Positions 1 to 64,000 of a stretch of DNA of 64,000 nucleotides are shown piece after piece. A model generated the notes under the pieces. It was not told where the DNA came from. It did not search any database and saw only the letters and a program-made list of their open reading frames with translations. How positions within the stretch are numbered: the stretch's first letter is position 1; every line of letters starts with the position of its first letter. Both the position numbers and the translations under genes were made by a program. This DNA is from a virus. Its lineage: Duplodnaviria; Caudoviricetes. The stretch spans positions 192,001 to 256,000 of IMG/VR virus record IMGVR_UViG_3300037067_018912; one strand, written 5' to 3'.

Positions 1-264
1 AATCTTTTCCTCTTGAGCACGGACCTCACCTTGCATCTCAACAAGTTCTTTGAGCAGTTCTGCCTTTTTTTCCGTATCTACATTCTCCATCTTTATGAGT
101 TCACGAATGGCCTTCTCGTTCTCGGCGATCTGCGCACTCAAAAGATATCTTTGCTGCTCGGCTTTATAAACACCGTCAAGCGAATTTTTTTGTTCATTAA
201 TTGCTTTATTTAACGCCGCAGCCTGATTTACGAGGTCTCTTGCTTTTTCTGTGTTATTTGCCAT
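1..264 (-). CDS. N-terminus of probable tape measure protein (runs off window)
   Basis: Open frame MANNTEKARDLVNQAAALNKAINEQK..., helical/coiled-coil. Lies directly downstream of a frameshifted tail chaperone, with a late motif at 286-294. Confidence 0.6.
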   Translation of the reverse strand, partial: MANNTEKARDLVNQAAALNKAINEQKNSLDGVYKAEQQRYLLSAQIAENEKAIRELIKMENVDTEKKAELLKELVEMQGEVRAQEEKI

Positions 265-309
265 GTTGGAAATTTACCTTATAGATATAAATACAAAAGG
301 CCGGGAATT

Positions 310-528
310 TTACCTCCTCGGCCTCATATTGTATTTATTTTTCGCTTTGTCTTGCATTTTCTCAATTTCCTCATTCTCTTTTTGGAGCAGGAAGAGATAG
401 TGCCGTCTGCGATAGATGGGAATATTCTCTATATAATCCGCATCAAAATTTGCGTGTTTTGTGAGGATATAAATCTCCTCATCAACCATTTTTTTATATT
501 CACCTGCTAAGTGCTTGGGAAAAAAAAA
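310..528 (-). CDS. -1 frameshift extension of tail assembly chaperone
   Basis: The -1 frame at the T9 run (520-528) is open for about 70 codons: FPKHLAGEYKKMVDEEIYILTKHANF...IPIYRRRHYLFLLQKE...RPRR*. Confidence 0.7.
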   Translation of the reverse strand, partial: FFFPKHLAGEYKKMVDEEIYILTKHANFDADYIENIPIYRRRHYLFLLQKENEEIEKMQDKAKNKYNMRPRR

Positions 529-1415
529 TCCACCCCTATCGACAAAGTCGCCTCGAATTCGTATCCGTCTTTCGCTTTGAACTTATATTTCATATCGATC
601 TCCGGTGAAACCTCTTGTATTTTCTTTCTGATAGTATAAGCATCCAATGCGGGCATTACATCCACAAACTTGTCGATATAAGACCGATCGGTTTTATCAT
701 CAATTGAGACGATGTGTGTTTTCAACTTCATCGTTGAATATTGATTATATTCTTCACCATAAGCCTCTTGCATTGATTTTGCTTTTTTGAAGATTATGTT
801 GTCTTCCCCGGAAGTCAAGAGTCTGAATTTTACAATTCTTTTGCGCATTGGGAGTTCAACCATGAAATATCCACGTTCGTCAGGTTGTTCCGTTACCTCC
901 TTGTATTTTAATTTTGTCAGGTCAACAGTATCAGGAAAGGTTTTACCATCCCTTGGATCGGTTACGGTAACCTTATAATCAGGACCGTAACTCGAAGAAC
1001 GCAAAAAGAGAATCAATGCACTCCTATCACCAGGTAACAAGTTCTCCGGGTTGACACCGGGGGTCTTAATCTTTCTCTTCAAAAGAATGTCCACAACCGT
1101 TCCATTCTCAATAAGTGATGGTGTTGTTAACAAGTCCTCGTCCTTCGATGTCATATATTCGATATTGACTTCAGAAAGCCTGTTTTCATAGAACAACCCC
1201 TTGGAAGGAAGTTGAACTACCTCATATGACATTATCAGATCGGGGTCTGTTTCCCTTGTCATCGTTTTTTCAAATTGTTCTTGGTTAAACACCGGGATGT
1301 TTGGTGTAGCCACAGGGTTAAATGGAATTTGACCCGAACCGTCTTTAGTTTCTTTGAATTTTTTTACAGCATCGGAGATGCTTTCTTTCTGTGGGAATTG
1401 ACCTTCATCAACCAT
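507..1415 (-). CDS. Tail assembly chaperone / T4 gp26-like baseplate hub assembly protein
   Basis: Motifs LPSKGLFY, MTSKDEDLLT and LRSSSYG; ends GVDFFFP at a slippery site; position upstream of the putative tape measure gene. Confidence 0.65.
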   Translation of the reverse strand: MVDEGQFPQKESISDAVKKFKETKDGSGQIPFNPVATPNIPVFNQEQFEKTMTRETDPDLIMSYEVVQLPSKGLFYENRLSEVNIEYMTSKDEDLLTTPSLIENGTVVDILLKRKIKTPGVNPENLLPGDRSALILFLRSSSYGPDYKVTVTDPRDGKTFPDTVDLTKLKYKEVTEQPDERGYFMVELPMRKRIVKFRLLTSGEDNIIFKKAKSMQEAYGEEYNQYSTMKLKTHIVSIDDKTDRSYIDKFVDVMPALDAYTIRKKIQEVSPEIDMKYKFKAKDGYEFEATLSIGVDFFFPST

Positions 1416-1572
1416 TTTATAAAAATTTATAGTTTATTATTATTCTTTCCGATAAATACTGTAAAAAAAATTTTCACACGATTCAAAATTTTTAATTTGT
1501 TTCCGTATAATATATATGATTAAGTCTTTTTAAAATAAGAACAATCATTTAAAGTAAAAGATTAACCAAAAT

Positions 1573-2418
1573 ATGAGTAAAAAAAATAGATTGCAAGAGG
1601 AAAGAGATTACGAAGAATTAATTTCAGTCAACAATCTTTTGGATATTAATAAATTAAAGGATGAAATCGGAAAAATATTACCAAACGACATAAAAATTAT
1701 TGCAAAGAACGAGAGTCAGAAGAAATTGATAAACTCGATAAAAAACAACGAGATAACCATTTGTGCGGGACCCGCAGGTACTGGAAAAACGTTTGTGGCA
1801 ATTGCGTATGCGTTAAGTTTATTGAGAAAAACAACCAATCGTTTCAAAAAAATATACCTGGTGAAATCCGTAACGACCTTGAAAGGGGAGGAGATTGGCT
1901 TCATTAAGGGGGATTGGAAGGAGAAGATCGAGCCATTCATGTGGAGTTTTTATATGAGTATGGAAAAATTACTGTTGGACGCCACGATCAAGAACCTTGT
2001 TGACAAGGACATCATCAGACCGTTTCCTCTCACATACCTGCGTGGAGTAAGCCTTGACGATTGTATAATAGTTGCCGACGAGATGCAAAATGTTAGTTTC
2101 GACAATTCAAGGACGTTGATGACACGCATTGGAAGTAACAGTAAAATGATCCTGCTTGGCGATATTGACCAAATCGACATAAGAAATAAAAATGAAAGTT
2201 CATTGGAAGTCCTTCTCGACATGTTTAAGGAAACAGATAACATGGGAGTCATCAAAATGTCTGAGGAGGACACCAATGTCCGTAATCCGTTAATCACGAT
2301 TATTGAAAACAAATACAAAGAATATTTGAACACCAACGGAAACGGTCAGAAAATTAATGGAGGTTCAAAGCAACTATTGTTGGAAAATCCGTTGGGATTA
2401 AATCCCGGAAGAGCATAA
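1573..2418 (+). CDS. phoH: PhoH-like ATPase
   Basis: GPAGTGKT, YLRGVSLDD, ADEMQN, TRIG, GDIDQID. Confidence 0.92.
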   Translation: MSKKNRLQEERDYEELISVNNLLDINKLKDEIGKILPNDIKIIAKNESQKKLINSIKNNEITICAGPAGTGKTFVAIAYALSLLRKTTNRFKKIYLVKSVTTLKGEEIGFIKGDWKEKIEPFMWSFYMSMEKLLLDATIKNLVDKDIIRPFPLTYLRGVSLDDCIIVADEMQNVSFDNSRTLMTRIGSNSKMILLGDIDQIDIRNKNESSLEVLLDMFKETDNMGVIKMSEEDTNVRNPLITIIENKYKEYLNTNGNGQKINGGSKQLLLENPLGLNPGRA

Positions 2419-2419
2419 T

Positions 2420-2722
2420 ATGGAAAGTAAGATTTTGGTAATATATGTCGGCGTCGCCGGGGTGCGCTCAGAGGACGTTGAGGGAACGGTAAATAAGATT
2501 GTAAAAAAGATAATCCCACAAACGTTTCAAGGCGAGGTGATTATAATTCCGGTGCAGTCGCCCCACACAAGAATGGAATGCATCAATCCGGAGTATATTA
2601 CAGACGAGGAACTCGTCAGGAAGCACACCGAGATGATGGAAAAATTACAAAAGGAACTCCAAAATCAATTGGAGCAGTTAAAAGAAAGTAAAAAGGATGA
2701 ACAAACCGAGAGTGGGAATTGA
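2420..2722 (+). CDS. Hypothetical protein
   Basis: 100-aa ORF tightly coupled in the operon. Confidence 0.6.
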   Translation: MESKILVIYVGVAGVRSEDVEGTVNKIVKKIIPQTFQGEVIIIPVQSPHTRMECINPEYITDEELVRKHTEMMEKLQKELQNQLEQLKESKKDEQTESGN

Positions 2723-3434
2723 CATCAATGAAGTCGTAAGGGCGAGATGGTTTCAGTTCGATAAATTTTACATTCAGGAATTTGGTGAAGAAGGTGCTCC
2801 CAAGGACAGGGTTTACGATCTATTTAGTAATTACAAATGGGAGGACGGGGTTGAGATCACGAAGGAATTAAGAGAACCGGGAGAAATGCCGGATGGTATC
2901 AACCCAACCGATTACCAAGTGAATGAAAAAACGGGTGAAGCACCCGCCGACATATTCCTTTTCAAGAAAGGGGAGGAGAAACTCACAGCAAAAGAGAAAT
3001 TCAATCGTTTTATTTACGAGGATTTTGTATATGAGATACACGGCAGTGCACCTTTAATATATAAAGGTCTCGACCTGCATTTGAAGGAGTTTTGCTTTAA
3101 ATACCGTGATTCGGCAGAGATTTCAATCCTTTCAGTTGAGAACGTGTTTTCAATACCGTCAACACTTTTTTTCTTGAGTAAGATTGCCAGTAGGTTTAAC
3201 AATTACTGCTTCTTGGATAAGGCAATTGATATGTGGAAGCATGCAGATGTCCTAATAACATCCGATCCTGAATTAATCGTGTTGGGTGCGCCTTGGGGTA
3301 AAAAACTGATAAAAGTTGTCAGGCCATACAACAGGGAATTGAAAAAGGGTTCGACAGACGTCGCCAATTTCAATGAATTGTTAAATAATGAAAATTTTGA
3401 AAAAATAATAAGATATAAAAACAAAAAGAAATGA
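2697..3434 (+). CDS. HAD-like / 5'(3')-deoxynucleotidase-like protein
   Basis: N-terminal RVGIDINEV and C-terminal DVLIT...RPYN resemble NT5C-like HADs, but the DxD motif is degenerate. Confidence 0.45.
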   Translation: MNKPRVGIDINEVVRARWFQFDKFYIQEFGEEGAPKDRVYDLFSNYKWEDGVEITKELREPGEMPDGINPTDYQVNEKTGEAPADIFLFKKGEEKLTAKEKFNRFIYEDFVYEIHGSAPLIYKGLDLHLKEFCFKYRDSAEISILSVENVFSIPSTLFFLSKIASRFNNYCFLDKAIDMWKHADVLITSDPELIVLGAPWGKKLIKVVRPYNRELKKGSTDVANFNELLNNENFEKIIRYKNKKK

Positions 3435-4606
3435 GCGAAGAATTATTAAGCAACGAGGCTCGTGAGGCTGAAATCCGCAAAGCGGAAGAGGAAAAAGTGG
3501 CAAAAATAAACGCCTCTTTAAATAACATCCAAAACAAAACTTCGAAATTCATATTCTGCGTACCGGAGTCACAATCCCCCGCAGCAAGCATATATGAAAT
3601 TTATTTTCATGCAACTGTCGTGAAAAAAATGGGTTACACCGTTCTTGTAATGGTGGAAAAGGGCGACTACGTTCCTCCGACATGGATTGAGAAGGAACTC
3701 ACCGACCATAAACACATGTCAATGGCCGACCCCAAATTAAACGTCGGTCCTGAAGACATTATGGTTATTCCTGAAGTGTATTCGAATATCATGGAACAGA
3801 CCAAGAACCTGCCGTGTTTAAGGGTTGGGTTGTTACAGTCTGTTGATTATATGATCAACTCGCTCGTCCCTGGTTCTGATTGGAGAACGTTCGGAATTAC
3901 CGAAATGATCACCACGTCAACGACACTCAAGAATTTCGTTGAAGGTTATTATGGGGTTGGTAAATTCAACATCAAGACTTACAATATTGGAATTCCCGAT
4001 TATTTTGAGAAGTCGACTATCCCACAGAAGCCGATAATTTCAGTCATCGGCAGAAATCCGAACGAGATAGCGAAGTTTGTGAAACTCTTTTTCAGTAAAT
4101 TCCCTCAATACAGTTGGGTGACTTTCGATCCGATGCTCACCAAAAGCAAACCACCCCAATCCATGAGGAGAATGGATTTTGCAAAAAGATTGCAAGGAAA
4201 TTTTGCCGCAGTGTGGATCGACAGGATAGCATCATTTGGAACATTCCCTCTTGAATGCATGAAATGTGGTACGATCCCGGTCTGTCTTAAACCGGATTTA
4301 ATACCGGACTATATGATCACCAGAGACGCTGAAGGAAAACCCCTTGGTGTCAACGACGGGGCGGGTGTTTGGACGGATAATTATTATGATCTTCCATTGC
4401 TTGCAGGGGAAGTGTTAATTAAATTCCTCGATGACAGTATCTTGCCCGCACTTTATGAGTCAATGGATACGGTTGCGGAAAAATACACACAGAAGAATGC
4501 CGAGGCCGAATTGAACGGGATATATCAAAATTATATCGATCAAAGAATCACGTTCCTGCAACACGCAATTGCTCCTCAACCCCAACCTGTGGTTGAACAA
4601 AAATAA
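3431..4606 (+). CDS. Glycosyltransferase (GT-B-like)
   Basis: SFGTFPLECMKCGTIPV resembles the GT4 E-x7-E region; IPEVY motif. Confidence 0.65.
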   Translation: MSEELLSNEAREAEIRKAEEEKVAKINASLNNIQNKTSKFIFCVPESQSPAASIYEIYFHATVVKKMGYTVLVMVEKGDYVPPTWIEKELTDHKHMSMADPKLNVGPEDIMVIPEVYSNIMEQTKNLPCLRVGLLQSVDYMINSLVPGSDWRTFGITEMITTSTTLKNFVEGYYGVGKFNIKTYNIGIPDYFEKSTIPQKPIISVIGRNPNEIAKFVKLFFSKFPQYSWVTFDPMLTKSKPPQSMRRMDFAKRLQGNFAAVWIDRIASFGTFPLECMKCGTIPVCLKPDLIPDYMITRDAEGKPLGVNDGAGVWTDNYYDLPLLAGEVLIKFLDDSILPALYESMDTVAEKYTQKNAEAELNGIYQNYIDQRITFLQHAIAPQPQPVVEQK

Positions 4607-4629
4607 CAACGAAATAAAATTTATATAAA

Positions 4630-5445
4630 ATGAACAACATATCTATAATAATCCCGGTTCACGAATATAATGACAAGGTGTCGGAATATCTCACCAAATC
4701 ATTTGATTCGGTTGTGGCACAAGAAGGAATAGATGAACTTCCCCAAGTGCTGATCGTATTCCCGGCAATGATAGAGACGGAAATGGTTTCATTTTCTGAA
4801 AGCATGTTGAGAAAACATCAGGAAAAGGGAAAATCCGTCTTAATTAAGAATGAGGGTAATTCTGATTACCAATCTCAAGTTAATCTCGCTGTAGAATCTG
4901 TGAATACTCCGTATTTCTCGGTGCTCGAATTCGACGATGAATACGGCAAAGCGTTCGTTAAAAACGCTGAGAAGTATATTGCTTCTTATTCCGATGTTGA
5001 CGTCTTTCTTACTATGATGATTGAGGTGAATGACAGAAATGAAGGCGTAAAGATCACAAATGAAACAGTTTGGGCACAACAATTCGTTGGCGAAAACGGC
5101 GAAATGGGGTATTTAAACCTTAATGCGTTAAAACAATACACCGATTTCAAACTATCGGGTGCTGTGATTAAAAAATCCGAATTCAAGAACCTTGGCGGAT
5201 ACAAATCGAATATTAAACTGACTTTCATGTATGAATTCCTGCTCCGGGCACTGAACAACGCCTGTAAGATTTTCAGCATGCCAAAAATCGGTTATAAACA
5301 TCTCTTCAATAGGGAAGGAAGCCTGTTTGATGTTTATTCCAAAACCATGCCTGTGAATGAAAGGAAGTTTTGGTTTGAAACTGCCACCAAAGAAAGTAAC
5401 TTCCCGACAGATAGGGCAATTGACATGTCGCTGTTGAAAAAATAA
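4630..5445 (+). CDS. Glycosyltransferase family 2
   Basis: ISIIIPVHE start and YFSVLEFDD (DxD-like). Confidence 0.75.
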   Translation: MNNISIIIPVHEYNDKVSEYLTKSFDSVVAQEGIDELPQVLIVFPAMIETEMVSFSESMLRKHQEKGKSVLIKNEGNSDYQSQVNLAVESVNTPYFSVLEFDDEYGKAFVKNAEKYIASYSDVDVFLTMMIEVNDRNEGVKITNETVWAQQFVGENGEMGYLNLNALKQYTDFKLSGAVIKKSEFKNLGGYKSNIKLTFMYEFLLRALNNACKIFSMPKIGYKHLFNREGSLFDVYSKTMPVNERKFWFETATKESNFPTDRAIDMSLLKK

Positions 5446-5470
5446 CCTCGAAGATTTTGTTATATGAAAA

Positions 5471-6229
5471 ATGAAAGAAAAAGAATTAGAGGAAAGCGTA
5501 CCCTATTTTGCGGAAAGGGAGGAGCAGGCGGTTATTGATTATATAAATTCAAACACCTTGGAGGAAAAAACCAGGATATATAAAAATATCTTGATTGAAC
5601 CCTTCAGGAAAATGATACAATCAATCCTGCGAAGGTATCCGATTCATATCGGAAACTACAATATGGAAGAGGTTGAAGAAAACGCCTTGACCCATCTGAT
5701 CGAACATATGGTTAAATTCGATCCAAACAAAAAGGGAAAGGCGGGCAACAAGACGAAGGCGTTTAGTTACTGCCAAACGATCATCAGAAACTATTATAAG
5801 GATCACAGCAAAAAAAGTTATACGGAAAGGAAGATCAATCTTCCTTTCGATGACTATGCTGACGAAATTGATCAAAATCTCAATTTTTCTTATGAAATAG
5901 AGAACGAACCCCAATACCATCTTGAAAAATTAATCAACAGCGTCATCGAGAGGATCGACGAGAAGATAAACAACGATCCGTTGATGAAGAAGAATGAAAT
6001 TATCGTTGGTGATGCAATTGCAAACGTGTTAAAAAATTGGCACGTGTTATTCATGGAGGATACTCCGGAAGGTAAATATAATAAGAAGGTGACCAACAAG
6101 TTTGCGAAAAACAAAATTCTTTTGTTTCTCAAAGAACAAACCGGGTTATCAACAAAGGAGATCAGAATAGCGATCAAGCCTTTCAAGGATGTTTATTTTG
6201 CAGAGAAACTATTGTTCTTGGAAGAATAA
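5471..6229 (+). CDS. Phage sigma factor, gp55-like (late transcription)
   Basis: KFDPNK...KAFSYCQTIIRNYY resembles the sigma region 2 of gp55-like factors. Confidence 0.6.
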   Translation: MKEKELEESVPYFAEREEQAVIDYINSNTLEEKTRIYKNILIEPFRKMIQSILRRYPIHIGNYNMEEVEENALTHLIEHMVKFDPNKKGKAGNKTKAFSYCQTIIRNYYKDHSKKSYTERKINLPFDDYADEIDQNLNFSYEIENEPQYHLEKLINSVIERIDEKINNDPLMKKNEIIVGDAIANVLKNWHVLFMEDTPEGKYNKKVTNKFAKNKILLFLKEQTGLSTKEIRIAIKPFKDVYFAEKLLFLEE

Positions 6230-6277
6230 CAACATTTTTAAAAAACCCGTATTTATATGTACTAAAACTATAATACG

Positions 6278-6670
6278 ATGGCCAGACCACAAAGAAAAAA
6301 ATTAAAATTCGATGAAGACAGTGTAAATAAACTGCTTCAGGAGATATATGACGAATCCCACAACATCAAGGCAAAGATTGCAAGATTGTACACCAAGTGG
6401 GAGGTAAAAGTAAAGGAGAACTCCGAGGTTGCCGCAATCGGCGATCAGATTGTGAAACTCATCGCCGCCGAAGCAAAGAATCAAGATCAAAAGATCATGC
6501 TCTTGCGCTATTTGAAAGAAGTTGTTTTTGAAAACAAGACGCCCGAAGGCATGCCAAACTTAAAAAATGCGCAGGGAGAGAATACCGGGGATGTTCCAGA
6601 CAGCAGGAGAAACGAACTATTGAGTTGGGTTGAAGAAACTGTCAACAAGAAAGACAGAGAGAAGAAATAA
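6278..6670 (+). CDS. Hypothetical late protein
   Basis: ORF preceded by GTATTTATA at 6249-6257. Confidence 0.65.
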   Translation: MARPQRKKLKFDEDSVNKLLQEIYDESHNIKAKIARLYTKWEVKVKENSEVAAIGDQIVKLIAAEAKNQDQKIMLLRYLKEVVFENKTPEGMPNLKNAQGENTGDVPDSRRNELLSWVEETVNKKDREKK

Positions 6671-6673
6671 GAT

Positions 6674-7981
6674 ATGGGCATCAAGGACAATAAGAGAGGG
6701 GTTTTTACCACAATAGGCGCATACACCTCATATATCGACAATATGAGGCAGAAGACGCCGCAATCCATTGATGGATACACTTCCATCAATAATAAGAATG
6801 ATATTGTCCCTTTCATGCTCGATGTCCTTAAATCGATTGTGGGTTCTGTCGGATTAAAAGATGTTATAGGTGGATTGTTTACAGAATTCGTCGATGGCAT
6901 CGAACCGGATTTGAAAACAATCGTCAAAAAACAGGTTGTACAATACGATTCGGACGATCCATTACCCAACGAATTTAAGAGCACGGGAAGTGGTATATCC
7001 GTACCCGTGAGAAAGATCGATAGTGATGGGTTGTTAAAAACAAAACCCAATACAGAAGAAGCCGATTTACTTTTTGATAGTAATGCGAACAATCTAAACA
7101 ACGTTTTACGTAACGTTATCGCCAATCAGTCGACGCAACAATATAACGGCATCAATATATCATACAGCCAAACAACCGATGCTTTAACATTCAAAGCGAC
7201 GGAGATTACCTCCGGTAAGAACATTGGGCAGTTTTTCAGTGATTATGTGGATGGCACGACGATTATGAATAAAAAGGAATTCATGACCAACGTGATGAAT
7301 TCTATATATGGCACGGTCACCAAACAACGGAATAAATCTGTGGATGCTGTTTACAATGAACAGATGATTGACAAGACGATCGAAAATCTCATCGATAATG
7401 ACGACGATAGTTTCGAGATTTCCGACAAAGAGAAAGACTCTTTACTTGAAAAATCAAAAGAACTTGTCAACGGAGTTGTTAATTATGATATGGGTTGCGG
7501 GATCATGGCGGCTTCACTTCCAATGAGCGGAATGACGACAGCGATATCGCAAATGTCAGGTTCATCCGATCCATTCGTCGTAGGAAATGTTGTTGAGGCG
7601 ACAGTTGAAGGAAGCACCACCGGGGAGGTTGCAACAGAAAACAAACAAACCGTTAAAGACGGTTTTTTTCAAAGGCTGATCAAATTAATTACTATAATGC
7701 TCGCTAAAGTGACTTCAACATCGCCGGAAGTGAAGATGCTTCTTGCATTGTCAGCGACATTTCAACAACGTAGTGATTCAATTGCCGAGGGTTTGGATTA
7801 TTTGAAAAACAATAAGACCGTTATTAAATGCCTTGTCAAAGAGGCAATGAAAAAAATAAATGAATACATTTTCAACTTTGTGGTTTCAAAGATGATATCG
7901 TTCCTTGCCCCGATTGTGAAAAAATTAATAATGGAAAAAATAAATTATTACATCGGCTTGATAAGAAGCCTAATCTCGTAA
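6674..7981 (+). CDS. Hypothetical virion (baseplate region) protein
   Basis: 435-aa ORF in a late operon upstream of the spike-like gene. Confidence 0.6.
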   Translation: MGIKDNKRGVFTTIGAYTSYIDNMRQKTPQSIDGYTSINNKNDIVPFMLDVLKSIVGSVGLKDVIGGLFTEFVDGIEPDLKTIVKKQVVQYDSDDPLPNEFKSTGSGISVPVRKIDSDGLLKTKPNTEEADLLFDSNANNLNNVLRNVIANQSTQQYNGINISYSQTTDALTFKATEITSGKNIGQFFSDYVDGTTIMNKKEFMTNVMNSIYGTVTKQRNKSVDAVYNEQMIDKTIENLIDNDDDSFEISDKEKDSLLEKSKELVNGVVNYDMGCGIMAASLPMSGMTTAISQMSGSSDPFVVGNVVEATVEGSTTGEVATENKQTVKDGFFQRLIKLITIMLAKVTSTSPEVKMLLALSATFQQRSDSIAEGLDYLKNNKTVIKCLVKEAMKKINEYIFNFVVSKMISFLAPIVKKLIMEKINYYIGLIRSLIS

Positions 7982-7985
7982 AGTT

Positions 7986-8228
7986 ATGATAGTAGATCAA
8001 AAATTAAACAAGCGTTTCGTCGGTGTGTACCTTATTGATGGATGTCTGGATGGTACACAAATGGCAATGACAACAAAACCTTCATGGTTCAAAAGAATTA
8101 TGACAAGGTGGCTGATTGGATGGAAATGGATCAGTATTGAAAAATTAAAAGAAAAACAGGATGCACAGAAAAAACTGTTGCAGGAAAAGGCTGTTGATGT
8201 CAACAATCATCTAACAATTGTGAGTTAA
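7986..8228 (+). CDS. Hypothetical protein
   Basis: Coupled ORF in operon. Confidence 0.55.
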   Translation: MIVDQKLNKRFVGVYLIDGCLDGTQMAMTTKPSWFKRIMTRWLIGWKWISIEKLKEKQDAQKKLLQEKAVDVNNHLTIVS

Positions 8229-8230
8229 TT

Positions 8231-8632
8231 ATGGATTACGGCAGCATCACATCAATAATAGGGGGTTTCGATAAAATATTGAAATTGACGACCGTCGGTA
8301 CTGCACAGCAGATTCCGACGCCGTTAATACTTGTCGGCGCACCGAGAAGACCGGGATTGTCGGCAACGAAAATTTCGTCACGCATAATCTCAAGGAAAGG
8401 TGAGGCGGGTCTTCCCGTTGGCGTTCTTCCTTCTGGTGCGGTGAATCCCGACGAGGTGATGTGGAGAATCGCCGTTGAAGAGATTATAAAAGCAATTCAC
8501 GAAGATTCTGTTGTAAACATAGCAATCCCGCCGGGAACAACGCTGTCTGCCTCCGGTATTGGACCATCAGGTCCGGTTACGGTATTCGGCAGCACAATTA
8601 TGTATTCAAGTGGTTATGGAGTGATACAATAA
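8231..8632 (+). CDS. Hypothetical baseplate/spike-associated protein
   Basis: Gly/Pro-rich ORF next to the gp5-like gene. Confidence 0.5.
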   Translation: MDYGSITSIIGGFDKILKLTTVGTAQQIPTPLILVGAPRRPGLSATKISSRIISRKGEAGLPVGVLPSGAVNPDEVMWRIAVEEIIKAIHEDSVVNIAIPPGTTLSASGIGPSGPVTVFGSTIMYSSGYGVIQ

Positions 8633-8853
8633 TGGAAAATTTAAGTGGATATACCCCAACACAGTTGTTGAAACTGATTAATGCGGTGAAAACGGCTCAT
8701 GATACCGTGAAGGAAGGAATTCTTGATTGTGTTAATAAAGTCGAAGAACTTGAAAAACAAATAAATGGTAAGATGGGTGAATTGGATATATATGAAAAAC
8801 AATACGTCGAATTGGTTGACGAATTAAATAAAAGAAAAGATGTCATACGATAA
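8632..8853 (+). CDS. Hypothetical coiled-coil protein
   Basis: Overlapping stop/start with both neighbours. Confidence 0.55.
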   Translation: MENLSGYTPTQLLKLINAVKTAHDTVKEGILDCVNKVEELEKQINGKMGELDIYEKQYVELVDELNKRKDVIR

Positions 8854-9730
8854 ACCCACCATACAAACAAGTAACCCTTTCAAAAAGGTTGGCACGTACA
8901 CAGTCACCAGGACTATTTATTATGGTGAAGTTATATCCATCGACGATCCGGAAGATGGCGGCAGGATCAAAGTAAAAATACCCGACTTGGATAATAAAAC
9001 CGACAACAGCGAACTGCCTTGGTGTTATCCATTCCAACCAAAATTCTTTCATATTTATCCGCAAGTTGGTGAAATAGTCCGAATCCTTATTGAGGACGTT
9101 AAACGTCCATTCATGAGCAGGTTTTGGATGGGAAGCATCATATCCCAATTACACAAAATCGGATATGATTCAACATATACCGCCCTTTCGACAACAAATA
9201 TGGGATTGATAAAACCCGATAAAGCACCGTCGACAGTTCCGGACGCTGACGGCGTGTTCCCATTAAAAACAGATGTTGCTCTCATTGGTAGAGTGAACAC
9301 TGATGTGATTTTACGGTTGAATGAGATTCACATCCGTGCCGGGAAGCACGAGGACGGAAATCCATTGAAATTAAACACTAAGAACCCCGCCGAGATCAGC
9401 CTTGTTTTCGAAAAGGATAAGGATGATTCCAATGAATATCATAGCAATACTGTTATTATGAGCGACAGGATCGGCATCATATCCCATTCCGGAAACCCAC
9501 AATTCAAACCTGCAAGAGTAGAATTGTCTGATAGACAGAGAATTTTCGAAGAAGGTCACCCAATTGCAAGGGGTGATGTACTCGTCCAAGCATTGGAAAT
9601 CATGCGTAAAGCAATAATAGCACACATCCACGGATATTCCGCACTACCTGCCGACAAATCGGCGATAATCAACGATCTTGAAAAGATAAATTTCGAGGGA
9701 ATGTTACAGAGAAATATTGTAATCAATTAA
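8840..9730 (+). CDS. Baseplate spike protein, gp5/VgrG-type OB-fold
   Basis: GEVISIDDPEDGGRIKVKIP...LPWCYP...PQVGEIV; C-terminal HIH. Confidence 0.75.
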   Translation: MSYDKPTIQTSNPFKKVGTYTVTRTIYYGEVISIDDPEDGGRIKVKIPDLDNKTDNSELPWCYPFQPKFFHIYPQVGEIVRILIEDVKRPFMSRFWMGSIISQLHKIGYDSTYTALSTTNMGLIKPDKAPSTVPDADGVFPLKTDVALIGRVNTDVILRLNEIHIRAGKHEDGNPLKLNTKNPAEISLVFEKDKDDSNEYHSNTVIMSDRIGIISHSGNPQFKPARVELSDRQRIFEEGHPIARGDVLVQALEIMRKAIIAHIHGYSALPADKSAIINDLEKINFEGMLQRNIVIN

Positions 9731-9752
9731 TTTTTCCTCTATATTTGTTTTG

Positions 9753-10550
9753 ATGAATCTACCGTTGACAATACCGGGGGAGTTGTTCACAACTTTCAAC
9801 GACATAATGTTTTATGATGAACCTCACAAATACTTTCTTGACGGAAAAGAATTGATATCAGTAACTACCTTGATCCACCAATACCAAGAAGAATTTAATG
9901 AGGATTATTGGTCGAATTACAAAGCAGGACAATATTCTGTTTCACAAGAAGACATATTAAGGGGTTGGAAGTTCATTAATCGTAAAGGAACTATAAAGGG
10001 TTCGGCAATACACGACTATGCCGAAAAATTATTTCAAAATAAGAAATACGAATACCCAAAAGAAATCATTTTCAAGGAATTCGGTTTTGACCCTGTTTGG
10101 GGCGAATATCAAATCACAAAAAAACACGTCGACAAATTCTACAATGACGTCCATAGTAAATTAATCCCCGTCCGCACAGAATTCGTGATCTACGACAAGG
10201 AATCGATGATTGCCGGGATGCTCGACATGTTGTTCTATAACATCAAAACGAAAGAGTTTCAGATTTGGGATTGGAAGACTAATAAGGATTTCACGTTTGA
10301 AATGAGTAGCAGGCATCTAATTAAAGACTTGTTCACGTTGGAGGATTGCGATCTTGAATTATACTCCCTTCAATTAGAGATGTACAAACGCATTATCGAG
10401 AAAAACACGGGGTTGAAACTCGGCAAATCTTATATCGTGTGGTTCTCACACAATAACGAGAATTATAAAGTCATTGAAGCCAAGGACAGGGAGTATTTTG
10501 TGAATAAGATTATTGAAAATCGAATTTTAGAATTAAACGCTGCAGCATAA
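9753..10550 (+). CDS. PD-(D/E)xK exonuclease
   Basis: HKY...SVTT, GSAIH, AGMLD, IWDWKTN, YSLQLEMY. Confidence 0.85.
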   Translation: MNLPLTIPGELFTTFNDIMFYDEPHKYFLDGKELISVTTLIHQYQEEFNEDYWSNYKAGQYSVSQEDILRGWKFINRKGTIKGSAIHDYAEKLFQNKKYEYPKEIIFKEFGFDPVWGEYQITKKHVDKFYNDVHSKLIPVRTEFVIYDKESMIAGMLDMLFYNIKTKEFQIWDWKTNKDFTFEMSSRHLIKDLFTLEDCDLELYSLQLEMYKRIIEKNTGLKLGKSYIVWFSHNNENYKVIEAKDREYFVNKIIENRILELNAAA

Positions 10551-10598
10551 AAAACCCCAGAATTTCTTCCAGGGTTTTCAAAAATCGAACGAACCTTT

Positions 10599-11090
10599 TT
10601 ACAGGTTGAGAATGCACCTCCACGGTTGGATTTCAAGCGTGATATTGGTTAACTCGTCGTTGCTGTAATCGTTGTCGCCGAAATCGATCGACGTGATCAT
10701 GCACTGCTCCAAGAACCACTTTTCAACCTCGATGCCCGTCGGGTCTAATGCTTTTAAGTATATGTTCTTTTTGTAACCCGCTGCATAACCCATCCTTCCT
10801 GTGAGTGATTCTGCATGCAGACGCACCCATTCCATGAGTTGCTGCGAGGTTGAAGGACCGATCGGGTCGATGAACGTTACCGATAATGCATCCCATGTGT
10901 AACGGCCAGCAACATAGTTCTGTTCGTTCATATACGGAATTGCAACGGAGTTGATTTTCATCGAAGGTCTTTTGAATTTCAAGACTTTCCAGACCTCAAC
11001 GCCAATATCGGTTGGAAACTCTGCAAAATATCGGTTGATCCTCTTCGGTTCGTATTCAAAAGGGACGCCCCTTATCATTTCGTTTGCCAT
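10599..11090 (-). CDS. Tail tube protein (gp19-like)
   Basis: YEPKRINRY, YVAGRYTW, WVRL, YKKNI...DPTG...EKW; lies downstream of the sheath gene. Confidence 0.85.
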   Translation of the reverse strand: MANEMIRGVPFEYEPKRINRYFAEFPTDIGVEVWKVLKFKRPSMKINSVAIPYMNEQNYVAGRYTWDALSVTFIDPIGPSTSQQLMEWVRLHAESLTGRMGYAAGYKKNIYLKALDPTGIEVEKWFLEQCMITSIDFGDNDYSNDELTNITLEIQPWRCILNL

Positions 11091-11157
11091 TGTTCTGTTT
11101 TATTAAGTGGTAAGTATTATTTTTGTTTATTATAAATACTCTCTTCGGGAAAACGTA

Positions 11158-11625
11158 TTAAAGATTTGGCAAAACGCCAGTCCTTTGATACTGTCTGTAC
11201 TCGGATTGAGTTAATTCTTTCACGCTTTTCTTCCTCGGTGCAACAACTACTTTCGGTAGTTCTACAGGTTTAGGAATTTCAACAGGCTCTTCAACCTTTT
11301 CTTCGGCCTTTTCTTCTGCAATTTCAGCAACAACTTCCACCTCGGCAATTTTCAATTCCTCCTTCGCTTCATCAGAAAGAGGTTCGTTGTCATTTTCAAC
11401 AACAGGTTCTTCCGTTGCAGGAATTGGTAATGATTCTTCAATAATAGGTTCTTCGGTTGTCGCTTCCTCAATAACAAGTTCTTCAGTTTCCTCGACAATA
11501 GGGGTTTCTTCCTCTGTCGGTTCTACATCGGGAACTTCCGTTGGTATTTCAACGAGTTCATCGTTCTTTTCCACAAGTTCTTCGGCTTTCTTCGGAACTC
11601 TTTTGTTTTTATTCTTATTACTCAT
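11158..11625 (-). CDS. Acidic low-complexity late protein
   Basis: Glu/Pro/Val-rich ORF between sheath and tube; likely start MSNKNK. Confidence 0.55.
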   Translation of the reverse strand: MSNKNKNKRVPKKAEELVEKNDELVEIPTEVPDVEPTEEETPIVEETEELVIEEATTEEPIIEESLPIPATEEPVVENDNEPLSDEAKEELKIAEVEVVAEIAEEKAEEKVEEPVEIPKPVELPKVVVAPRKKSVKELTQSEYRQYQRTGVLPNL

Positions 11626-11718
11626 TTTATTCAATATTAAATGATTGTTATTTCCGATAAATACTTTCGAAACCGAAAGACCCACGAGAATGTGGGTCTT
11701 TCAATCCCGGAAGCGGTT

Positions 11719-14424
11719 TTATGCGCCATAATCTGCAAACGAAGCACCCGACGGGGTGATCGTAAATGTTATACCAATGAATTCGACCGCCCTTGTGGGT
11801 TTCAGGAAGATTTCACCATACAATTCATTCCTGTCACGTGTTTCAGGCGTGTTGTTGCTGTCGTCCATCTTGATTTGGAATTCATACAAGCCTCTTTCCC
11901 TTTTGATGTTGTCGAGGATCGGAGTCGCCTGCTGCAGGAATTGGTCGATCGTGGCTTGGTCGTTTTGTTCAAACACGAGCCTGATCGCAATATTGGAGAT
12001 CAAAACCTTGATCCTCAATAACAATCTGCGAACGTTAATCCTGTCGAGGGCACTCTCTTTTACTTGGAGGGTCTTTTGCCCAAAGATGGCTGTGCCTGCT
12101 TCGGCAAAGTCAGCCAACGGGTTGATCCTGCCAGCGTAAAGGGTGTCTCTTGCTTCAAGTGACAGTTTGTATTTCGATTTCCTTGCGTCCGTCACACCAC
12201 GGGTCAAACCTGCAGGTGCGAACCACGGGAACTTCGTATTGTCTGTGAATGCCATAGCCTTCACAACCTCACCTGTTGGTGGGATGTATACATTAACGTT
12301 GTTCTGCGTGTCCCTCATCTGAATCCAAGGGAAGTACGTGCAAGCATAATTGCTGTCGACTTCTGCACTGTCAAGCAGATCAGTGATTTCTTCCGCTGCA
12401 AGAACATCTGATTTCGATTCTCCGACCACGACCGGAACGGTGCTGTCGGGTGAGTCGATGATGTAAAGGCTGTCGGTTCTTTCGTCCTCAAGCATTTCAA
12501 TTGTTTCCTTAACCAATTGGTTGTTGTCACTCCAGTTCACACCAGGTGTTGCAAACAAGTTGATTGTGACTTCCTCTGCATTGGCAAAGGTGTTGATCGC
12601 CGTCTGCCATGCTTGGTAGTCGTTAACCGGACTTCCATTAGGCACGACGCCGTCATATATTTTGTTCAAAGCGTAGAGGTCGCCGTATGAACGTGATGTC
12701 CTGTTAACATCCCATCCATCGAACCCACCTGCCGGAACAAGAGTGAATTTCCTTGATATCATCTCGTAGTACGGATTGTCCGCATCAACAATATCGTCGA
12801 TCGTCCTGAACTTGCCCGCACCAACTTGGAAGGAGTATCCATCGTATGTTCCCGTTGCACCGGAATCCATATGGAATCCTTCGCTTTTCACTTGTGCTCC
12901 GGTACTGATTTGGCCGTTGAAATTGAACATGTTTTGGTTGATACCTGTTCCAATCAATCCGGTTGCATCATAACCATTTTCGGAAATACCGAGATACACT
13001 TTTTTGTACCTTTCGTCGTCGTTGTAAGCCGTCTTATAGAAAATCTTCGGAGCAATACCGCTGAATCCACTGTATTGTGGGAAGAGGTATCCTTCGAAAC
13101 CTGCCGGGAATACTTCTGGTGCAAGTTCGGTGGCCATTTCGACCATAATATACTTGCTTTGAAGGTCGTATTCACCGTCGGATGTACCGATGCGTTGTGC
13201 AATATAACCGTTCGTTCCAAGCGATAAGTTACATCTTGAGAAGGTCTCAAGAACCACCGGGTTGTCGTCAGTATCATTGAAACTACGAACAATAACATTG
13301 AATTCCAACGAAATTGGGTCAATATTGGTTATGCTGATCTTAACTTCTTGGTTTGCAGCATTACCGTCAGAAATGCTGATGAATTTGAACAGTTTGTCCA
13401 CCTTACTACCCTTCAGTTGAGATACAACCCAAGGAGTTTCAGGCGTTTTGAACTGTGTCCGGTAGTTGGTAAATGCATCACTTGTGCAATTGAGTATCGT
13501 AGTGTTGACACCGTAACCGATGCCTTCTGCATCAAGTTTCTTAATAAGATCAGGGAACACTGCCTCAATCCAAATTTTGGTGTTTTTGTCTTTCGGTTCT
13601 GAACCAACGACGCTTGAAATGAAACTCGCAGCATTCGGGTTCAACGAAACTGTGTACAATTCGGTGCTTCCGGTGCTGTACGCCCTCAACACGAATTCAC
13701 CAAACAGGTCACCTGTTTCAAGGATCGTTGTGTTGCCGCTCATAGTGAGTGCGGTTGTATCGAATAAAGTGGTCGAAGGAAGGTTAACGTTGTCTTGGAC
13801 TCTCGCCCTGCTTCTTACAACTGCAAGTACCATACCTTCATATTGTGTGTAGGATGTTCCTGTATACACCGTATCAACTACGCTGACAGTACCACTTGTG
13901 CCTGTCATCGTCATTGCTGTGAACGAATATGAAACACCTTCGAAATCGCTTCCGCTTTTTGTGTATCCGCTGAAATACAATCCCGTGTCTCCGACAAAAC
14001 TCAACGACACACCTAAAAATGCGCCGTCGGTGAAACTTGCCACATAAGGTGCGCCGACAGTCGACACTCCTGTTGTAGCCGGATCAACGCCAGCACTCAA
14101 AGTAAGTGCCCAAGCCGTGCCCGCATCATATCCTGACAGACCCAATACTCTTGTTACATATAACTGATTGGACTCGTCAAGGTAGGCATTGGCGACGTAT
14201 GGTAATTGATATTGCAGATTCCCATTCGAGAACCTTTTGATGCTTTGCGCACCGAATCTTTCCAAGAATTGGGTTTTATCCTCGACGAAGACGGGTTCGA
14301 ACGCCGGACCTTTCAACGTTTCGCCGACAAGACCCAAAGTTGTAATGCCCACGTTACGTGTAACGAACGATAAGTCACGTTCACGAAATTTCACACCGGG
14401 ACTGGTGAATACAAATTCTGCCAT
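11719..14424 (-). CDS. Tail sheath protein (gp18-like)
   Basis: FTSPGVKFRE, GETLKGPAFEP, PWFAPAG, GQKTLQ, LDRINVRRLL, FEQND. Confidence 0.95.
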   Translation of the reverse strand: MAEFVFTSPGVKFRERDLSFVTRNVGITTLGLVGETLKGPAFEPVFVEDKTQFLERFGAQSIKRFSNGNLQYQLPYVANAYLDESNQLYVTRVLGLSGYDAGTAWALTLSAGVDPATTGVSTVGAPYVASFTDGAFLGVSLSFVGDTGLYFSGYTKSGSDFEGVSYSFTAMTMTGTSGTVSVVDTVYTGTSYTQYEGMVLAVVRSRARVQDNVNLPSTTLFDTTALTMSGNTTILETGDLFGEFVLRAYSTGSTELYTVSLNPNAASFISSVVGSEPKDKNTKIWIEAVFPDLIKKLDAEGIGYGVNTTILNCTSDAFTNYRTQFKTPETPWVVSQLKGSKVDKLFKFISISDGNAANQEVKISITNIDPISLEFNVIVRSFNDTDDNPVVLETFSRCNLSLGTNGYIAQRIGTSDGEYDLQSKYIMVEMATELAPEVFPAGFEGYLFPQYSGFSGIAPKIFYKTAYNDDERYKKVYLGISENGYDATGLIGTGINQNMFNFNGQISTGAQVKSEGFHMDSGATGTYDGYSFQVGAGKFRTIDDIVDADNPYYEMISRKFTLVPAGGFDGWDVNRTSRSYGDLYALNKIYDGVVPNGSPVNDYQAWQTAINTFANAEEVTINLFATPGVNWSDNNQLVKETIEMLEDERTDSLYIIDSPDSTVPVVVGESKSDVLAAEEITDLLDSAEVDSNYACTYFPWIQMRDTQNNVNVYIPPTGEVVKAMAFTDNTKFPWFAPAGLTRGVTDARKSKYKLSLEARDTLYAGRINPLADFAEAGTAIFGQKTLQVKESALDRINVRRLLLRIKVLISNIAIRLVFEQNDQATIDQFLQQATPILDNIKRERGLYEFQIKMDDSNNTPETRDRNELYGEIFLKPTRAVEFIGITFTITPSGASFADYGA

Positions 14425-14728
14425 TTTATTAGTTATTTAAGTTCTTATTATTTTTTCCTTTATGATGAAGCACTGCTCTATCGTTTTCAATAAATACTGA
14501 AAAAATCTCGAAAAGGCGTTTCGCCGTAATTATTATCGCCCTGTAATTCTTGGTCATAAAACCGGATTTATACCTTTTCGTTATTTTTCAATCCCGATTT
14601 TTTTAAATTCTCCGATTTTTCAAAAAATCTTGTTTGAATTTCCCGAAAAAAATTTTTAAAAATTTTTGAAAATTCTTTACATTTGATGAGGATTCTTGGT
14701 TATCAGTATTTATAAAAAAGATTTTTTC

Positions 14729-16888
14729 ATGAATAAATCACAAAGAATTCACTTGAACGTCGACAACGTCGACATCGACAAATATGTAAAAGTCAGGCTT
14801 GAACAAGATGTCGACACTTTGGAGTTCCTTTCAATGAGCATTGACACCAAGGACATTTATAGGGATTTCAACGCCGATTATGGTGTTTTGGTGGGAAGAG
14901 TTAACGCCAATAACGGTATTGGTGTACCGAATGCAAGAATAAGCATATTCATCCCTGTGATGGATGAGGATACCCTCGACGGAAGTGTCATGAGCATTTA
15001 CCCATACAAAACACCGAGGGACAAAAATGCTGACGGCAAGCGGTACAACCTCCTGCCAAGGGTTGGGAAGAGAAACCCGGAGACTCAAGTAGTTTCACCA
15101 AAACAACCGTTTGGAAGTTTTCCAATTAAGGAAGAATTTGTGGTAAATGAACCGTTTTTAGATGTTTATAAAAAATATTACAAATACACCGCATTAACCA
15201 ATGATAGTGGCGATTATATGATATTCGGAGTCCCGGTAGGCGTACAAACGGTTCATATGAGCGTAGACATTACCGACATCGGGGAATATAGTATGACGCC
15301 CGCTGCTATGGTGACCAACCTCGGATATTCTGAGAACCTTTTCACCGAGAACAACACTAAGATCAAGGAAAGTACTGATTTGAACGACTTACCGCACATT
15401 GAACTACAGGATATTGCAGTTGATATTGCACCGTTTTGGGGGGACACTGAGAATTTCGAGATCGGTATAACTCGTCAGGATTTCAGGGTTAGATCAACGC
15501 TTGTTAATACGTTTGTCGTATTTGGAAGCGTTTTCACCGATGCAGACAATTCAATGTGGGGTCAAGATGTCGATGGGGATACAAGAAGAATCAACGAATT
15601 ATCAAGATTGTACGGTGATCAATGGAAAAATATTAGTATATATTCGAAAAGGCCGGGCAGGGTCACCGAAAAGATTTATACTTATAAATCAACTGTTAAG
15701 GATTCGGACATCAATAATGCTGATCCGGAAAATGATATGATAGTACTTGATAAAAGCGAATATTCTGTCTATAAAAGAGATGGGGATTTTGTTTTTATTA
15801 TAAATTGCAACCGTGGTAAGGTTATAACAAGTGAAACCGGAGAAGTCACACCCGTTGAAAACTCTTATCAGGGTGGTGTATACACGACGTTTAAAGGTTT
15901 CATCACGTTAGAAATTATACCTGACGACTTACCGATGAATTTTCATACGAACATTGGAAACAATACTGAAGTTACTCCATATAGGGTTAAATTAAAGTTT
16001 CCACAATACGCTAACAGGAACAGGGGTTTTGCAATGCCGGGTGATGGTACTGCCGATGAGGATACTGATGCATGGAGAAAACAACATTTCACTTTTGAAA
16101 GTGGAAAATTTTATAGTTTCGCCAGGTTTCACGGGACGACTTATTTAAGGAAGGACGCAAGTAGCAATCACCATACATTCTCCGACGGCGACCTATCACA
16201 AAACAACGGTTTTTGGAATGAGACGAGGATAAACCACCCATACCACAAAGATTCGTGGTGGAATGCTGGAGTTATAGTCACAGGTACTGTTCATGAAGAA
16301 ACTTCTGAAAACGCTAACTACCAATTCCCATCAAACAGTCAGGAAAACACAGGTGAAGCCTGCTTCGGGGCGCAATGGTTGAATCTGAGCGTCTTCCTTC
16401 CTCAATTGGGTTACATGAGCAACGGGTATGCGTATATAAGTTACGTCAAGACTTCGGACTACTTCTCGAAACAGAATAAAAGAAGCAGCGAAGGTGGTTA
16501 CAACGGTTATTTTGTTGGAGGCAATAATACCCAACCAATCGCCGGAGGGGATTTCAACACGAAGTCGTTTTTGCGCTCAGACCTCCATTGGACGGACATC
16601 ATCGAAGTGCCTGTGGAAGATATTGATAAAATGAAGAATAAAATCACCACGAAAGGGTTTAAGGATGATGTACTATCTTCTGAGGATTTATTAATAGGCA
16701 AATACCGAAATGGTTTATATAAACCAACAAATTGGACTACGGTGACAACACCGTGCCCTTTGAATGGTGGAAAATTAAATGGTTGGCCTGATAATAGTAA
16801 TCCTGCAGACCAACGCACATATTTTTACAAAGGACAAGGTGATGCGAATTGTATTGACTATCTCTATGAATTAGGAATACTTGTATAA
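14729..16888 (+). CDS. Virion structural protein (baseplate/tail-associated)
   Basis: Late motif at 14706-14714; GRVNANNGIGVPNARISIF beta-sandwich-type N-terminus. Confidence 0.6.
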   Translation: MNKSQRIHLNVDNVDIDKYVKVRLEQDVDTLEFLSMSIDTKDIYRDFNADYGVLVGRVNANNGIGVPNARISIFIPVMDEDTLDGSVMSIYPYKTPRDKNADGKRYNLLPRVGKRNPETQVVSPKQPFGSFPIKEEFVVNEPFLDVYKKYYKYTALTNDSGDYMIFGVPVGVQTVHMSVDITDIGEYSMTPAAMVTNLGYSENLFTENNTKIKESTDLNDLPHIELQDIAVDIAPFWGDTENFEIGITRQDFRVRSTLVNTFVVFGSVFTDADNSMWGQDVDGDTRRINELSRLYGDQWKNISIYSKRPGRVTEKIYTYKSTVKDSDINNADPENDMIVLDKSEYSVYKRDGDFVFIINCNRGKVITSETGEVTPVENSYQGGVYTTFKGFITLEIIPDDLPMNFHTNIGNNTEVTPYRVKLKFPQYANRNRGFAMPGDGTADEDTDAWRKQHFTFESGKFYSFARFHGTTYLRKDASSNHHTFSDGDLSQNNGFWNETRINHPYHKDSWWNAGVIVTGTVHEETSENANYQFPSNSQENTGEACFGAQWLNLSVFLPQLGYMSNGYAYISYVKTSDYFSKQNKRSSEGGYNGYFVGGNNTQPIAGGDFNTKSFLRSDLHWTDIIEVPVEDIDKMKNKITTKGFKDDVLSSEDLLIGKYRNGLYKPTNWTTVTTPCPLNGGKLNGWPDNSNPADQRTYFYKGQGDANCIDYLYELGILV

Positions 16889-16941
16889 AACAAAAAACCC
16901 CGTCGATTCCGGCGGGGTCTTATGTATATCAGGTGCAAGTC

Positions 16942-17385
16942 TTATTTTGCTAAAGTGTACACACCGTTGACAGGCATTCCAACAATATCCCAACGAATGA
17001 GTTTTAACTTCAATTCACTTCCGTTGAAAGTAGTTGCATTCATGATTTGAAACTTCGCACCGTTGTCAAGGGTAATTACGTCGTTGCTTAAAGTATAACT
17101 ACGATTTATTTCCCCGTCATTACAATTATTGGTTTCAATAAATGACGTGGTAGTTACATCAATCAAATTCATGGTAACAAGACTGTGATCCTCATCAAAT
17201 TCAGAACCGCAAACATCATCACCATAAACATTACCCTCGAATTCGAGGGATACGAAATACCAGTTACCAACAAGGTCTTCCACGGTTATTCCTTCAGGAA
17301 CAATGGGGTCTTCGTCTTTTTCACAAGATGTGAACACGGTTACCAGGGCAACCATCAGAACTACAAGATAATTAATTTTTTTCAT
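16942..17385 (-). CDS. Bacteroidota-type lipoprotein, lipocalin-like
   Basis: Signal peptide II ending VFTS-C, followed by the acidic stretch EKDED; LVGNWY. Confidence 0.75.
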   Translation of the reverse strand: MKKINYLVVLMVALVTVFTSCEKDEDPIVPEGITVEDLVGNWYFVSLEFEGNVYGDDVCGSEFDEDHSLVTMNLIDVTTTSFIETNNCNDGEINRSYTLSNDVITLDNGAKFQIMNATTFNGSELKLKLIRWDIVGMPVNGVYTLAK

Positions 17386-17481
17386 GTTTGTTGTTTTTTT
17401 AGTTAAACTGTAAGATATTACGATGAAAATTACCGTTTGTTACAAAAAAACAAGATTTTTTATGTGGGGTATTTATATCAT

Positions 17482-18630
17482 ATGGATAGTTCAGTCAAAA
17501 TACTACTTAACAGCCTCAAGGATATTGATTCTGTGAACGTTGAAAACTATGAAAAAGTGGCTTTTTCAACAAAGGACACCAATATTCTTGAATACAATAT
17601 AAGAAATGTGCTCAGTGCTACGGAAATCTTCGATGCTGAGAGGGAAGCGAATCCTATTTACAGGATTTATGGAAGAATTGAATATATGTCCCTTTTAAAT
17701 GGATTGAAATCGAACTATACTGAATTTCAAGACTTTTTCCTGCCACAAAAAATAGGTGATTTTAAAACCCTTTTAAATTCTTTCAAATTCTATCTCGTAA
17801 AACCATCCACCGGATATACCAAGATCACTAACAGTAGTGTCCAATACATCAGGTATTTTGAAGTAGTTGCCACACACGATCAATTCGAACTCTATCCGGC
17901 AGGTTTCTCAAACAATGTTTACGGCGAACAGGTCTACGCATTTAACTTCAATGTTAGCATTGATGCTTCAAATTTTTTTGATCATTTCGGATTTCCGGTG
18001 ACAGAGTTGTATCTTTATTCGATATATCTACCGACGGGAGATGAAACACTAAAATACACCCATTTCAATTATTCGAACGGAGCGGCATCAAAAATTGTTC
18101 TCAACACCAATATCTTAGAGATTGGAGATCATAATATTGAGGGTGATAAGATCGAATATTCAAAACAAGATTATTATCAAACCCAACTTGAACCTCAGAC
18201 TTATTACATTACAACTCCAGTTTTATACAATGACAACAATAGGAACATTCTTTGGAAATATAATCCTTTCACTACCTTAACATTAAGATATTTAAGCGAT
18301 AGTCTTTACAAAGCAAACACGGGGAGCACATCATATGAAACAACATCTACTATTCCAACACATGCTACGAATTTGGGAAACGGCAATTTTGTTTGGAGGG
18401 ATATTCTACCGCAAGGATATTTCGACCCATTGACGGGGACGGGTGTTGACTATCCTTTTGTAAATAAAAGAAGGTATTTGTTTGCCCCGGTGGTGATTAG
18501 CATCATGCCGGATTTGAGTGACAACCCGACAACCACTTACCCATTCACTAAAATATGGATCGGTGATGATGTCGAAATCGATAAGACAATTCCATCTGGT
18601 GATATAAATGATATAGGAAAGCCATGTTAA
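17482..18630 (+). CDS. Hypothetical virion protein
   Basis: Late motif at 17469-17477 just before the ATG. Confidence 0.6.
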   Translation: MDSSVKILLNSLKDIDSVNVENYEKVAFSTKDTNILEYNIRNVLSATEIFDAEREANPIYRIYGRIEYMSLLNGLKSNYTEFQDFFLPQKIGDFKTLLNSFKFYLVKPSTGYTKITNSSVQYIRYFEVVATHDQFELYPAGFSNNVYGEQVYAFNFNVSIDASNFFDHFGFPVTELYLYSIYLPTGDETLKYTHFNYSNGAASKIVLNTNILEIGDHNIEGDKIEYSKQDYYQTQLEPQTYYITTPVLYNDNNRNILWKYNPFTTLTLRYLSDSLYKANTGSTSYETTSTIPTHATNLGNGNFVWRDILPQGYFDPLTGTGVDYPFVNKRRYLFAPVVISIMPDLSDNPTTTYPFTKIWIGDDVEIDKTIPSGDINDIGKPC

Positions 18631-19433
18631 TCAATAAGGAAATTATAAAATTCGATGAACGGGACATGTATGTCAGGTTTGCGTTGGACGGCAGTAACGG
18701 CCTCACCGGATACCAACAACAAATCGATAATCTGACAACAATAACCGGGATTGATATAGTCAACCCGGCAATCGATGTCGAAGTACGCAGGTTCAGATAT
18801 AGTAAAGAAGCGAGCATCGCCACATTAATGTTTTACAACGACAGGGGGGAGAACTCGTTTAGGAATATAACGAGCACGGTTGATGATATGATGATTACCA
18901 CCCGGACAACGCAAGCGTTAAGTAGTTTCTTTATTCTTGATTTCTATGATACTTACGATATTACAAACCAATCGAAAATATTCACTCTTTACATGACGAA
19001 AATTCTCGACGGAACACCACCAATAACACCTAAATACACCATTGATGCAAGCAACAAGAACCAATTTTATTATTGGTACATCCCGCTATCATTCATTAAC
19101 GCCCATGCGGGTGGAACTGTAAACATGTATGTTAAATTTAGTTTCTTTCATGCATACAATGGGAAGTTGAGACTTTATTACAATTACGCCAACAGATTGT
19201 TGAAAACCCCTGAAAAGATGTTCGTAAAAGTAAGTTTGAATTTGGATGACTATTCTTGGAAGTTCGTGTCTTCTTCGTACACAATAAGACTCGACCAAAT
19301 TGCGGGCGATTACGAGGCAAATAAGTATGTGGATAAGGTTAACGACGATATTGACAAGTTCGCACTCGACAAACAAGTATTCCCCAAAGAGACTATTTTT
19401 GATTACGAGACAGGAACTTATAAAAGCGAATAA
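18624..19433 (+). CDS. Hypothetical virion protein
   Basis: Coupled to the upstream late gene. Confidence 0.6.
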   Translation: MLINKEIIKFDERDMYVRFALDGSNGLTGYQQQIDNLTTITGIDIVNPAIDVEVRRFRYSKEASIATLMFYNDRGENSFRNITSTVDDMMITTRTTQALSSFFILDFYDTYDITNQSKIFTLYMTKILDGTPPITPKYTIDASNKNQFYYWYIPLSFINAHAGGTVNMYVKFSFFHAYNGKLRLYYNYANRLLKTPEKMFVKVSLNLDDYSWKFVSSSYTIRLDQIAGDYEANKYVDKVNDDIDKFALDKQVFPKETIFDYETGTYKSE

Positions 19434-20182
19434 CCAATCTTTGATTTCCTGATTGTCTTAACGATTTCGAATTCTTTTTCGTCTTGGATAAAACCAAGCA
19501 CTTTCAAAGCATATTTCGACACAAAAAAACGATCGCCGTCAATGTTTTCGATGGGATTTGATTCCGCAAAACCTTCGAAATGTAATGGTATGGGATTTCC
19601 TTTGATATTCAAATAGTCTTGGCGTGAAGCGAAATTCTTCAAAACCTGTTGATCATATTCATTTACGTCGACCCTGTATTTGGTGAACAAGGCAACTTCA
19701 TACGTCATGTCGACATTAACGGGTTCAGGCATTCTGAATTGCAAATATATTATTTCCCCTTCATCGAGGATTGGGACGTTCAAATACCTGAATTTCCTCG
19801 GTTGCGGGACACGGTACTTCGTACCGAGCCTTGTCCCCGGCTGCTTGTCGATTCGTCTGACAGTTATATAGGGAGTAGGGACGTTCTTGTCATTATCCAT
19901 GAACTTCCATGTCTTGCTGAACTCTCCCCAACGGTCGTTGTCGAGATAGAACGTCGGTACAACCTTGTTATCGACAACTAATTTCATATTGTTGAGGTTG
20001 ACATAATCAAACAACGCTTGATCGATGTCTTCAAGCAATATTGTCCTCGGCAGGTACTTGGTCTTGCTGTCGGTTTGGCGCATTAACTCCTCGATTCTGT
20101 CGAAACCATATTCGAGGTATTCGTTGCCAACCTTTGGCGGATTGGTGTCGAGGGTTATTTTAATTTTCTTTGGAAGTGACAT
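19418..20182 (-). CDS. Tail completion/terminator-like protein
   Basis: LEDIDQA, ITVRR, PVNVDMTYEV; late motif at 20196-20204. Confidence 0.55.
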   Translation of the reverse strand: MSLPKKIKITLDTNPPKVGNEYLEYGFDRIEELMRQTDSKTKYLPRTILLEDIDQALFDYVNLNNMKLVVDNKVVPTFYLDNDRWGEFSKTWKFMDNDKNVPTPYITVRRIDKQPGTRLGTKYRVPQPRKFRYLNVPILDEGEIIYLQFRMPEPVNVDMTYEVALFTKYRVDVNEYDQQVLKNFASRQDYLNIKGNPIPLHFEGFAESNPIENIDGDRFFVSKYALKVLGFIQDEKEFEIVKTIRKSKIGYSLL

Positions 20183-20260
20183 GAATCCGTTTTTATATAA
20201 ATACTCTTGCAGTTTAATTGTTAATTGATTATATTTGTTTGACTAACTAACTGACTTGCC

Positions 20261-20614
20261 ATGCTTGTTGAACGAAAGGAACACAAGGAGGCGGATGATT
20301 CCATTGGCTACATCGAATCCGTCTTTGAATCAGACAATGTGTTGAAAACCACCTATTTCCCTTTAATGCAAAGATTATATATTGCATTCAGCAGGGGAGA
20401 CACTTACTCCTACGGGAACATCACCCAAGAATTATACGAAGAATTCGAAAACGCCGAATCACAAGGCAAATTCTTCCATAAGAACATCAACAACAGGAGC
20501 AAATATCCTGTTCGCAGGGAGTTCACCCTTTATCCAAACGAAGTGCAAGGTTTGAAACAAATCGTGGAGGAAAACAAACAAGAAAAGGAGGAAGAGGATG
20601 ACGAGAACTCATGA
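20261..20614 (+). CDS. KTSC-domain protein
   Basis: SDNV...LYIAF...YSY...YEEFENAESQGKFFHKNI. Confidence 0.75.
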   Translation: MLVERKEHKEADDSIGYIESVFESDNVLKTTYFPLMQRLYIAFSRGDTYSYGNITQELYEEFENAESQGKFFHKNINNRSKYPVRREFTLYPNEVQGLKQIVEENKQEKEEEDDENS

Positions 20615-20924
20615 AGAATACCTGAACCTCATTAAATTACTTGAATTGGCATTGAAATTCTATGCTGATAAGAACAATTATACTGCAAATCCACCCATAC
20701 ACAACACGCTTTATTCGCCCATCGAATTGGATAAAGGATCGCAGGCACAATTTGCACTTGATAAAATTGGGGAGTTTGAAGAATACGATAGGAACTTGGA
20801 AGAAGAGTATGCAAAACAAATAGAATCCCTTTCCGCAGAAGCGGGTTTATCACAGCAGGATGAAATTATGAAATTATATGAAAAAATTAGAGAAATCGCA
20901 AAAAATGACGATAAAAACGTTTGA
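20598..20924 (+). CDS. Hypothetical protein
   Basis: Coupled ORF. Confidence 0.55.
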   Translation: MTRTHEEYLNLIKLLELALKFYADKNNYTANPPIHNTLYSPIELDKGSQAQFALDKIGEFEEYDRNLEEEYAKQIESLSAEAGLSQQDEIMKLYEKIREIAKNDDKNV

Positions 20925-21282
20925 GGAATATCAGGCTGCGGCTATCAGTATGAGGGTCTCCCTCGATAAATTCAAAGAGAACTTCCCCGGCGAAAGCCTG
21001 GTTGTATTGGAGTTATTGGCACTTTCATACGACGGCCTCGGTCTTGGTGAAGCGGGAGAGGTGCAAGGAAAAATCAAAAAGATAATCCGGGACGAGGGTG
21101 GAATTATAACCATCGACGCCAAAAAGGAGATAGCCAAAGAGTTGGGTGATTGTCTTTGGTATATTGCCTCAATGTGCGACAATCTCAATCTCGATATGGG
21201 GGAGGTTGCAACAATGAATATCGAAAAACTTCGATCAAGACACGAGCGAGGGACTGTTCACGGAAACGGGGATAATAGGTAA
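20905..21282 (+). CDS. MazG-like NTP pyrophosphohydrolase
   Basis: GLGEAGEV...KK...KELGDCLWY...NIEKL. Confidence 0.88.
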   Translation: MTIKTFEEYQAAAISMRVSLDKFKENFPGESLVVLELLALSYDGLGLGEAGEVQGKIKKIIRDEGGIITIDAKKEIAKELGDCLWYIASMCDNLNLDMGEVATMNIEKLRSRHERGTVHGNGDNR

Positions 21283-21593
21283 TGGCCACACATATTTTTG
21301 ACATTGATGGTACGATAGTTGATTTTCATACAAATCAGTGGCTTGAAGGTGCGAAAGAATATATTGCCCGATTATATAAACAGGGTCATCAGATTATTTT
21401 CATCACCATGCGCAGTTCAAAAGATGATGAAACAATATGGAGCATCGAAAACACGAAGAAGACCATACTCAAAGACCTTGACGATTTGAACATCAGATAC
21501 ACAATCATTTTTGGTGTTCAAACCCCAAGGATATTACATGATGACATGCCAATTTTTACAGATCAAAGACTGAGTAATCAAAAATACGAATAA
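21282..21593 (+). CDS. HAD-family phosphatase-like protein
   Basis: FDIDGT, FITMR, HDD. Confidence 0.75.
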   Translation: MATHIFDIDGTIVDFHTNQWLEGAKEYIARLYKQGHQIIFITMRSSKDDETIWSIENTKKTILKDLDDLNIRYTIIFGVQTPRILHDDMPIFTDQRLSNQKYE

Positions 21594-21597
21594 AATT

Positions 21598-21888
21598 ATG
21601 GCAGTAACGGGCAGCACAATAACACACATTGCGGTTATATCAGAAACTGCAGACGATTTTCAGGTGTTCCTTTCAAGAATGGGATACCCAATTTTTGAGC
21701 ATCTTAAAGGTTCAAAAAAAAGAAAGGTGTTGACAGCAAATGCTACATATTATTGTATCACAAAACCCACTGATGTATGTAGTCTTACTGTAGATAAAGT
21801 CATGTTTACTGATAATGCCATATTTAACAAAGACCTTGAAAAAATCATTGAATATATAAAGCCTTGTATAAGACCATTATGGAAATAA
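21598..21888 (+). CDS. Hypothetical protein
   Basis: ORF in operon. Confidence 0.5.
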   Translation: MAVTGSTITHIAVISETADDFQVFLSRMGYPIFEHLKGSKKRKVLTANATYYCITKPTDVCSLTVDKVMFTDNAIFNKDLEKIIEYIKPCIRPLWK

Positions 21889-22361
21889 AGTTCAAAAAAT
21901 TAGTGCCGGAAGCGAAAGCACCACTTAAAGTAATTGATATTGACGCCGGGTTCGATTTATTTGCTGCAACAATTAATGAAACATCGGATTTTAATGAATA
22001 TGGAACAGGTATAGCCGTCGAAATACCGGAAGGATATGTAGGATTGGTTTTTCCAAGAAGTTCAATTACTAAATATGATTTGATGTTAAAGAACGGTGTT
22101 GGGGTAATCGATGCATCATACCGGGGAGAAATCAGGTGCAGGTTTCATATTACAAAAGATGATGACAGAAAAATAGAAATTATTAATGACAACACAATTA
22201 ATCAAATAACTAACATTAGAAGTGGATTAAAATTATATAATGTTGGCGACCGTATTGCACAAATTGTATTTCTTGAACTGCCGAAAATAACAATGATTGA
22301 AGTCGACGAACTCTCCGGTACTCAAAGAGGATCGGGGGGATTTGGACATACGGGAAAATAA
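21879..22361 (+). CDS. dut: Trimeric dUTPase
   Basis: AGFDL, PRSS, GVIDASYRGE, RIAQ, RGSGGFGHTG. Confidence 0.95.
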   Translation: MEIKFKKLVPEAKAPLKVIDIDAGFDLFAATINETSDFNEYGTGIAVEIPEGYVGLVFPRSSITKYDLMLKNGVGVIDASYRGEIRCRFHITKDDDRKIEIINDNTINQITNIRSGLKLYNVGDRIAQIVFLELPKITMIEVDELSGTQRGSGGFGHTGK

Positions 22362-22389
22362 TATTAGATCAACATAAAACATTGAATTA

Positions 22390-23454
22390 ATGAAACAATA
22401 TCTTGACTTATTGCAGAATATCCTTGACAACGGTGTTGAGAAAGAAAGTGGAAGGGCGAATATGCCCAACACGATTGGAATTTCTCATGGAGTGGTTCAA
22501 ATGAACTTACAGGACGGTTTTCCCTTGCTTACCACAAAAAAAATGTATTGGAAAGGTATCGTACATGAACTTCTTTGGTTTTTGCGAGGGGACACCAACA
22601 TTAAATATCTTGTCGATAATGACGTAAACATTTGGAATGGCGATGCATACAGATGGTATTTGAAATACGCTGAATTGAACGGTGGTGAAACGCAGAATGG
22701 TATTCTTCATGATAATGAAGATGGTACTTACCGTGTTTTTTCGTCCGACGAATTCATTCAGGAGATTAAGGATGATAACGAAGGTACTTACTTATCGTAC
22801 AAGATGGGTGACCTCGGCAAAGTATACGGCCACCAATGGCGCAATCAAAACGGTGTTGATCAGATCAAAGAATTAATCGACGGGTTGAAGACCAACCCTT
22901 ATAGCCGTTATCACATCATTGACGGTTGGAACAAGGCCGATTTTAAAGATATGGCGTTACCACCGTGTCACCTGCTTTATCAATTCATCGTAAGGCCGTT
23001 GAGTGAGAAGGAAAGAATCAAATTGTTGGAAATTGATGATACGATTATAAATAGCGATCAAGAATTTTCCATTGAAAAAATGCTTGATATTGCAGGCATA
23101 CCAAAATTTTATCTCGATCTCAATATGTATCAACGCAGTTGTGATACATTCCTCGGAGTTCCGTTTAATGTTGCCTCGATGTCAATATTACTCATGATAT
23201 TGGCAAAAGTGGCAAACATGATTCCCGGTGTGGCAACGTGGATTGGGGGAGATACTCACCTATACCTCGATCATATACCGATGGTTAAAGAACAATTGAA
23301 AAGGACACCTCACGATTTGCCGGAATTAATTATTAATGCAGAATTGAACACTCTTGACGACATTCTTAACCTTCGGATCGAGGATTTCAAACTCTCCAAG
23401 TATGCATACCACCCAACAATAAAAGCGGAATTATTCACCGGAGTAAAAAAATAA
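22390..23454 (+). CDS. thyA: Thymidylate synthase
   Basis: FPLLTTKK, ELLWFL, YGHQWR, ALPPCH, YQRSCDTFLGVPFN. Confidence 0.96.
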   Translation: MKQYLDLLQNILDNGVEKESGRANMPNTIGISHGVVQMNLQDGFPLLTTKKMYWKGIVHELLWFLRGDTNIKYLVDNDVNIWNGDAYRWYLKYAELNGGETQNGILHDNEDGTYRVFSSDEFIQEIKDDNEGTYLSYKMGDLGKVYGHQWRNQNGVDQIKELIDGLKTNPYSRYHIIDGWNKADFKDMALPPCHLLYQFIVRPLSEKERIKLLEIDDTIINSDQEFSIEKMLDIAGIPKFYLDLNMYQRSCDTFLGVPFNVASMSILLMILAKVANMIPGVATWIGGDTHLYLDHIPMVKEQLKRTPHDLPELIINAELNTLDDILNLRIEDFKLSKYAYHPTIKAELFTGVKK

Positions 23455-23458
23455 TAGC

Positions 23459-23662
23459 ATGAATGAACACATCAAAAATGTCTGCAAAATAGGTCAACGC
23501 AAAGACTGCTGCAGGTACTTGGCCGTCGGTCCGGATGGGTTTGAATGTCTTAAACACTCAGACCTTAAAGATCATTTGGATCAAAGGGTGGCAAACAATA
23601 CAATGACTGCCCAAGGTGATAATTGTGATGGTAAGAGTCAAAAAGAATTGAATTTGGGATAG
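23459..23662 (+). CDS. Small Cys-rich protein
   Basis: CKIGQ...CCRYL...FECLK. Confidence 0.55.
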   Translation: MNEHIKNVCKIGQRKDCCRYLAVGPDGFECLKHSDLKDHLDQRVANNTMTAQGDNCDGKSQKELNLG

Positions 23663-23665
23663 TGA

Positions 23666-23899
23666 ATGTTGGCATTATACATAACAATTGTGCTGTTGAC
23701 GGTGGTAGTTTTACTACTTGCAACAGCATTGTATTATTTTTCAAGGAAGAGCATTTACTTCTCAGACAAGGAGAAGGAATTCACCACCTTTGTCATCGAT
23801 ATATTTGAACAATACGGTGATGATTTGGGTATTCAATCCAAAGAGGATCATAAGAAACTCTCCGAAGAATTAGAGAAGATAAAGAAGAAACTGAAATGA
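23666..23899 (+). CDS. Small membrane protein
   Basis: N-terminal hydrophobic helix. Confidence 0.55.
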   Translation: MLALYITIVLLTVVVLLLATALYYFSRKSIYFSDKEKEFTTFVIDIFEQYGDDLGIQSKEDHKKLSEELEKIKKKLK

Positions 23900-24591
23900 T
23901 CAAAGAAGAAAAAGATTACGAAGCAGTTAACGAATATTTTGAAAAATATTCACCAAAAGAATATGAAACCGTGCGGGTATTGAATTTAATGATGAAAAGA
24001 TATTATCCTAATTTTGTTTCAGCGGGCGTTTCTTTTCGTGGACAACCACCCGAAAATCGTTTTGATAGGTTTGATTGTAAATTAATTTGGATAAACGAAA
24101 AAAATGAAGAAATCCTTCTTGCACTTGGTGAATTGGAATATGGCGCAGATCAGATGAGATTCGATGAAGATTGGAAAAATTGGAATAATGCCTTTCCGGT
24201 TAATCATTGGTATTGTGTGTCACTATTAAGCAGAAAAAAATATGATGAAAATTTTGTTTTTTTTCTAAAAGTCTCACCATCGTTTAAAAGCGCATTTGTT
24301 GTCGATACAAGAAATGATTTTGTATCAAAAAACATGGACAAAGAATATGAAATGCCTCGTGATAGCACAAACGATAGATTTCCCACAAATAAAATGCGAA
24401 AACATTTTAATTGGGAAACTGTACGCAAGAATCAAATGATTTTTAAACGTGTGACAAACAAAAACGGAAATATTGATATAACCATTGAAAAAGACGGTAA
24501 TTTTTGTTTAATGGAATATGAATATTGGTATGAAATTATTGCATTCTTTGCATATAAATATTTTCCCGACGAATTAAAAAAAATATTATAA
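23896..24591 (+). CDS. Hypothetical protein, possibly restriction-endonuclease-like fold
   Basis: AT-rich ORF; FD...ELE spacing reminiscent of PD-(D/E)xK nucleases. Confidence 0.4.
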   Translation: MIKEEKDYEAVNEYFEKYSPKEYETVRVLNLMMKRYYPNFVSAGVSFRGQPPENRFDRFDCKLIWINEKNEEILLALGELEYGADQMRFDEDWKNWNNAFPVNHWYCVSLLSRKKYDENFVFFLKVSPSFKSAFVVDTRNDFVSKNMDKEYEMPRDSTNDRFPTNKMRKHFNWETVRKNQMIFKRVTNKNGNIDITIEKDGNFCLMEYEYWYEIIAFFAYKYFPDELKKIL

Positions 24592-24592
24592 C

Positions 24593-24931
24593 ATGACTTG
24601 GGGCACTGATTTCAAAACAGACATCTTTATATCGAGACAGTCTTTCGAATCGAAAGGCGATATTGATATGAAACTCGAAGAACTCGACAAAACCATTGAA
24701 GACATTAAGGCACAAATCAAAATGTATTCATCGGCAACGCCGAAGGACATCATGCCGGAGGATTGGAAAGAAGAACCAATAAATTGGTTGAGCACCAGAT
24801 TGGACGAGTTGTTTGAAAATTATGAAGAGAAAGTGATTGAAATGTTTAAAATCTCCATGTATTTGGACTATGTCTTGGAGAATAACATCGACTTATCAAA
24901 GAAGATTACTGCAGGCGACCTCCCGTTTTAA
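24593..24931 (+). CDS. Hypothetical protein
   Basis: Coupled ORF. Confidence 0.55.
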   Translation: MTWGTDFKTDIFISRQSFESKGDIDMKLEELDKTIEDIKAQIKMYSSATPKDIMPEDWKEEPINWLSTRLDELFENYEEKVIEMFKISMYLDYVLENNIDLSKKITAGDLPF

Positions 24932-25959
24932 CCAATTTTTCCTTTCTTTTCGTAAACTGCTCTCACGTAATCAACATCAATTACATTGGCTTTCAGCATT
25001 ATTGCAAGTTCTTCTGGAGTGTACATGGTTTCATAAACACACATACCCCTGTCGTCCAGTTCATTCATATACATAGTCCATCTTCCGCCACCCATTGCTT
25101 TATAGCCGTAAACTTGTTCTTTGGTGGGTTTATCCTTATATCTGAAAAGGATTTGCATCGCATAATTATGTTTCGGACACATCAATCTGCCGATCCAAAG
25201 AAGTACATCCTTCCATATACTTTCTTTTAGACAAGTCAATTGCCACGCAAATATGTGAAGCGCATATGCTGGAAACGGATTGCGTTTTCGAGCCATTTCA
25301 ACATTAAATGGAGTTGGTTGAACGACAACTCCCGTCCATTCATCTTGTGAAACCTCTTCATGTATGCCGTAAACATAAAAAACAAATGTTTGTACGATAT
25401 GGGTTAAGAACATAACAAAAATTTCTGTAATATAAAACAATGGCTTTGCCCACCATATGTTTGCGACTGCTCTTGCCCAAAGCCACATGTTTGGAGTAAA
25501 CTGATGACGATCCGAAATCTTCCAAGGAATGTGTGTGACAAATTCTTTCAATTGTTCATCAGTATATCCGGCGTGTTTGTATGCAATTATCGTATAAGCC
25601 GTATGGTCACGGGACATATTGCGATCGTAATGTGTGGGATAACGATAACCTTGATAGTAATAATCATTCCTCGGTGTAAACCGTTTGAACCAATGTGTAA
25701 ATTCTTGAAATTTTCGTACCAACCACCATTTTGAGATTTTTCTTCTTGGAGGTGGTCCGGGATTTTTAACCCAACAAGCCTGTATGCCTTCTATAAATCT
25801 ATAGTCGTCGTACATGTAGTAAGATTCGAAACTCCTTTCAACCGCATCACCCTTTCCATTATCACCATAAGGATTCCAAGGTGCGTTGTGACCGATCATC
25901 ATTTTGTTTTCACGGTCTACATAATGTTTGGTATCTGTGGTATTCCAATCAAGTGGCAT
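24928..25959 (-). CDS. Hypothetical Trp/Tyr-rich protein
   Basis: 343-aa ORF at the end of the neck-gene operon. Confidence 0.6.
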   Translation of the reverse strand: MPLDWNTTDTKHYVDRENKMMIGHNAPWNPYGDNGKGDAVERSFESYYMYDDYRFIEGIQACWVKNPGPPPRRKISKWWLVRKFQEFTHWFKRFTPRNDYYYQGYRYPTHYDRNMSRDHTAYTIIAYKHAGYTDEQLKEFVTHIPWKISDRHQFTPNMWLWARAVANIWWAKPLFYITEIFVMFLTHIVQTFVFYVYGIHEEVSQDEWTGVVVQPTPFNVEMARKRNPFPAYALHIFAWQLTCLKESIWKDVLLWIGRLMCPKHNYAMQILFRYKDKPTKEQVYGYKAMGGGRWTMYMNELDDRGMCVYETMYTPEELAIMLKANVIDVDYVRAVYEKKGKIG

Positions 25960-25962
25960 ATA

Positions 25963-26520
25963 TTAACTCCCTTTAGTTTCACTTAAAAACGGTACGACAT
26001 CTTCTTTTACCGGGACTCCTGTGACCTTTTTCCAATAAGTTTTGAAACCACCAATGGTCTTCTTGGTTTCATCAGTAACGTTGTTGGCATTTTCGACCTC
26101 ATAGAACCTACTTTTCTGTCCACTCATGTTGTACTCGATGATATCTCCACGATCGACCTCAACACCCTTTTCCTCCAATTCCTTGAGATAAATCCCAAAG
26201 GTGATATTCCCGGTGTCGTCACGAACGATACCTCCTGGATTGCCTCCGTAGTTCTCCTGCTTGCCATCTTCGACGGTAACCATAACCTTGAGCCTGACTG
26301 GAGACATGAATTTCTTATCCTTAGTCTTCGTTTGACCATATAATTTATGCGCCGACCCGGCGGTTTCCAATATATTAATCTTGTGCAGGGTGATCTCCTG
26401 TGCATTGTCGGTTTCAAGATAGTTCCTACCGTACATCACATCAAGATCAAAGGAGTTGTTTGTCATAAACAAACCCATCCTATTCTCCTCAAGATCAATT
26501 ATTTGTTTCTTTTTCTTCAT
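25963..26520 (-). CDS. Neck/head-closure protein (gp14-like)
   Basis: KLYGQ, LEEKGVEVDRGDII...FYEV; lies downstream of the adaptor gene. Confidence 0.55.
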   Translation of the reverse strand: MKKKKQIIDLEENRMGLFMTNNSFDLDVMYGRNYLETDNAQEITLHKINILETAGSAHKLYGQTKTKDKKFMSPVRLKVMVTVEDGKQENYGGNPGGIVRDDTGNITFGIYLKELEEKGVEVDRGDIIEYNMSGQKSRFYEVENANNVTDETKKTIGGFKTYWKKVTGVPVKEDVVPFLSETKGS

Positions 26521-26529
26521 GAAATGTTC

Positions 26530-26844
26530 TTATCTTTTTAAAATCACATCTTTGGAATCATATGCCATAGAATCCAATCCTTCTTCCGCTTTTGGTGTTG
26601 CACCGTCTTTTAAATAAACTTCCATAATTTCAGGTGTATCATTTTCGTCTTCCGCAATCATTTCAGCATATTCCAACGCTTCTGAATAATCATCTGTGAT
26701 GTTTACATTATGTTGTGGATAAAAACCAACCTTTCTTATATTATCTGCTCTACTTTTCGTAGTTCCATGAAAATACGTCTTATTAAAATTTGGATTAACT
26801 TTCTCCATCATTTCAAAAAGCCGTTGTCTATTACTTTTCTTCAT
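26530..26844 (-). CDS. Leader-bearing putative head protein with ADP-ribosyltransferase-like domain
   Basis: MKKSNRQRLFEMMEKVN leader, then YFHGTT...NIRKVGF...ITDDYSEALEYA. Confidence 0.55.
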   Translation of the reverse strand: MKKSNRQRLFEMMEKVNPNFNKTYFHGTTKSRADNIRKVGFYPQHNVNITDDYSEALEYAEMIAEDENDTPEIMEVYLKDGATPKAEEGLDSMAYDSKDVILKR

Positions 26845-27152
26845 TAATAACTCGAATTTTTTGCTCGATTATATACATCAAGCATTTCCATATACGATAA
26901 ATCCATTAATTCATCATGAAATTCTTCAAAAAATTCTTTTTGCTGTTTCGATGAAAATTCATCTTGTTCAAGCGAATCCATCGTATCATCTGATTGATTA
27001 AATTCATAACTAAACCAATCAATCATTTCCTTTGTCGGTAATTCAGTACCTTTGTAACTAAACGACAGATTTGATTCGTTCAATTTTGGTGTAAACGAAT
27101 TATCAATTTTTTGCATGACTTCGAAAAGCCGTTGTCTATTATCTTTTTTCAT
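26844..27152 (-). CDS. Leader-bearing putative head protein, acidic
   Basis: MKKDNRQRLFEVMQKID...KLNE leader. Confidence 0.6.
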   Translation of the reverse strand: MKKDNRQRLFEVMQKIDNSFTPKLNESNLSFSYKGTELPTKEMIDWFSYEFNQSDDTMDSLEQDEFSSKQQKEFFEEFHDELMDLSYMEMLDVYNRAKNSSY

Positions 27153-27153
27153 C

Positions 27154-28278
27154 TTAAATCGCTATTATTGGGAACATTGGGGGTTGATATCCACGTTCTC
27201 TATTGACGTTCTCTGCAATATCTGCACGTATTTTCGTCATGTTCTCTTGACTCAAATACATTAATTGATCGAGAATGATCTTCTCGGTGTCTTCCTTTAA
27301 TTTTGTCCCTTCATCGAGCAGGTGACGATAGTCCATTGTCAACTGTTTCTCAGTGACACCCAATTCCCCGGTGTAGAAGCCACGGATTCCACCGATGACC
27401 ATCTTCACCTTTGCAATAAGTAAGTTACGGATTTGTTGATGTGAGGAATCATTCATATTGTCCCATTTGAGGACTTTCAACGGGGCATCCGATGGTAATC
27501 TTACCACATCGTCATTTTCTTCAAGGCATTTATCTCTGTCTTTATTCGTGTTCATGGTGTCATAATACCAATACCACACTTTTCTGCCCGCATAATGTTT
27601 ACCCCAAACACCTTGTATCTCATCCCGGCTTCCAGGAACGGGGTATAAATGTAATATTTTTTCACCACTTGCCAACCCGGTGATGCGATATGTGAGTATA
27701 GACTGTAAAACTCTCTGTTTCATCCTTCTATCCTGTGCCGTCAAAAGGGTTGAATATGTCGGTTGCACATACATGGCGGGACGACCAAGATATGACCATC
27801 CGACCATACCGGGCGACCATGCATTCAATGCGAATGGGTCAACCAAACCACCGTCGATTTCAGGTGGGGTCTCCCACAAAACCTCATTAACTTCCCTGCC
27901 TGCAGGAATGATGTAATGCTGCGTATTGGCGGAAGTGACTATAAAATCACGTTTAAGTTCCCATCCGGGTGCAGCAGGAGCGTTCGTGCCCAAACCGACT
28001 TGTCGGGAATATGCGTATGTAAAAGCCTCCATATAATGGTTCGATTTGACAGTGAAAGCGGATAGAAAGTCGCTGTTTTCCTTGCTCAATCCCTCTATAC
28101 TGATCCACTGTTGTTGAATCAGCCAATTGTTGACAATCGAGGAATAATCCTCAATAACCATTTCAAAATAGGAATCCAACATCTCGTCCTTCAATTCGAA
28201 TGGTCTCAATGGAAACCCCAATTCATGTTTGACATGAAGGTACAGTTTATTTTTGTCAACTGTTGATATTAAGGCCAT
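27154..28278 (-). CDS. Neck/head-tail adaptor (gp13-like)
   Basis: ELGFPLRPFEL, LHLYPVP, K...G.IRG, LLDEG; late motif at 28300-28307. Confidence 0.65.
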   Translation of the reverse strand: MALISTVDKNKLYLHVKHELGFPLRPFELKDEMLDSYFEMVIEDYSSIVNNWLIQQQWISIEGLSKENSDFLSAFTVKSNHYMEAFTYAYSRQVGLGTNAPAAPGWELKRDFIVTSANTQHYIIPAGREVNEVLWETPPEIDGGLVDPFALNAWSPGMVGWSYLGRPAMYVQPTYSTLLTAQDRRMKQRVLQSILTYRITGLASGEKILHLYPVPGSRDEIQGVWGKHYAGRKVWYWYYDTMNTNKDRDKCLEENDDVVRLPSDAPLKVLKWDNMNDSSHQQIRNLLIAKVKMVIGGIRGFYTGELGVTEKQLTMDYRHLLDEGTKLKEDTEKIILDQLMYLSQENMTKIRADIAENVNRERGYQPPMFPIIAI

Positions 28279-28328
28279 AATTACGTATATTTGTTTACAA
28301 TAAATACTTTGAATAAAGTAAAATAACT

Positions 28329-28475
28329 ATGGGATTAGATGTGGATTATGTTGCTGCATGCCAAGCAATCGAAAAATTGGAAAGGTTACTTTCCAATCAA
28401 CCGCATGGCAAGAGAGAAAAAATAGCGGACGATATTATAGATTTTGTGAAAAAAATGAAACAAAAATATGCATAA
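28329..28475 (+). CDS. Small hypothetical protein (48 aa, not in ORF track)
   Basis: MGLDVDYVAACQAIEKLERLL...KYA*, downstream of the TATATTTG promoter at 28286-28293. Confidence 0.5.
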   Translation: MGLDVDYVAACQAIEKLERLLSNQPHGKREKIADDIIDFVKKMKQKYA

Positions 28476-28935
28476 GATTGAATACGACATCAAATTGAAT
28501 GAATCGGGGCGACCTTGCATCGAACTGCCTGTCGATTACGAAAACAATGCCGAAGACAGATTCTTTGCAATTGAAATTGCAAGATATATTTTGCAAGACG
28601 TGTTCGCCCGCAGAAAAAGCGAAATTAGCGAATCAACGTGGGTGAAAATAGAAGAGAGCATTGCCGTGCTCGGCCAAATTGGTGATGAAATTGCTGGAAT
28701 TCTTTGGAACAACATGATGCATATGGGTGAAACGATGTTCCTTTTCGACAAAAGGTATCATATTATGGTAAAAACTGTTGAAGAAAGGGACAAACTACCC
28801 GCATTCATTATATATGATGACAAAATCTACACGAAAAAAAAGGATTTGAAAGTCCTTGTCGCCGACGAAGAGAAGGTTTATAAAATAATTGATGCCTCAG
28901 ATGAGGAAGCAATCATTTGGGAGGAAGTGAAATGA
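28468..28935 (+). CDS. Hypothetical protein
   Basis: ORF in operon. Confidence 0.6.
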   Translation: MHKIEYDIKLNESGRPCIELPVDYENNAEDRFFAIEIARYILQDVFARRKSEISESTWVKIEESIAVLGQIGDEIAGILWNNMMHMGETMFLFDKRYHIMVKTVEERDKLPAFIIYDDKIYTKKKDLKVLVADEEKVYKIIDASDEEAIIWEEVK

Positions 28936-29177
28936 TAAACAACGTTGAACTCTCAATAAATCTCCAAATGAGAGGATTATCAGATCAAGATTATTCCAAA
29001 ATAACCAACATTTTTTATAAAAAAATGCTGTCTAAAAATGGAAGTATCGATTTTAAAGATATTGAGGAATTGTTTTCAATCTCCAAGAGAAGATATGTTG
29101 TTATGACAATTGAACAGCCTGAAATGAATCATGTTGAACCAATTTTCAGAGAAATAAAAATTAGTGTCAACGGTTGA
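28932..29177 (+). CDS. Hypothetical protein
   Basis: ATGA overlap with the upstream gene. Confidence 0.5.
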   Translation: MINNVELSINLQMRGLSDQDYSKITNIFYKKMLSKNGSIDFKDIEELFSISKRRYVVMTIEQPEMNHVEPIFREIKISVNG

Positions 29178-30664
29178 ATATGATTCACAAACCTACACCT
29201 GAACAAGAAAGAGTCTTTCTTTTTACGGTAAAAAGACCGGAGAACATTTTAATTAAAGCCTATGCGGGTTGTGGGAAGACTACGACCATTGTAGAAGCAG
29301 TGAAACTGCTCCCCAAGGACAAATCAATCATGTACTTGGCATTCAACAAGCATATCCAAGAAGAGTCAAAGGCTAAACTTCCAGAATACGTTCGATGTTA
29401 TACAACATATGGTCTTGGAAATGCTGCAATCAAAAGGAAATATGGAGAGAAAATTCAATTCGACGAATTCAAGGTCGACAAGATCATACAAACCAAGGCA
29501 AAAACATGGGATTTGGAATCTGAATTCGATGGTGACGAGGAAATATCGTTTTACTTGACCCAAATCAAGAAACTTGTCAACATGTGCAGGCTTACCTTGA
29601 CTGTGAAACCCGAATTTATTCCATACATTGCCGACAAATATGATATAAACTGCAAGAAACCATTAGATATCAAGCGTGTCCTCAAGGTTTTGGACACAGC
29701 AACCAATGATAGGAAGTCCTACGATTACACCGATATGATTTACTTGCCAGCAATCGACAACAGCATTTGGATGTTCCCGCAAGACTACGTTTTCATCGAT
29801 GAAATACAGGATTTGAATCGCTGTCAAATCAGAATCGTTGAAAAAATCCTAAAAAAAGACAAATCGAGTGGAAAATATACCGGGAGGCTTATTTCGGTGG
29901 GCGATTTCTTCCAAGGAGTGTACGGCTTCAATGCTGCGGATGAGAAGTCCTTCGAATGGTTCGAAAAATTTCCCAAAACAAAGGTTCTTCCTTTATCAGT
30001 TTCATTCCGGTGCTCAAAAAATGTAATAAAAAAAGCACAAGAGATCGTTCCCGATATCCAAGCACTTGAAAATGCTCCTGATGGTGTTGTTCGAGATGGC
30101 GATGTGCTTACGGAAGCGCAAAGTGGAGATTTTGTGCTTTGCAGAACGACCATGCCGCTTGTGAAATTGTTTTTTGAATTCCTTGTACAAAACAAAAAGG
30201 CGATCATTAAAGGAAGTGACATCGGACTCCAACTCATCGACCTGATTGGTAAGATAATCACCCTCGACAAATTAAAAACATTCTGGAATGGTGAATTAAC
30301 GAAATTCAGAAAGGACTTGAAATCCGATGGGGTGCTCAATCCATATGAACATAGTGGATACACGGCACTTGCCGATAAAGTAAGTGCATTGTTGTTCCTT
30401 GCGAACCTCGCAGACGATATTCCGGGACTTAAAGCCTCAATAAAAACAATATTCACAGATGAAATCAAAGGTATTTGTTTGAGTACTGTTCATAAGATCA
30501 AGGGACTGGAGGCAGATAGGGTATTTATAATTCGTCCCGATCTATTGCCAATGCAGAATGTGAAACCGTGGCAATACGTGCAGGAAAAAAATCTTGAATA
30601 TGTCGCTATCACAAGAGCGAGACTTGAATTAATATACGACAGGGTTTGGAAAGACGAAGAATAA
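29174..30664 (+). CDS. UvrD/Rep-family SF1 helicase
   Basis: AYAGCGKTT, LAFNK, IDEIQD, VGDFFQGVYGF, SFRC, STVHKIKGLE, YVAITRA. Confidence 0.92.
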   Translation: MNMIHKPTPEQERVFLFTVKRPENILIKAYAGCGKTTTIVEAVKLLPKDKSIMYLAFNKHIQEESKAKLPEYVRCYTTYGLGNAAIKRKYGEKIQFDEFKVDKIIQTKAKTWDLESEFDGDEEISFYLTQIKKLVNMCRLTLTVKPEFIPYIADKYDINCKKPLDIKRVLKVLDTATNDRKSYDYTDMIYLPAIDNSIWMFPQDYVFIDEIQDLNRCQIRIVEKILKKDKSSGKYTGRLISVGDFFQGVYGFNAADEKSFEWFEKFPKTKVLPLSVSFRCSKNVIKKAQEIVPDIQALENAPDGVVRDGDVLTEAQSGDFVLCRTTMPLVKLFFEFLVQNKKAIIKGSDIGLQLIDLIGKIITLDKLKTFWNGELTKFRKDLKSDGVLNPYEHSGYTALADKVSALLFLANLADDIPGLKASIKTIFTDEIKGICLSTVHKIKGLEADRVFIIRPDLLPMQNVKPWQYVQEKNLEYVAITRARLELIYDRVWKDEE

Positions 30665-30773
30665 ACAAGGATTTTGAACTAATGAACGTCGCCGAAAGGC
30701 AGTCATTGGGAATTCCCGTTGAAAGACCTGATTACCGTTCCAAAAAAGGAACACGTGTAAGGAGAATTTTAAA

Positions 30774-31082
30774 ATGGCGAAAAAAGTGGAAAAAAAGAAG
30801 GTTGTTCGAAAAACTGTTGAACAGTTAGAACAGGAGTTGAAAGAACTGAAGGAGTCCAACAAGAGGTCGTGGGACATGTATGGTAGCGAACTTTGTGTCG
30901 AGAGCCTGTTGGAAGGAGAAAGGAAACTTGAAAAAGAAATTGAGAAGGCGAAGACCATTAAGAAATGGAGTAAATTGGGATTGCTTGAGGGTCTTGATGG
31001 TAATATCGATCAAAAATTAGCCAAATTGTTTGAATCAGAATTAAAAACAATAATAAAACCCGAAGGAAATGAATGCACTTGA
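30774..31082 (+). CDS. Small protein with a copy of the major capsid N-terminal segment
   Basis: KKWSKLGLLEGLDGNIDQKLAKLFE versus MCP RWQKIGLLEGLEGNVKENCAQLFE. Confidence 0.65.
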   Translation: MAKKVEKKKVVRKTVEQLEQELKELKESNKRSWDMYGSELCVESLLEGERKLEKEIEKAKTIKKWSKLGLLEGLDGNIDQKLAKLFESELKTIIKPEGNECT

Positions 31083-31311
31083 ACTCTTAAAGGAGATAAA
31101 AAGTAAAATCCCGGCTAAAACGACATCATGTGCGATGTACGATTTCGTCCTGATGGAGCGGAAAGTTGCCTTTGCTGTATTTCAGGAAGGTAAATCGGGA
31201 TATTACAAAAAATTCACCGTGACTGTTGAGGAATTTGACGAACCGGAAGAAGGTGAAATGATAACAAAAGGAATTATCGATTTGTATAACGAAATTTTCA
31301 CTGAAAACTAA
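31069..31311 (+). CDS. Hypothetical protein
   Basis: Coupled ORF. Confidence 0.55.
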   Translation: MNALELLKEIKSKIPAKTTSCAMYDFVLMERKVAFAVFQEGKSGYYKKFTVTVEEFDEPEEGEMITKGIIDLYNEIFTEN

Positions 31312-31322
31312 TATCTGACAAT

Positions 31323-31679
31323 ATGAATTGGAAACTTAAAATCGAAAAGAAACCAAACCAAAGGATCGTGGTTAAATTCGAACCACTGACCGAAGAATTG
31401 CTTTTCACCGGGGAGTACAAACCACACAATAGGGAATGGGTAATATTTTACCAAATTTGGAGAAGTTGTTGGAATACAATAAGTCCTCCAAATTTACCTG
31501 ATGCTACTATTATAAATGCTGACGGACAAGTTGAAAGAAAACTCATTACCGCCGAGGAAATTGGAGAAGAAATTCTTAAAACCTATAACGAATTACAAAA
31601 AAAAGTAGATTTGTATGAAAACCTTACAGAAGGGTTTTCGGCTATGAAGACAATCGACGAAGTCGAAATTACAGAATAA
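31323..31679 (+). CDS. Hypothetical protein
   Basis: ORF ending at a terminator. Confidence 0.55.
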   Translation: MNWKLKIEKKPNQRIVVKFEPLTEELLFTGEYKPHNREWVIFYQIWRSCWNTISPPNLPDATIINADGQVERKLITAEEIGEEILKTYNELQKKVDLYENLTEGFSAMKTIDEVEITE

Positions 31680-31709
31680 AAAAAGGGGGTTATAAAACCC
31701 CCTTTTTTT
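31678..31709. terminator. Bidirectional intrinsic terminator
   Basis: AAAAAAGGGGGTT-ATAA-AACCCCCTTTTTT between convergent genes. Confidence 0.85.
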
Positions 31710-31731
31710 ATTACCTATTATTGGTTATCGC

Positions 31732-33423
31732 TTACTGCAGGTCACCAATTCCGAAGGTCTGCAGACCGTCGCAGAAGATTCTTCCGTAGTAACGGTTGAG
31801 AACCATCTTCTTTGCGTACCTGGTCATGATACCACGGATCGGCGTGAAGTCGAACGGGTTGTACATAACCGGGGTCAACTGCATCGGAACGTAAGGAGCG
31901 TAGATGTAACCTGTTTCCAGGATCGATGTTCCCTTGTGTCCAACGAGGACGGTGTTTGCGGGTGCATACGGGTCACGGTATACCATGTAACGGCCACTCA
32001 GCGTGCCGATTTTTTCGATACCCATGTTGTATTTGTCCTGTTCGGGAGCGGCATTGCTGACGTGGAAATATTCCAAGTCATCGAATACTGCACTTACTTC
32101 AGGGGATACAACTACCCAAGATGCGCCACCACGGAGGGTTGCTTTATGAATTTGTGCTGAAATCTGGTTGATCTTGGTGATCAGGGTCTGATTCCAGTCC
32201 TTTTGCGTACCGTAGTACGTGTTGCTCTGCCTGCGGAGTCCGTTGTAGTCCCAACGAGCCGTCCAAGCAGCACCACGCCTCAAGTCACGGAGGATTTCAC
32301 GGTCGATTTCAGCAGCCATCTGTTCTGACAGCAAAGCGGTCAGTTCGGCTTCTGCATCGATGTTATGGAATGCACTGACGTCCTGTGCAAGTTCGGGAGT
32401 CCACATAGCACGCATTTTACGTGTTTCAACAGACACAGTCACCTGGTCGAGAACGAAAGTAACTTCAGCCATACGGCTGTCTTCTTCAAGGTCGCTGTAA
32501 ACCCTGTAGGTCACAACAAAGGTCGGAGTGGTTGATGCGCTCAATGCTTGATAACCGTTTGTTCCGGCGTATTGAACGTCAGCGATCAAAACGATTTGTC
32601 CGGCAGCATTAACGATAGCCTGTCCGTATTTTTGAACCTTTATGTTGAAAGGAATAGCGTCACCAGCAACGATGTTCTGTTCGGTGAAACCAGCGGGAGC
32701 AACAAGGTCAACACTGGCAACAACTTTCAAACCTGCGAGGAAAGTTTCAGTGTCCATAGGAACACCTGCAGGACCGATAAGTTTGCCCTGTGAATCGGTA
32801 GCGAAGCCACCAACAGTCAGGGTAATGAACTTGTCAGTTCCAATTACAAACGTTGCAGCAGTTGTCGAACCAGTCACAACAGTGATTTGGCCTCTTGAAC
32901 GGTCGAACAGTGATTCACCTTCTTCATTGTATTTGGTTGCGTAAAACGCATCGTACAACGAACGGGTTTCAAACTGTGTTGGAGTTGCGTTAGTCGCAGC
33001 ATTTTCATACGCACCGTTAGGCGATGTATGCATACCCCATGAGCCGTCGGTTGCAGTTTCAGGAGCGGTCGAAACCTGGTCTACCCTGTAACTTGCCTTC
33101 GGATTGATGTAATATAACTTACCGATGGGTAAGTTCAGTGCCTGCACAGACACGATGTCATTCGCCAGTAATTTAGCGAAGACCCTGCGGATTACAGGAA
33201 ATGCAACGGTTTCAAATTGTCCACTTGCCGCCGAATCGGTTGATTCGTTGATCATATAGGACAACTGATTTTCGAAAAGTTGTGCACAGTTCTCTTTCAC
33301 GTTGCCTTCCAAACCTTCCAACAGGCCGATTTTCTGCCATCTGTTGGTAGTGATTTCCCTTTGTTCACGGAGTTGTTTTAATCCAATATTGCCAACTTCC
33401 GCACTTTCTGTTAAAAATCCCAT
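31732..33423 (-). CDS. Major capsid protein (gp23-like)
   Basis: FPVIRRVF, TRKMRAMWTPELAQD, EIDREIL, YAPYVP, FTPIRGIMTRYA. Confidence 0.97.
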   Translation of the reverse strand: MGFLTESAEVGNIGLKQLREQREITTNRWQKIGLLEGLEGNVKENCAQLFENQLSYMINESTDSAASGQFETVAFPVIRRVFAKLLANDIVSVQALNLPIGKLYYINPKASYRVDQVSTAPETATDGSWGMHTSPNGAYENAATNATPTQFETRSLYDAFYATKYNEEGESLFDRSRGQITVVTGSTTAATFVIGTDKFITLTVGGFATDSQGKLIGPAGVPMDTETFLAGLKVVASVDLVAPAGFTEQNIVAGDAIPFNIKVQKYGQAIVNAAGQIVLIADVQYAGTNGYQALSASTTPTFVVTYRVYSDLEEDSRMAEVTFVLDQVTVSVETRKMRAMWTPELAQDVSAFHNIDAEAELTALLSEQMAAEIDREILRDLRRGAAWTARWDYNGLRRQSNTYYGTQKDWNQTLITKINQISAQIHKATLRGGASWVVVSPEVSAVFDDLEYFHVSNAAPEQDKYNMGIEKIGTLSGRYMVYRDPYAPANTVLVGHKGTSILETGYIYAPYVPMQLTPVMYNPFDFTPIRGIMTRYAKKMVLNRYYGRIFCDGLQTFGIGDLQ

Positions 33424-33442
33424 TGTATGAGTGTTTTAAGAT

Positions 33443-35089
33443 TTACAAATTATTTTTTTTGTCCCCACGTTCCACGTATTCCATGAGCCTCTTGATTCTC
33501 TTGATGTGCTCATCGTTTTCGTAAACGGTTTTCTCCACCACTTCGTCGAGTTTCTGTTTGGAGGACGGTTGGATTGAAGTCGCAGCCTTCCTTTCGACAG
33601 TCTCAGTGATCGTCTTTTTGCCTTTCTTCATTTCTGTCAGAACGGCCTTGTACTTGTTCTGCGATTCGACGATGGTGCTGATTTTCTTGAACTCGTTGAT
33701 TATCTTGACTTTATCGTCCTGAGTCAATGCCAATTCTTCATTCACCAAAAGGTTGTTCACGTGAGCAAGATTGGTGTTGAATATTGCCATCTCTTTCAAT
33801 TGGTTACGATACTTGCCAAGTGCAGTTTTGTACCCTTCAACCAGTGTTGCCACCGATTCCTTGTACTTCCTGATCTCGTTCAATTTTTTTGTGAGTTTTT
33901 TATTCTCCTCGATCAATCCGTTGAGTTTCTTACTTTCTTCGACGCCATAGGGTCTCCTTCTGCTTAACTGCTGCGGACTGACATAATCGTTTCCTGGGAT
34001 CGTGGCTAATTTGCCCTTATTTGCCGAATGCGATATGCCCAATTGTTCATCAACTGGTTTCTCTGCACCCAACACTGCCCTGACATCGTCATCAGTAATG
34101 CCTTCATCACCAACTTCATCAATCATGGACTGCGTAGGACCACCATTTTCCCTGCCGGGAATACTTTGCTTGCCACCTTGGTTCTTCTGTTCGCTGAAAT
34201 TCGTGACATCATCACGGGTATTCATGCCTTCAGGAGGTGTTCCGTCGGGTTCGCCAGCCTTTCCCATATTTTGTATTAATTCATCAATTCTGTTTCTTGT
34301 GTCGAGAAGTGCCTTTTTAAAAGGATCGCCTTCCTGACCTGTGGGTTCGCCTTGTGTGTCAGTGCCCGGAATTTTCGGACCTGGTAAGCCACCCATATCA
34401 CTGAGTTCTTCACCCAGGTTTTCCATTGAAGCAATTTCTCCTTCGATTTGTTCCATTGTGAGGATTTCATCATCCTCATCTGCATTTTCCAATGCAGTTC
34501 CGACACTACCCGTGTCGAGTCCAGTTATGTCAAATTCTTCTTTCAAGTTCGAGATTGGTTTGCCGGATTCCGGTTTCACCTTTTCAGTAAACACTTTGCC
34601 TTTTTCAGGATCACCCGATTTTCCCAAATTTGGGGTATCGGATTCGACGTCACCAACGAAGTCTTTTTCACGTTCCTCTTCAATTTTCTGCGCTTTCTTT
34701 GCTTTTTCTTTGAAGGGATCGCCATCACCAACGGTATCGGTAATTTTTACGTCTTCTTCCACCTGTGCAACCGCTTTCGGCTTTTTATCGAAAGGTTTGC
34801 CAACCATGTTTTCTTTTACGGCTTGTTTAGCCTCTTTTCCTTGAGTTTTCATAACTGTCTCTTTGTTTTGTTCAGTGTTATCCTTATCGGATTCTTTTGC
34901 CTCGTCCAATTTCCTGTAGGACTCTTTCGCTGATTTGTTTTTATTTTGTAATTCTTCTTTCAGAAGGTTATTGAAATTGTCGGGGAATTCCTCCGCCAAC
35001 TTGTTTTTAGCATTAGCCTTTGCAGCCTCCATGATTTCGTTATAATCAGTCAAGGCTTCCTTCAGTATCGATTTTTTGTCGTTTGCCAT
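33443..35089 (-). CDS. Prohead scaffold/core protein (gp22-like)
   Basis: Acidic coiled-coil between protease and MCP; many L/I/V-x-E sites. Confidence 0.75.
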   Translation of the reverse strand: MANDKKSILKEALTDYNEIMEAAKANAKNKLAEEFPDNFNNLLKEELQNKNKSAKESYRKLDEAKESDKDNTEQNKETVMKTQGKEAKQAVKENMVGKPFDKKPKAVAQVEEDVKITDTVGDGDPFKEKAKKAQKIEEEREKDFVGDVESDTPNLGKSGDPEKGKVFTEKVKPESGKPISNLKEEFDITGLDTGSVGTALENADEDDEILTMEQIEGEIASMENLGEELSDMGGLPGPKIPGTDTQGEPTGQEGDPFKKALLDTRNRIDELIQNMGKAGEPDGTPPEGMNTRDDVTNFSEQKNQGGKQSIPGRENGGPTQSMIDEVGDEGITDDDVRAVLGAEKPVDEQLGISHSANKGKLATIPGNDYVSPQQLSRRRPYGVEESKKLNGLIEENKKLTKKLNEIRKYKESVATLVEGYKTALGKYRNQLKEMAIFNTNLAHVNNLLVNEELALTQDDKVKIINEFKKISTIVESQNKYKAVLTEMKKGKKTITETVERKAATSIQPSSKQKLDEVVEKTVYENDEHIKRIKRLMEYVERGDKKNNL

Positions 35090-35211
35090 ATCCTTAAATC
35101 TCGTATCTAATGCGATAATTTTTATATAAATACATAGTCATTATGAAAAAGTATTATTTTACTTAAAATTCTTGTTCATAAGGATCATCTAATGTACATT
35201 TACTACACGTT

Positions 35212-35913
35212 TTATAAGAGAAATCTGTCAATAGCGTTCACGATCTTCTTCTCGTCTTCATTGAGATACAGACCGTTCTTCTTCACATAATTCTCGCCAA
35301 ATCCAACGCTGTTTTGTTTTTCAGGGAAAAGATATGCGCCTGGTGTACTTGGTGTTGCCACAAGGTCGAAACCGATCAATTCAAAATCGCCTTGAACAAG
35401 GTTTTCACCGTTGATCTCTTTCAACGTTCCAACACCACGGGATGAAATCCCCAATTTGATCTTGTTTTGTAGATAGAGGACAATTTTGTCGCCAATAACC
35501 GAGCAGACACCAAATTTGATATATCCCGGCGATACGATTATCTTCAATTGGCCATATAGGACGTTCTCCTGCTCACCCTTTCCCCACCACATCTTTGTGA
35601 TCATATGAGAAAGATTTGCAAGGGAAATTATTGATGAATCAGGATGGTCAGCCTCTGACACAGCACTGTTATTTTCAATCTGCTCACGGTATGCCTCGAC
35701 TTGGGGAATGAGGACATCCCTTGGATAAATCCTGCCGTTCTTGTTTTTAACTCCCCATTTTTGCAGTATGCAGTTGATTAAAACGGGTTCGTTCGGTTTC
35801 AATTCGAAATTTTCGTTGAGTATGTCCTTGGTAATATTATCATTGACATATCCGGCATCATGCTCGATCAATATTCCGAACCCGGTATCACCCGGTTGTA
35901 GTATCTTACTCAT
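35212..35913 (-). CDS. Prohead protease (gp21-like)
   Basis: NKNGRIYP, EADHP, SHMI, GISSRGVG, FDLVATPS. Confidence 0.95.
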   Translation of the reverse strand: MSKILQPGDTGFGILIEHDAGYVNDNITKDILNENFELKPNEPVLINCILQKWGVKNKNGRIYPRDVLIPQVEAYREQIENNSAVSEADHPDSSIISLANLSHMITKMWWGKGEQENVLYGQLKIIVSPGYIKFGVCSVIGDKIVLYLQNKIKLGISSRGVGTLKEINGENLVQGDFELIGFDLVATPSTPGAYLFPEKQNSVGFGENYVKKNGLYLNEDEKKIVNAIDRFLL

Positions 35914-36030
35914 AATAAACCATCTTTTATATAAATAGTTGGGATAATCGTTTTTCGTTTATTATAAATAGTCTGAAACTCTCATTTTTCATTTTTCACA
36001 CCAGGGTATTTATAGGTATAATTCAAATCA

Positions 36031-39000
36031 ATGGCGAGTAACGTAATAATGATCGACCCCAACAGTGCGAACATTAACAACAATATGGTTAATGCGATTC
36101 CACAATACCAAGACATGTTTATATATGCTGAATTGCTTGCAACAAGCAGAGGCAGAACGGTTATTGTGAATGGGACTGAGGAGAAGACAGGACTTGAAGA
36201 GACAATAAAAGTTAATTTCATGGGTGTCGATCAAAACAAAGGTGTTATAGACCCGACGACAAATGAATTCATGGGTAATCCTAACTATTTGAATTTCACC
36301 ACGAATTACTATGACGGCAGCACAGGTGAAAATCAGAACTTTGAAAGTTTTGGAATAAGTAGCATCAAGATAACCATCAATTCATCTTTCGTACCGCAAG
36401 TCAATATACAATTTGTCGACATCAGAGGTTTGTCTTTCTTCAATCAGGAGAAATCGCCATACAGGATATTATTTAACTTTCCTCCTCCTATATTTGATTT
36501 AACCGTTAAGGGTTATTATGGCAAGGCATTGAGATACAAACTACACTTAGTAAAATACACTTCTGAATTTCAGGCTAATTCTGGAAATTTCGTGATCGAT
36601 GCGAATTTTATTGCGATAACATACGCACCGTTGACGGACATACCTTTCAGATATGCAATCAATGTGCCGCTGATCGACAACAACGAATCCTTGAGTTCAC
36701 TCAAAACCAACCCGCCGGGAAACACGTTCGAACTCATATTGAAATTACAGGATTTATACACCACTACGCAGGATCAGGTTAATAACAGCAACGAGGTAAA
36801 GGAATACGAACTCAACAAGGTGAAGATTGAAAAAATCGAAGATGCTATTGTTGCATTGAGGGATTATAAGGATGTGTTCACGGAATTCAAAAATCTTGTC
36901 ATGCAAAAGGTAACTCCGGACGAAACCACAAAGAAACCATTTTTCACCAATACAAATCTGACAGAATACAATGAAATAATAAGAAGCCTCCATGCGGACG
37001 GGTATCCATCCGAAATGGAAACAAAGTTGGTGCTTCTCATCTACCCATCGAATAATCCCGATAACTTAGAAATTGCCAAAACCACGTTCGGCAAAATAAA
37101 ATCACGCTTGGTTAACACTTTCACAAGCGGCGACATTGGGTTGACCGAATCAATTGGAGAGGGTGACGTTACCGATCCAGCCATCAAGAATTTGGATGAT
37201 GATAAAGTATCTATGTATATTGATGTTACCAAGTATTACCTGAAGTTAAACAAGAACCTCTCAGCACTCAAACAAAACATGGATGTGTTGTCTCAAACAA
37301 TAACTTCTGAAATTAACAACACTGTTTTTGAAAAATTGGGAATGCAGCCGACCATTTATAATGTATTCAAAATCATCTGCGATGATGTCGACACGTTTTT
37401 TAATAAAATGTATAGTGTGGCGAAGGATGCGGAAGATCATCACAACAGTGCCGACGTTAAAAAGATGATTGTGAACCACGGGAATTACAGCGACGTAGGA
37501 AAGGGAAAAACGGACAGTCACTTGTTTTCATTTCCCCTTGTGATCAATAGGATAGAGAGTTGCGGAGCGAAACGGGAGGAAAGGGTTGCACCCATCGAGA
37601 TAAGTAAGAAATGCACAAAACCATTTCCGGAGATAACATTCGTGGAGGGTTTTGTTAAAAGTTTCTTCACCCAGGCTCAACTTGAATATCAAAACATGTT
37701 GCGAGGCGAGAAGAATGCAGACGGCAGTAATATTTGGCTTCCGATATCACCAATAGATGCTGAGATCATCAGCGATTCGGCAAGTCCATACATGTACAAG
37801 AACAACATGAACGAGATTCTTCAAGTCGTCATGCAAAGATTTTACATGATATCACAATATGTGATCCCAACTCTTTTCTATAGTAACAACGCCGACGGTA
37901 AATTATACCTCGACCTTTATGCGGAATCAGAAGCAGTCAATCTCGTATCATCGTTGGGTACGATGAAAGAGGTGAATCTTGGTGAGAATCTGAAAGGCAA
38001 GACGGTGAAGAATCTGTCAAATTCATATTTTACTAATGTTCAGAATTTCTATAACGACTTAGCAAACCTTCCGGAATATAATTTTTCAGAGCAATTTATC
38101 CCGGTCGATACGAGACATTCCGCATACACCGACAAATACAATCCCAATTTTGAGGGTGTCATGATTCTCGATGAAGACACATCCATTGAAAAACAAGTCA
38201 TAAAAGAAGACAGTGTTGGTCCGGTGGGAAAGTTCTTGAAAGAAGCCAAAGACAGGCAATATAAAAAAGATTCAACAAAATATTATGATTTTACCCAAGA
38301 CAATCTTGAATATCTTATTGACCGTAAAACAAGCAGAAGAAGGGGTGATTTAACTGGAATTGAAGAAGAAACCACGGGAACGGATGTGGATACCAGATTT
38401 TTACAACAGAACTTTAGTGATATTTATTTTAGGAATGCGGAAACCGACCTATCAAAAATTACGAGCAACACAGACCTTTCAAAATATCTGTGGGTTGGAG
38501 ATTATCCGGTTGCTACCGAAGTAAGGGTAAACGCACTTAAATGGTTTACAGATATTGTCGAATTATGGAAATATTATATCAGGAACTATGGTAAATCTAT
38601 TGAAGATACGCTTTTTAGTTTACAAAATGATGCGGAGAAAATAATAACTGCTGTGGTTTTATTGTCCAATTTTGGCAATGCGATGAGTCCATTTAATATA
38701 CATCAAAAAAATCTCAACGGATTTGTGTTCTCGAAACCGGGAATTATTGAAATACCTAATTTCATGGCATTGTATATGGGAGCGGTAATTTATGCTAAAA
38801 TAAATGAATTCGATACAGATATTCTCAATTATTTTCAAACCGGAGAAGGAAAAATCATTTCGAACAGAGGTGCACTAATAATTGCAGATATGGCAGATTG
38901 TGACAAGTACCTTTCAGAAAATGATAAAACTGAATTCAGACAGTATTTCGAAATGTTCTACAACGAATTTGATGGTTATGTGGCAAAAGTCAATGAAATG

Positions 39001-41118
39001 TATTCCATATATGTCAAAGATAAAAAAGAAAAAACGTTAAATAAACTCTTAGATAAATCGGAAAGGGGTAATGAAGGAAATTATTTTATTGATATCATTG
39101 AACCATTAATCAAAAGAATCAATCTTGCTGTCCACAGTCAACTCACTTTCAAGATGAGTACGGAATACCTTCCGCATTATTCGTCAATTAAAGCATTGAA
39201 CGAATCCACGATGAAAACAGCAAACGACAGTTTTTTCAGACAGTTCTTCAAAAAAGTGTATAATGAAATAGGTGATGTCGAAGAAAAAACGAAAAAGGAG
39301 GAGGCCGAAAACGAAAAGAAAAGGGGTGATAAGGATATTGTAACCCAAACATATTATTCATTCAAGAACATCAACGATAAATGGGTTAACATCCCAACGA
39401 AAACAACGTCAAACGGTGGCACATACGGATACCCTTTCAACCGGGAAGGAAAAAGCCTGATCGATTCATTCGTCTTCGTTGATAGAGCAATGAACCCGAT
39501 CGGCGACACTATGATCAATGCGGAGATACTCATGGAGATGTTTGACGATCCGAATATCAGTGTGTTCAGTGTCCTTTCACAACTGCTCTCGTTAAACGGA
39601 TTCGAGTTCTTTCCGCTACAGAATTTCATGATAAACCAATACACTCCCACCGGAAATGATTCAAATACAAAAAAAGATTCCGGCTATAATGAATGGGAGG
39701 AGTCTTTCAAGATTGACACGAGCGGCATTGTCAGCGACCGGGCAACTTTTGTCTGTATGTATATCGGCGGGACTTCGAGTTATCCGACACATAACGGTAA
39801 CGATTTCGAGGACGATGGCATTGAAAGCCTTGAATCGACGGATGCGGGGGATTTTCATTCCTCCGATTGTTCAGAGCCTAAAACTGATTACGACAATCAG
39901 GAAAGTAATAACAAGGATTTTCCTTACAGACAAGTCAAGGCATTTAAAGTCCGATTCGGGGAACAAAATCAGTCCATGTTCACTAACATAAAAATTGATA
40001 GTAAGGAATATCCGGAAACCAACGAATCAATTCAAATCCTGTCAAGACTTGCAGGCGATAACAAGCAACAAGCACCAATCCCGAAAGGGCAAAACCTTTA
40101 TAACCTTTATGAGAACAGGTCTTACAAGGCAACCATAGAAGGTTTGGGAAATGTTATGATACAACCGACACAATATTTCCAATTGGAGAATGTTCCAATG
40201 TTCAATGGGGCATATGTAATTCTTAGTGTTGAGCACAACATCGTCCCCAATAAAATGACAACTTCCTTTTCAGGAACAAAAATATTGAAATTTCCCGTCC
40301 CAAGGGTTTTGGAATCATCGGCTTTGATGGGTTACGATTTCGGATACTCGAACGCAACCGGACGTGGTGCTATGAGTGCGGGTGACGTTGTCGCTACGGC
40401 ACAGGCGATAACAATGTCGCAAGCAAGGTTGAACGATCTGAATTCTGTTTATGGAATCGACATCTCTCATTGGCAGGGAAACATTAATTGGAATAAATTA
40501 ATAGTGGCCGATAATCCAGAGGATTTCCCAGTACCCAAGTTTGTTGTAATAAAAGCCACTCAAGGAACGGAAGGTTTGGATGAAATGAGGATGAAACACG
40601 CCAAGGGTGCGAAAAGCGTCGGACTTAAAATCAGTTATTACCATTTTGCAAGACCATACACGGGCACGGAAGTGGAAACTGATGCGAAAAACCAAGCAGC
40701 GCATTTCTTAAAGGAAGTAAAAAAATTGGCGGATGCTGGATACAAACCATCGCTCCCGCTTGGATTGGACTTCGAGGACAATCCCGCCTATAATCAAGAA
40801 TGGGGAGCAAACAAAACTAACAACGACTTGTGGATTAACACTTTCATTAGTGAGTTGAAAAAAGCGAAATATGAGGCATTTCTTTACGGGGGTAGTGTTA
40901 TCAGGGAAAGAACAAGTGGTAATTTTTCCGTTCCATTGTGGTATTCACGTTATCTATCCAATCCTGAAATAAGCAAACCCACCGTTCCAATTAAAGGATG
41001 GAAGGATTGGACGGTATGGCAGTTCAGTGCAGGTGGTAGATTCAATGGAAACACAGGCAATTTTGATTTGAATGCAATGAAAAAGAATTTCTTCGACTCG
41101 CACCCGCTCATTACATAA
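36031..41118 (+). CDS. Large baseplate hub/tail protein with C-terminal GH25 muramidase
   Basis: GNVMIQPTQYF...GAYVILSVEH hub-like segment, then YGIDISHWQG, IKATQG, YYHFA, LDFE, WQFS. Confidence 0.8.
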   Translation: MASNVIMIDPNSANINNNMVNAIPQYQDMFIYAELLATSRGRTVIVNGTEEKTGLEETIKVNFMGVDQNKGVIDPTTNEFMGNPNYLNFTTNYYDGSTGENQNFESFGISSIKITINSSFVPQVNIQFVDIRGLSFFNQEKSPYRILFNFPPPIFDLTVKGYYGKALRYKLHLVKYTSEFQANSGNFVIDANFIAITYAPLTDIPFRYAINVPLIDNNESLSSLKTNPPGNTFELILKLQDLYTTTQDQVNNSNEVKEYELNKVKIEKIEDAIVALRDYKDVFTEFKNLVMQKVTPDETTKKPFFTNTNLTEYNEIIRSLHADGYPSEMETKLVLLIYPSNNPDNLEIAKTTFGKIKSRLVNTFTSGDIGLTESIGEGDVTDPAIKNLDDDKVSMYIDVTKYYLKLNKNLSALKQNMDVLSQTITSEINNTVFEKLGMQPTIYNVFKIICDDVDTFFNKMYSVAKDAEDHHNSADVKKMIVNHGNYSDVGKGKTDSHLFSFPLVINRIESCGAKREERVAPIEISKKCTKPFPEITFVEGFVKSFFTQAQLEYQNMLRGEKNADGSNIWLPISPIDAEIISDSASPYMYKNNMNEILQVVMQRFYMISQYVIPTLFYSNNADGKLYLDLYAESEAVNLVSSLGTMKEVNLGENLKGKTVKNLSNSYFTNVQNFYNDLANLPEYNFSEQFIPVDTRHSAYTDKYNPNFEGVMILDEDTSIEKQVIKEDSVGPVGKFLKEAKDRQYKKDSTKYYDFTQDNLEYLIDRKTSRRRGDLTGIEEETTGTDVDTRFLQQNFSDIYFRNAETDLSKITSNTDLSKYLWVGDYPVATEVRVNALKWFTDIVELWKYYIRNYGKSIEDTLFSLQNDAEKIITAVVLLSNFGNAMSPFNIHQKNLNGFVFSKPGIIEIPNFMALYMGAVIYAKINEFDTDILNYFQTGEGKIISNRGALIIADMADCDKYLSENDKTEFRQYFEMFYNEFDGYVAKVNEMYSIYVKDKKEKTLNKLLDKSERGNEGNYFIDIIEPLIKRINLAVHSQLTFKMSTEYLPHYSSIKALNESTMKTANDSFFRQFFKKVYNEIGDVEEKTKKEEAENEKKRGDKDIVTQTYYSFKNINDKWVNIPTKTTSNGGTYGYPFNREGKSLIDSFVFVDRAMNPIGDTMINAEILMEMFDDPNISVFSVLSQLLSLNGFEFFPLQNFMINQYTPTGNDSNTKKDSGYNEWEESFKIDTSGIVSDRATFVCMYIGGTSSYPTHNGNDFEDDGIESLESTDAGDFHSSDCSEPKTDYDNQESNNKDFPYRQVKAFKVRFGEQNQSMFTNIKIDSKEYPETNESIQILSRLAGDNKQQAPIPKGQNLYNLYENRSYKATIEGLGNVMIQPTQYFQLENVPMFNGAYVILSVEHNIVPNKMTTSFSGTKILKFPVPRVLESSALMGYDFGYSNATGRGAMSAGDVVATAQAITMSQARLNDLNSVYGIDISHWQGNINWNKLIVADNPEDFPVPKFVVIKATQGTEGLDEMRMKHAKGAKSVGLKISYYHFARPYTGTEVETDAKNQAAHFLKEVKKLADAGYKPSLPLGLDFEDNPAYNQEWGANKTNNDLWINTFISELKKAKYEAFLYGGSVIRERTSGNFSVPLWYSRYLSNPEISKPTVPIKGWKDWTVWQFSAGGRFNGNTGNFDLNAMKKNFFDSHPLIT

Positions 41119-41149
41119 AAAAACGCCCCGTCTCCGGGGCGTTTCTGTT
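41117..41149. terminator. Intrinsic terminator
   Basis: AAACGCCCCG-TCTC-CGGGGCGTTT. Confidence 0.8.
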
Positions 41150-41941
41150 TTATAACAATTCCTTTTTGAATTCGTGTAAACCGATGATGTCATCATCGAT
41201 CTTTTCTTTGTTGTAAACCATTTCCTTGATTTTTTGGATCGCTTTTGAAATGTTGTCTTTAATGTTATCTTTATTTAACCCTTCCAAAATTTGAAGAGTC
41301 TCATCCCTGTAAGATTCGAATAATTCTTGTTTCTCCTTGTCGTTTGATTTGATTAGTCTTTGAAGCAGGTTTTTATCATTCTCATTCAGGGATTCATATT
41401 TTTCGTTGAACTTGTTAACTGCAATTTCGATCACCTCTTCATTTATGGGTTTTACGTCGTTATCTTCAATGAGACCCTTTTTAGGTTGTTTAATGTGGTT
41501 TAAAACGATGTTGAATGATTCGTGAATTGCATCAACATCAATCTTGTCGTAATCATTCAACGATTCCCGGATCAGACAATCAATAGCATTGTATAAATTG
41601 ATCTTGGAAGCGGTGTTAACATCGCCATCGGGAATTACACCTTCGCCAATGAATCCATCCAATTTCTCACGCTCTTTCTCCACTTCATCCAAAGTATATA
41701 CTTCGAACAATTTTATGTTGTTATCAATATACCGTGTAGCGGCAATATCGTTTTCGATATGTTTGGCCTCAAGATTATTGAAAACCTTAAACTCCAACTG
41801 TAGAATCGGAGATTTCTTCACGACACCAAAAAACTCTGTCGTAAATCTTTTCGATTCTTCAATTAAAGTTTTACTAAAATAGGCGTCCTTTAACTGATTC
41901 GAAACTATCAAATTAACAACTCCAATGTTGGCGTGTTTCAT
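41150..41941 (-). CDS. Hypothetical head-assembly region protein
   Basis: Late motif at 41961-41969; downstream of the portal gene. Confidence 0.6.
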   Translation of the reverse strand: MKHANIGVVNLIVSNQLKDAYFSKTLIEESKRFTTEFFGVVKKSPILQLEFKVFNNLEAKHIENDIAATRYIDNNIKLFEVYTLDEVEKEREKLDGFIGEGVIPDGDVNTASKINLYNAIDCLIRESLNDYDKIDVDAIHESFNIVLNHIKQPKKGLIEDNDVKPINEEVIEIAVNKFNEKYESLNENDKNLLQRLIKSNDKEKQELFESYRDETLQILEGLNKDNIKDNISKAIQKIKEMVYNKEKIDDDIIGLHEFKKELL

Positions 41942-42022
41942 ATGGTTTAATTCGATTTATTATAAATACTGTAATTAACTATAAATGTTCTACTGACGCA
42001 ACATATTAATTACGTGTATGAA

Positions 42023-44047
42023 TTATTCCTCAAGATTAATGTTCTCAATGTCTTTGAAATCAATGTCTTCACCTTCATTAATTTTCTGCTTCTCATGAAT
42101 GCCGTTACTGTTTTCGAGCAGCGTGTCTATCTCGTTGATCATCATTTGTGCTTTCCCAACCATCTCGTCATTGATCTCATTATTTTCGTTGATGACTTTT
42201 TTATATTCTTCGGCATTTTTATGTTCCGGTTCAGAACTACTACCATAAACAAGTTTCTCAACTAATTTACTGTAATCTTCCATATTCATTTTTCCTTCAG
42301 CCATTGGAGGGAGTTCGCCCCCACCTCCGGCAGGTGGTGCTCCACCACCCAACGGTGCTCCACCAACATTCTCAGGACCACCCATCGGAGGTGCTCCTGC
42401 AGGTCCGCCCGCCGGAGGTGCTCCTGCGGGTCCGCCTGCAGGTGGTGCTCCGGGAAGTTCACCGGGTGCTCCACCCATTTCGGTTGAACCCGACATAATG
42501 CCTGCCGTTTCACCGAATCTTTTATCAATATCAGCGAACAAACCAGATTTCTTGATTGACACGGGTGCGTCAGCGAGTTCCTGCATTACAACCTTCTCCA
42601 TCTTCTGTTGTTTCAAGTCTTCGACAATTTCCCTGTCGGTCATATTAAACAACATCCTCTTTGCATTGGTGTGAGACATTGCACCGAGACCTGCTTCTGC
42701 ACGGGTGAGTTCGGTGTAAGTCTGTGCTTTTTCACGCAGGAGTTCAGCCTTCATCTGTTCTTGTTGAATTGACGGATTCGTCAATGTCAACGTGAAATTA
42801 TTCAAATCTTCACCCGTATAACCCATCAGGTATAAGTGAATCATGGCCATTTTATTGAGTTCTTGAATCATGGCCTGTTGAATACGATTTATCTTTTTTG
42901 CAAAACGGATATCATATTGTGCCATGTTCTTGCCCGCACCCGCAGCATCTTGAAAACTGAGGAACGGTTTCGGAATTCCGAGTCCGGAGAAAAGATTGTC
43001 CCTTAAATATTCAATATCGTGTATTTGATCAAGATTGGTTGCACCGGGAAGTGTCTCAACACCTGTTTGTGTGTTTGCATTCCTGACAGGTAAGAAATAA
43101 TCCTCGTCGTTGCCTAAGATATTGAAACGGTAGTCGATTTGGCCGTCGTTCGGAGAAACTTGTGCAACCTTTTTGAATTTGGTTGCAACCTTGTATATGT
43201 ATTCCTCGATATCCTCTTCATCAATGTTTCCAACATCGATTTTGAAGACTTTCTTTTCACCTGCACGAATGATACGATATGTTAACATAGCATCTTCGGC
43301 CATAACTAACTGTCTGAACACCCTACGGACTTTATTCAAGATCGATGATCCATAAGGAAGATATTTGTCATCACCAAGAAGCCTGAAATGTGCAATTTCA
43401 AACACGTTGAACTCGTCCCCCGTCATCCTCTCTTTAAACCTGATGATCGGTTTGCCGTTTTGAATCCTCTCGAACCTTTCAATCTCATAATTAACAAGTT
43501 GTTTTACGTGGGTGATGCCTTTCTTACGTTCACCATAAAGAAGAACGAAATTATCCCCATATTTTGCTACGTTTCTTACCCAAAAAGGCAAGTTTACGTT
43601 GACATTTACAATATCGTTGAATAATTCTTCAAGAAAGGTTTTGATCCTCTCCTTGTTGGAATATATGTTCAACATTTTGCCGTTCATTCCAATGGTTGTG
43701 GCCTCTTCCATAATTAAATCCAATGCACTTGATATTATGGGATAGTATTCCATTCCCTCATAGTCGATATATGCTGGAAGTCTTGCAGCCTCGTATTGGA
43801 GTGCCTTTTGAAAACCCCTGTCAGACGTGCGGAAGAACTTGTTTTGAAGTTCCTTTTTCTGTTGCAACTCCAATCCTTTCCGGTGTATCTCTTCCGGGGT
43901 CGTCCCTTTAATGATGATCTTCGTGGCATTCGATGCAGGTGTCGATTGGGATATTGCAGGTTGTGCGTCCTGAAAAGCCATCCCATCGAGATTGAGCATC
44001 TTGTTGAGTTGCTGGTATATAGTGCCTTTTTTTTGTTCTTCAGCCAT
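42023..44047 (-). CDS. Portal protein (gp20-like)
   Basis: YGDNF, IAHFR, PYGSSIL, EDAMLTYRIIRA, IDVGN, EDYFLP, TLPG. Confidence 0.95.
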   Translation of the reverse strand: MAEEQKKGTIYQQLNKMLNLDGMAFQDAQPAISQSTPASNATKIIIKGTTPEEIHRKGLELQQKKELQNKFFRTSDRGFQKALQYEAARLPAYIDYEGMEYYPIISSALDLIMEEATTIGMNGKMLNIYSNKERIKTFLEELFNDIVNVNVNLPFWVRNVAKYGDNFVLLYGERKKGITHVKQLVNYEIERFERIQNGKPIIRFKERMTGDEFNVFEIAHFRLLGDDKYLPYGSSILNKVRRVFRQLVMAEDAMLTYRIIRAGEKKVFKIDVGNIDEEDIEEYIYKVATKFKKVAQVSPNDGQIDYRFNILGNDEDYFLPVRNANTQTGVETLPGATNLDQIHDIEYLRDNLFSGLGIPKPFLSFQDAAGAGKNMAQYDIRFAKKINRIQQAMIQELNKMAMIHLYLMGYTGEDLNNFTLTLTNPSIQQEQMKAELLREKAQTYTELTRAEAGLGAMSHTNAKRMLFNMTDREIVEDLKQQKMEKVVMQELADAPVSIKKSGLFADIDKRFGETAGIMSGSTEMGGAPGELPGAPPAGGPAGAPPAGGPAGAPPMGGPENVGGAPLGGGAPPAGGGGELPPMAEGKMNMEDYSKLVEKLVYGSSSEPEHKNAEEYKKVINENNEINDEMVGKAQMMINEIDTLLENSNGIHEKQKINEGEDIDFKDIENINLEE

Positions 44048-44118
44048 TTTTATAAAATTTTATACTTTTTTATAAATACTTTAATTTTCGTGAAAAGTCT
44101 TTCACGTATAAATACATT

Positions 44119-46173
44119 CTAACTTTTCTTTTTCTCTCCGATGCCCTTGAACAACCACGAATGTGAAATATATGGATTCAGCAACGACACACTGTTCGGA
44201 GAGATCATCGGTTTGTTTTTATATCCCTTGCTTTTTTCAATGTTCTGTATATCGTTATTGTTGATAATTGCATTGAGCATGTGTTCAGTTACTCCTTTAC
44301 TTTGTTTGAAGCGAGCCATATCGAAATTCAACACATACAAGGCCGTGGCCAAACCCATGATGGAATCGTCATGAAACGATCGTTTGTGATCGGCAACACG
44401 ATTTCCGGGAACTGTGACGAAGGTTTTCAATTCTTCAAGCAGCCTAACTGATCGAATTATCACATCCTCCATATGTATTGCCCTTTGCATTTCAAGAAGT
44501 ACGGATGCCCGGTTGTTGCCGATGAAGAATCCGGGAATCAGATCGACATTAATGACAGTACCATCAGACATCACTTTCTGACCTTTCTTTATATATCCTT
44601 GCAACCTGTCACGACTCGGCTTGTGTGTGACCTCGGCATAATGAACATTGTCGTATCCGAATTCCAAAAGTTTCTCAACTGTTTGTACTCCATAACCTCC
44701 GGTGATATCAACAACACAATATGCATTGTTGTACCGCTTCCCAAATTGGTAGGCTATCTCTGAGAGCATTTGAGGTGTAATCTTCCCATAGTATTCTGCA
44801 ACTTGTTCAACCTTATGCCTTTTTATCCTGACTTTCTTCGTCTTCCCGCCTTTGGTGATAATCTTCTCCTCGATTGTTTCCATCGTCTTTAAGATGTTGC
44901 AAGTAGAATTGTCTTCACCGTGTCCCGGTGAAGCGTCCAATGTCATAATATAATCCTCTCCGGGTTCGGCATCCTCCCAAATCCACATATTATTGTCAAT
45001 GTATTCCTGACGGAGTATTGGCAAAACTTCCTTTTCTTGTATACGCTTTAAAAACTCTTCAGCAATGAAGTTGTCGCCTGAACCAAGGAATGAACATAAA
45101 AGTTCTTGTGCAATTTTCCGCATGTCACCGTTAGCACCACGAATCTGCTCGTCGAACCAAGGAGAGTTGGCTTCCCAACCATCGTCCATCATTTGAATCC
45201 TCTTCTCCTTGTCCCAATTCTCGTCGATTAGACTAATTTCGTTTTGCTTGCCCTTGTTCTTCTTCCAACATAAATTCTTGTTATAACGGGGATCGTTGAA
45301 CCACCACAATTCCACGGGAGTGAAATTATTCTTGTCTTTCCTTGCTTCAGTGAATGTTTTGTAAAATACGGCGTCGAGACCGGAAGGAGTGCTGACCATA
45401 ATTGCACCACCACCTGTTTGAAGTGTCGGTAAAGCAGAAGTCCAAAACTTGTCACCTTTTTCTGTCCATGCGGTTTCATCCCAAAATATCAATGTAGGAG
45501 TCATACCACGGAGTCCGCCTTTCGATGAGAATGCACCAAGTTTTGAACCGTTGTCATATATTTTCAATTTTTGGGTGTCCTTGAGGAATTTTTCCTGCGT
45601 CCTGCCTGTCTTCGGCCTCAACCATACGGGGCAGCACTCTATGAAATCGACAACATCGCTCATAAGTTCGTCACGTGCGGTTTCCAATCTGTCAGCAACA
45701 ATAGCAACCTGTCTATTCTTATTAAACATTACATACCATGCAATGAATGCGCATGTGGTTGTCGAAACCCCCGCCTGACGGTACTTGTTGGCAACAACAA
45801 ATTGTTCCCTCACGTATGTTTCAATTAAATCCTTTTGGAATTCAAACAATTTAAACGGTACGATCATACCGCCCTTGCCCTGTGTTTGATCGAAGATTGT
45901 TAAATATGTTTCAATGAAATAGATTGGATTTGAGGCGCATCGAACAATTTCGTCCTCTTGTTCATTATATGTTAATTCACCCACTTTTTTTAACGCACCA
46001 CTTTTTGTGATGATAATGGGTTCTATATTCCCGAACTTTTTTCTTAATTCGGCGGCCAGTTTCCTCGTTTCTTCTTTCTCTTTCTCCTTTTGTGCGTCAA
46101 AAGGAATCACAGGTACGTGCTCCGGGGCATCGTCCTTATCATCGAAACTACCGTCTTTCGGCTTAGTACTCAT
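44119..46173 (-). CDS. Terminase large subunit (gp17-like)
   Basis: KYRQAGVSTT, DETAW, STPSG, QELLCSF, HDDSIM. Confidence 0.95.
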   Translation of the reverse strand: MSTKPKDGSFDDKDDAPEHVPVIPFDAQKEKEKEETRKLAAELRKKFGNIEPIIITKSGALKKVGELTYNEQEDEIVRCASNPIYFIETYLTIFDQTQGKGGMIVPFKLFEFQKDLIETYVREQFVVANKYRQAGVSTTTCAFIAWYVMFNKNRQVAIVADRLETARDELMSDVVDFIECCPVWLRPKTGRTQEKFLKDTQKLKIYDNGSKLGAFSSKGGLRGMTPTLIFWDETAWTEKGDKFWTSALPTLQTGGGAIMVSTPSGLDAVFYKTFTEARKDKNNFTPVELWWFNDPRYNKNLCWKKNKGKQNEISLIDENWDKEKRIQMMDDGWEANSPWFDEQIRGANGDMRKIAQELLCSFLGSGDNFIAEEFLKRIQEKEVLPILRQEYIDNNMWIWEDAEPGEDYIMTLDASPGHGEDNSTCNILKTMETIEEKIITKGGKTKKVRIKRHKVEQVAEYYGKITPQMLSEIAYQFGKRYNNAYCVVDITGGYGVQTVEKLLEFGYDNVHYAEVTHKPSRDRLQGYIKKGQKVMSDGTVINVDLIPGFFIGNNRASVLLEMQRAIHMEDVIIRSVRLLEELKTFVTVPGNRVADHKRSFHDDSIMGLATALYVLNFDMARFKQSKGVTEHMLNAIINNNDIQNIEKSKGYKNKPMISPNSVSLLNPYISHSWLFKGIGEKKKS

Positions 46174-46294
46174 TTATAGGAATTTATAATAAATACTTCC
46201 TATATATAAAAACCGCAAAGCACGGTATACATCCAGGTATATCGTGCTTCGAAACCCCTTCACCCTAATTTGGTGTGATGGGCAGTTATAAATA

Positions 46295-46783
46295 CTACAG
46301 TTTTATCGAAGAGATTTCAACAAACTCATTGTTTTTCATTATTATTTTTCTTGCCTTCAACAAGTCTTTAACTTTCGCCAATGTAGTTCCGTAATGAAAC
46401 ACGAGTAATGGTAATTCCTCGTTGTCTTGTTCGAACATCTTCGAATAATCGCTTGATTGACCATCAGTATTGTCGTCAGTATCAACCATTTCATATGCAA
46501 GTGCATGTATTGTATGATATCCATGCATGTATGGTCGATCTACCGCCTCATGAAGACAGAATAGATCGAAAGAATCTGTTTTCAAGTTGATGATGAGATT
46601 AATGTAATTCTCCGTCGGCGGGACTGCATTGTCACATGCGGGTATCAAATCCCAACACCAATCTTCGACCAATATGTTGGTCTCATCGAATGAAAATATG
46701 AACTCGTACAACCCCTCGTCTTTGGAATTATAGCCGATTTTGTGTACGAAAATCAATTTCAATCTGCTGTCATCATTGTCCAT
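46295..46783 (-). CDS. Hypothetical late protein
   Basis: Late motif at 46800-46807. Confidence 0.6.
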   Translation of the reverse strand: MDNDDSRLKLIFVHKIGYNSKDEGLYEFIFSFDETNILVEDWCWDLIPACDNAVPPTENYINLIINLKTDSFDLFCLHEAVDRPYMHGYHTIHALAYEMVDTDDNTDGQSSDYSKMFEQDNEELPLLVFHYGTTLAKVKDLLKARKIIMKNNEFVEISSIKL

Positions 46784-46868
46784 AACATGAAATTTTCACA
46801 TAAATACATGAAATAAAAAAACCCGGAGGGAATCCTTCCGGGTCTTGTATTGTTATGTAGGGTTGTTT

Positions 46869-47324
46869 TTACATGAAATGCCTGCCGAGTTCTTCATTGG
46901 TGACACGTTTATTCATCTTGTATTTCTCGTTCAAACAAAAGTAAAGTCCTTGTATTTCGAAATAATACCTGTTACGCATCAATTTATACTTTCTCCTTAC
47001 ATAATAAGTCGCACAGAACGAGACCGGGGTAAGTACAATCAAAGTCAGCAGCATTGTACTGTGGTGATGGAAAATCATGGCAAGAAAGAGGAAAAGTATC
47101 GGCACAACCAATTTGAAGATGTAATGGTAGGTTAAGAGGATATCGAGGGATTCCACGAAATAAGAACTTGCAATCCCTTTTAACTTGTCACATTTTTTGA
47201 TGGTGGCGTTATTGGCATAATCGACACATAATTTATTGTACTTTTCTTCGTCGTGTTTCGTTTTATACCAAAATTTGAAGGAATTCATAAAACTCCTGAA
47301 AATCAAAACCAGATCAGTATCCAT
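46869..47324 (-). CDS. Membrane protein (two predicted TM helices)
   Basis: Hydrophobic segments; flanked by its own promoter-like motif and terminators. Confidence 0.55.
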   Translation of the reverse strand: MDTDLVLIFRSFMNSFKFWYKTKHDEEKYNKLCVDYANNATIKKCDKLKGIASSYFVESLDILLTYHYIFKLVVPILFLFLAMIFHHHSTMLLTLIVLTPVSFCATYYVRRKYKLMRNRYYFEIQGLYFCLNEKYKMNKRVTNEELGRHFM

Positions 47325-47424
47325 ATTTGTTTTATTATTTACAGGATGTTACGAAGTTCCAAAAATTTTGTTACAAAAAAAAGACCCGAAATTTTGTTTC
47401 CGGGTCTTTTTTTAAATTCTTATA

Positions 47425-50319
47425 TTAATTAGGTCCACCACCAAGTGTAAAGTTTCCACCACCAGTTCCACCACCACCAAACGGATTTTCAAGGTTTAAT
47501 GGTTTGTATTGGAATCCCATTGAACCTCCTTCAATAAAATCGGGCATGCGCAATCTGTCGGTTTCATATCCCTGTTTCATTACAGCATATTTGACTTCCG
47601 GCGACATCCTGCTCATCATATTCTGCCTGGCGGCTTTAAATCTGCCATTGAGAGCATCTTTGAATATGTCGGTAAATACCGCATCAATTGATTGGGGATC
47701 GTTTTGATCAAGATTTTCGAACTTCTGTGCACTCGATTGAAAAGCACTTTTCATTTTTGCCCAAAATTCCTCAGTCACAACACCCTTTTCTTTCATTGAG
47801 GACTCAAACAGATTGAATTGTTTATCGATCAGGCCGTCAAGTTTCTTCAACGTTTCAGATTTTTTCGATTCAGTAAGCATTGGTTTCCTCAAACCGACTC
47901 TTTCTTCAATGCGAGCACGAACATATTTACGAAATTTTTGTTCAGATTCAGACATTTCAGATTTTTCCTCGGTTTTTTTCTTTCCAAAGAACTTTTCCTG
48001 TGCAGGTGTTAATTTTTTCTTGCCGGGTGCTGATTTCTTTTCTTCGGGTTTCTCTTCCGTTTCTTCTTCTTCGGGTTTTTCTGTTTCATTTACCTTTTTC
48101 AATCCTTTGGGTGCAGTTGTGAAAGGCTTACCTTTTCCAACCACGCCGCCTTTTGTTTCTGCGAGGTATGTATTGACACCGTCGGCTATCTGCCTGATCA
48201 ATTTATGCTTCGCTTCATTCATCGAGATGTTGACCGTCTTGTCGGGACTGATGTTAATATCGACGCCCGTTGTCGGAGCACCGTCCGGTTTCGCCGTTAC
48301 AACGCCGAGGGATTGTGCTTCGGGTGCGAATTTTATTCCGTCATCGCTTGCACTGCCCATATCTTCGCCTCCCATCATGTCTTCTGCCTTTTCTTCTGCC
48401 GGGGATTCCCCTGCTTCATGTTCGGGGGATTCGAGTTCCTCGTCATCCTCTTTCAACATGTTGGGTTGAACTTCTACATTGCCGGGATCGACAACACCTT
48501 CCGCCGCCATTTTAACCTGACCTGCAGTAGTCTTCGCAGTCTGACCTTGCTTCCATGCATTTTGTGCTGCAGCATTCATGGGTTTACCACTTTTGCCAAC
48601 AGCAGGTGCTGCCGGAGCACTGATTTGAGCCACTATCTGATTCAACAATTGTTGAACTTCCGGCGGAGTCTGTCCTGCTTTTTTCGTTGTACTGACAAGA
48701 TTGTTGATTTGTTTCGCCAATTCATTGGCAGAATCTTGGAGTTTCTTGTATGCGGGATTTACTTCTCCTTTATAATATTGTTGTTTGACTGCTTGACCTG
48801 CTTGTCCAACTGCCTGTGCTCCTTGTTTAAGCGCACCACCAACTGCCTGTGCTCCTTGTTTGACTGCACCACCGACCGCTTGGCCTGCAGATTTAAGTCC
48901 TCCACCAATTGCACTACCAGCAGCCTTACCCAGGCTTTTCAGACCACCCCAAAGTTCGTCAATTTTCTGTTGTTTGTTTTCATCTCCGCTTTCGTTCATC
49001 GTATTGACAAAAGGTGCTAATTCATTAACATACTCCTCATGTCCGTATTCCTCTTTCAAACATTCCATAATGGAATCGTTCGCATATAATGCAACATTAC
49101 CGAAATCACCATCGTTTTGGCCTTCTCCGTGTGCAGTCGCATATCCTCCAATCAGGCTACCCAATTCTTCATTGCCACATTCGGCGATTGATTCTTTGGT
49201 GTATCCTCTTGATTCAGCATACTGTGCGAAATTACCGCATTCAGCGCACATTCCTTCTTCAACACCTGCTTCATCATCCTGTGGAACAGTTGCACTAACG
49301 TCCTCAATTTCATCATCAGGAACGACTTTGAGTATCAAGTCGGCAATTTCCTTCCTGTCTTCGATTTCGATGTTCCTGATTTTGTTTTTGAATGAAGTGA
49401 TGAATGATTTAAGGTATGACTTGATTTGAGGTGGTTCTAAGTCTGTTTTCCTTATTTTTTCCGTCAACTTGCCAAGGCTTTTTTCAATTTCCTGCATGGT
49501 GAGACTTTTTTCATCTTCCGGTGCAGCAACTGCATCATCTGCCATTGCTTCAGCATCAGCATCTTCACCACCTTCGGGAGCAGGTTCACCTTCACCGCCT
49601 TCAGGAGACATTCCTTCTCCACCTTCCGGGGCAGGTTCACCTTCACCACCTTCCGGGGCAGGCATATCTCCACCTTCAGCAGGAGGTAATCCTTCACCAC
49701 CTTCAGCAGGAGGTAATCCTTCACCACCTTCCGGGGCAGGCATTCCTTCGCCACCTTCAGCAGGAGGTAATCCTTCACCACCTTCCGGGGCAGGCATATC
49801 TCCACCTTCGGGAGCGGATGGTTCTGCTTCCAATCCGGCATCCATTTCTGCTTCGGGAGCGACAGGTCCGGCGGGAACTTCTGCTGCCGCTGCAGCATCA
49901 AGGTCACCCAATTTTTCTTCTGCTTGGTCAATCTCTTCACCAGCCTTATCTTCGTTTAATCTTTTCTTTCCACCATTCGGATTCGGCCTTAACCGGGAAG
50001 ATTCTGAAATTACGTTGAGCAGCATGCTTCTCTGCTTATCGGCTTCCGAAAGTTTCTGAAACTGATATTCAGTGATATTACCCAATCCGCCAATATATGC
50101 AAAATCGGAAACATCAGGGTCTTGTTTCAAACCAGCCTTTTTTATGTAATAATGATGCTGTTCTTTGATGATACCGTAAGCAATACCGTCTGCTGCCCGC
50201 TTGTAATCGATCAGTGTGCCCAGGTTGCGAATTTGAGATTCTTTTACTGAAACCTTGTTCACTTCCGCCAAGTTTCTCAGTCTTGAGTAAAAAGCCTCTT
50301 CTGAACTATGTTTTTTCAT
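47425..50319 (-). CDS. Large acidic low-complexity late (putative internal head) protein
   Basis: 964 aa with PEGGE repeats and many x-x-E sites; late motif at 50359-50367. Confidence 0.7.
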   Translation of the reverse strand: MKKHSSEEAFYSRLRNLAEVNKVSVKESQIRNLGTLIDYKRAADGIAYGIIKEQHHYYIKKAGLKQDPDVSDFAYIGGLGNITEYQFQKLSEADKQRSMLLNVISESSRLRPNPNGGKKRLNEDKAGEEIDQAEEKLGDLDAAAAAEVPAGPVAPEAEMDAGLEAEPSAPEGGDMPAPEGGEGLPPAEGGEGMPAPEGGEGLPPAEGGEGLPPAEGGDMPAPEGGEGEPAPEGGEGMSPEGGEGEPAPEGGEDADAEAMADDAVAAPEDEKSLTMQEIEKSLGKLTEKIRKTDLEPPQIKSYLKSFITSFKNKIRNIEIEDRKEIADLILKVVPDDEIEDVSATVPQDDEAGVEEGMCAECGNFAQYAESRGYTKESIAECGNEELGSLIGGYATAHGEGQNDGDFGNVALYANDSIMECLKEEYGHEEYVNELAPFVNTMNESGDENKQQKIDELWGGLKSLGKAAGSAIGGGLKSAGQAVGGAVKQGAQAVGGALKQGAQAVGQAGQAVKQQYYKGEVNPAYKKLQDSANELAKQINNLVSTTKKAGQTPPEVQQLLNQIVAQISAPAAPAVGKSGKPMNAAAQNAWKQGQTAKTTAGQVKMAAEGVVDPGNVEVQPNMLKEDDEELESPEHEAGESPAEEKAEDMMGGEDMGSASDDGIKFAPEAQSLGVVTAKPDGAPTTGVDINISPDKTVNISMNEAKHKLIRQIADGVNTYLAETKGGVVGKGKPFTTAPKGLKKVNETEKPEEEETEEKPEEKKSAPGKKKLTPAQEKFFGKKKTEEKSEMSESEQKFRKYVRARIEERVGLRKPMLTESKKSETLKKLDGLIDKQFNLFESSMKEKGVVTEEFWAKMKSAFQSSAQKFENLDQNDPQSIDAVFTDIFKDALNGRFKAARQNMMSRMSPEVKYAVMKQGYETDRLRMPDFIEGGSMGFQYKPLNLENPFGGGGTGGGNFTLGGGPN
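49565..49815 (-). repeat. Tandem 24-27-nt coding repeat (P-A-P/A-E-G-G-E-G)
   Basis: Recurrent CCTTCACCACCTTC...GCAGG units, about 9 copies. Confidence 0.85.
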
Positions 50320-50394
50320 TTGAATGAATTTATTAGTCTTATTATTTATATACTTTTTTATAAATACTTATCAGAGAACAAAAAAATGCCCATC

Positions 50395-50643
50395 TTACAT
50401 TATTTCGTAATTTTCGGACATTATCCGATTCTTGACCAGCATCTCCTGAACCATTGGTGTTACCAATCCTCTCCTCCGGTAATTATCAATCACAGCCTGA
50501 TTCGCTTTTACATGCGAAACATTCTCGTTTAACATTTTCGCATTTCTATGCAAATCGCCAATGATCTCGTAAAAGACCTTTTCGGCCTTTTTCCTTTCAA
50601 CATACTCGATCAAATGCTCTTTTTTTACTATGATTCTTTTCAT
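50395..50643 (-). CDS. Hypothetical protein
   Basis: Coupled ORF. Confidence 0.6.
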   Translation of the reverse strand: MKRIIVKKEHLIEYVERKKAEKVFYEIIGDLHRNAKMLNENVSHVKANQAVIDNYRRRGLVTPMVQEMLVKNRIMSENYEIM

Positions 50644-51452
50644 CTTTCAAACTCGTTGAGACTCAATTCCTGAGTCAAATAGTCATTTTTCAGTTCAACC
50701 ATCCTTTCAAGGTATCCGGTATTTCTCAAAACTTTAAACACGAGGTTTTCCACAGAATATTCACCACCGCTCTCAAGTCCAGTCTGTCTGTATTTCTTTA
50801 TTTTGTCTTTCAACTGCCCATGTTTTTTCAGAAAGTCTTTCTCGTTCTGATTCGTTTCCAAATCTTCGATGGAATTCATCAGGTCAGCCGCTTTCAGTTG
50901 AACATCTGAACTGTCAATATTGATGATCTTGTTTGTCGGTTTTCTGATCCAATCATTCCTTACAAGTGAATAAACACCTGAAGAATGGTGTGGTTCTCCG
51001 GCATCCTCAAGATACATTTCGACATCATGTCCCTTGACTTGTATCGGAAGTTTCTCCGCCCACAACTGTTTCTTCAAACGGAAAAAATCGCCAACAAATT
51101 CCTTATTTAACGAAATCTGATTGAAATCCATAATAACGTGAACGTCCAAGTCGGAATCTTCGTTATAATTATAATTGGCCATACTTCCCGTTAGGACTAT
51201 ATCGTTGTATTTCAAATCCTCCACGCCCGCAAACTCGATGAATCTTTTGGCATTCATTAACAACGCCTTTCTCACTTCCGATTTCAACACATCACCATCC
51301 CAAATAAGCGGTGATAATGTGTCATTCATCTTGAGCGATGTCACGTCAACTTCATCGGGTTCGACAACCTCCTTTAAAACATCAGAGATGTTGTTTCTTT
51401 TCCAAAATCTACCCGACCAAGCACGAGGATTTTTATTTACTTCAACCATCAT
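50640..51452 (-). CDS. Nucleotidyltransferase (Pol beta superfamily)
   Basis: LTGSMANYNY..SDLDVHV (GS-x-DxD) and a third acidic residue in DVEMY. Confidence 0.8.
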   Translation of the reverse strand: MMVEVNKNPRAWSGRFWKRNNISDVLKEVVEPDEVDVTSLKMNDTLSPLIWDGDVLKSEVRKALLMNAKRFIEFAGVEDLKYNDIVLTGSMANYNYNEDSDLDVHVIMDFNQISLNKEFVGDFFRLKKQLWAEKLPIQVKGHDVEMYLEDAGEPHHSSGVYSLVRNDWIRKPTNKIINIDSSDVQLKAADLMNSIEDLETNQNEKDFLKKHGQLKDKIKKYRQTGLESGGEYSVENLVFKVLRNTGYLERMVELKNDYLTQELSLNEFER

Positions 51453-51838
51453 TATTGCATTTTTAATATATCCAATCTGTAGTTACCATCATGACGCAAT
51501 TGACCCCTTTGTCCCAATTTCATGAGATTAATTGTAACTGATTTGCCTGTGACCCGACCATCCTTTAATAAAGGAATGTCAACTTCTGATATGTCTTGTT
51601 GGGTTGAGGTATATTTAAACAATGCCCTATCGTCCAATTCGTACCCTTTTTTCGCCACAAGTTCTCTTAATCCTTTTACTGCATCATCGTAAGAATTAAA
51701 AACATTTGGTTTCGTTAAATCATTGGTTACGTCAGTAAAAACTCCACCCATGAAGGCTTCATTCAACTTAAAATCTGGGTTTAATTTAACCATGTTTTCA
51801 AATAACATGGCCTTGGTATCTTTTTGCTGCTTTTTCAT
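51452..51838 (-). CDS. Leader-bearing putative head protein
   Basis: MKKQQKDTKAMLFENMVKLNPDFKLNE leader. Confidence 0.65.
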   Translation of the reverse strand: MKKQQKDTKAMLFENMVKLNPDFKLNEAFMGGVFTDVTNDLTKPNVFNSYDDAVKGLRELVAKKGYELDDRALFKYTSTQQDISEVDIPLLKDGRVTGKSVTINLMKLGQRGQLRHDGNYRLDILKMQ

Positions 51839-51842
51839 GTTG

Positions 51843-52448
51843 TTACCTCCTGTAATTCTGATAAATGACATCGTTCTCCAAATCAACAGGTTGTCTTGTT
51901 GGTGTTGAAACCGGGACTACTCGTCCCATATCGTAACCAAACCAACGGCCTGACAAATCATCCAACCATTTCTGCGCTTCTTGTTCGGTGTTAAATTCCA
52001 TATCGTTTGTCGACCACACATTCTCACCCTTCCCGGCAACTTCTGCACGAAATTTGGTTTGAAGATCAACTTCTTCTGCAAGTTCCATATCATGATCGGA
52101 TTGTGGAAACATCCTGTCAATAAGATTATCAAGTTTTTCGATAATATCGAAATGATTGGTGCTCATAAGAAAATCAATTTTACCTTTGAGCAGTTCGGCT
52201 TTTTTCTTATTATCCATTTCACCTGGAACATATGCCTCATCCTCAATACCTTTCTTGAATCGTTTCGCCAACGCCTTGCGTTTTGGAGTGCAGGTTGGTT
52301 TTGACATGGGTGTACAATAACCTTTATGTTCGGGATCAACAGCCTTTTGAATCCATTTCTCATCCTCATTCAAGGATATTTTGACGCCGTTTAATTTAGC
52401 CATGTTCTCAAATAACATGGTCTTGGCATCTTTTTGCTGCTTTTTCAT
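51843..52448 (-). CDS. Leader-bearing putative head protein, multi-segment
   Basis: MKKQQKDAKTMLFENMAKLN...SLNE leader; late motif at 52463-52471. Confidence 0.65.
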   Translation of the reverse strand: MKKQQKDAKTMLFENMAKLNGVKISLNEDEKWIQKAVDPEHKGYCTPMSKPTCTPKRKALAKRFKKGIEDEAYVPGEMDNKKKAELLKGKIDFLMSTNHFDIIEKLDNLIDRMFPQSDHDMELAEEVDLQTKFRAEVAGKGENVWSTNDMEFNTEQEAQKWLDDLSGRWFGYDMGRVVPVSTPTRQPVDLENDVIYQNYRR

Positions 52449-52485
52449 ATTGTTGCGTTTATTATAAATACTTTACTGTTATTCA

Positions 52486-53706
52486 TTAATGCACTAAAAA
52501 GAACGTTCTTAAAACATCAGGTCTTTGTGTTGAAATATCTGTCTCGCCTTTTGATTGGACGATAACGTTATATGTCGGTTTATCGGCCACAGGTGCTTTC
52601 ATCATTTCATCGTGCGACAGTAATGTGCCATCGTTTGGAACATTAAACCCTTTTGAAACCCTTTGTTTCAAGACATTCATGCCGTTTTCTTTGTCCTTAA
52701 AGATTAATCTGTCATTTGCATCGACATCAAAATGATGTGGATCGCTTTTTACGAATAAATCGTTGAAATATTCGCTGCCGACGATTTCGGAAGTTTTTGC
52801 ACCCGCCAAATCAACCTTCTTCAATTGTTTTTTGTTTGCATCGACAGAAAAACTGACGACAAAATCCGGTGCATCCGTTTTCAATGACATGTTGCTGAAA
52901 TCGGACGGGAGGCGGTTCAAATTGTAAATATCTGCTACCTTGGTGTGCGCATACGGTTTGACAACGAATCCCTCGTCCTTTAATTCTTTCATTATCTCCC
53001 TACCTACTTGGTAATAGGATTTACTGAAAAAATCGCCAGAATCATTCCATCTAAAGCGCATTTCCTTGTTCACAAGACCGGGATTGTTTTTAAGTTCCAT
53101 TATTTCATTTTTCAACTTCTCTTTAAAACGTTGGGGATCGTTTAGTAAAAGGTTTAATATCCTTGTCTGTTTAAGGAAGTTGAATGGAAGCCTGACATAA
53201 TTACCCTTCCGGGCATAACAAGGTGCAACGCATTTTCCCGCACCTGGACAGGTATGGACGACAATGAAATTCTTACGGTCTTTATCATACACAATGCCTC
53301 TGAATGCTGGCAACCCGATTGTTACTGTATAAAAATCTTCGGTGGAAGATTTCAACATCTTTGCGTTACCTGTTGATATGATTTGATCCGGTTCTGCCGT
53401 GATATCGTTTATGAATGTTTGAACGTCGATTTCACCCTCTTCGGTTTTCTTAATTACTTTGTTGTGTACGATCAAGTCAGGTTTAACCCTTTTATGGGAT
53501 GGTAATGCATAATTTGCAAGTATCTTATTCAGATAATCCCTTAATTGATCTATATTCATACAAGTATGCGTCACACCTTCAAGGTCTACCTCATCCAATG
53601 GCTGTCCAGCGTTCTCGTCCGGAAGATATGTGTCGCTTACATCCACAGGCATGTCGGCAACCCTGTTCATCATTTCGAACAAACGATGCTTGTCGTTTTT
53701 AATCAT
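52486..53706 (-). CDS. GP88-like (radical-SAM-like) protein with leader
   Basis: TCPGAGKCVAPCYARKG, RFRWNDSGDF, YAHTK; N-terminus MIKNDKHRLFEMM. Confidence 0.7.
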   Translation of the reverse strand: MIKNDKHRLFEMMNRVADMPVDVSDTYLPDENAGQPLDEVDLEGVTHTCMNIDQLRDYLNKILANYALPSHKRVKPDLIVHNKVIKKTEEGEIDVQTFINDITAEPDQIISTGNAKMLKSSTEDFYTVTIGLPAFRGIVYDKDRKNFIVVHTCPGAGKCVAPCYARKGNYVRLPFNFLKQTRILNLLLNDPQRFKEKLKNEIMELKNNPGLVNKEMRFRWNDSGDFFSKSYYQVGREIMKELKDEGFVVKPYAHTKVADIYNLNRLPSDFSNMSLKTDAPDFVVSFSVDANKKQLKKVDLAGAKTSEIVGSEYFNDLFVKSDPHHFDVDANDRLIFKDKENGMNVLKQRVSKGFNVPNDGTLLSHDEMMKAPVADKPTYNVIVQSKGETDISTQRPDVLRTFFLVH

Positions 53707-53783
53707 GGCCTGATTATATTTTTCTATAAATACAGAATTATTAATTAAAGTGCGGTAGTATTTATGATAAAATCTTGTGTGAA

Positions 53784-55625
53784 ATGAATTTGGACTGTTT
53801 GAACGACATAATCACCGACAACCTCGCCATACACATCGACATTTCCGATCTCCGGTCATGGGATTTGAACACCGGGTTCACATCGGTCAGTCTGACCAAA
53901 TGGACGGGTGCGATATCAGACGATCTGAATCTTCTTGATTTCGGCCTCACCGGATTCGACAACGGCAGGACAAATGAAATGTGGGGTGGACTTCAACTGA
54001 CATCCGATGACACGTTATTCCAAATGTACAGGATTGGTTATAATCAAGTCCAAAACCCAACCACGGGACAAACAAGCGGAATTACAACAACAACTCTGTT
54101 CGATCTGTATCCGATGAGTGCAATAACCGGAACGTCCGGTGGAAGTTACTTTATGCTCGACGGTGGATATTTGCAAGGTTTTTTCAAATTAAAGGATTAC
54201 AACTACGAACTCTTTCCTGCACGCTGCAACAACGGTATTACAATTGAAACCTTATTGTATTTGCTTCCAGAATCTTTTGGCATCTTTTTCATGATGGGCA
54301 AACGGGCGGAGGATAAATACAATCCGTATTTTTCCGGTGAAACATTAACGGGCATCACCGTTACCGGAGTGACAACAAGTTTGGATAACTATCTCGACTC
54401 CTTTACCGAAACAACTGTAATAAAAAGCGGATTCAGCAATGTCGAAGATAACAAGACTATCGTTTATTCAGCCACATCAACAGTTAATAATATAAAGGAT
54501 AATGTTATCGCATTCTTATTGACGGGAGATGGGCATCTCGGCTATAAATATATTAATAATAAAGGTTTGGTCGTGACAAACGTGTCATCAGCAATCATCA
54601 CTAACACGGGTTTCACATGGATCACCATCACATTCACCCCGGACGAGATTTTTGAAGACCTTGATTTGTTGGAATGTGACAATCAAAGAAAAGGAAAACT
54701 CGTTATTTATGTGAACGGTCGGGCGAGATGGATCATTAAAGACTTTCCGGAATTCTACTGCAAACCCCTTGCAAATGACAAGGAGAAACAATTGGGTGTC
54801 CCTTATTCAATTAGTTGGGGCGGCGGAAGTTTCGGATTAAAACATTCATGGCATTACGATTTTCAAACATATGGACTTTACACCGGACAAGACACCTCTT
54901 ATATTAATACAGACTTTTTTGTGCAAGGTGATCCTATACCAACGCATTGTAACCCGATTCCGGATGACAGTTACTTACCGGGGTTGTCGTTAAGTGCCGA
55001 CAGCACCACATTTATAAACATCGACGAATGTACGGATGATGAAATTCCTGTTACTGTGATGAGAATTGAACACACCGGGAACACAGCCACAACATATTTC
55101 ATCAAATTCAACCGTCCGGTCATAGCATTATCAAATAGAGATTACACGGTTAACCTATCATTATATAACGACGGATTCTTCAACTTATTGTTTAAAAACA
55201 AGGCATATGTGGAAGTATACAGCGACACCGTGGATGTCAACATTGTCGATGTCACCGAATATACGAACGGGTCTGGATGGAAAGACTTGAAATGCGTTTT
55301 CAGGACGGCAGATGATTCCGGTAAGCAATCTGTCAACATCGGTCTATTGATCGAGACCAATGGTTCGTTCAATCTCGACACCCCGTTGTTTGTGAAGAAC
55401 TTCACCTACACGGCGGCGGATATTCTTGTGCAAGATGAAAGAAAGAATGACTTGATTATCGAACAAAATTTTAATCAAAGTTTTATTGGAGGAATTCAGA
55501 AGTTGAGAATTTATGACAAATCCTTGAACGGTTCAGAAGTTCTTCACAATATGATAATTGAAGCAAGAAACAACCCCGATGCGAATTTTGTCGTATCCAA
55601 AGGCGGCAGAATAATATATCGTTAA
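53784..55625 (+). CDS. Virion protein with LamG/concanavalin-like domain
   Basis: ITITF...LVIYVNG and FIGGIQKLRIYDKSL; late motif at 53758-53765. Confidence 0.6.
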   Translation: MNLDCLNDIITDNLAIHIDISDLRSWDLNTGFTSVSLTKWTGAISDDLNLLDFGLTGFDNGRTNEMWGGLQLTSDDTLFQMYRIGYNQVQNPTTGQTSGITTTTLFDLYPMSAITGTSGGSYFMLDGGYLQGFFKLKDYNYELFPARCNNGITIETLLYLLPESFGIFFMMGKRAEDKYNPYFSGETLTGITVTGVTTSLDNYLDSFTETTVIKSGFSNVEDNKTIVYSATSTVNNIKDNVIAFLLTGDGHLGYKYINNKGLVVTNVSSAIITNTGFTWITITFTPDEIFEDLDLLECDNQRKGKLVIYVNGRARWIIKDFPEFYCKPLANDKEKQLGVPYSISWGGGSFGLKHSWHYDFQTYGLYTGQDTSYINTDFFVQGDPIPTHCNPIPDDSYLPGLSLSADSTTFINIDECTDDEIPVTVMRIEHTGNTATTYFIKFNRPVIALSNRDYTVNLSLYNDGFFNLLFKNKAYVEVYSDTVDVNIVDVTEYTNGSGWKDLKCVFRTADDSGKQSVNIGLLIETNGSFNLDTPLFVKNFTYTAADILVQDERKNDLIIEQNFNQSFIGGIQKLRIYDKSLNGSEVLHNMIIEARNNPDANFVVSKGGRIIYR

Positions 55626-55633
55626 TATTGATT

Positions 55634-55843
55634 ATGAGTAAGTTATCGGAAATCTACGACGGATGGAAGAATTATATCTTCCCCAACCCGGAGGTCGAGG
55701 AGATTGCAAAAAAAAGAATAGCAATCTGTGTCGAAAACAAATGTGGAAAATACAAATCAAACGACACTTGCAAATTATGTGGCTGCTACATGCCCGCAAA
55801 AGTCAGGAGTCCAAAATCGTATTGTCAGTTGAAGAAGTGGTAA
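55634..55843 (+). CDS. Small Cys-rich protein
   Basis: RIAIC...C...CKLCGCYMPAKVR...YC...KW. Confidence 0.7.
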   Translation: MSKLSEIYDGWKNYIFPNPEVEEIAKKRIAICVENKCGKYKSNDTCKLCGCYMPAKVRSPKSYCQLKKW

Positions 55844-55844
55844 A

Positions 55845-56456
55845 TTAACAATACGAATTTATTATAGCAGGCTTGTTGACCTTCTCACGTGTTTTATTGT
55901 CGTGTGTGCTGGTGGTGATGTAACTCTCCACATATTCCCTGACGAACAGGTTTTGTATGTCCGCAGGTGCTCGCTTAAACGCCGTAAACTCAATCTCATC
56001 ACCGTCCATAGTAAACAAGGTAACGTTGATATCCATCCAATCAATCGAATCATACCACGTATCGCCTTCGGGTGGTTCATACCTTCCCCAATTCCCAGGA
56101 TTGTAATAACCTCCCGCACTCACTGAAATTCTGTCGCTATCGAAATTCAGAGTGAATTTGACAGCCTCCTTGGCAGGATCGTACTTATACTCGATCTCAG
56201 TGAAATATTCCAAAGTCAAGAAAGAGATATCTTCGGGATTATTAGTCTCCCAATTGCCCCCAACCCCCGAATCGGTAATCCTGACTTTCAATTTATCCCT
56301 CCTTTCAAGAAGGGAATCGCATATGAATTGTTTTTGAAAATCTTCGTTGGACAGTAAGTCGAAACCTTTTTTCTCTTCGTTGTATTCGTCATTTCCAAGG
56401 AAATCGAAGTTCTTCAATTCCTCGTTAATAATTGTTATGATGTCGTCTTTTTTCAC
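55845..56456 (-). CDS. Hypothetical late protein
   Basis: Probable GTG start (MKKDDIITIINEE) after the late motif at 56472-56479. Confidence 0.6.
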   Translation of the reverse strand: MKKDDIITIINEELKNFDFLGNDEYNEEKKGFDLLSNEDFQKQFICDSLLERRDKLKVRITDSGVGGNWETNNPEDISFLTLEYFTEIEYKYDPAKEAVKFTLNFDSDRISVSAGGYYNPGNWGRYEPPEGDTWYDSIDWMDINVTLFTMDGDEIEFTAFKRAPADIQNLFVREYVESYITTSTHDNKTREKVNKPAIINSYC

Positions 56457-56529
56457 GTGATGAATTTTACAATAAATACTTGTTTTCTGATATAAAAACC
56501 TGACAAATCTCAACGTTAAAGTATTTATA

Positions 56530-56700
56530 GGATGAAAAGTCATTGCTTAATTTATGAATTAAGTTAGGTCTGGTAAAAATCAGGAATGATTTTTTAAAAA
56601 TTTTATCAACGCCAGGCAGTGGTTATGTAAAATTTTAAAGACTTGACTGTTTGTTTTGTGAGATTGGCTGCACCACCTTTAATGTGGTGCAGTTTTTTTT
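56530..56700 (+). ncRNA. Candidate late small RNA
   Basis: Late motif at 56521-56529, two stem domains, and terminator CTGCACCAC-N7-GTGGTGCAG-T8. Confidence 0.45.
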
Positions 56701-56730
56701 CGTCCATATGAAGTATTTATCGTAAAGCGC

Positions 56731-57048
56731 ATGGGAATGAAAAAAGACACAAAAACCCTTTTGTTCGAAATGATGGAGAAGACCGTACCCGGTTTCAAGA
56801 GTACTAACGAACAACAAGCAGTATCGGGTGTACAACAACCAATAGCGGGTGACGTAAAGAATGTTCAAAATACGGTAACCACATCACAACAAACAGCAAA
56901 TTCAAGGATCGATACCCCGGATGAATTTTCACAGGCTTTTAGGGTATGGTTTTCGTCATTGGGTTTCAATCCTCAAAACAGACCGATAGCAATCGGGAGA
57001 GTTACCATTGAAGTAACAAAAATTATGAAAGAATTAGGGTACAGATAA
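56731..57048 (+). CDS. Leader-bearing putative head protein
   Basis: MKKDTKTLLFEMMEK...STNE; late motif at 56713-56720. Confidence 0.65.
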   Translation: MGMKKDTKTLLFEMMEKTVPGFKSTNEQQAVSGVQQPIAGDVKNVQNTVTTSQQTANSRIDTPDEFSQAFRVWFSSLGFNPQNRPIAIGRVTIEVTKIMKELGYR

Positions 57049-57066
57049 AAATTTTTTCGATTTTTC

Positions 57067-57097
57067 TTTGTATTTATAATTCCAAGTATTATATTTG
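57067..57097 (+). promoter_or_regulatory. Bacteroidota primary-sigma promoter for tRNA array 1, with an overlapping late motif
   Basis: TTTG (57067-57070), 19 nt, TATATTTG (57090-57097); GTATTTATA at 57070-57078. Confidence 0.75.
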
Positions 57098-57119
57098 CAA
57101 CAAATTATTTGATATTGTC

Positions 57120-57188
57120 ATGAGAAATTTAGTTCATATCCAGCCCCAACATCAACCACCGCAAGTGGAACGGGGTTACTATGTCTAA
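57120..57188 (+). CDS. Attenuator leader peptide 1 (His/Gln/Pro-rich): MRNLVHIQPQHQPPQVERGYYV
   Basis: 9 of codons 6-15 are His/Gln/Pro; the 3' end carries the antiterminator strand GAACGGGGTT. Confidence 0.85.
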   Translation: MRNLVHIQPQHQPPQVERGYYV

Positions 57189-57220
57189 ATTTTCGTAAAA
57201 AAATTTTTAGTTAAACTAAG

Positions 57221-57251
57221 GAAACCCCGTTCGCAAGAGCGGGGTTTTTTT
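57221..57251 (+). terminator. Attenuator terminator 1
   Basis: AACCCCGTTC-GCAA-GAGCGGGGTT plus T run, ending just before the first tRNA (57256). Confidence 0.9.
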
Positions 57252-57255
57252 GTTT

Positions 57256-57331
57256 CAGGGAGTGGGAAAGTCGGTAATCCGCTTGCTTCGGGAGCAAGAG
57301 ACCGCCAGTTCGAATCTGGCCTTCCTGACCA
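57256..57331 (+). tRNA. tRNA-Pro(CGG)
   Basis: Cloverleaf; loop TT-CGG-GA; encoded CCA. Confidence 0.9.
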
Positions 57332-57334
57332 TAT

Positions 57335-57408
57335 GGTGATTGTAGTTCAATTGGTAGAACGTCAGATTGTGGTTCTGATAGTTGTGGGTTCGAGTCCCAT
57401 CTTTCACC
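57335..57408 (+). tRNA. tRNA-His(GTG)
   Basis: G-1, C73, loop TT-GTG-GT; two T-T mismatches in the acceptor stem. Confidence 0.85.
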
Positions 57409-57412
57409 CAAA

Positions 57413-57520
57413 TATCACGTAAAGACGTGATAAATGAAAATATCGCCTAAAAAGGCGATAAATATAATTTATCGGCTAAAAAGGCTATAAATATAATTTA
57501 TCGGCTAAAATACCGATATT
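57413..57520 (+). repeat. Four tandem ~29-nt hairpin units
   Basis: TATCACGT-AAAG-ACGTGATA, TATCGCCT-AAAA-AGGCGATA and two TATCGGCTAAAA variants. Confidence 0.7.
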
Positions 57521-57535
57521 TTTGTAACAGAGTTC

Positions 57536-57546
57536 AGTTCTTTGAC
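57536..57546 (+). promoter_or_regulatory. boxA-like antitermination site
   Basis: AGTTCTTTGAC, identical to 61552-61562. Confidence 0.6.
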
Positions 57547-57566
57547 GTATAATAAAATTCTTTAAT

Positions 57567-57639
57567 CGGGACGTGGCGCAGTTGGTAGCGCACTTGCATG
57601 GGGTGCAAGGGGTCGGAAGTTCGAGTCTTCTTGTCCCGA
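57567..57639 (+). tRNA. tRNA-Pro(GGG)
   Basis: Cloverleaf; CTTGC-AT-GGG-GT-GCAAG. Confidence 0.9.
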
Positions 57640-57782
57640 CAGGTTTGTGTGAATAGAGATGGTTATCTGAGTGGCATACAGTGGGTTGCAAACTGCTGTG
57701 TGTTGAAAGGATGTACTGGGTTGCCTGCATGCAGTATCAATCTGACTCCCGTGAGGGGGTAGTATCGAAAGCACAACCACAA

Positions 57783-57855
57783 CGGATAGTAGCGAAGTTG
57801 GTATCGCACCTGCTTTGGGAGCAGGGGATCGTGGGTTCGAGTCCCGCCTATCCGA
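57783..57855 (+). tRNA. tRNA-Pro(TGG)
   Basis: Cloverleaf; CCTGC-TT-TGG-GA-GCAGG. Confidence 0.92.
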
Positions 57856-57864
57856 CTTTTATTA

Positions 57865-57937
57865 CGGGTAGTGGGAAAGTTGGTAATCCGCCTGATTTGG
57901 GATCAGGAGACCGCAGATTCGAGTTCTGCTTACCCGA
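57865..57937 (+). tRNA. tRNA-Pro(TGG)
   Basis: Cloverleaf; CCTGA-TT-TGG-GA-TCAGG. Confidence 0.9.
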
Positions 57938-57939
57938 CT

Positions 57940-58015
57940 GTGCTTGAAGTAGGCGTTGGTGTCCTACGCCAGATTGTGGCTCTGGTTTTCGGGGGTTCGA
58001 TTCCCCTCAAGCACC
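57940..58015 (+). tRNA. tRNA-His(GTG), atypical D arm, no encoded G-1
   Basis: CCAGA-TT-GTG-GC-TCTGG; C73. Confidence 0.8.
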
Positions 58016-58030
58016 TAAATTATTTTGAAA

Positions 58031-58321
58031 ATGAATACGAGAATTGTCATATTCCTGCTTAAAAGGATTAATCGCATAATGACCGAGTTAATGAATTATG
58101 CTGATTTACCAAAAGAAAGGTTTGATAAGTTGATATACGATTACAATTACACATATGGTGTTTTTGACAGGGTCGTCGAGAAGCACAGGCGTAATATTGA
58201 ACACATTCCCCTGATCAGGGAGTTGTCCGATTTCGAATATCACTTATACACACAGAGAGAAATGGAATTGATAAACGATGAAACTTATGATCGTCGTCAT
58301 CGTAATATTTTTCATAGATAA
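58031..58321 (+). CDS. Hypothetical protein embedded in tRNA array 1
   Basis: ~96-aa ORF exactly filling the gap between two tRNAs. Confidence 0.5.
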   Translation: MNTRIVIFLLKRINRIMTELMNYADLPKERFDKLIYDYNYTYGVFDRVVEKHRRNIEHIPLIRELSDFEYHLYTQREMELINDETYDRRHRNIFHR

Positions 58322-58323
58322 AT

Positions 58324-58396
58324 TGTCCCGTGGTGTAATTGGCAACACGTCTGACTCTGGATCAGTAGAGTGCAGGTTCGATTCCTGCCGGGACAG
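58324..58396 (+). tRNA. tRNA-Gln(CTG)
   Basis: T1-A72; TCTGA-CT-CTG-GA-TCAGT. Confidence 0.9.
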
Positions 58397-58496
58397 CGAA
58401 GTTCGGTATGAAATAGAAGGTTTTCAGAGATTTGTTCATATCGAGGTTTAGTAATTCCAAGGTCGCCAAAAGAATTAGACCAAAAAATCTCGCCAT

Positions 58497-58582
58497 TGTC
58501 CTCTGGTGGAATTGGATAAACACGTCAGTCTTTGGAACTGATGCCCACATTGGGTTTGCAGGTTCAAATCCTGCGGGGACAG
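58497..58582 (+). tRNA. tRNA-Gln(TTG) with long variable arm
   Basis: TCAGT-CT-TTG-GA-ACTGA; variable arm TGCCCACATTGGGTTT; T1-A72, G73. Confidence 0.8.
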
Positions 58583-58647
58583 CAAAATGCATAAAATTAA
58601 ATATACTTGCATAAAATCATGTATATTTTAATACGCTTGCATAAAAT

Positions 58648-58719
58648 TGCCTTATAGTGTAATGGCCAGCACACAACACTTTGGATGTTGGAGTTCAAGT
58701 TCGAATCTTGGTAAGGCAA
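58648..58719 (+). tRNA. tRNA-Gln(TTG)
   Basis: CAACA-CT-TTG-GA-TGTTG. Confidence 0.88.
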
Positions 58720-59676
58720 CTACCTCCTCCCACCGGAACTGTGACTTGATCCGCCGCTACTTGAACTGCGTGATCCACCACCACTGTAACTCCCGGAACT
58801 CCTGTTTGAAGAACCCGAATATGAAGGACTTGAACTCCTGTATGTCGATCCTGAATTCGATGGTCGTGAATAACTTGAACTGCTTGAACCTCGATAAGAT
58901 GAACCGGAATTCGATGATGGTCGTGAATAACTTGAACTTCTCGTAGTTGCCGGACGTGAATACGATGGCCTTGACTGAGTTCCTGTTGATGACGGTCTTG
59001 AATATATCGGTCTGTCTGTATTTGCCGGACGATTGTAAGTACGTGTTTGAGTACTTGTCGATGGTCGAGTGTAAGTATTACGAGATTGTGTCGTCGGCTT
59101 CACATATGTGTTACGAGTTTGTGTGGCAGTTCTGTTCGATTCGATAGTCCTTCTTGGTCCATAATACTCTGTGCGCCTGTTTGGAGAATGATTCGGATAC
59201 TGATAATAAGTGTGATGTGGCTGCCAATACCAATAATTGTGATTGTACCACGAATAACTGTAGAACGGCCTGTTATACCAACGGTAATGGGGCATGTACC
59301 AATCAAAACTATACCAAGAACCATACGGATAATACCAATCGTAATAGAATGGATCATACCAACCATAATAAGGTGAATGCCAATAAAAATCAAAATAGAA
59401 TGTTGGCCTCATCCTGACATCATAATCATCTTCCTCTTCATAATAGTTATTAACCACGGTAATGTTTTGGACAACCGTGTCCTTTTCCTGTTTTTGCTCA
59501 CCGGGGATGTAATAGACATCATCGTATTCTTCAACCTGTGTGGTTTGATATTTTTTTGCAGAGTCATTCTCCGCTTTTTCCTTGGCTTCACGATACTTCT
59601 CATAATCGGATTTCTCCTGTGCAAGGATTGGTATGGAAAATAGGAGTGCTATTAGTAATAACGCCAGTTTTTTCAT
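58720..59676 (-). CDS. Secreted Bacteroidota-like protein (signal peptide, Tyr/Trp-rich core, Ser/Arg/Gly tail)
   Basis: MKKLALLLIALLFSIPILA-Q signal peptide; YDDVYY motif; SSGGGRR end. Confidence 0.75.
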   Translation of the reverse strand: MKKLALLLIALLFSIPILAQEKSDYEKYREAKEKAENDSAKKYQTTQVEEYDDVYYIPGEQKQEKDTVVQNITVVNNYYEEEDDYDVRMRPTFYFDFYWHSPYYGWYDPFYYDWYYPYGSWYSFDWYMPHYRWYNRPFYSYSWYNHNYWYWQPHHTYYQYPNHSPNRRTEYYGPRRTIESNRTATQTRNTYVKPTTQSRNTYTRPSTSTQTRTYNRPANTDRPIYSRPSSTGTQSRPSYSRPATTRSSSYSRPSSNSGSSYRGSSSSSYSRPSNSGSTYRSSSPSYSGSSNRSSGSYSGGGSRSSSSGGSSHSSGGRR

Positions 59677-59700
59677 AGTTTTGGGGTTTTAATATGTAAT

Positions 59701-59716
59701 TGCAAGTTATGTGCCA
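59701..59716 (-). promoter_or_regulatory. Sigma-54 (-24/-12) promoter
   Basis: The minus strand reads TGGCAC-ATAAC-TTGCA, about 25 nt upstream of the ATG at 59676. Confidence 0.7.
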
Positions 59717-59760
59717 ACATTTTACTTAAATAAATAGTATTTATAAAAAACTTTACCTCC

Positions 59761-60477
59761 ATGAAAAAACAAATCACCAAGGAAAGGATATTTGAAGTCG
59801 TTGCAAGACTCGATAAAACATTCAAATCAAAAATAAACGAAGGACTACTGCCGGGAGAAGATTCCATGTCACAAAACCTCAATGAGGTACAGACAAGGTC
59901 GTTGTCCGAGATCGCACAAGAGATATACCAAGATTGGCGACCAGTCAGTCCGTATGCAAAACCGTACCTTGAAGCAATGTCGTCGTTAAACTCAATTAAC
60001 GACAAATACATGTTTGATAGCGGGGACATGATTGTCAGATACTTCCTTTCGAATGCATCGACTTGGCGTGGCGAAACTGCAAAACGCATTAAATCAGAAC
60101 TAAAGGCGATGTTGGGTATGAAAGAAAACGTCAACTTCAGTGATAATCCTGGTGCACCTCCGGGGGATATTCCTCCACTTCCTGCCGCAGAACCCCAACT
60201 TCCTACCACAGAACCTACTCCTCCTATTGTAAATGAAGGTTCGGGATTGGGCACTCCGGTGAACAAATGGGTTTATTTCTCGTTCAATTATCCTCCCGGC
60301 TTTATCGAAAAGGTTTGGGCAGATGATCCAAATATAGTTCAACATCTAAATGAAAAATTCGGTGCATATTACGACAAAGTCGGTGCGGTAGGTGTAATGA
60401 ACAAATTCTATGTTGAATTGGACTCTGGGAATCAAAAGAAACTTGAAGATTGGGTCTTGGCAAATTACAAGGGGTAA
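59761..60477 (+). CDS. Leader-bearing putative head polyprotein
   Basis: MKKQITKERIFEVVARLDKTF...INE; domains separated by LNE/MKE/VNE; late motif at 59737-59745. Confidence 0.7.
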   Translation: MKKQITKERIFEVVARLDKTFKSKINEGLLPGEDSMSQNLNEVQTRSLSEIAQEIYQDWRPVSPYAKPYLEAMSSLNSINDKYMFDSGDMIVRYFLSNASTWRGETAKRIKSELKAMLGMKENVNFSDNPGAPPGDIPPLPAAEPQLPTTEPTPPIVNEGSGLGTPVNKWVYFSFNYPPGFIEKVWADDPNIVQHLNEKFGAYYDKVGAVGVMNKFYVELDSGNQKKLEDWVLANYKG

Positions 60478-60491
60478 AAACAACATTAATC

Positions 60492-61268
60492 ATGAAAAAA
60501 ACAACAAGACGGAGACTTTTCGAAGTGGTACAAAGGCTCGACAAGACGTTCAAACCCACATCAAGGTTTAAATTAAATGAAACCGGGGAATGGGCGAACG
60601 ATGAAGACGATCTTGCATGGATTGAAATGTTAAAAAGTGAGGTTCAAAAAATCGAATCCGCAACCAATGGCAAATTGGAACTTATTGATGTCAGAGGATT
60701 CGATAAATACCAAGGACCATACGCCCAAGTTAAGATTAACGGTAGGAATTACAGGATTTGGACAGCAGGTGAAGGGGATTATCCTCTTCTTTGGATTGAT
60801 AATTATCCTGTTGACAATACTTCGGCGGAAGGAATGAACCCCGGATATGCGGGAACGCCGGAAATGATTATAGAACTCCTTAACTCACAAACTCCGGTGA
60901 CCGAGAATCTCTCAAGCAATCGCTTGAATGTTAACGATATATTGGACAATTACCTTGAAGCCGCTTTTTGGACAGAAGAACAACAAAATCCTGAACTGCA
61001 AAATAAGATGGTTAGCGATATTGATTCGGCTTCGCTCCAAAAAACGAAAAATGATATTATGCAGTTTCTTCGGACGGCATTGCAACAAGCCGGAGAGGAA
61101 TTAAAAACTTATGATTCCAAAAGTATCGGCCACAATCTTTGGCTGTCAAGAAATGGACACGGGGCGGGTTTTTTCGATGACAACAACGATAAATTGCAGG
61201 ACATTGCCAGAAACATGAAATCCAGTGACTTATACATCGGCGACGATGGAAAAGTCTATCTCACATAA
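60492..61268 (+). CDS. Leader-bearing putative head polyprotein
   Basis: MKKTTRRRLFEVVQRLDKTF...KLNE; C-terminal GHNLWLSRNGHGAGFFD domain. Confidence 0.7.
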   Translation: MKKTTRRRLFEVVQRLDKTFKPTSRFKLNETGEWANDEDDLAWIEMLKSEVQKIESATNGKLELIDVRGFDKYQGPYAQVKINGRNYRIWTAGEGDYPLLWIDNYPVDNTSAEGMNPGYAGTPEMIIELLNSQTPVTENLSSNRLNVNDILDNYLEAAFWTEEQQNPELQNKMVSDIDSASLQKTKNDIMQFLRTALQQAGEELKTYDSKSIGHNLWLSRNGHGAGFFDDNNDKLQDIARNMKSSDLYIGDDGKVYLT

Positions 61269-61295
61269 AAATTTTTTAAAAAATATTCAAAATAA

Positions 61296-61334
61296 TTTGT
61301 TTGTATTGTAACATTTTTTACCTTTGCCTCGTAT
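61296..61334 (+). promoter_or_regulatory. Promoter(s) of tRNA array 2
   Basis: TTTG (61296-61299), 19 nt, TACCTTTG (61319-61326); overlapping TGTAAC-N16-TCGTAT. Confidence 0.7.
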
Positions 61335-61372
61335 TTAGACTTGAACGATTATAAACAACAAGAATTTTTAAA

Positions 61373-61465
61373 ATGAAAAAGATGCTCGACATATTAGTAG
61401 TCCTATCAGTGGCCGTCCTGTTGTGGGATGATGCTGCAGAGGAAAAACTACATGAAGTCGGGTAA
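61373..61465 (+). CDS. Attenuator leader peptide 2: MKKMLDILVVLSVAVLLWDDAAEEKLHEVG
   Basis: 18 of codons 5-24 are L/V/A/D/E/W; the 3' end carries the antiterminator strand TGAAGTCGGGT. Confidence 0.85.
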   Translation: MKKMLDILVVLSVAVLLWDDAAEEKLHEVG

Positions 61466-61500
61466 TATTGGATACTTATTACATCTCCTTTCCTAACACG

Positions 61501-61535
61501 AAAAGACCCGGCTTCAAAAAAGACCGGGTTTTTTT
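61501..61535 (+). terminator. Attenuator terminator 2
   Basis: GACCCGG (61505-61511) pairs with CCGGGTT (61524-61530), followed by a T run. Confidence 0.88.
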
Positions 61536-61551
61536 GTTTTCGGGGAGATGA

Positions 61552-61564
61552 AGTTCTTTGACAT
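61552..61564 (+). promoter_or_regulatory. boxA-like antitermination site
   Basis: AGTTCTTTGACAT between the attenuator and the first tRNA. Confidence 0.65.
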
Positions 61565-61574
61565 GCTGGAATTT

Positions 61575-61649
61575 GGTGCGTTAGTTCAGATTGGTTAGAA
61601 TATCGGCCTGTCACGCCGAGGGTCATGGGTTCAAGTCCCATACGCACCG
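61575..61649 (+). tRNA. tRNA-Asp(GTC)
   Basis: TCGGC-CT-GTC-AC-GCCGA; G73. Confidence 0.93.
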
Positions 61650-61713
61650 CAAAACGCTTATCGGAAGGTAGGCGAAGCAAGGTCGTTTGAATACGTAATA
61701 GAACGATCTTGAA

Positions 61714-61787
61714 AGTCCTGTAGTTTATACGGGTGTGAATGCCCCTGCGCACGGGGGTGGTTGCTGGTTCAAATCCAGTCAGGACTG
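61714..61787 (+). tRNA. tRNA-like RNA with non-canonical anticodon arm
   Basis: Perfect acceptor AGTCCTG/CAGGACT and normal T arm; anticodon arm CCCCTGCGCACGGGGG lacks a standard 7-nt U33 loop. Confidence 0.55.
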
Positions 61788-61792
61788 CAAAT

Positions 61793-61868
61793 CGTTTCGT
61801 CGGCCTCTTCGGAGAGGAACTGGCCTGTCACGTCAGTAAAATAGAGGGTTCGAATCCCTCCGGGACGG
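61793..61868 (+). tRNA. tRNA-Asp(GTC), atypical D arm
   Basis: CTGGC-CT-GTC-AC-GTCAG; D arm CCTCT-TCGG-AGAGG. Confidence 0.75.
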
Positions 61869-61870
61869 CA

Positions 61871-61992
61871 AAATATCAGAACAATGAAAGTATTGGTTCG
61901 AGTCCAAGGTGGGATAATTCAGATGGCGCAGTAATGCTAAAAGTATTCCTGAACATCCTACCGCAAGGTAAAACGGATGCCTTCTGATATTT
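61871..61992 (+). ncRNA. Candidate structured RNA
   Basis: Closed by an 11-bp AAATATCAGAA/TTCTGATATTT stem; contains a T-arm-like TTGG-TTCGAGT-CCAA and a GCAA-capped hairpin. Confidence 0.5.
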
Positions 61993-61997
61993 TATAT

Positions 61998-62073
61998 GCT
62001 GCGTTCGGCAAGTCCGGTTCAAGCCACCAGACCTTCAATCTGGTCATCATGGGTTCAAATCCCATACGCAGTA
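61998..62073 (+). tRNA. tRNA-Glu(TTC) with C33
   Basis: CCAGA-CC-TTC-AA-TCTGG. Confidence 0.78.
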
Positions 62074-62099
62074 CAATCCTCGAAAATCAGTGGTTATCA

Positions 62100-62268
62100 T
62101 TTGTCCGCTGAAGACAAACAGTAAAGCAAAAAAATCGGGGCATACCCCCGCATCAGAGAGTCACTGAAACTTTACAACCCTTCCAAGAGGGTGTCGTTTG
62201 TTGAAAGATGCATAGTTTCCTCATAATTAAGGAGGTATTGCATTCCAACTTGGTAGTGGACGGACAAT
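62100..62268 (+). ncRNA. Candidate multibranch RNA
   Basis: Stems TTGTCCG/CGGACAA (closing), GACAAAC/GTTTGTT and ATGCA/TGCAT. Confidence 0.4.
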
Positions 62269-62271
62269 CAT

Positions 62272-62343
62272 GCTCGGTTCTTCTAACGGTCAGGAATTCG
62301 GGTTTTCATCCCGGCAATGGGGGTTCGATTCCCCCACCGAGTA
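62272..62343 (+). tRNA. tRNA-Glu(TTC)
   Basis: TCGGG-TT-TTC-AT-CCCGG. Confidence 0.88.
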
Positions 62344-62348
62344 CTAAT

Positions 62349-62412
62349 AATGTTGGTTATATCATACATTAAGTGGTAAAATTAAGGTTAATGTTGGTTA
62401 TATCATACATTA
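62349..62412 (+). repeat. Direct repeat, 2 x 23 nt
   Basis: AATGTTGGTTATATCATACATTA at 62349 and 62390. Confidence 0.85.
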
Positions 62413-62448
62413 TGGAGTGTTTTTGTTAAACATATTTTACATTATCAT

Positions 62449-62521
62449 GTTCGGTTCTTCTAACTGGCCAGGAAAATAGGTTCTCAGCCTAAGAATAAGG
62501 GTTCGACCCCCTTACCGAATA
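62449..62521 (+). tRNA. tRNA-Glu(CTC)
   Basis: TAGG-TT-CTC-AG-CCTA. Confidence 0.85.
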
Positions 62522-62527
62522 CTTGAA

Positions 62528-62605
62528 GTCCTTTTAGTTCAGTTGGTTCAGAATGCCGCTTTCACAGAGCGGAGGTCGTTGGTTCGAATCCAACAAAGGA
62601 CACCA
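62528..62605 (+). tRNA. tRNA-Val(CAC)
   Basis: CCGCT-TT-CAC-AG-AGCGG; encoded CCA. Confidence 0.9.
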
Positions 62606-62695
62606 AATCAAACAAAAGCCAGTAAATGGCATTTAGTGTCTTTTGTTTGAAATTGGCAACGAACGATATTTAGTGCCAAAATTGTGATAATTTTC

Positions 62696-62769
62696 GCTCC
62701 TTTAACTCAGTCCGGGAGAGTGTCTGCCTTACATGCAGAAAGTCGGGGGTTCAAACCCCTCAAGGAGCA
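62696..62769 (+). tRNA. tRNA-Val(TAC)
   Basis: TCTGC-CT-TAC-AT-GCAGA. Confidence 0.92.
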
Positions 62770-62822
62770 CAAAACTATAAATCGGCAGCAAACGGCATTT
62801 AGTGCCGATTTATAGTTTACAA

Positions 62823-62897
62823 GTCCCTTTAGTTCAGTTGGTTCAGAACATCACCTTGACAGGGTGGGGGTCGTTGGTTCGAATCCAACAGGGGACA
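62823..62897 (+). tRNA. tRNA-Val(GAC)
   Basis: TCACC-TT-GAC-AG-GGTGG. Confidence 0.9.
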
Positions 62898-62995
62898 CAT
62901 GGGTTTGCAGACTTGGACAACAAATATGTCGGCAATTGCCAATATATCTTCCAACAAGATATAATACGCTGATATTGGTCTGTGAACCTATACCT

Positions 62996-63079
62996 CTCAT
63001 TGTGGTGGAATTGGTAGACACGTGCGTTCGAGGGGCGCATGCACGAAAGTGTTTGCGGGTTCAACTCCCGCCGATGAGA
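62996..63079 (+). tRNA. tRNA-Leu(GAG) with C33
   Basis: TGCGT-TC-GAG-GG-GCGCA; long variable arm; A73. Confidence 0.8.
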
Positions 63080-63087
63080 CAATAAAT

Positions 63088-63161
63088 GCGGACGTAGCCG
63101 AATTGGCATAGGCGTCAGTCTTAGGAACTGATTTTTGTGGGTTCAAGTCCCACCGTCCGTA
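63088..63161 (+). tRNA. tRNA-Leu(TAG), short variable loop
   Basis: TCAGT-CT-TAG-GA-ACTGA; variable loop TTTTT; 74 nt. Confidence 0.85.
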
Positions 63162-63303
63162 CAAAAGGTGCATGACAGCAATAAGCAGTTTGGACTGCAT
63201 CACCTGTGCCGAGTTATCCTTAAATGTGAAGGAGTAATACCTTCTGAGTCTTTACATGACACTGCTTTATGTGTATTGGTTGGATAACTAAAAAGGCACA
63301 CAT

Positions 63304-63377
63304 GCAGATGTAGCCGAACTGGTATAGGCAATCGTTTCAGGGGCGATAATCTGCGGGTTCGACTCCCGCCATCTGTA
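63304..63377 (+). tRNA. tRNA-Leu(CAG), short variable loop
   Basis: ATCGT-TT-CAG-GG-GCGAT; variable loop AATCT; 74 nt. Confidence 0.85.
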
Positions 63378-63458
63378 CGACCTTATTTTGGGTAACGAAG
63401 CCAATAGTCCCAAACACTCAGGTAGAAAATAATGGTTTCTGCATAAGGACAACTATAT

Positions 63459-63532
63459 GGGGTCGTAGCATAACTGGCTAATGCACCTGCCTTGCAAGCA
63501 GGGGACTGAGGGTTCAAGTCCCTTCGATTCCA
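63459..63532 (+). tRNA. tRNA-Ala(TGC)
   Basis: CCTGC-CT-TGC-AA-GCAGG; G3:U70. Confidence 0.92.
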
Positions 63533-63601
63533 CGCTGTCGGGTTTTTCGCACTTTTAGATTTCCGTGAGGTCAATTGACTGAGAAAGAAAAAGTGCAATT
63601 T

Positions 63602-63676
63602 GGGTCATTAGTTTAGACGGCTAAAACACTTGGTTTGCACCCAGGAGATCACGAGTTCGAGGCTCGTATGTATCCA
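63602..63676 (+). tRNA. tRNA-Ala(TGC), bulged acceptor stem
   Basis: CTTGG-TT-TGC-AC-CCAGG; G3:U70. Confidence 0.75.
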
Positions 63677-63741
63677 CCTGACGGGACTGTTTAGGATTTT
63701 CATAGGACTCCCAATGCAGTGCGCATAGAAAATCCAATTCC

Positions 63742-63815
63742 GGGGTCGTAGTTCAAATGGATAGAGCACCTGCCTGGCAGGCAGGGGGTTGAGGGTTCAA
63801 GTCCCTTCGATTCCA
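63742..63815 (+). tRNA. tRNA-Ala(GGC)
   Basis: CCTGC-CT-GGC-AG-GCAGG. Confidence 0.92.
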
Positions 63816-63881
63816 CTGAGACAGACTGTTAGGATTTCATAGTACCTGCTGCGTGTGGGTAGAAGCGTAGAAATTCAAATT

Positions 63882-63955
63882 GGGGTATTGGTTCAGATGG
63901 CTACAACGTCTGCTCCGCAAGCAGAAGACCGGGGGTTCGAGTCCCCCATACTCCA
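63882..63955 (+). tRNA. tRNA-Ala(CGC) with C33
   Basis: TCTGC-TC-CGC-AA-GCAGA; G3:U70. Confidence 0.85.
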
Positions 63956-63960
63956 CAACA

Positions 63961-64000
63961 AATGTAGTAGCATCCATTGGTGAGGTAAGCGGTCTCCAAA
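63961..64000 (+). tRNA. Probable tRNA-Trp(CCA), truncated by window end
   Basis: ...GCGGT-CT-CCA-AA at the window edge. Confidence 0.6.

Follow-up and report, generated by a model that had tools for sequence, protein, structure and literature searches.

Codon-matched leader units before the tRNA arrays of a jumbo phage as probable transcription attenuators

The tRNA arrays of a T4-like jumbo myophage are preceded by short leader units that very probably act as ribosome-mediated transcription attenuators and place tRNA supply under feedback control. Each set of tRNAs is probably made only when ribosomes struggle with the codons it decodes. The window, i.e. the whole stretch of 64,000 nt that was analysed, is part of a complete genome of 357 kb and contains two of the units; two further ones lie outside it, giving four in this genome. 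The phage probably infects Bacteroidota; GTDB matches carrying the bin labels Anaerolinea and Paceibacterota were obtained as well, and these labels were left out of the host assignment. An RtcB ligase is encoded by the genome. The ribosomal protein bS21 was not found in it and the phage was thus not placed among the bS21 phages of PMC9723584.

RESULTS

Anatomy of the leader units

A common layout of promoter, short ORF, intrinsic terminator and tRNA genes had been proposed for both arrays of the window in a first-pass annotation. We found this layout at both loci (Table 1), and a short ORF lies between a promoter and an intrinsic terminator upstream of tRNAs in 4/4 units of the genome. Within the 40-kb tRNA region the plus strand carries four copies of the motif TAnnTTTGC and no more, one ahead of each leader. 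A GTATTTA motif, a candidate phage-sigma element, overlaps promoter 1. The terminators are predicted to be stable, with −23.8 kcal/mol (z −5.1) for unit 1 and −21.2 (z −3.6) for unit 2.

Table 1. Features of the four leader units. Positions refer to the window unless marked as genome positions.
Feature	Position	Strand	Remark
Promoter region 1	57067..57097	+	Bacteroidota-type TTTG ... TAnnTTTG
−7 element 1	57090-57097	+	TATATTTG
Leader ORF 1	57120..57188	+	22 codons
Leader 1 control block	57135-57164	+	His/Gln/Pro
Possible segment 1 (protector)	57142..57147	+	predicted pairing with antiterminator 1 if leader untranslated
Antiterminator 1	57168..57177	+	10 Watson-Crick bp with terminator 5′ arm
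Intrinsic terminator 1	57221..57251	+	5′ arm 57223-57232, 3′ arm from 57237, U tract
tRNA array 1	57256..58720	+	9 tRNAs
96-aa ORF inside array 1	58031-58321		no known family
Promoter region 2	61295..61338	+	GTATTTA motif just 3′ of −7 element
−7 element 2	61319-61326	+	TACCTTTG
Leader ORF 2	61373..61465	+	30 codons
Leader 2 control block	61385-61444	+	Leu/Asp/Val/Ala/Trp/Glu
Antiterminator 2	61453..61463	+	11 bp, one G-U, with terminator 5′ arm
Spacer element	61483..61494	+	pyrimidine-rich, conserved; resembles Bacteroidota 16S rRNA 3′ tail
Intrinsic terminator 2	61503..61535	+	5′ arm 61506-61515, 3′ arm from 61522, U tract
tRNA array 2, part inside window	61575..64000	+	Asp/Glu/Val/Leu/Ala/Trp
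Leader 3	264620-264712 (genome)		array Lys/Tyr
Leader 4	272437-272562 (genome)		array Thr/Cys/Asn/Ile/Ser/Phe/Gly/Arg

Array 1 comprises, in this order, Pro CGG, His, Pro GGG, two Pro TGG, His, Gln CTG and two Gln TTG. Within the window array 2 contains two Asp, three Glu, three Val, three Leu, four Ala and the Trp tRNA, which starts at 63961 and is cut by the window end (genome 255961-256043); beyond it tmRNA, Leu TAA, Leu CAA and Met follow and the array ends at genome position 260112. No Pfam family matched the ORFs neighbouring the tRNA units. At genome position 249459 a low-scoring tRNA-Tyr call was set aside, as it proved to be a hairpin in a spacer. An Rfam scan at E ≤ 1 returned tRNA families only, with neither a T-box nor a leader family at the units, and identity with T-box riboswitches was therefore rejected.

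Leader codons match the downstream tRNAs

The claim that each leader is built from the codons of its own array stood up well. Leader 2 devotes 21 of 29 codons to its own class (background 0.33, p = 2e-5) and in leader 1 Pro, His and Gln account for 9/21 codons against a background of 0.08. The same holds outside the window: 29/40 codons of leader 4 belong to its own class (p = 2e-4) and leader 3 carries a Tyr/Lys block (8/29 codons, p = 0.02). Together the four units divide the 19 non-Met amino acids among them with no overlap. The control block of leader 1 samples each of the 6 anticodon types in its array and that of leader 2 samples 14 of the 15 types in array 2, so that the codon set described earlier for array 2 is complete except for GCG, which is missing although the array has Ala(CGC). 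Taking the four leaders of this genome together, 41 of 43 anticodons find a cognate codon in their own leader (33.6 expected, p = 4e-5), and synonymous codons are diversified beyond chance.

About 70 distinct leader units were found in related phages. Every amino acid of the respective class is present in 69/69 distinct leaders (own and relatives; class assigned by the first tRNA downstream), which bears out the predicted match in related phages. Class-2 units were also retrieved with a DNA pattern that contains no tRNA sequence: the 67 distinct matches include 61 ORFs, all with D/E/V/L/A/W, and 62 terminators, and among the 59 evaluable cases 53 have an array that begins with Asp. The relatives are not independent of one another. 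In G047, G045 and G043, which form one moderately supported clade (90/74), the Leu-CUN tRNAs have been relocated to another array and their codons have gone with them: CTN codons are found in the receiving leader, and TTA/TTG are all that the control block of leader 2 retains for Leu. The Trp tRNA of G047 was relocated too, together with its codon. Array 4 is split in G045 and leader 4 is split likewise, and G017 and G025 possess a single array with a single leader that contains all 20 amino acids. A full leader 2 is retained in G029 although few array-2 tRNAs were detected there. The match to synonymous codons noted in the first pass holds in this genome and at the level of codon boxes, but not isoacceptor by isoacceptor, since in the comparison of genomes the presence of an isoacceptor gene was no significant predictor of its exact codon in the leader (Fisher p = 0.14).

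Antiterminator pairing and the switch

The complementarity of 10–11 bp proposed between the last leader codons and the 5′ arm of the terminator is present in both window units. In both, the pairing is stronger than after shuffling of the codon order (p = 0.0005 and 0.0075) or of synonymous codons (p = 0.039 and 0.02). Exchanging a leader's terminator for one of the same class from another genome weakens the pairing (−15.0 for own vs −13.8 for foreign terminators, p = 2.6e-5); class 1 taken by itself shows no significant difference (p = 0.58). The expected covariation of the antiterminator helix was recovered at its unconstrained positions (58 vs 35.6 pairs, p < 1e-4), and antiterminator 1 carries compensatory change at three sites when compared with most related phages. 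In several relatives the antiterminator lies in shifted reading frames.

Folding of the nascent RNA under a ribosome mask predicts that a ribosome halted at or before the end of the control block allows the antiterminator to form and that 1–3 codons further on this helix is lost, which would place the switch just after the control codons. At equilibrium the terminator is favoured in the full leader and at nearly all ribosome positions, and the switch must hence be kinetic. In class 3 about 8 codons lie between the end of the antiterminator and the stop codon; accordingly the antiterminator re-forms in part in the model when the ribosome is at the stop. In this genome a 1:2 protector is predicted for units 1 and 3; it is absent from the consensus folds of classes 1–3, and segment 1 of unit 1 does not appear in the alignment consensus of the relatives. 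For lack of a conserved protector helix, read-through would be the default state of leaders 2 and 4 if they are not translated.

DISCUSSION

The two additional units, the conservation of the units in many relatives, the covariation, the modelled position of the switch point and the co-migration of codons with tRNA genes all favour the attenuator reading of the first pass. In the leader-peptide attenuation model (PMC1183508) the units would probably work as follows. RNA polymerase would start at the promoter and a ribosome would translate the leader. If all control codons are read promptly, the ribosome would cover the antiterminator as the 5′ arm of the terminator emerges about 45–60 nt downstream; the terminator would then fold and the array stay off. 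If a usable charged tRNA is scarce, the ribosome would wait at the control codon, the antiterminator would take the 5′ arm first and the polymerase would read through into the block with the missing tRNA, whose supply would close a negative-feedback loop. This presumes coupling of ribosome and polymerase as well as kinetic folding. As it holds roughly one codon per anticodon, a leader would serve as an OR gate over its array.

What the units respond to is a separate question. We lean towards a loss of functional tRNA during infection, by host anticodon nucleases or general decay, as the trigger instead of amino-acid starvation, because the output is tRNA and because Leu CUN and UUR are tracked separately. 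The same attenuator could respond to uncharged tRNA in amino-acid starvation, with tRNA cleavage being incidental: uncharged tRNA triggers any leader attenuator (PMC1183508), the response of the whiB7 uORF is set by its amino-acid content (10.1101/2023.06.02.543512), and the match is perfect for amino acids and weak for single isoacceptors. We consider this rather unlikely, as extra tRNA would be no cure for a lack of amino acids, which also makes rescue from starvation the weaker part of the original proposal; in addition, leucine sensing would not call for separate tracking of its two codon boxes, and synonymous codons are diversified beyond chance.

Two further readings were considered. The units might be general switches for translation stress or timing, like the whiB7/wblC and toiL uORFs, that open as translation slows late in infection, with codon identity of secondary weight. 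The predicted read-through of untranslated leaders without a conserved protector, the expected action of 20-amino-acid leaders as global sensors and a second, phage-type promoter motif before 69/72 leaders are consistent with it. However, global sensing would require neither a division into four disjoint alphabets nor a co-migration of codons and tRNA genes, and we regard this reading as improbable. It appears very improbable to us that the ORFs specify small peptides with a function of their own, or that they arose by chance in front of terminators of the ordinary, leaky kind, even though peptide motifs are conserved within each leader class and chance short ORFs are common. Relatives tolerate frameshifts beyond the control block while the RNA helix is preserved, one compensatory change turns the peptide E-W-G into E-R-G, and Ala, Val and Glu occupy different positions in the two 20-amino-acid leaders with coverage kept; by chance, all 20 amino acids would fall into a 41-residue window in only 0.3–0.6% of cases.

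Known attenuators of amino-acid operons include the multivalent ilvGMEDA and thr leaders and trpL, hisL and leuL. The phage units share with them a short ORF with control codons, an antiterminator that competes for the 5′ arm of the terminator and, in the proposed mechanism, an outcome set by a race between ribosome and polymerase. They differ in that tRNA genes of a phage lie downstream, not biosynthetic or synthetase genes, that the leaders hold about one codon per anticodon in place of single-amino-acid runs, that four units tile the code and that a 1:2 protector does not show in the consensus folds of classes 1–3. The pheM leader of E. coli pheST is an attenuator that reads charged-tRNA supply and likewise controls a component of the translation machinery, but it is chromosomal, reads one amino acid and has a synthetase as output. 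T-box riboswitches also report tRNA status codon by codon through antitermination, whereas they bind tRNA directly and without an ORF. In the mycobacterial whiB7/wblC uORF, composition sets which shortages are sensed, and slow translation leads to the antiterminator and read-through (10.1101/2023.06.02.543512); the feedback logic is alike, but its output is a transcription factor and it has neither a partition of the code nor a match between leader and anticodons. No leader attenuator on tRNA genes was found in the literature covered, which takes in a minority of the subscription journals, in agreement with the first-pass annotation, which knew of no attenuators controlling phage tRNA genes.

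It has long been asked why phages carry tRNAs, and to our knowledge little attention has been paid to the regulation of these genes. If they lie behind codon-matched attenuators, the tRNAs answer a shortage sensed by the phage, an argument for supply or defence rescue and against static codon compensation; such control also widens the reach of attenuation to tRNA genes and viruses. That phage tRNAs counter anticodon nucleases has been hypothesized (PMC10264068); T5-like tRNA-Tyr is reported to act against retron Eco7 and tRNA-Lys against PrrC (PMC11555353) and PARIS (PMC11464382). Those tRNAs are phage-supplied as well, and the Lys/Tyr targets have their own multi-copy array here; unlike in our units, rescue is tied there to a strong promoter or anticodon-loop changes, and a search by term of both reports gave no mention of a leader or attenuator. 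For a counter-defence role of the present arrays, the separate Lys/Tyr array and the RtcB ligase gene are circumstantial indications. The units may constitute a tRNA surveillance system, in which the code is divided among leader test genes that act as codon-box-resolved sensors and replace tRNAs destroyed by anticodon nucleases or infection-driven decay, a design common to Bacteroidota-type jumbo phages and Caulobacter phages with different partitions; for this broader reading we see the chances as evenly balanced. If it is true, leader content would predict which tRNA losses the phage detects and repairs. The attenuators would also give compact reporters of damage to the tRNA pool.

Leader 2 gave no tblastn match in GenBank phages. 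No such unit was present in the tRNA regions of DAC15 and Phass-1 or in the first 50 kb of Flavobacterium phage immuto_2-6A, and Lak-B1 has a weak candidate unit only. Similar units do occur in the cultured Caulobacter phage CcrSC, a model in which the purpose of phage tRNAs becomes testable.

Leader units ahead of four tRNA arrays

The first-pass annotation had described promoter, short leader ORF and intrinsic terminator ahead of two tRNA arrays (unit 1, Pro/His/Gln; unit 2, Asp/Glu/Val/Leu/Ala/Trp). Both units exist with this layout: the terminators have folding energies of −23.8 and −21.2 kcal/mol, and the antiterminators pair with the 5′ arms over 10 and 11 bp, respectively, exceeding shuffled leaders. 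As predicted from these units, two more were found beyond the window: a Tyr/Lys-rich leader 3 ahead of Lys and Tyr tRNAs, and leader 4 (41 codons) ahead of tRNAs for Thr/Cys/Asn/Ile/Ser/Phe/Gly/Arg. The 19 non-Met amino acids are split over the four arrays with no overlap; the Met tRNA ends array 2. Own-class codons are significantly enriched in every leader, although only modestly in leader 3 (p = 0.02) because its Lys/Tyr block is short. Cognate leader codons are present for 41 of 43 distinct anticodons (missing: GCG, CGG), compared with 33.6 expected when synonymous codons are redrawn per genome usage (p = 4e-5).

On the + strand of the 40-kb tRNA region TAnnTTTGC occurs four times, once ahead of each leader. 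Another motif, GTATTTA, lies upstream of 69/72 leaders but only 28/161 long ORFs, and inside genes in 1/161; it is a candidate promoter element for one of the three sigma-70-type proteins encoded in the genome, in tandem with the host-type promoter. The CTCCTTT element in the spacer after leader 2 was seen only in class-2 units (classes 1–4 being the leader types of units 1–4). In several relatives it is exactly ACCTCCTTTCT, the complement of an SD oligonucleotide used for the Flavobacterium ribosome (PMC7797042).

Positions of features in and around the units
Feature	Window	Genome	Related sequence
GTATTTA sites at the two leaders (others genome-wide)	57072, 61332
Hairpin spacers (examples)	57410–57520, 62600–62820
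318-aa ORF (− strand) converging on array 1 end; Tyr/Trp-rich middle, long Ser/Arg/Gly tail; no Pfam family	58720–59676
CTCCTTT element (52/67 pattern matches)	61483–61494
tRNA-like gene between two Asp tRNAs, 8-nt anticodon loop	61714–61787
Structured insert, T-loop-like motif and GTATTCCTGAA element; no tRNA call	61870–61995
tmRNA within array 2		257755–258118
Leader 3		264620
Leader 4		272437
Second loop-remodelled tRNA		274636
Amber-anticodon (CUA) tRNA after array 4; also in several relatives		282907–282981
Further GTATTCCTGAA copy		near 294380
RtcB RNA ligase gene, away from tRNA arrays		348880–349941
CorA Mg2+ transporter gene within array 4			L014 5633–6544
Lak-B1 ORF and terminator ahead of tRNA array			L077 16516–16720

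The RNA switch

The antiterminator helix has a near-invariant GGG/CCC core and an extension specific to each class. Covariation, proposed earlier as a check, was detected at positions free in the search pattern (58 versus 35.6 pairs, p < 1e-4), and leaders pair better with their own terminators than with same-class terminators from other genomes (p = 2.6e-5; significant in classes 2–4, not in class 1). Unit 1 of this genome shows a concerted change with respect to most relatives: the antiterminator and both terminator arms (5′ and 3′) are altered together, and the peptide with them. Several relatives have the antiterminator in another reading frame, so selection acts on the RNA.

The antiterminator precedes the 5′ arm by 44–61 nt (class means). 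When nascent RNA was folded with a ribosome mask, the antiterminator formed for stalls up to P14, E24–L26, K15–Q17 and G32, the ends of the control blocks of cognate codons, and was lost just past them. At equilibrium the full-length RNA almost always adopts the terminator fold, so switching has to take place during transcription. Units 1 and 3 of this genome have a predicted protector helix, which is not conserved.

We consider it very probable that the units act by ribosome-mediated attenuation, which follows the logic of a race between ribosome and polymerase (PMC1183508), with tRNA as output. Such leaders could report amino-acid supply or tRNA supply; we favour tRNA supply, because the leaders track Leu CUN and UUR separately and because the output is tRNA. 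Sensing set by composition, as proposed here, has been demonstrated for the whiB7 uORF (10.1101/2023.06.02.543512). Lys and Tyr tRNAs, which have their own multi-copy array in this phage, are targets of PrrC, PARIS and retron Eco7 (PMC11555353, PMC11464382), a fit that is suggestive only. No Rfam leader or T-box family matched, and no attenuator controlling tRNA genes was found in the literature searched; the parts are classical, whereas the tRNA target, viral setting and partition of the code are undescribed there.

Conservation and rearrangement in relatives

Around 30 related contigs were collected by neighbour-gene searches and genome extraction. Short ORF and terminator units ahead of tRNA arrays occur among them. 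With class assigned from the first tRNA of the array, none of the 69 non-redundant leaders lacks an amino acid of its own class. Mean own-class codon fractions for classes 1–4 are 0.39, 0.68, 0.34 and 0.81 (background 0.08, 0.33, 0.12 and 0.44). A DNA pattern without any tRNA sequence gave 67 distinct matches, 62 with terminators; D, E, V, L, A and W occur in all 61 intact ORFs, W, V and one of A/D being fixed by the pattern itself, and the first tRNA is Asp in 53 of 59 evaluable cases. These counts document conservation, the sequences being related rather than independent trials. The terminator pattern is absent from complete relatives with only 1–3 tRNAs.

The match to synonymous codons, claimed in the first-pass annotation, stands within this genome but not per isoacceptor across genomes, where gene presence did not predict the exact leader codon (p = 0.14). 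Since leaders also remain complete where few tRNAs are detected, they monitor the decoding pool as a whole, at the level of codon boxes, and are not an exact copy of each gene list.

In the standard layout CTN codons and TGG occur in 17/17 class-2 leaders, compared with CTN in the core of 2/19 and TGG in 0/19 class-4 leaders. In genome G047 array 4 holds the tRNAs Leu-TAG, Leu-AAG and Trp; leader 2 of this genome uses TTA/TTG alone for Leu and lacks TGG, and leader 4 carries CTA, CTC and TGG. Where Leu-CUN tRNAs alone are relocated (G045, G043), the leader 2 control block retains TGG and TTR, and CTN is found in the receiving leader. Array 4 of G045 is divided into Thr/Arg/Ile and Phe/Ile/Ser/Gly/Asn/Leu/Cys blocks, each with a matching leader. 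In G017 and G025 one array serves all amino acids, preceded by a leader of 41–42 codons that contains all 20 residues (chance 0.3–0.6% each); the positions of Ala, Val and Glu differ between the two leaders. G043, G045 and G047, which share the Leu move, group in a single clade (90/74), so we count about four events: Leu move, Trp move, split and single array. In these three genomes (L276, L278, L256) unit 1 has the opposite orientation to unit 2, leader and array having shifted together.

Units in other phages

The cultured Caulobacter phage CcrSC (MH588547) has similar leader units with a different amino-acid partition and host phylum. Its gp144 (39 codons), upstream of Pro/Thr/Lys/Leu/His/Ala/Ser/Trp tRNAs, takes 33 of 38 residues from these eight amino acids, all represented; no U-tract terminator was detected downstream of it in a scan. 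The other leader includes an uninterrupted run of 14 codons for Val/Ile/Gln/Asn/Arg/Phe (terminator −27, antiterminator −28.7). In Prevotella phage Lak-B1 a 37-codon ORF covers 13 of the 14 amino acids that its array serves, but pairing by the antiterminator is weak (−7), and the unit is a candidate attenuator only.

Phage, host and unusual tRNAs

The genome, of which the window covers 192001–256000, is complete (357,275 bp, terminal repeats), and its tail sheath, T4-type major head, portal and terminase genes identify a T4-like jumbo myophage. It has no close cultured relative; the best-matching capsid proteins, those of a Microcystis phage and of Flavobacterium phage immuto, are 31–33% identical. 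Shine-Dalgarno motifs are absent (2.5% of genes, control 3.1%), positions −11 to −13 are A-rich, and TAnnTTTG, the Bacteroidota-type promoter consensus, precedes the leaders; we therefore infer a Bacteroidota host.

The tRNA-like gene between the Asp tRNAs keeps its D and T arms in relatives L059 and L261 while the loop varies; it probably has no decoding role and serves as a mimic or decoy of tRNA. Inter-tRNA spacers are often near-palindromic hairpins, some repeated, and are possibly processing signals. Leu AAG, Arg GCG and Gly ACC anticodons are rare in bacteria; many relatives (L001, L059, L069, L253, L262 and others) have a Leu tRNA with AAG, some have Arg GCG or Gly ACC, and their leaders mostly use CTC, not CTT.

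Follow-up and report, generated by a model that had tools for sequence, protein, structure and literature searches.

Probable leader-peptide attenuation of phage tRNA genes

Enterobacterial leader-peptide attenuators include the multivalent thrL (Thr/Ile) and the ilvGMEDA leader (Ile/Leu/Val), as well as trpL, hisL, leuL, and pheL. The pheM attenuator governs the pheST operon of E. coli, which encodes Phe-tRNA synthetase, and the T-box riboswitch binds uncharged tRNA directly, with no need for translation. The pheL leader attenuator is covered in PMC3082878, and strong clues to leader-peptide attenuation have been reported in a Bacteroidota species (PMC9723704). As for phages, PMC10264068 presents a 50-year debate over the purpose of their tRNA genes, in which codon compensation is set against defence evasion, together with the hypothesis that phage tRNA arrays counter host defences that deplete tRNAs.

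Here, we analysed a 64,000-nt stretch of phage DNA (the window), in which tRNA genes for Pro, His, and Gln are preceded by a cassette that resembles such attenuators. The reading we favour, with a probability of roughly 0.85, is that this cassette acts as a ribosome-mediated transcription attenuator controlling tRNA genes, in which slow decoding would free an antiterminator and allow the tRNAs to be made. No published description of leader-peptide attenuation controlling tRNA genes was found; a literature search with coverage mostly outside subscription journals returned nothing on attenuation of tRNA genes or on phage tRNA leaders.

Phage, host, and genomic setting

The window spans positions 192001-256000 of a circular virus record of 357,275 bp (complete, ~357 kb), across which 60 tRNA genes and one tmRNA were called. 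The phage encodes a T4-like capsid protein, a portal, and a terminase, and it is T4-like, with a Bacteroidota species as its probable host. The host assignment is based on the TAnnTTTG promoters, on the scarcity of Shine-Dalgarno motifs (7/333 starts), and on a CorA-family magnesium transporter, whose closest named matches (65-69% identity) are mostly Bacteroidales; the CorA gene sits inside the fourth tRNA array (locus L002, 5633-6544). The phage genome yielded no RNA polymerase gene of the beta type. Three sigma-70-family genes are present and, with regard to the sigma factor acting at the cassette promoter, were counted against the attenuator reading. Additionally, the motif GTATTTAT (e.g., window 57070-57077) occurs on the sense strand upstream of 58 of the 333 ORFs, compared with 1 in controls. 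Most Pro/His/Gln leaders have it within their promoter; it is probably a phage promoter element.

The ORFs inspected read normally under translation table 11. One tRNA, at about 12907-12981 of locus L002 (genome position 282907), has the anticodon CTA; it is amber suppressor-like, and ARAGORN labels it Pyl. At least 10 relatives have such a tRNA where their tRNA region ends. Another, with a TCA anticodon, lies on the minus strand at genome position 159671.

Anatomy of the Pro/His/Gln cassette

All parts of the cassette lie on the plus strand. A Bacteroidota sigma-A-type promoter (57067..57097), which consists of TTTG, 19 nt, and TAnnTTTG, has the consensus and position reported for Bacteroidota (PMC9723704) and would start transcription near 57102. 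Its -7 box is present upstream of 17 of the 19 Pro/His/Gln leaders compared among relatives, and a similar promoter motif stands ahead of all four tRNA cassettes in this genome. The leader ORF P0001 (57120..57188), with homologues in 18 relatives, comprises 22 codons and encodes a 22-aa peptide. Codons 6-15 (57135..57164) include nine for His, Gln, or Pro, compared with a genome background of 8.4% for these residues (binomial 2e-9 for the 9/10 run, and 2.5e-5 for 9/21 codons). The first-pass annotation had placed the control codons here, and both its coordinates and its sequence agree with ours.

Segment 2, the antiterminator strand (57168..57177), falls within the coding region at codons 17-20 and, as annotated earlier, is perfectly complementary to segment 3 (57223-57232) over all 10 nt. 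The alternative partner proposed for segment 3 was likewise verified: it pairs with segment 4 (57237-57246) under a GCAA loop to give an intrinsic terminator (57223..57251) that ends in a run of 7 T (57245-57251), with an energy of -17.8 kcal/mol for the 10-bp core and -22.0 kcal/mol for the extended stem. The antiterminator upstream of this hairpin (-18.9 kcal/mol) ranks first in strength across the genome's 121 terminator-like hairpins, and those of the three sister cassettes rank 2, 4, and 23; a leader ORF was not found at the other strong matches inspected. Upstream of these elements, segment 1 (57142..57147) would be able to pair with segment 2 when the leader is untranslated.

The first tRNA begins 4 nt past the end of the T run. 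Nine tRNA genes follow (57256..58720), namely Pro CGG, His GTG, Pro GGG, Pro TGG twice, His GTG, Gln CTG, and Gln TTG twice, for six anticodon types that serve Pro, His, and Gln only. The tRNA calls bear out the earlier statement that the leader holds a cognate codon for every type, with CAU read by His(GUG) through wobble. A boxA-like motif inside the array (57537..57546) is a candidate Nus antitermination signal that may help RNA polymerase cross the untranslated array. Such motifs lie within 400 nt past the terminator in 14 of the 19 Pro/His/Gln cassettes and within 120 nt in 28/68 cassettes of all classes, compared with 0/68 control windows.

Several other features lie within or beside the array. 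The spacer between the second and third tRNA genes (57411-57530) carries three short palindromic hairpins rich in A and T, along with a direct repeat some 29 nt long, and similar sequence is found in the arrays of several relatives. A 142-nt spacer between two tRNA-Pro genes (57641-57782) folds strongly (-45.7 kcal/mol, a value without a shuffle control); it has no Rfam match at gathering score and no match in the relatives fetched, and may be a small RNA or the remains of a tRNA. A 98-aa ORF (58025-58321) lies inside the array on the same strand, and a 318-aa ORF on the minus strand (58720-59676), which opens like a signal peptide, is rich in Tyr/Trp in the middle, and has a Ser/Gly/Arg tail, converges on the array end.

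Folding model of the switch

The folding of the leader was modelled with a stalled ribosome that masked RNA up to 12 nt counted from the first nucleotide of the A-site codon; with a 9- or 15-nt mask, the result moves by one codon. Under the 12-nt mask, the probability of the 2:3 helix is 0.89-0.98 for stalls from His6 to Pro13, 0.68 at Pro14, 0.29 at Gln15, and 0 from Val16 on. This ribosome-masked folding, which had been suggested as a check, frees segment 2 in early stalls, and the switch geometry in the model is one in which a stall leaves segment 2 free and full translation covers it. A reservation expressed earlier, that a ribosome stalled on the last codons might cover segment 2, proved well founded for Gln15, where a stall largely blocks it. 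Because of this, and because the position equivalent to Gln15 is variable among relatives, the modelled working control window is taken as His6 to Pro13/14, and the last Gln codon (57162-57164) is probably too close to be effective as a control codon. The last control codon ends 9-13 nt ahead of the G run in relatives and 7 nt ahead of it here.

For stalls at His11 or later, the finished terminator wins at equilibrium (P(3:4) 0.91-1.0). Since it is more stable than the 2:3 helix in these late stalls, the switch must be kinetic; textbook attenuators likewise rely on a kinetic trap.

The 1:2 helix is a plausible element with modest support from sequence. In the folding model it has a probability of 0.96 without a ribosome and before segment 3 is made, and segment 1 and a small CCAC/GTGG hairpin, both invoked by the first-pass annotation, are present in the minimum-energy fold (z -4.25, with 0/200 shuffles as low). 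Across relatives, the pairing is stronger than expected under own-genome codon usage (mean -9.1 vs -7.4 kcal/mol), and CCC is used at 16 of 48 Pro codons, compared with 4.2 expected from the same kind of null, although a tRNA-Pro(GGG) call in the array is confined to this phage. However, its strength shows no excess over a uniform synonymous codon null, no compensatory change was seen in it among relatives, and the Lys/Tyr leaders have no segment 1. The earlier description of a full switch is somewhat overstated for 1:2.

Conservation and covariation among relatives

Capsid homologues with 73-97% identity led to 30 long contigs, in 22 of which the tRNA regions were read. A positional rule blind to composition yielded 68 cassettes, with by-hand edits limited to four starts shifted to a later ATG and one cassette added; the relatives share ancestry. 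The anatomy, its conservation and covariation, and the matching of codons to tRNAs are all seen in the sequence. Of 20 distinct phage records, 19 (this phage and 18 others) have the cassette ahead of their Pro/His/Gln array. In the exception, G030, leaders 1 and 2 have no in-frame start codon, the terminators are retained, and few tRNAs are present (L130, ~4900-5180 and 6600-6800), so that its cassette system looks decayed.

Both alternative helices covary. In the 19 Pro/His/Gln cassettes, two-sided changes occur at 5 of the 10 pairs of the 2:3 helix, amounting to 9 cells vs 2.1 in shuffles (0/500) and 0-4 in slid registers, and at 7 of the 10 pairs of the 3:4 helix, also above shuffles and slid registers. 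The conserved part of 2:3 is an 8-bp core, and the two outer pairs are mostly this phage's own. In all four cassette classes, leaders pair better with their own terminator arm than with that of a relative; for Pro/His/Gln the energies are -14.0 vs -11.7 kcal/mol, with -5.4 for shuffled sequence (permutation 0/20000). Weak antiterminators in G020 (-5.1) and G029 (-9.1) were counted against the attenuator reading.

The leaders also diverge as coding sequences do. When ten leaders of the same length are compared, codons that differ by a single base do so synonymously in 117 cases and non-synonymously in 51, and the third position varies most. The fraction of codons belonging to the leader's own set is 0.58/0.78/0.55/0.89 in the four classes, compared with a background, calculated from this genome, of 0.08/0.33/0.12/0.44.

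Furthermore, an independent pattern scan, in which 80 loci were read and several contigs overlap those already counted, recovered leader plus terminator 13 times, and all 12 cases with downstream DNA had Pro/His/Gln tRNAs next, whereas none of the 66 chance matches had a tRNA. Some leader variants (L165, L214) stop at a TGA that overlaps the start of segment 2, which is the classical trpL-like arrangement. In G005 (L090 1350-2100) and G026 (L122 7100-7570), HNH-endonuclease-like ORFs, recognised by eye from translation, separate the terminator from the first called tRNA.

Four cassettes and codons that move with tRNA genes

The Pro/His/Gln cassette is one of four alike in the genome. The first-pass annotation, correct in its anatomy of this one, lacked both the promoter and the set of four. 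Sister cassette 2 (61297..61535, + strand) comprises a promoter, a leader, an antiterminator, and a terminator; its leader of 30 codons (61373-61465, +) is composed of Asp/Glu/Val/Leu/Ala/Trp/Met codons and precedes an array for Asp, Glu, Val, Leu, and Ala (61575..63956, +), with Trp next at the window edge. A third cassette stands ahead of a Lys/Tyr array at genome position 264620, and a fourth ahead of a Thr/Cys/Asn/Ile/Ser/Phe/Gly/Arg array at 272437. Each sister leader is spelled in the amino acids of its own array, and the four jointly account for all 20 amino acids if the internal Met of leader 2 is counted. This four-way sorting of tRNAs is kept across relatives.

Where tRNA genes have changed arrays, leader codons have changed with them. 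The Leu tRNAs that read CUN are located in array 4 in G015 and G017, and the Leu codons of the array-2 leaders of these two phages are TTA/TTG only, whereas CTN occurs in all 15 other array-2 leaders; conversely, CTN is found in the array-4 leaders of G013, G015, and G017 and in none of the others. In G017, tRNA-Trp has shifted to array 4 and the Trp codon likewise to cassette 4. Array 4 of G015 is divided in two, one part behind an Ile/Thr/Arg leader and the other behind a Phe/Leu/Asn/Ser/Gly/Cys leader, and each leader matches its own part. Because the Leu move is a single event on the capsid tree (a 94/81 branch sets G013/G015/G017/G021 apart), the independent contrasts number about three, all of which sit in sister cassettes and not in the Pro/His/Gln cassette. 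This co-movement is the best evidence that a leader is selected to sample the codons that its tRNAs read.

Proposed mechanism and alternative explanations

The sequence holds a promoter with a short translatable leader, cognate control codons, a 3:4 terminator, and a mutually exclusive 2:3 helix, the elements of the attenuator class, and the masked-folding model gives the corresponding geometry. The attenuator reading, already advanced in the first-pass annotation, is supported by conservation, by covariation in 2:3 and 3:4, by coding-type substitution in the leader, and by the codon/tRNA co-movement in sister cassettes. Promoter use, transcription-translation coupling in the host, regulation in vivo, and purpose are inferred. 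In the proposed scheme, transcription by host RNA polymerase would begin at the Bacteroidota-type promoter, and the leader would be translated by a host ribosome. When the Pro/His/Gln codons are read fast, the ribosome would cover segment 2, the 3:4 hairpin would form, and transcription would stop 4 nt before the first tRNA. When charged tRNA is scarce, the ribosome would wait at any codon from His6 to Pro13/14, segment 2 would pair with the emerging segment 3, the terminator would be blocked, and the nine tRNAs would be transcribed; the new tRNAs would then relieve the stall, closing a negative feedback loop. Without a ribosome, 1:2 would probably form first and favour termination. The four cassettes would split all 20 amino acids among themselves in this manner. 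The sensor cannot distinguish amino-acid starvation from tRNA loss; as its output is tRNA, shortage of tRNA would be the more useful trigger.

A first alternative keeps the same switch and supposes that it senses general translation speed or ribosome loading, as altered by uncoupling, antibiotics, or ribosome toxins, with codon identity secondary. In the model any stall before codon 14, whatever the codon, does free segment 2, and this leader has a Pro-Pro pair; Pro codons are intrinsically slow, and a Pro-Pro pair may depend on EF-P. However, the Pro-Pro pair is missing in relatives, and a general sensor needs neither four leaders that each match their own array nor codons that follow tRNA genes down to the isoacceptor level. 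We consider this explanation unlikely.

Still less probable is a constitutive terminator that either damps the production of tRNAs or yields to antitermination, whether by boxA/Nus or by the phage. The leader ORF would then code for a small peptide with a function of its own, and the 2:3 complementarity would have been left behind when a terminator arm was duplicated. By its construction, segment 2 is similar to segment 4, and both the equilibrium dominance of 3:4 and the boxA-like motifs after many terminators accord with this explanation. Those motifs, however, lie downstream of the terminator, out of reach of their usual mode of action, and segment 2 covaries with segment 3 despite its coding location. 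The supposed peptide varies freely in its C-terminal part, is cut short before segment 2 in two relatives, and has a content that tracks rearrangements of tRNA genes. Chance or compositional artefact, which might be invoked because A/C-rich Pro/Gln/His codons and complementary G and C runs arise readily in short windows, is refuted by own-arm pairing, 2:3 covariation, the pattern scan, and codon/tRNA co-movement, and faces in addition the top rank among 121 hairpins, retention in 18 relatives with synonymous divergence, and repetition in four cassettes with differing sequences.

Beyond the attenuator reading itself, the four cassettes may form a complete monitor of the 20-amino-acid tRNA pool that serves mainly as an inducible counter-defence, whereby the loss of a tRNA class to a host anticodon nuclease would stall ribosomes on the matching leader and only that replacement block would be made. 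We regard this extension as tentative and somewhat doubtful.

Similar cassettes in other genomes

The cultured Caulobacter phage phiCbK carries an analogous cassette, in which a 32-codon leader (near 51341-51502 of NC_019405) with a -29.5 kcal/mol antiterminator precedes a predicted terminator and then Phe/Val/Ile/Gln tRNAs, with a counterpart in CcrColossus; on inspection, it has no apparent sequence likeness to the Pro/His/Gln cassette. Elsewhere in phiCbK (49540-49769; L263 2541-2790), a 45-codon ORF annotated as hypothetical and rich in Ala/Ser/Thr/Pro/Leu/Lys is followed by a terminator and then Pro/Lys/Leu/Ala/Ser tRNAs; its best antiterminator falls early (codon 12), and its geometry is less clear. 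Among cultured phages, no DNA match to the leader was found, and the capsid protein has ~31-33% identity over its length. The upstream 105-aa ORF as a query returned no relatives, and the terminator-plus-tRNA pattern found no match among viral contigs. In bacterial genomes, one strict pattern gave four matches. One is a 362,763-bp contig (L257) that matches phage G004 in both length and leader, filed in a Paceibacterota bin, probably through a binning error; another, 5.9 kb long, carries the same cassette and arrays and is probably phage DNA in a bin. The other two lack tRNAs and were set aside as chance matches, and this pattern gave no sign of a chromosomal copy of the cassette.

Significance and comparison with known systems

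If tRNA blocks are indeed made on demand, phage tRNAs would answer a shortage met during infection, and the question would become a measurable one, namely which stress (amino-acid starvation, tRNA nuclease, or phage codon load) opens which cassette. Classical attenuation would be extended to a direct feedback loop on tRNA genes, and the cassette would offer a compact in vivo reporter for charged-tRNA supply. Being cultured, phiCbK permits testing of an analogous cassette.

The hypothesis in PMC10264068 has in common with this phage a large tRNA set able to replace depleted host tRNAs; it concerns anticodon-loop changes and, in the part accessible, proposes no sensor or inducible control. As in T-box riboswitches, tRNA charging would be read through a codon and a terminator/antiterminator pair switched, but the element here is a conserved translatable ORF, and no T-box match (stem I specifier loop, antiterminator bulge) was obtained with the Rfam model at gathering score or at E up to 10. 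The likeness to pheM lies in leader-peptide attenuation that feeds back on charged tRNA supply through a part of the translation apparatus, although pheM is a chromosomal element that regulates a synthetase in response to a single amino acid.

The Rfam leader families (Thr_leader, Phe_leader, Leu_leader, His_leader, Trp_leader) gave no match at gathering score, the Thr, Phe, and Leu models scoring 15-19 bits vs cut-offs of 50-55, and tRNA genes lie downstream in place of the biosynthetic enzymes or synthetases that define amino acid operon leaders. The organisation is nevertheless that of thrL and the ilv leader, with a promoter, a short ORF with control codons, and exclusive 2:3 and 3:4 helices, such that a stall at any of several codon types would lead to read-through. 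Unlike those leaders, the cassettes described here are phage-borne, have tRNAs rather than biosynthetic enzymes as the regulated genes, place segment 2 within the coding region, and partition all 20 amino acids among four copies.

Follow-up and report, generated by a model that had tools for sequence, protein, structure and literature searches.

The DNA analysed here (the window, 64,000 nucleotides long) covers positions 192001–256000 of the viral record IMGVR_UViG_3300037067_018912, a genome of 357,275 bp that carries a direct terminal repeat and is rated complete. It belongs to a T4-like jumbo phage encoding a T4 gp23-type capsid protein and a terminase. The nearest cultured relatives by capsid protein, Flavobacterium immuto phages and a Microcystis phage, show only ~42–45% identity, and blastn searches against cultured phages returned matches to tRNA bodies only. 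Three sigma-factor domains are encoded in the genome and no gene for an RNA polymerase beta subunit was found in it, so transcription would be carried out by the host enzyme. The whole genome has 60 tRNA calls and a tmRNA.

Near the end of the window, a block comprising a promoter, a leader and a terminator (61296–61564) is followed by 17 tRNA or tRNA-like genes (61575–64000, with the end of the array at 64043, outside the window): two Asp, one odd tRNA-like gene, three Glu, three Val, three Leu, four Ala and one Trp, all on the plus strand, as are the elements of the block. The putative promoter (61296–61326) consists of a −33 TTTG and a −7 TAnnTTTG separated by a 19-nt spacer, and the same motif is found before all four tRNA arrays of the genome and in relatives. 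This form is the consensus of the Bacteroidota primary sigma factor, and because the phage promoters have it, the host is probably a member of the Bacteroidota; a sigma-70 promoter scan is unsuited to promoters of this type. Downstream is a leader ORF of 30 codons (61373–61465) with an A-rich start context and no Shine-Dalgarno sequence, in which every codon named by the original prediction is present. Neither this ORF nor its four neighbours have a match in Pfam. Within it, codons 5–24 (61385–61444) form a control window in which 18 of the 20 codons specify Asp, Glu, Val, Leu, Ala or Trp, including a CTA codon at 61403–61405 that is relocated relative to most homologs (see below).

Four pairing segments can be traced through the leader and its terminator. 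Segment 1 (61384–61392, codons 4–7) is the predicted anti-antiterminator, the partner of segment 2 in the untranslated leader (−11.8 kcal/mol). Segment 2 (61453–61463, codons 27–30, with the stop codon at its end) is the antiterminator strand, as judged from pairing and from comparison with homologs. Segments 3 and 4 (61505–61535) make up a predicted intrinsic terminator, with its hairpin at 61505–61530 and its U tract at 61529–61535. The pairing of segment 2 with the 5′ arm of this hairpin (61506–61516), proposed in the original prediction, extends over 11 bp with one U–G pair and has a duplex energy of −19.5 kcal/mol; the region folds more stably than its shuffles (z = −3.3). Just 3′ of the terminator is a motif resembling the boxA of rRNA-operon leaders (61553–61564), which is conserved in relatives; boxA sites in the leaders of stable RNAs are bound by NusB/S10. 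At two bacterial loci, L203 and L211, the same letters lie 57–62 nt 5′ of a 16S rRNA gene. The motif may help polymerase through kilobases of untranslated RNA.

All anticodons that had been listed for the array from the sequence are found, including Trp(CCA), which had been called probable and whose gene spans the window end (63961–64043). It had also been expected that tRNAs for leader codons left unmatched might lie past the window. By position this holds for Leu-TAA and Leu-CAA, which are located 2.5–4 kb further on together with a tRNA with a CAT anticodon (Met or Ile2, genome position 260039). These genes, and likewise the tmRNA, are preceded by a second full promoter at genome position 256344, so that they may not depend on the leader alone. 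The Ile, Ser, Lys and Gly tRNAs, mentioned as further possibilities, sit in two other arrays with leaders of their own.

The array has several peculiarities. The odd gene at 61714–61788 (Rfam tRNA, 40 bits) combines a Val-like acceptor stem with an anticodon loop of 8 nt that reads ambiguously (ARAGORN 'gcgc'), and extra or odd Asp-like genes are frequent in relatives at the equivalent site. Long imperfect hairpins with 21-bp arms and a common motif are found directly 3′ of Val tRNA genes (62608–62650 and 62772–62818), and related spacer elements precede Ala tRNAs (~63684–63740 and ~63825–63880); it is possible that these are processing signals or small RNAs. An exact 24-nt direct repeat (62348–62371 and 62389–62412) lies between two Glu tRNA genes. 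Elsewhere in the tRNA region, the tmRNA (genome 257755–258118) has a conserved tag peptide and a boxA-like motif of its own, and is also present in two relatives (L001 and L004). At the end of the region is a tRNA with an amber anticodon (CTA; genome 282907–282981), a possible suppressor, which is kept across the clade (also in G001, G006, G007, G009 and G010).

The same layout stands before all four tRNA arrays of the genome, and together they cover 20 amino acids: Pro/His/Gln; Asp/Glu/Val/Leu/Ala/Trp/Met; Lys/Tyr; and Thr/Cys/Asn/Ile/Ser/Phe/Gly/Arg. The first of these is also in the window, where a promoter, a His/Gln/Pro leader (57120–57188), an antiterminator strand (57168–57177) and a terminator (57223–57251) occupy 57067–57251 of the plus strand, followed by the Pro/His/Gln array at 57256–58720 on the same strand. 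Each of the four leaders is enriched in the amino acids of its own array (p = 3 × 10−5, 1 × 10−5, 0.02 and 2 × 10−4), and the true assignment of leaders to arrays is the best of 24. In the focal leader, the amino acids of the array, counting Met, account for 22 of 29 residues, where 10.3 are expected (p = 1 × 10−5). When the 55 predicted intrinsic terminators of the genome are ordered by the helix that the 5′ arm can form with the upstream 60 nt, the array terminators take ranks 1–4 (the focal one is third), and none of the others has a full promoter within 330 nt. The terminator preceding the Lys/Tyr array recurs letter for letter after it (genome positions 264740 and 265854), and the second copy is without an antiterminator partner.

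Homologs were collected by scanning viral and metagenome contigs at the protein level and with DNA patterns, together with regions cut from longer records, which gave 96 distinct cassettes of the focal type with 94 distinct leaders. The search patterns were anchored on the terminator core, on the boxA-like motif or on part of the leader, and only sequences with a Trp motif were extracted. Because the homologs were retrieved by motif patterns, conservation of the letters fixed in this way, those of the core included, is at least partly circular; the covariation and composition tests described below were restricted to letters left free in the patterns. A scan of 185,579 prokaryote genomes with a terminator plus boxA pattern returned full cassettes only in phage-like contigs binned into metagenome-assembled genomes (MAGs) and none on a clear chromosome, which is weak evidence of absence from chromosomes because the pattern is narrow. 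The contigs concerned, JBAZIW010000001.1 (L219) and CAYPJS010000146.1 (L199), belong to the clade of the focal phage and lie inside GTDB MAGs labelled Paceibacterota and Anaerolinea. A separate locus on a Nitrospiraceae MAG contig (L208:2215–5279) carries 25 tRNAs behind a terminator and a boxA-like motif, and no leader that clearly matches them; L143 resembles it.

Leaders and arrays have evolved together. Across 20 cassette types, not all of them independent and several unrelated in sequence, the summed match between leader and array is 67, compared with 12.8 ± 4.5 under permutation and a maximum of 37.7 in 200,000 permutations. Of the 20 leaders, 16 match their own array best and three second best (one window is mis-set), and in 16 types every amino acid of the array is present in the control window. 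Val is found in the control window of all 45 cassettes whose array has a Val tRNA and is missing from 10 of the 11 whose array has none, although the loss of Val is a single event on the tree. Where Arg-ACG has entered the Pro/His/Gln array, the leader has gained Arg (G046, G019, L144, L164 and L196), and in L161, where Arg is in the Lys/Tyr array, the leader is Arg-rich. In G010, Trp is gone from both the array and the leader of the focal type and is present in both parts of the Thr/Ser cassette. The partition of G037 is wholly different (His/Trp/Ser/Asn/Arg; Cys/Val/Leu; Phe/Glu/Asp/Ala; Pro/Gln/Thr/Gly/Lys), with leaders that match each array, and four other relatives (L056, L051, L108 and L175) show yet other partitions.

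It is very probable that ribosome-mediated transcription attenuation controls the phage tRNA operon and provides negative feedback on tRNA supply. Host RNA polymerase would start at the Bacteroidota-type promoter and a host ribosome would translate the 30-codon leader. When codons 5–24 are read fast, the ribosome would reach the last codons or the stop codon and cover segment 2, the terminator would fold and no tRNAs would be made. When any class of charged Asp, Glu, Val, Leu, Ala or Trp tRNA is scarce, the ribosome would stall upstream; segment 2, left free, would capture the 5′ arm of the terminator before the 3′ arm becomes available, and polymerase would enter the array, possibly with help from the boxA-like site. 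An untranslated leader would be mostly OFF owing to the helix between segments 1 and 2. Since the product of the operon would be the very molecule that is sensed, the loop would be one of direct negative feedback.

The attenuator reading of the original prediction is supported by leader–array co-evolution, by covariation and by the geometry of the ribosome footprint. Numbered by codon before the segment-2 core, array residues make up 93–100% of positions −15 to −5, 51% of −4, 85% of −3, 0% of −2 and 20% of −1. When the nascent RNA of the focal leader is folded under a ribosome mask, the antiterminator forms with codons 2–24 in the A site and is lost from codon 25 on. In 32 homologs treated in the same way, the median probability of the antiterminator is 0.85–0.95 for upstream stalls and, depending on the mask (15 to 9 nt), the probability falls to ~0 beyond codon −6 to −4; without a ribosome, the median is 0.03. 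The boundary in composition (codon −5/−4) thus coincides with the simulated switch for 9–12-nt masks, and in the trp attenuator the ribosome masks ~10 nt downstream (PMC4615214). The antiterminator (−17.7 kcal/mol) is the best local fold until the transcript end reaches ~61530, inside the U tract. In the full-length transcript the minimum-energy fold is invariably that of the terminator, and control must therefore be kinetic, as it is in known attenuators.

An attenuator of this geometry might instead sense general translation speed or a loss of transcription–translation coupling, serving infection timing or host shut-off, with codon content being secondary. Any slowing within the 20-codon window would trip the switch, and when the focal leader is untranslated a short nascent RNA favours the antiterminator. 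However, such a sensor would have no need of four leaders with disjoint compositions, or of residues that are gained and lost as tRNA genes move between arrays, and in most homologs the untranslated state is OFF, all of which makes this explanation improbable.

Covariation with the terminator arm can be seen in the flank of segment 2. The four bases 5′ of its core form 148 Watson–Crick pairs with the terminator arm across the homologs, compared with 93 ± 7 after shuffling (0 of 5000 shuffles; 84 distinct pairs) and with 40–121 in slid controls. At position −2, all four pair types occur among the homologs, A–U, C–G and U–A included, and in the core of one phage a G–C pair is replaced by A–U through a compensated change. 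In other cassette types the whole core is replaced on both strands of the helix. A tree-corrected count, which is underpowered, points in the expected direction, with 3.6 changes in the same sense and 0.1 in the opposite one (p ~0.2). For segment 1, the best partner site is the same in 77 of 94 homologs, and 28% beat 95% of synonymous recodings, a modest excess. The frame in which the segment-2 motif is read (0, 1 or 2) differs between phages, which indicates that selection acts on the RNA.

The same comparison bears on the peptide. The original prediction had named, as an outcome that would count against it, a conserved membrane peptide without antiterminator pairing, and this is not what the homologs carry. 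The ORF could still encode a functional small protein, perhaps a membrane protein, followed by an ordinary leaky terminator: its product is hydrophobic (the best 19-residue Kyte–Doolittle mean is 1.86, and about half of the homologs have ≥1.6) and its LLW motif is conserved. However, no uncharged run exceeds 8 residues in 58 of 94 homologs, short of a membrane span of ~18–20 residues, the hydropathy drops to 0.3 in some homologs, the C-terminal motif changes frame, and the sister leaders are hydrophilic. A small protein would also leave unexplained both the complement of the terminator and the tracking of the array, and we regard it as very improbable. Less credible still is a constitutive array with an incidental ORF, in which segment 2, which does resemble the 3′ arm of the terminator, is a duplicated arm or a processing stem and the boxA-like motif gives constitutive antitermination, because the motif is downstream of the terminator and cannot override it, and 94 homologs retain both the ORF and its composition, with indels that span whole codons.

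Within the attenuation model, the level at which tRNAs are sensed can be examined through codon choice. The focal leader contains an exact codon for 15 of the 16 anticodon types of its array (p = 0.003 given genome codon usage and 0.02 given uniform usage), a near-complete match that is the extreme of the family. One-to-one tracking of anticodons by codons was rejected, as no association was found for 11 pairs in 44 full arrays; for example, Leu-AAG is present in 29 arrays and CTT in only one of their leaders. Excess codon diversity is significant in the focal leader only, not in the three sister leaders of the genome, and across homologs the excess is small (11.4 distinct codons compared with 10.4–11.0). 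The codons of separately decoded classes are another matter, one per class being conserved. CTA, which accounts for 3% of the Leu codons of the genome, is found in 96% of control windows, compared with 16% expected, and TTA in 100%, compared with 66%. In the 12 leaders that have lost CTA at its usual site, it is found elsewhere in 8, compared with 1 of the 82 leaders that retain it. Relocation corresponds to ~5 of 9 independent events (p ~0.007), of which the focal genome, with CTA at codon 11, is one case. A local hairpin around the Leu-Leu-Trp codons could be the source of part of the CTA bias, but not of its relocation. CGC is present in 6 of 6 leaders of the Pro/His/Gln/Arg type (with Arg-ACG alone), CGN making up 36% of Arg codons, and all 24 leaders of the Thr/Ser type contain both Arg boxes (13.9 expected) and ATA (16.6 expected).

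These patterns suggest that sensing probably takes place at the level of separately decoded codon classes. The isoacceptor-level sensing that the original prediction had drawn from broad synonymous sampling therefore stands per decoded codon class, as seen in the retained or relocated CTA, in CGC and in the two Arg boxes, and is not supported as a one-to-one match to the anticodons of the phage. A more speculative extension, which we take seriously without leaning towards it, is that each leader holds at least one codon for every separately decoded tRNA class of its array, so that a host anticodon nuclease, by cutting just one isoacceptor, would open the one operon that replaces it. The four cassettes would then amount to an inducible, code-wide counter-defence acting through the ribosome.

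The E. coli thrL and ilvGMEDA leaders are multivalent leader-peptide attenuators of amino-acid biosynthetic operons. Like them and trpL, the phage cassette has a short ORF with control codons, predicted alternative 2:3 and 3:4 pairings with a possible 1:2 pairing, an intrinsic terminator and a proposed readout of charged tRNA. Unlike them, it lies in a phage, it would control tRNA genes rather than enzymes, and it would sense six or seven amino acids through single varied codons spread over a 20-codon window instead of runs, and four such cassettes tile the genetic code. The attenuator of the E. coli phenylalanyl-tRNA synthetase operon pheST (with the leader pheM) is an example of ribosome-mediated attenuation of a translation component with feedback on charged tRNA. 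That loop would be shared with the phage cassette, but in pheM it concerns one amino acid, a protein product and a cellular gene. T-box riboswitches also let tRNA charging choose between a terminator and an antiterminator (PMC4695836, PMC11404447). They bind uncharged tRNA directly and need no ORF, whereas a translated leader would respond both to the loss of a tRNA and to a lack of charging, and a T-box would not respond in the same way to a destroyed tRNA. A T-box was considered for this locus and rejected, since neither its Stem I with the specifier loop nor its antiterminator bulge is indicated by any Rfam match. The Rfam search gave no match to a T-box or to a leader family at the gathering score or at E ≤ 0.1; its matches are tRNAs and one sub-threshold 17-nt tmRNA match.

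Because the loop would repair a shortage of tRNA, and extra tRNA is no cure for amino-acid starvation, tRNA loss or insufficiency during infection is favoured over starvation as the likely stimulus. Host anticodon nucleases, host RNA decay and demand are all candidate causes and are indistinguishable here. [quoted passage not shown] The focal phage resembles such anti-defence systems in having a large tRNA set that could replace depleted host tRNA, and it also encodes RtcB (genome 348880–349941) and a CCA-adding/poly(A) polymerase domain (genome 103924–104310, in a 1510-aa frame), with CCA being encoded in only ~6 of 58 tRNA genes. It differs in the proposed sensing and on-demand control, which are not described for anti-defence tRNAs. 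The string 'attenuat' occurs 0 times in PMC11464382 and PMC13015707, the words attenuation, leader and terminator are absent from a 2026 survey of phage tRNAs, and no report of attenuation of phage tRNA genes was found in the literature searched, which takes in few subscription papers. The cassettes would thus represent a known mechanism, ribosome-mediated attenuation, in a new role, reaching beyond enzyme operons and beyond cells to the tRNA genes of a virus.

The open question of why phages carry tRNAs is more than 50 years old (PMC10264068). Codon compensation predicts constitutive expression of these genes, whereas a sensor that opens a given block of tRNAs only while its own codons are being read slowly argues for replacement of a depleted pool, an idea that a 270-nt reporter makes testable. 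The leaders could also tell which tRNA classes become scarce during infection, and they could serve as compact genetic sensors that report whether chosen tRNAs are charged or destroyed.

Other features of the surrounding genome deserve mention. Several unrelated ORFs of the window (51843–52448, 52486–53706, 56731–57048, 59761–60477 and 60492–61268) open with a similar N-terminal motif, in which basic residues are followed by LFE-M/V...K-L/V-D; three of them were searched against Pfam and gave no match. Between the two arrays of the window, the minus strand carries a 318-aa ORF (58720–59676) that has no Pfam match and contains a signal peptide, a Tyr/Trp-rich middle and a Ser/Arg/Gly-rich tail. 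The motif TGTAAC is present in the spacer of the focal promoter (61307–61312) and recurs in the loops of several terminators at genome positions 307154–318328.
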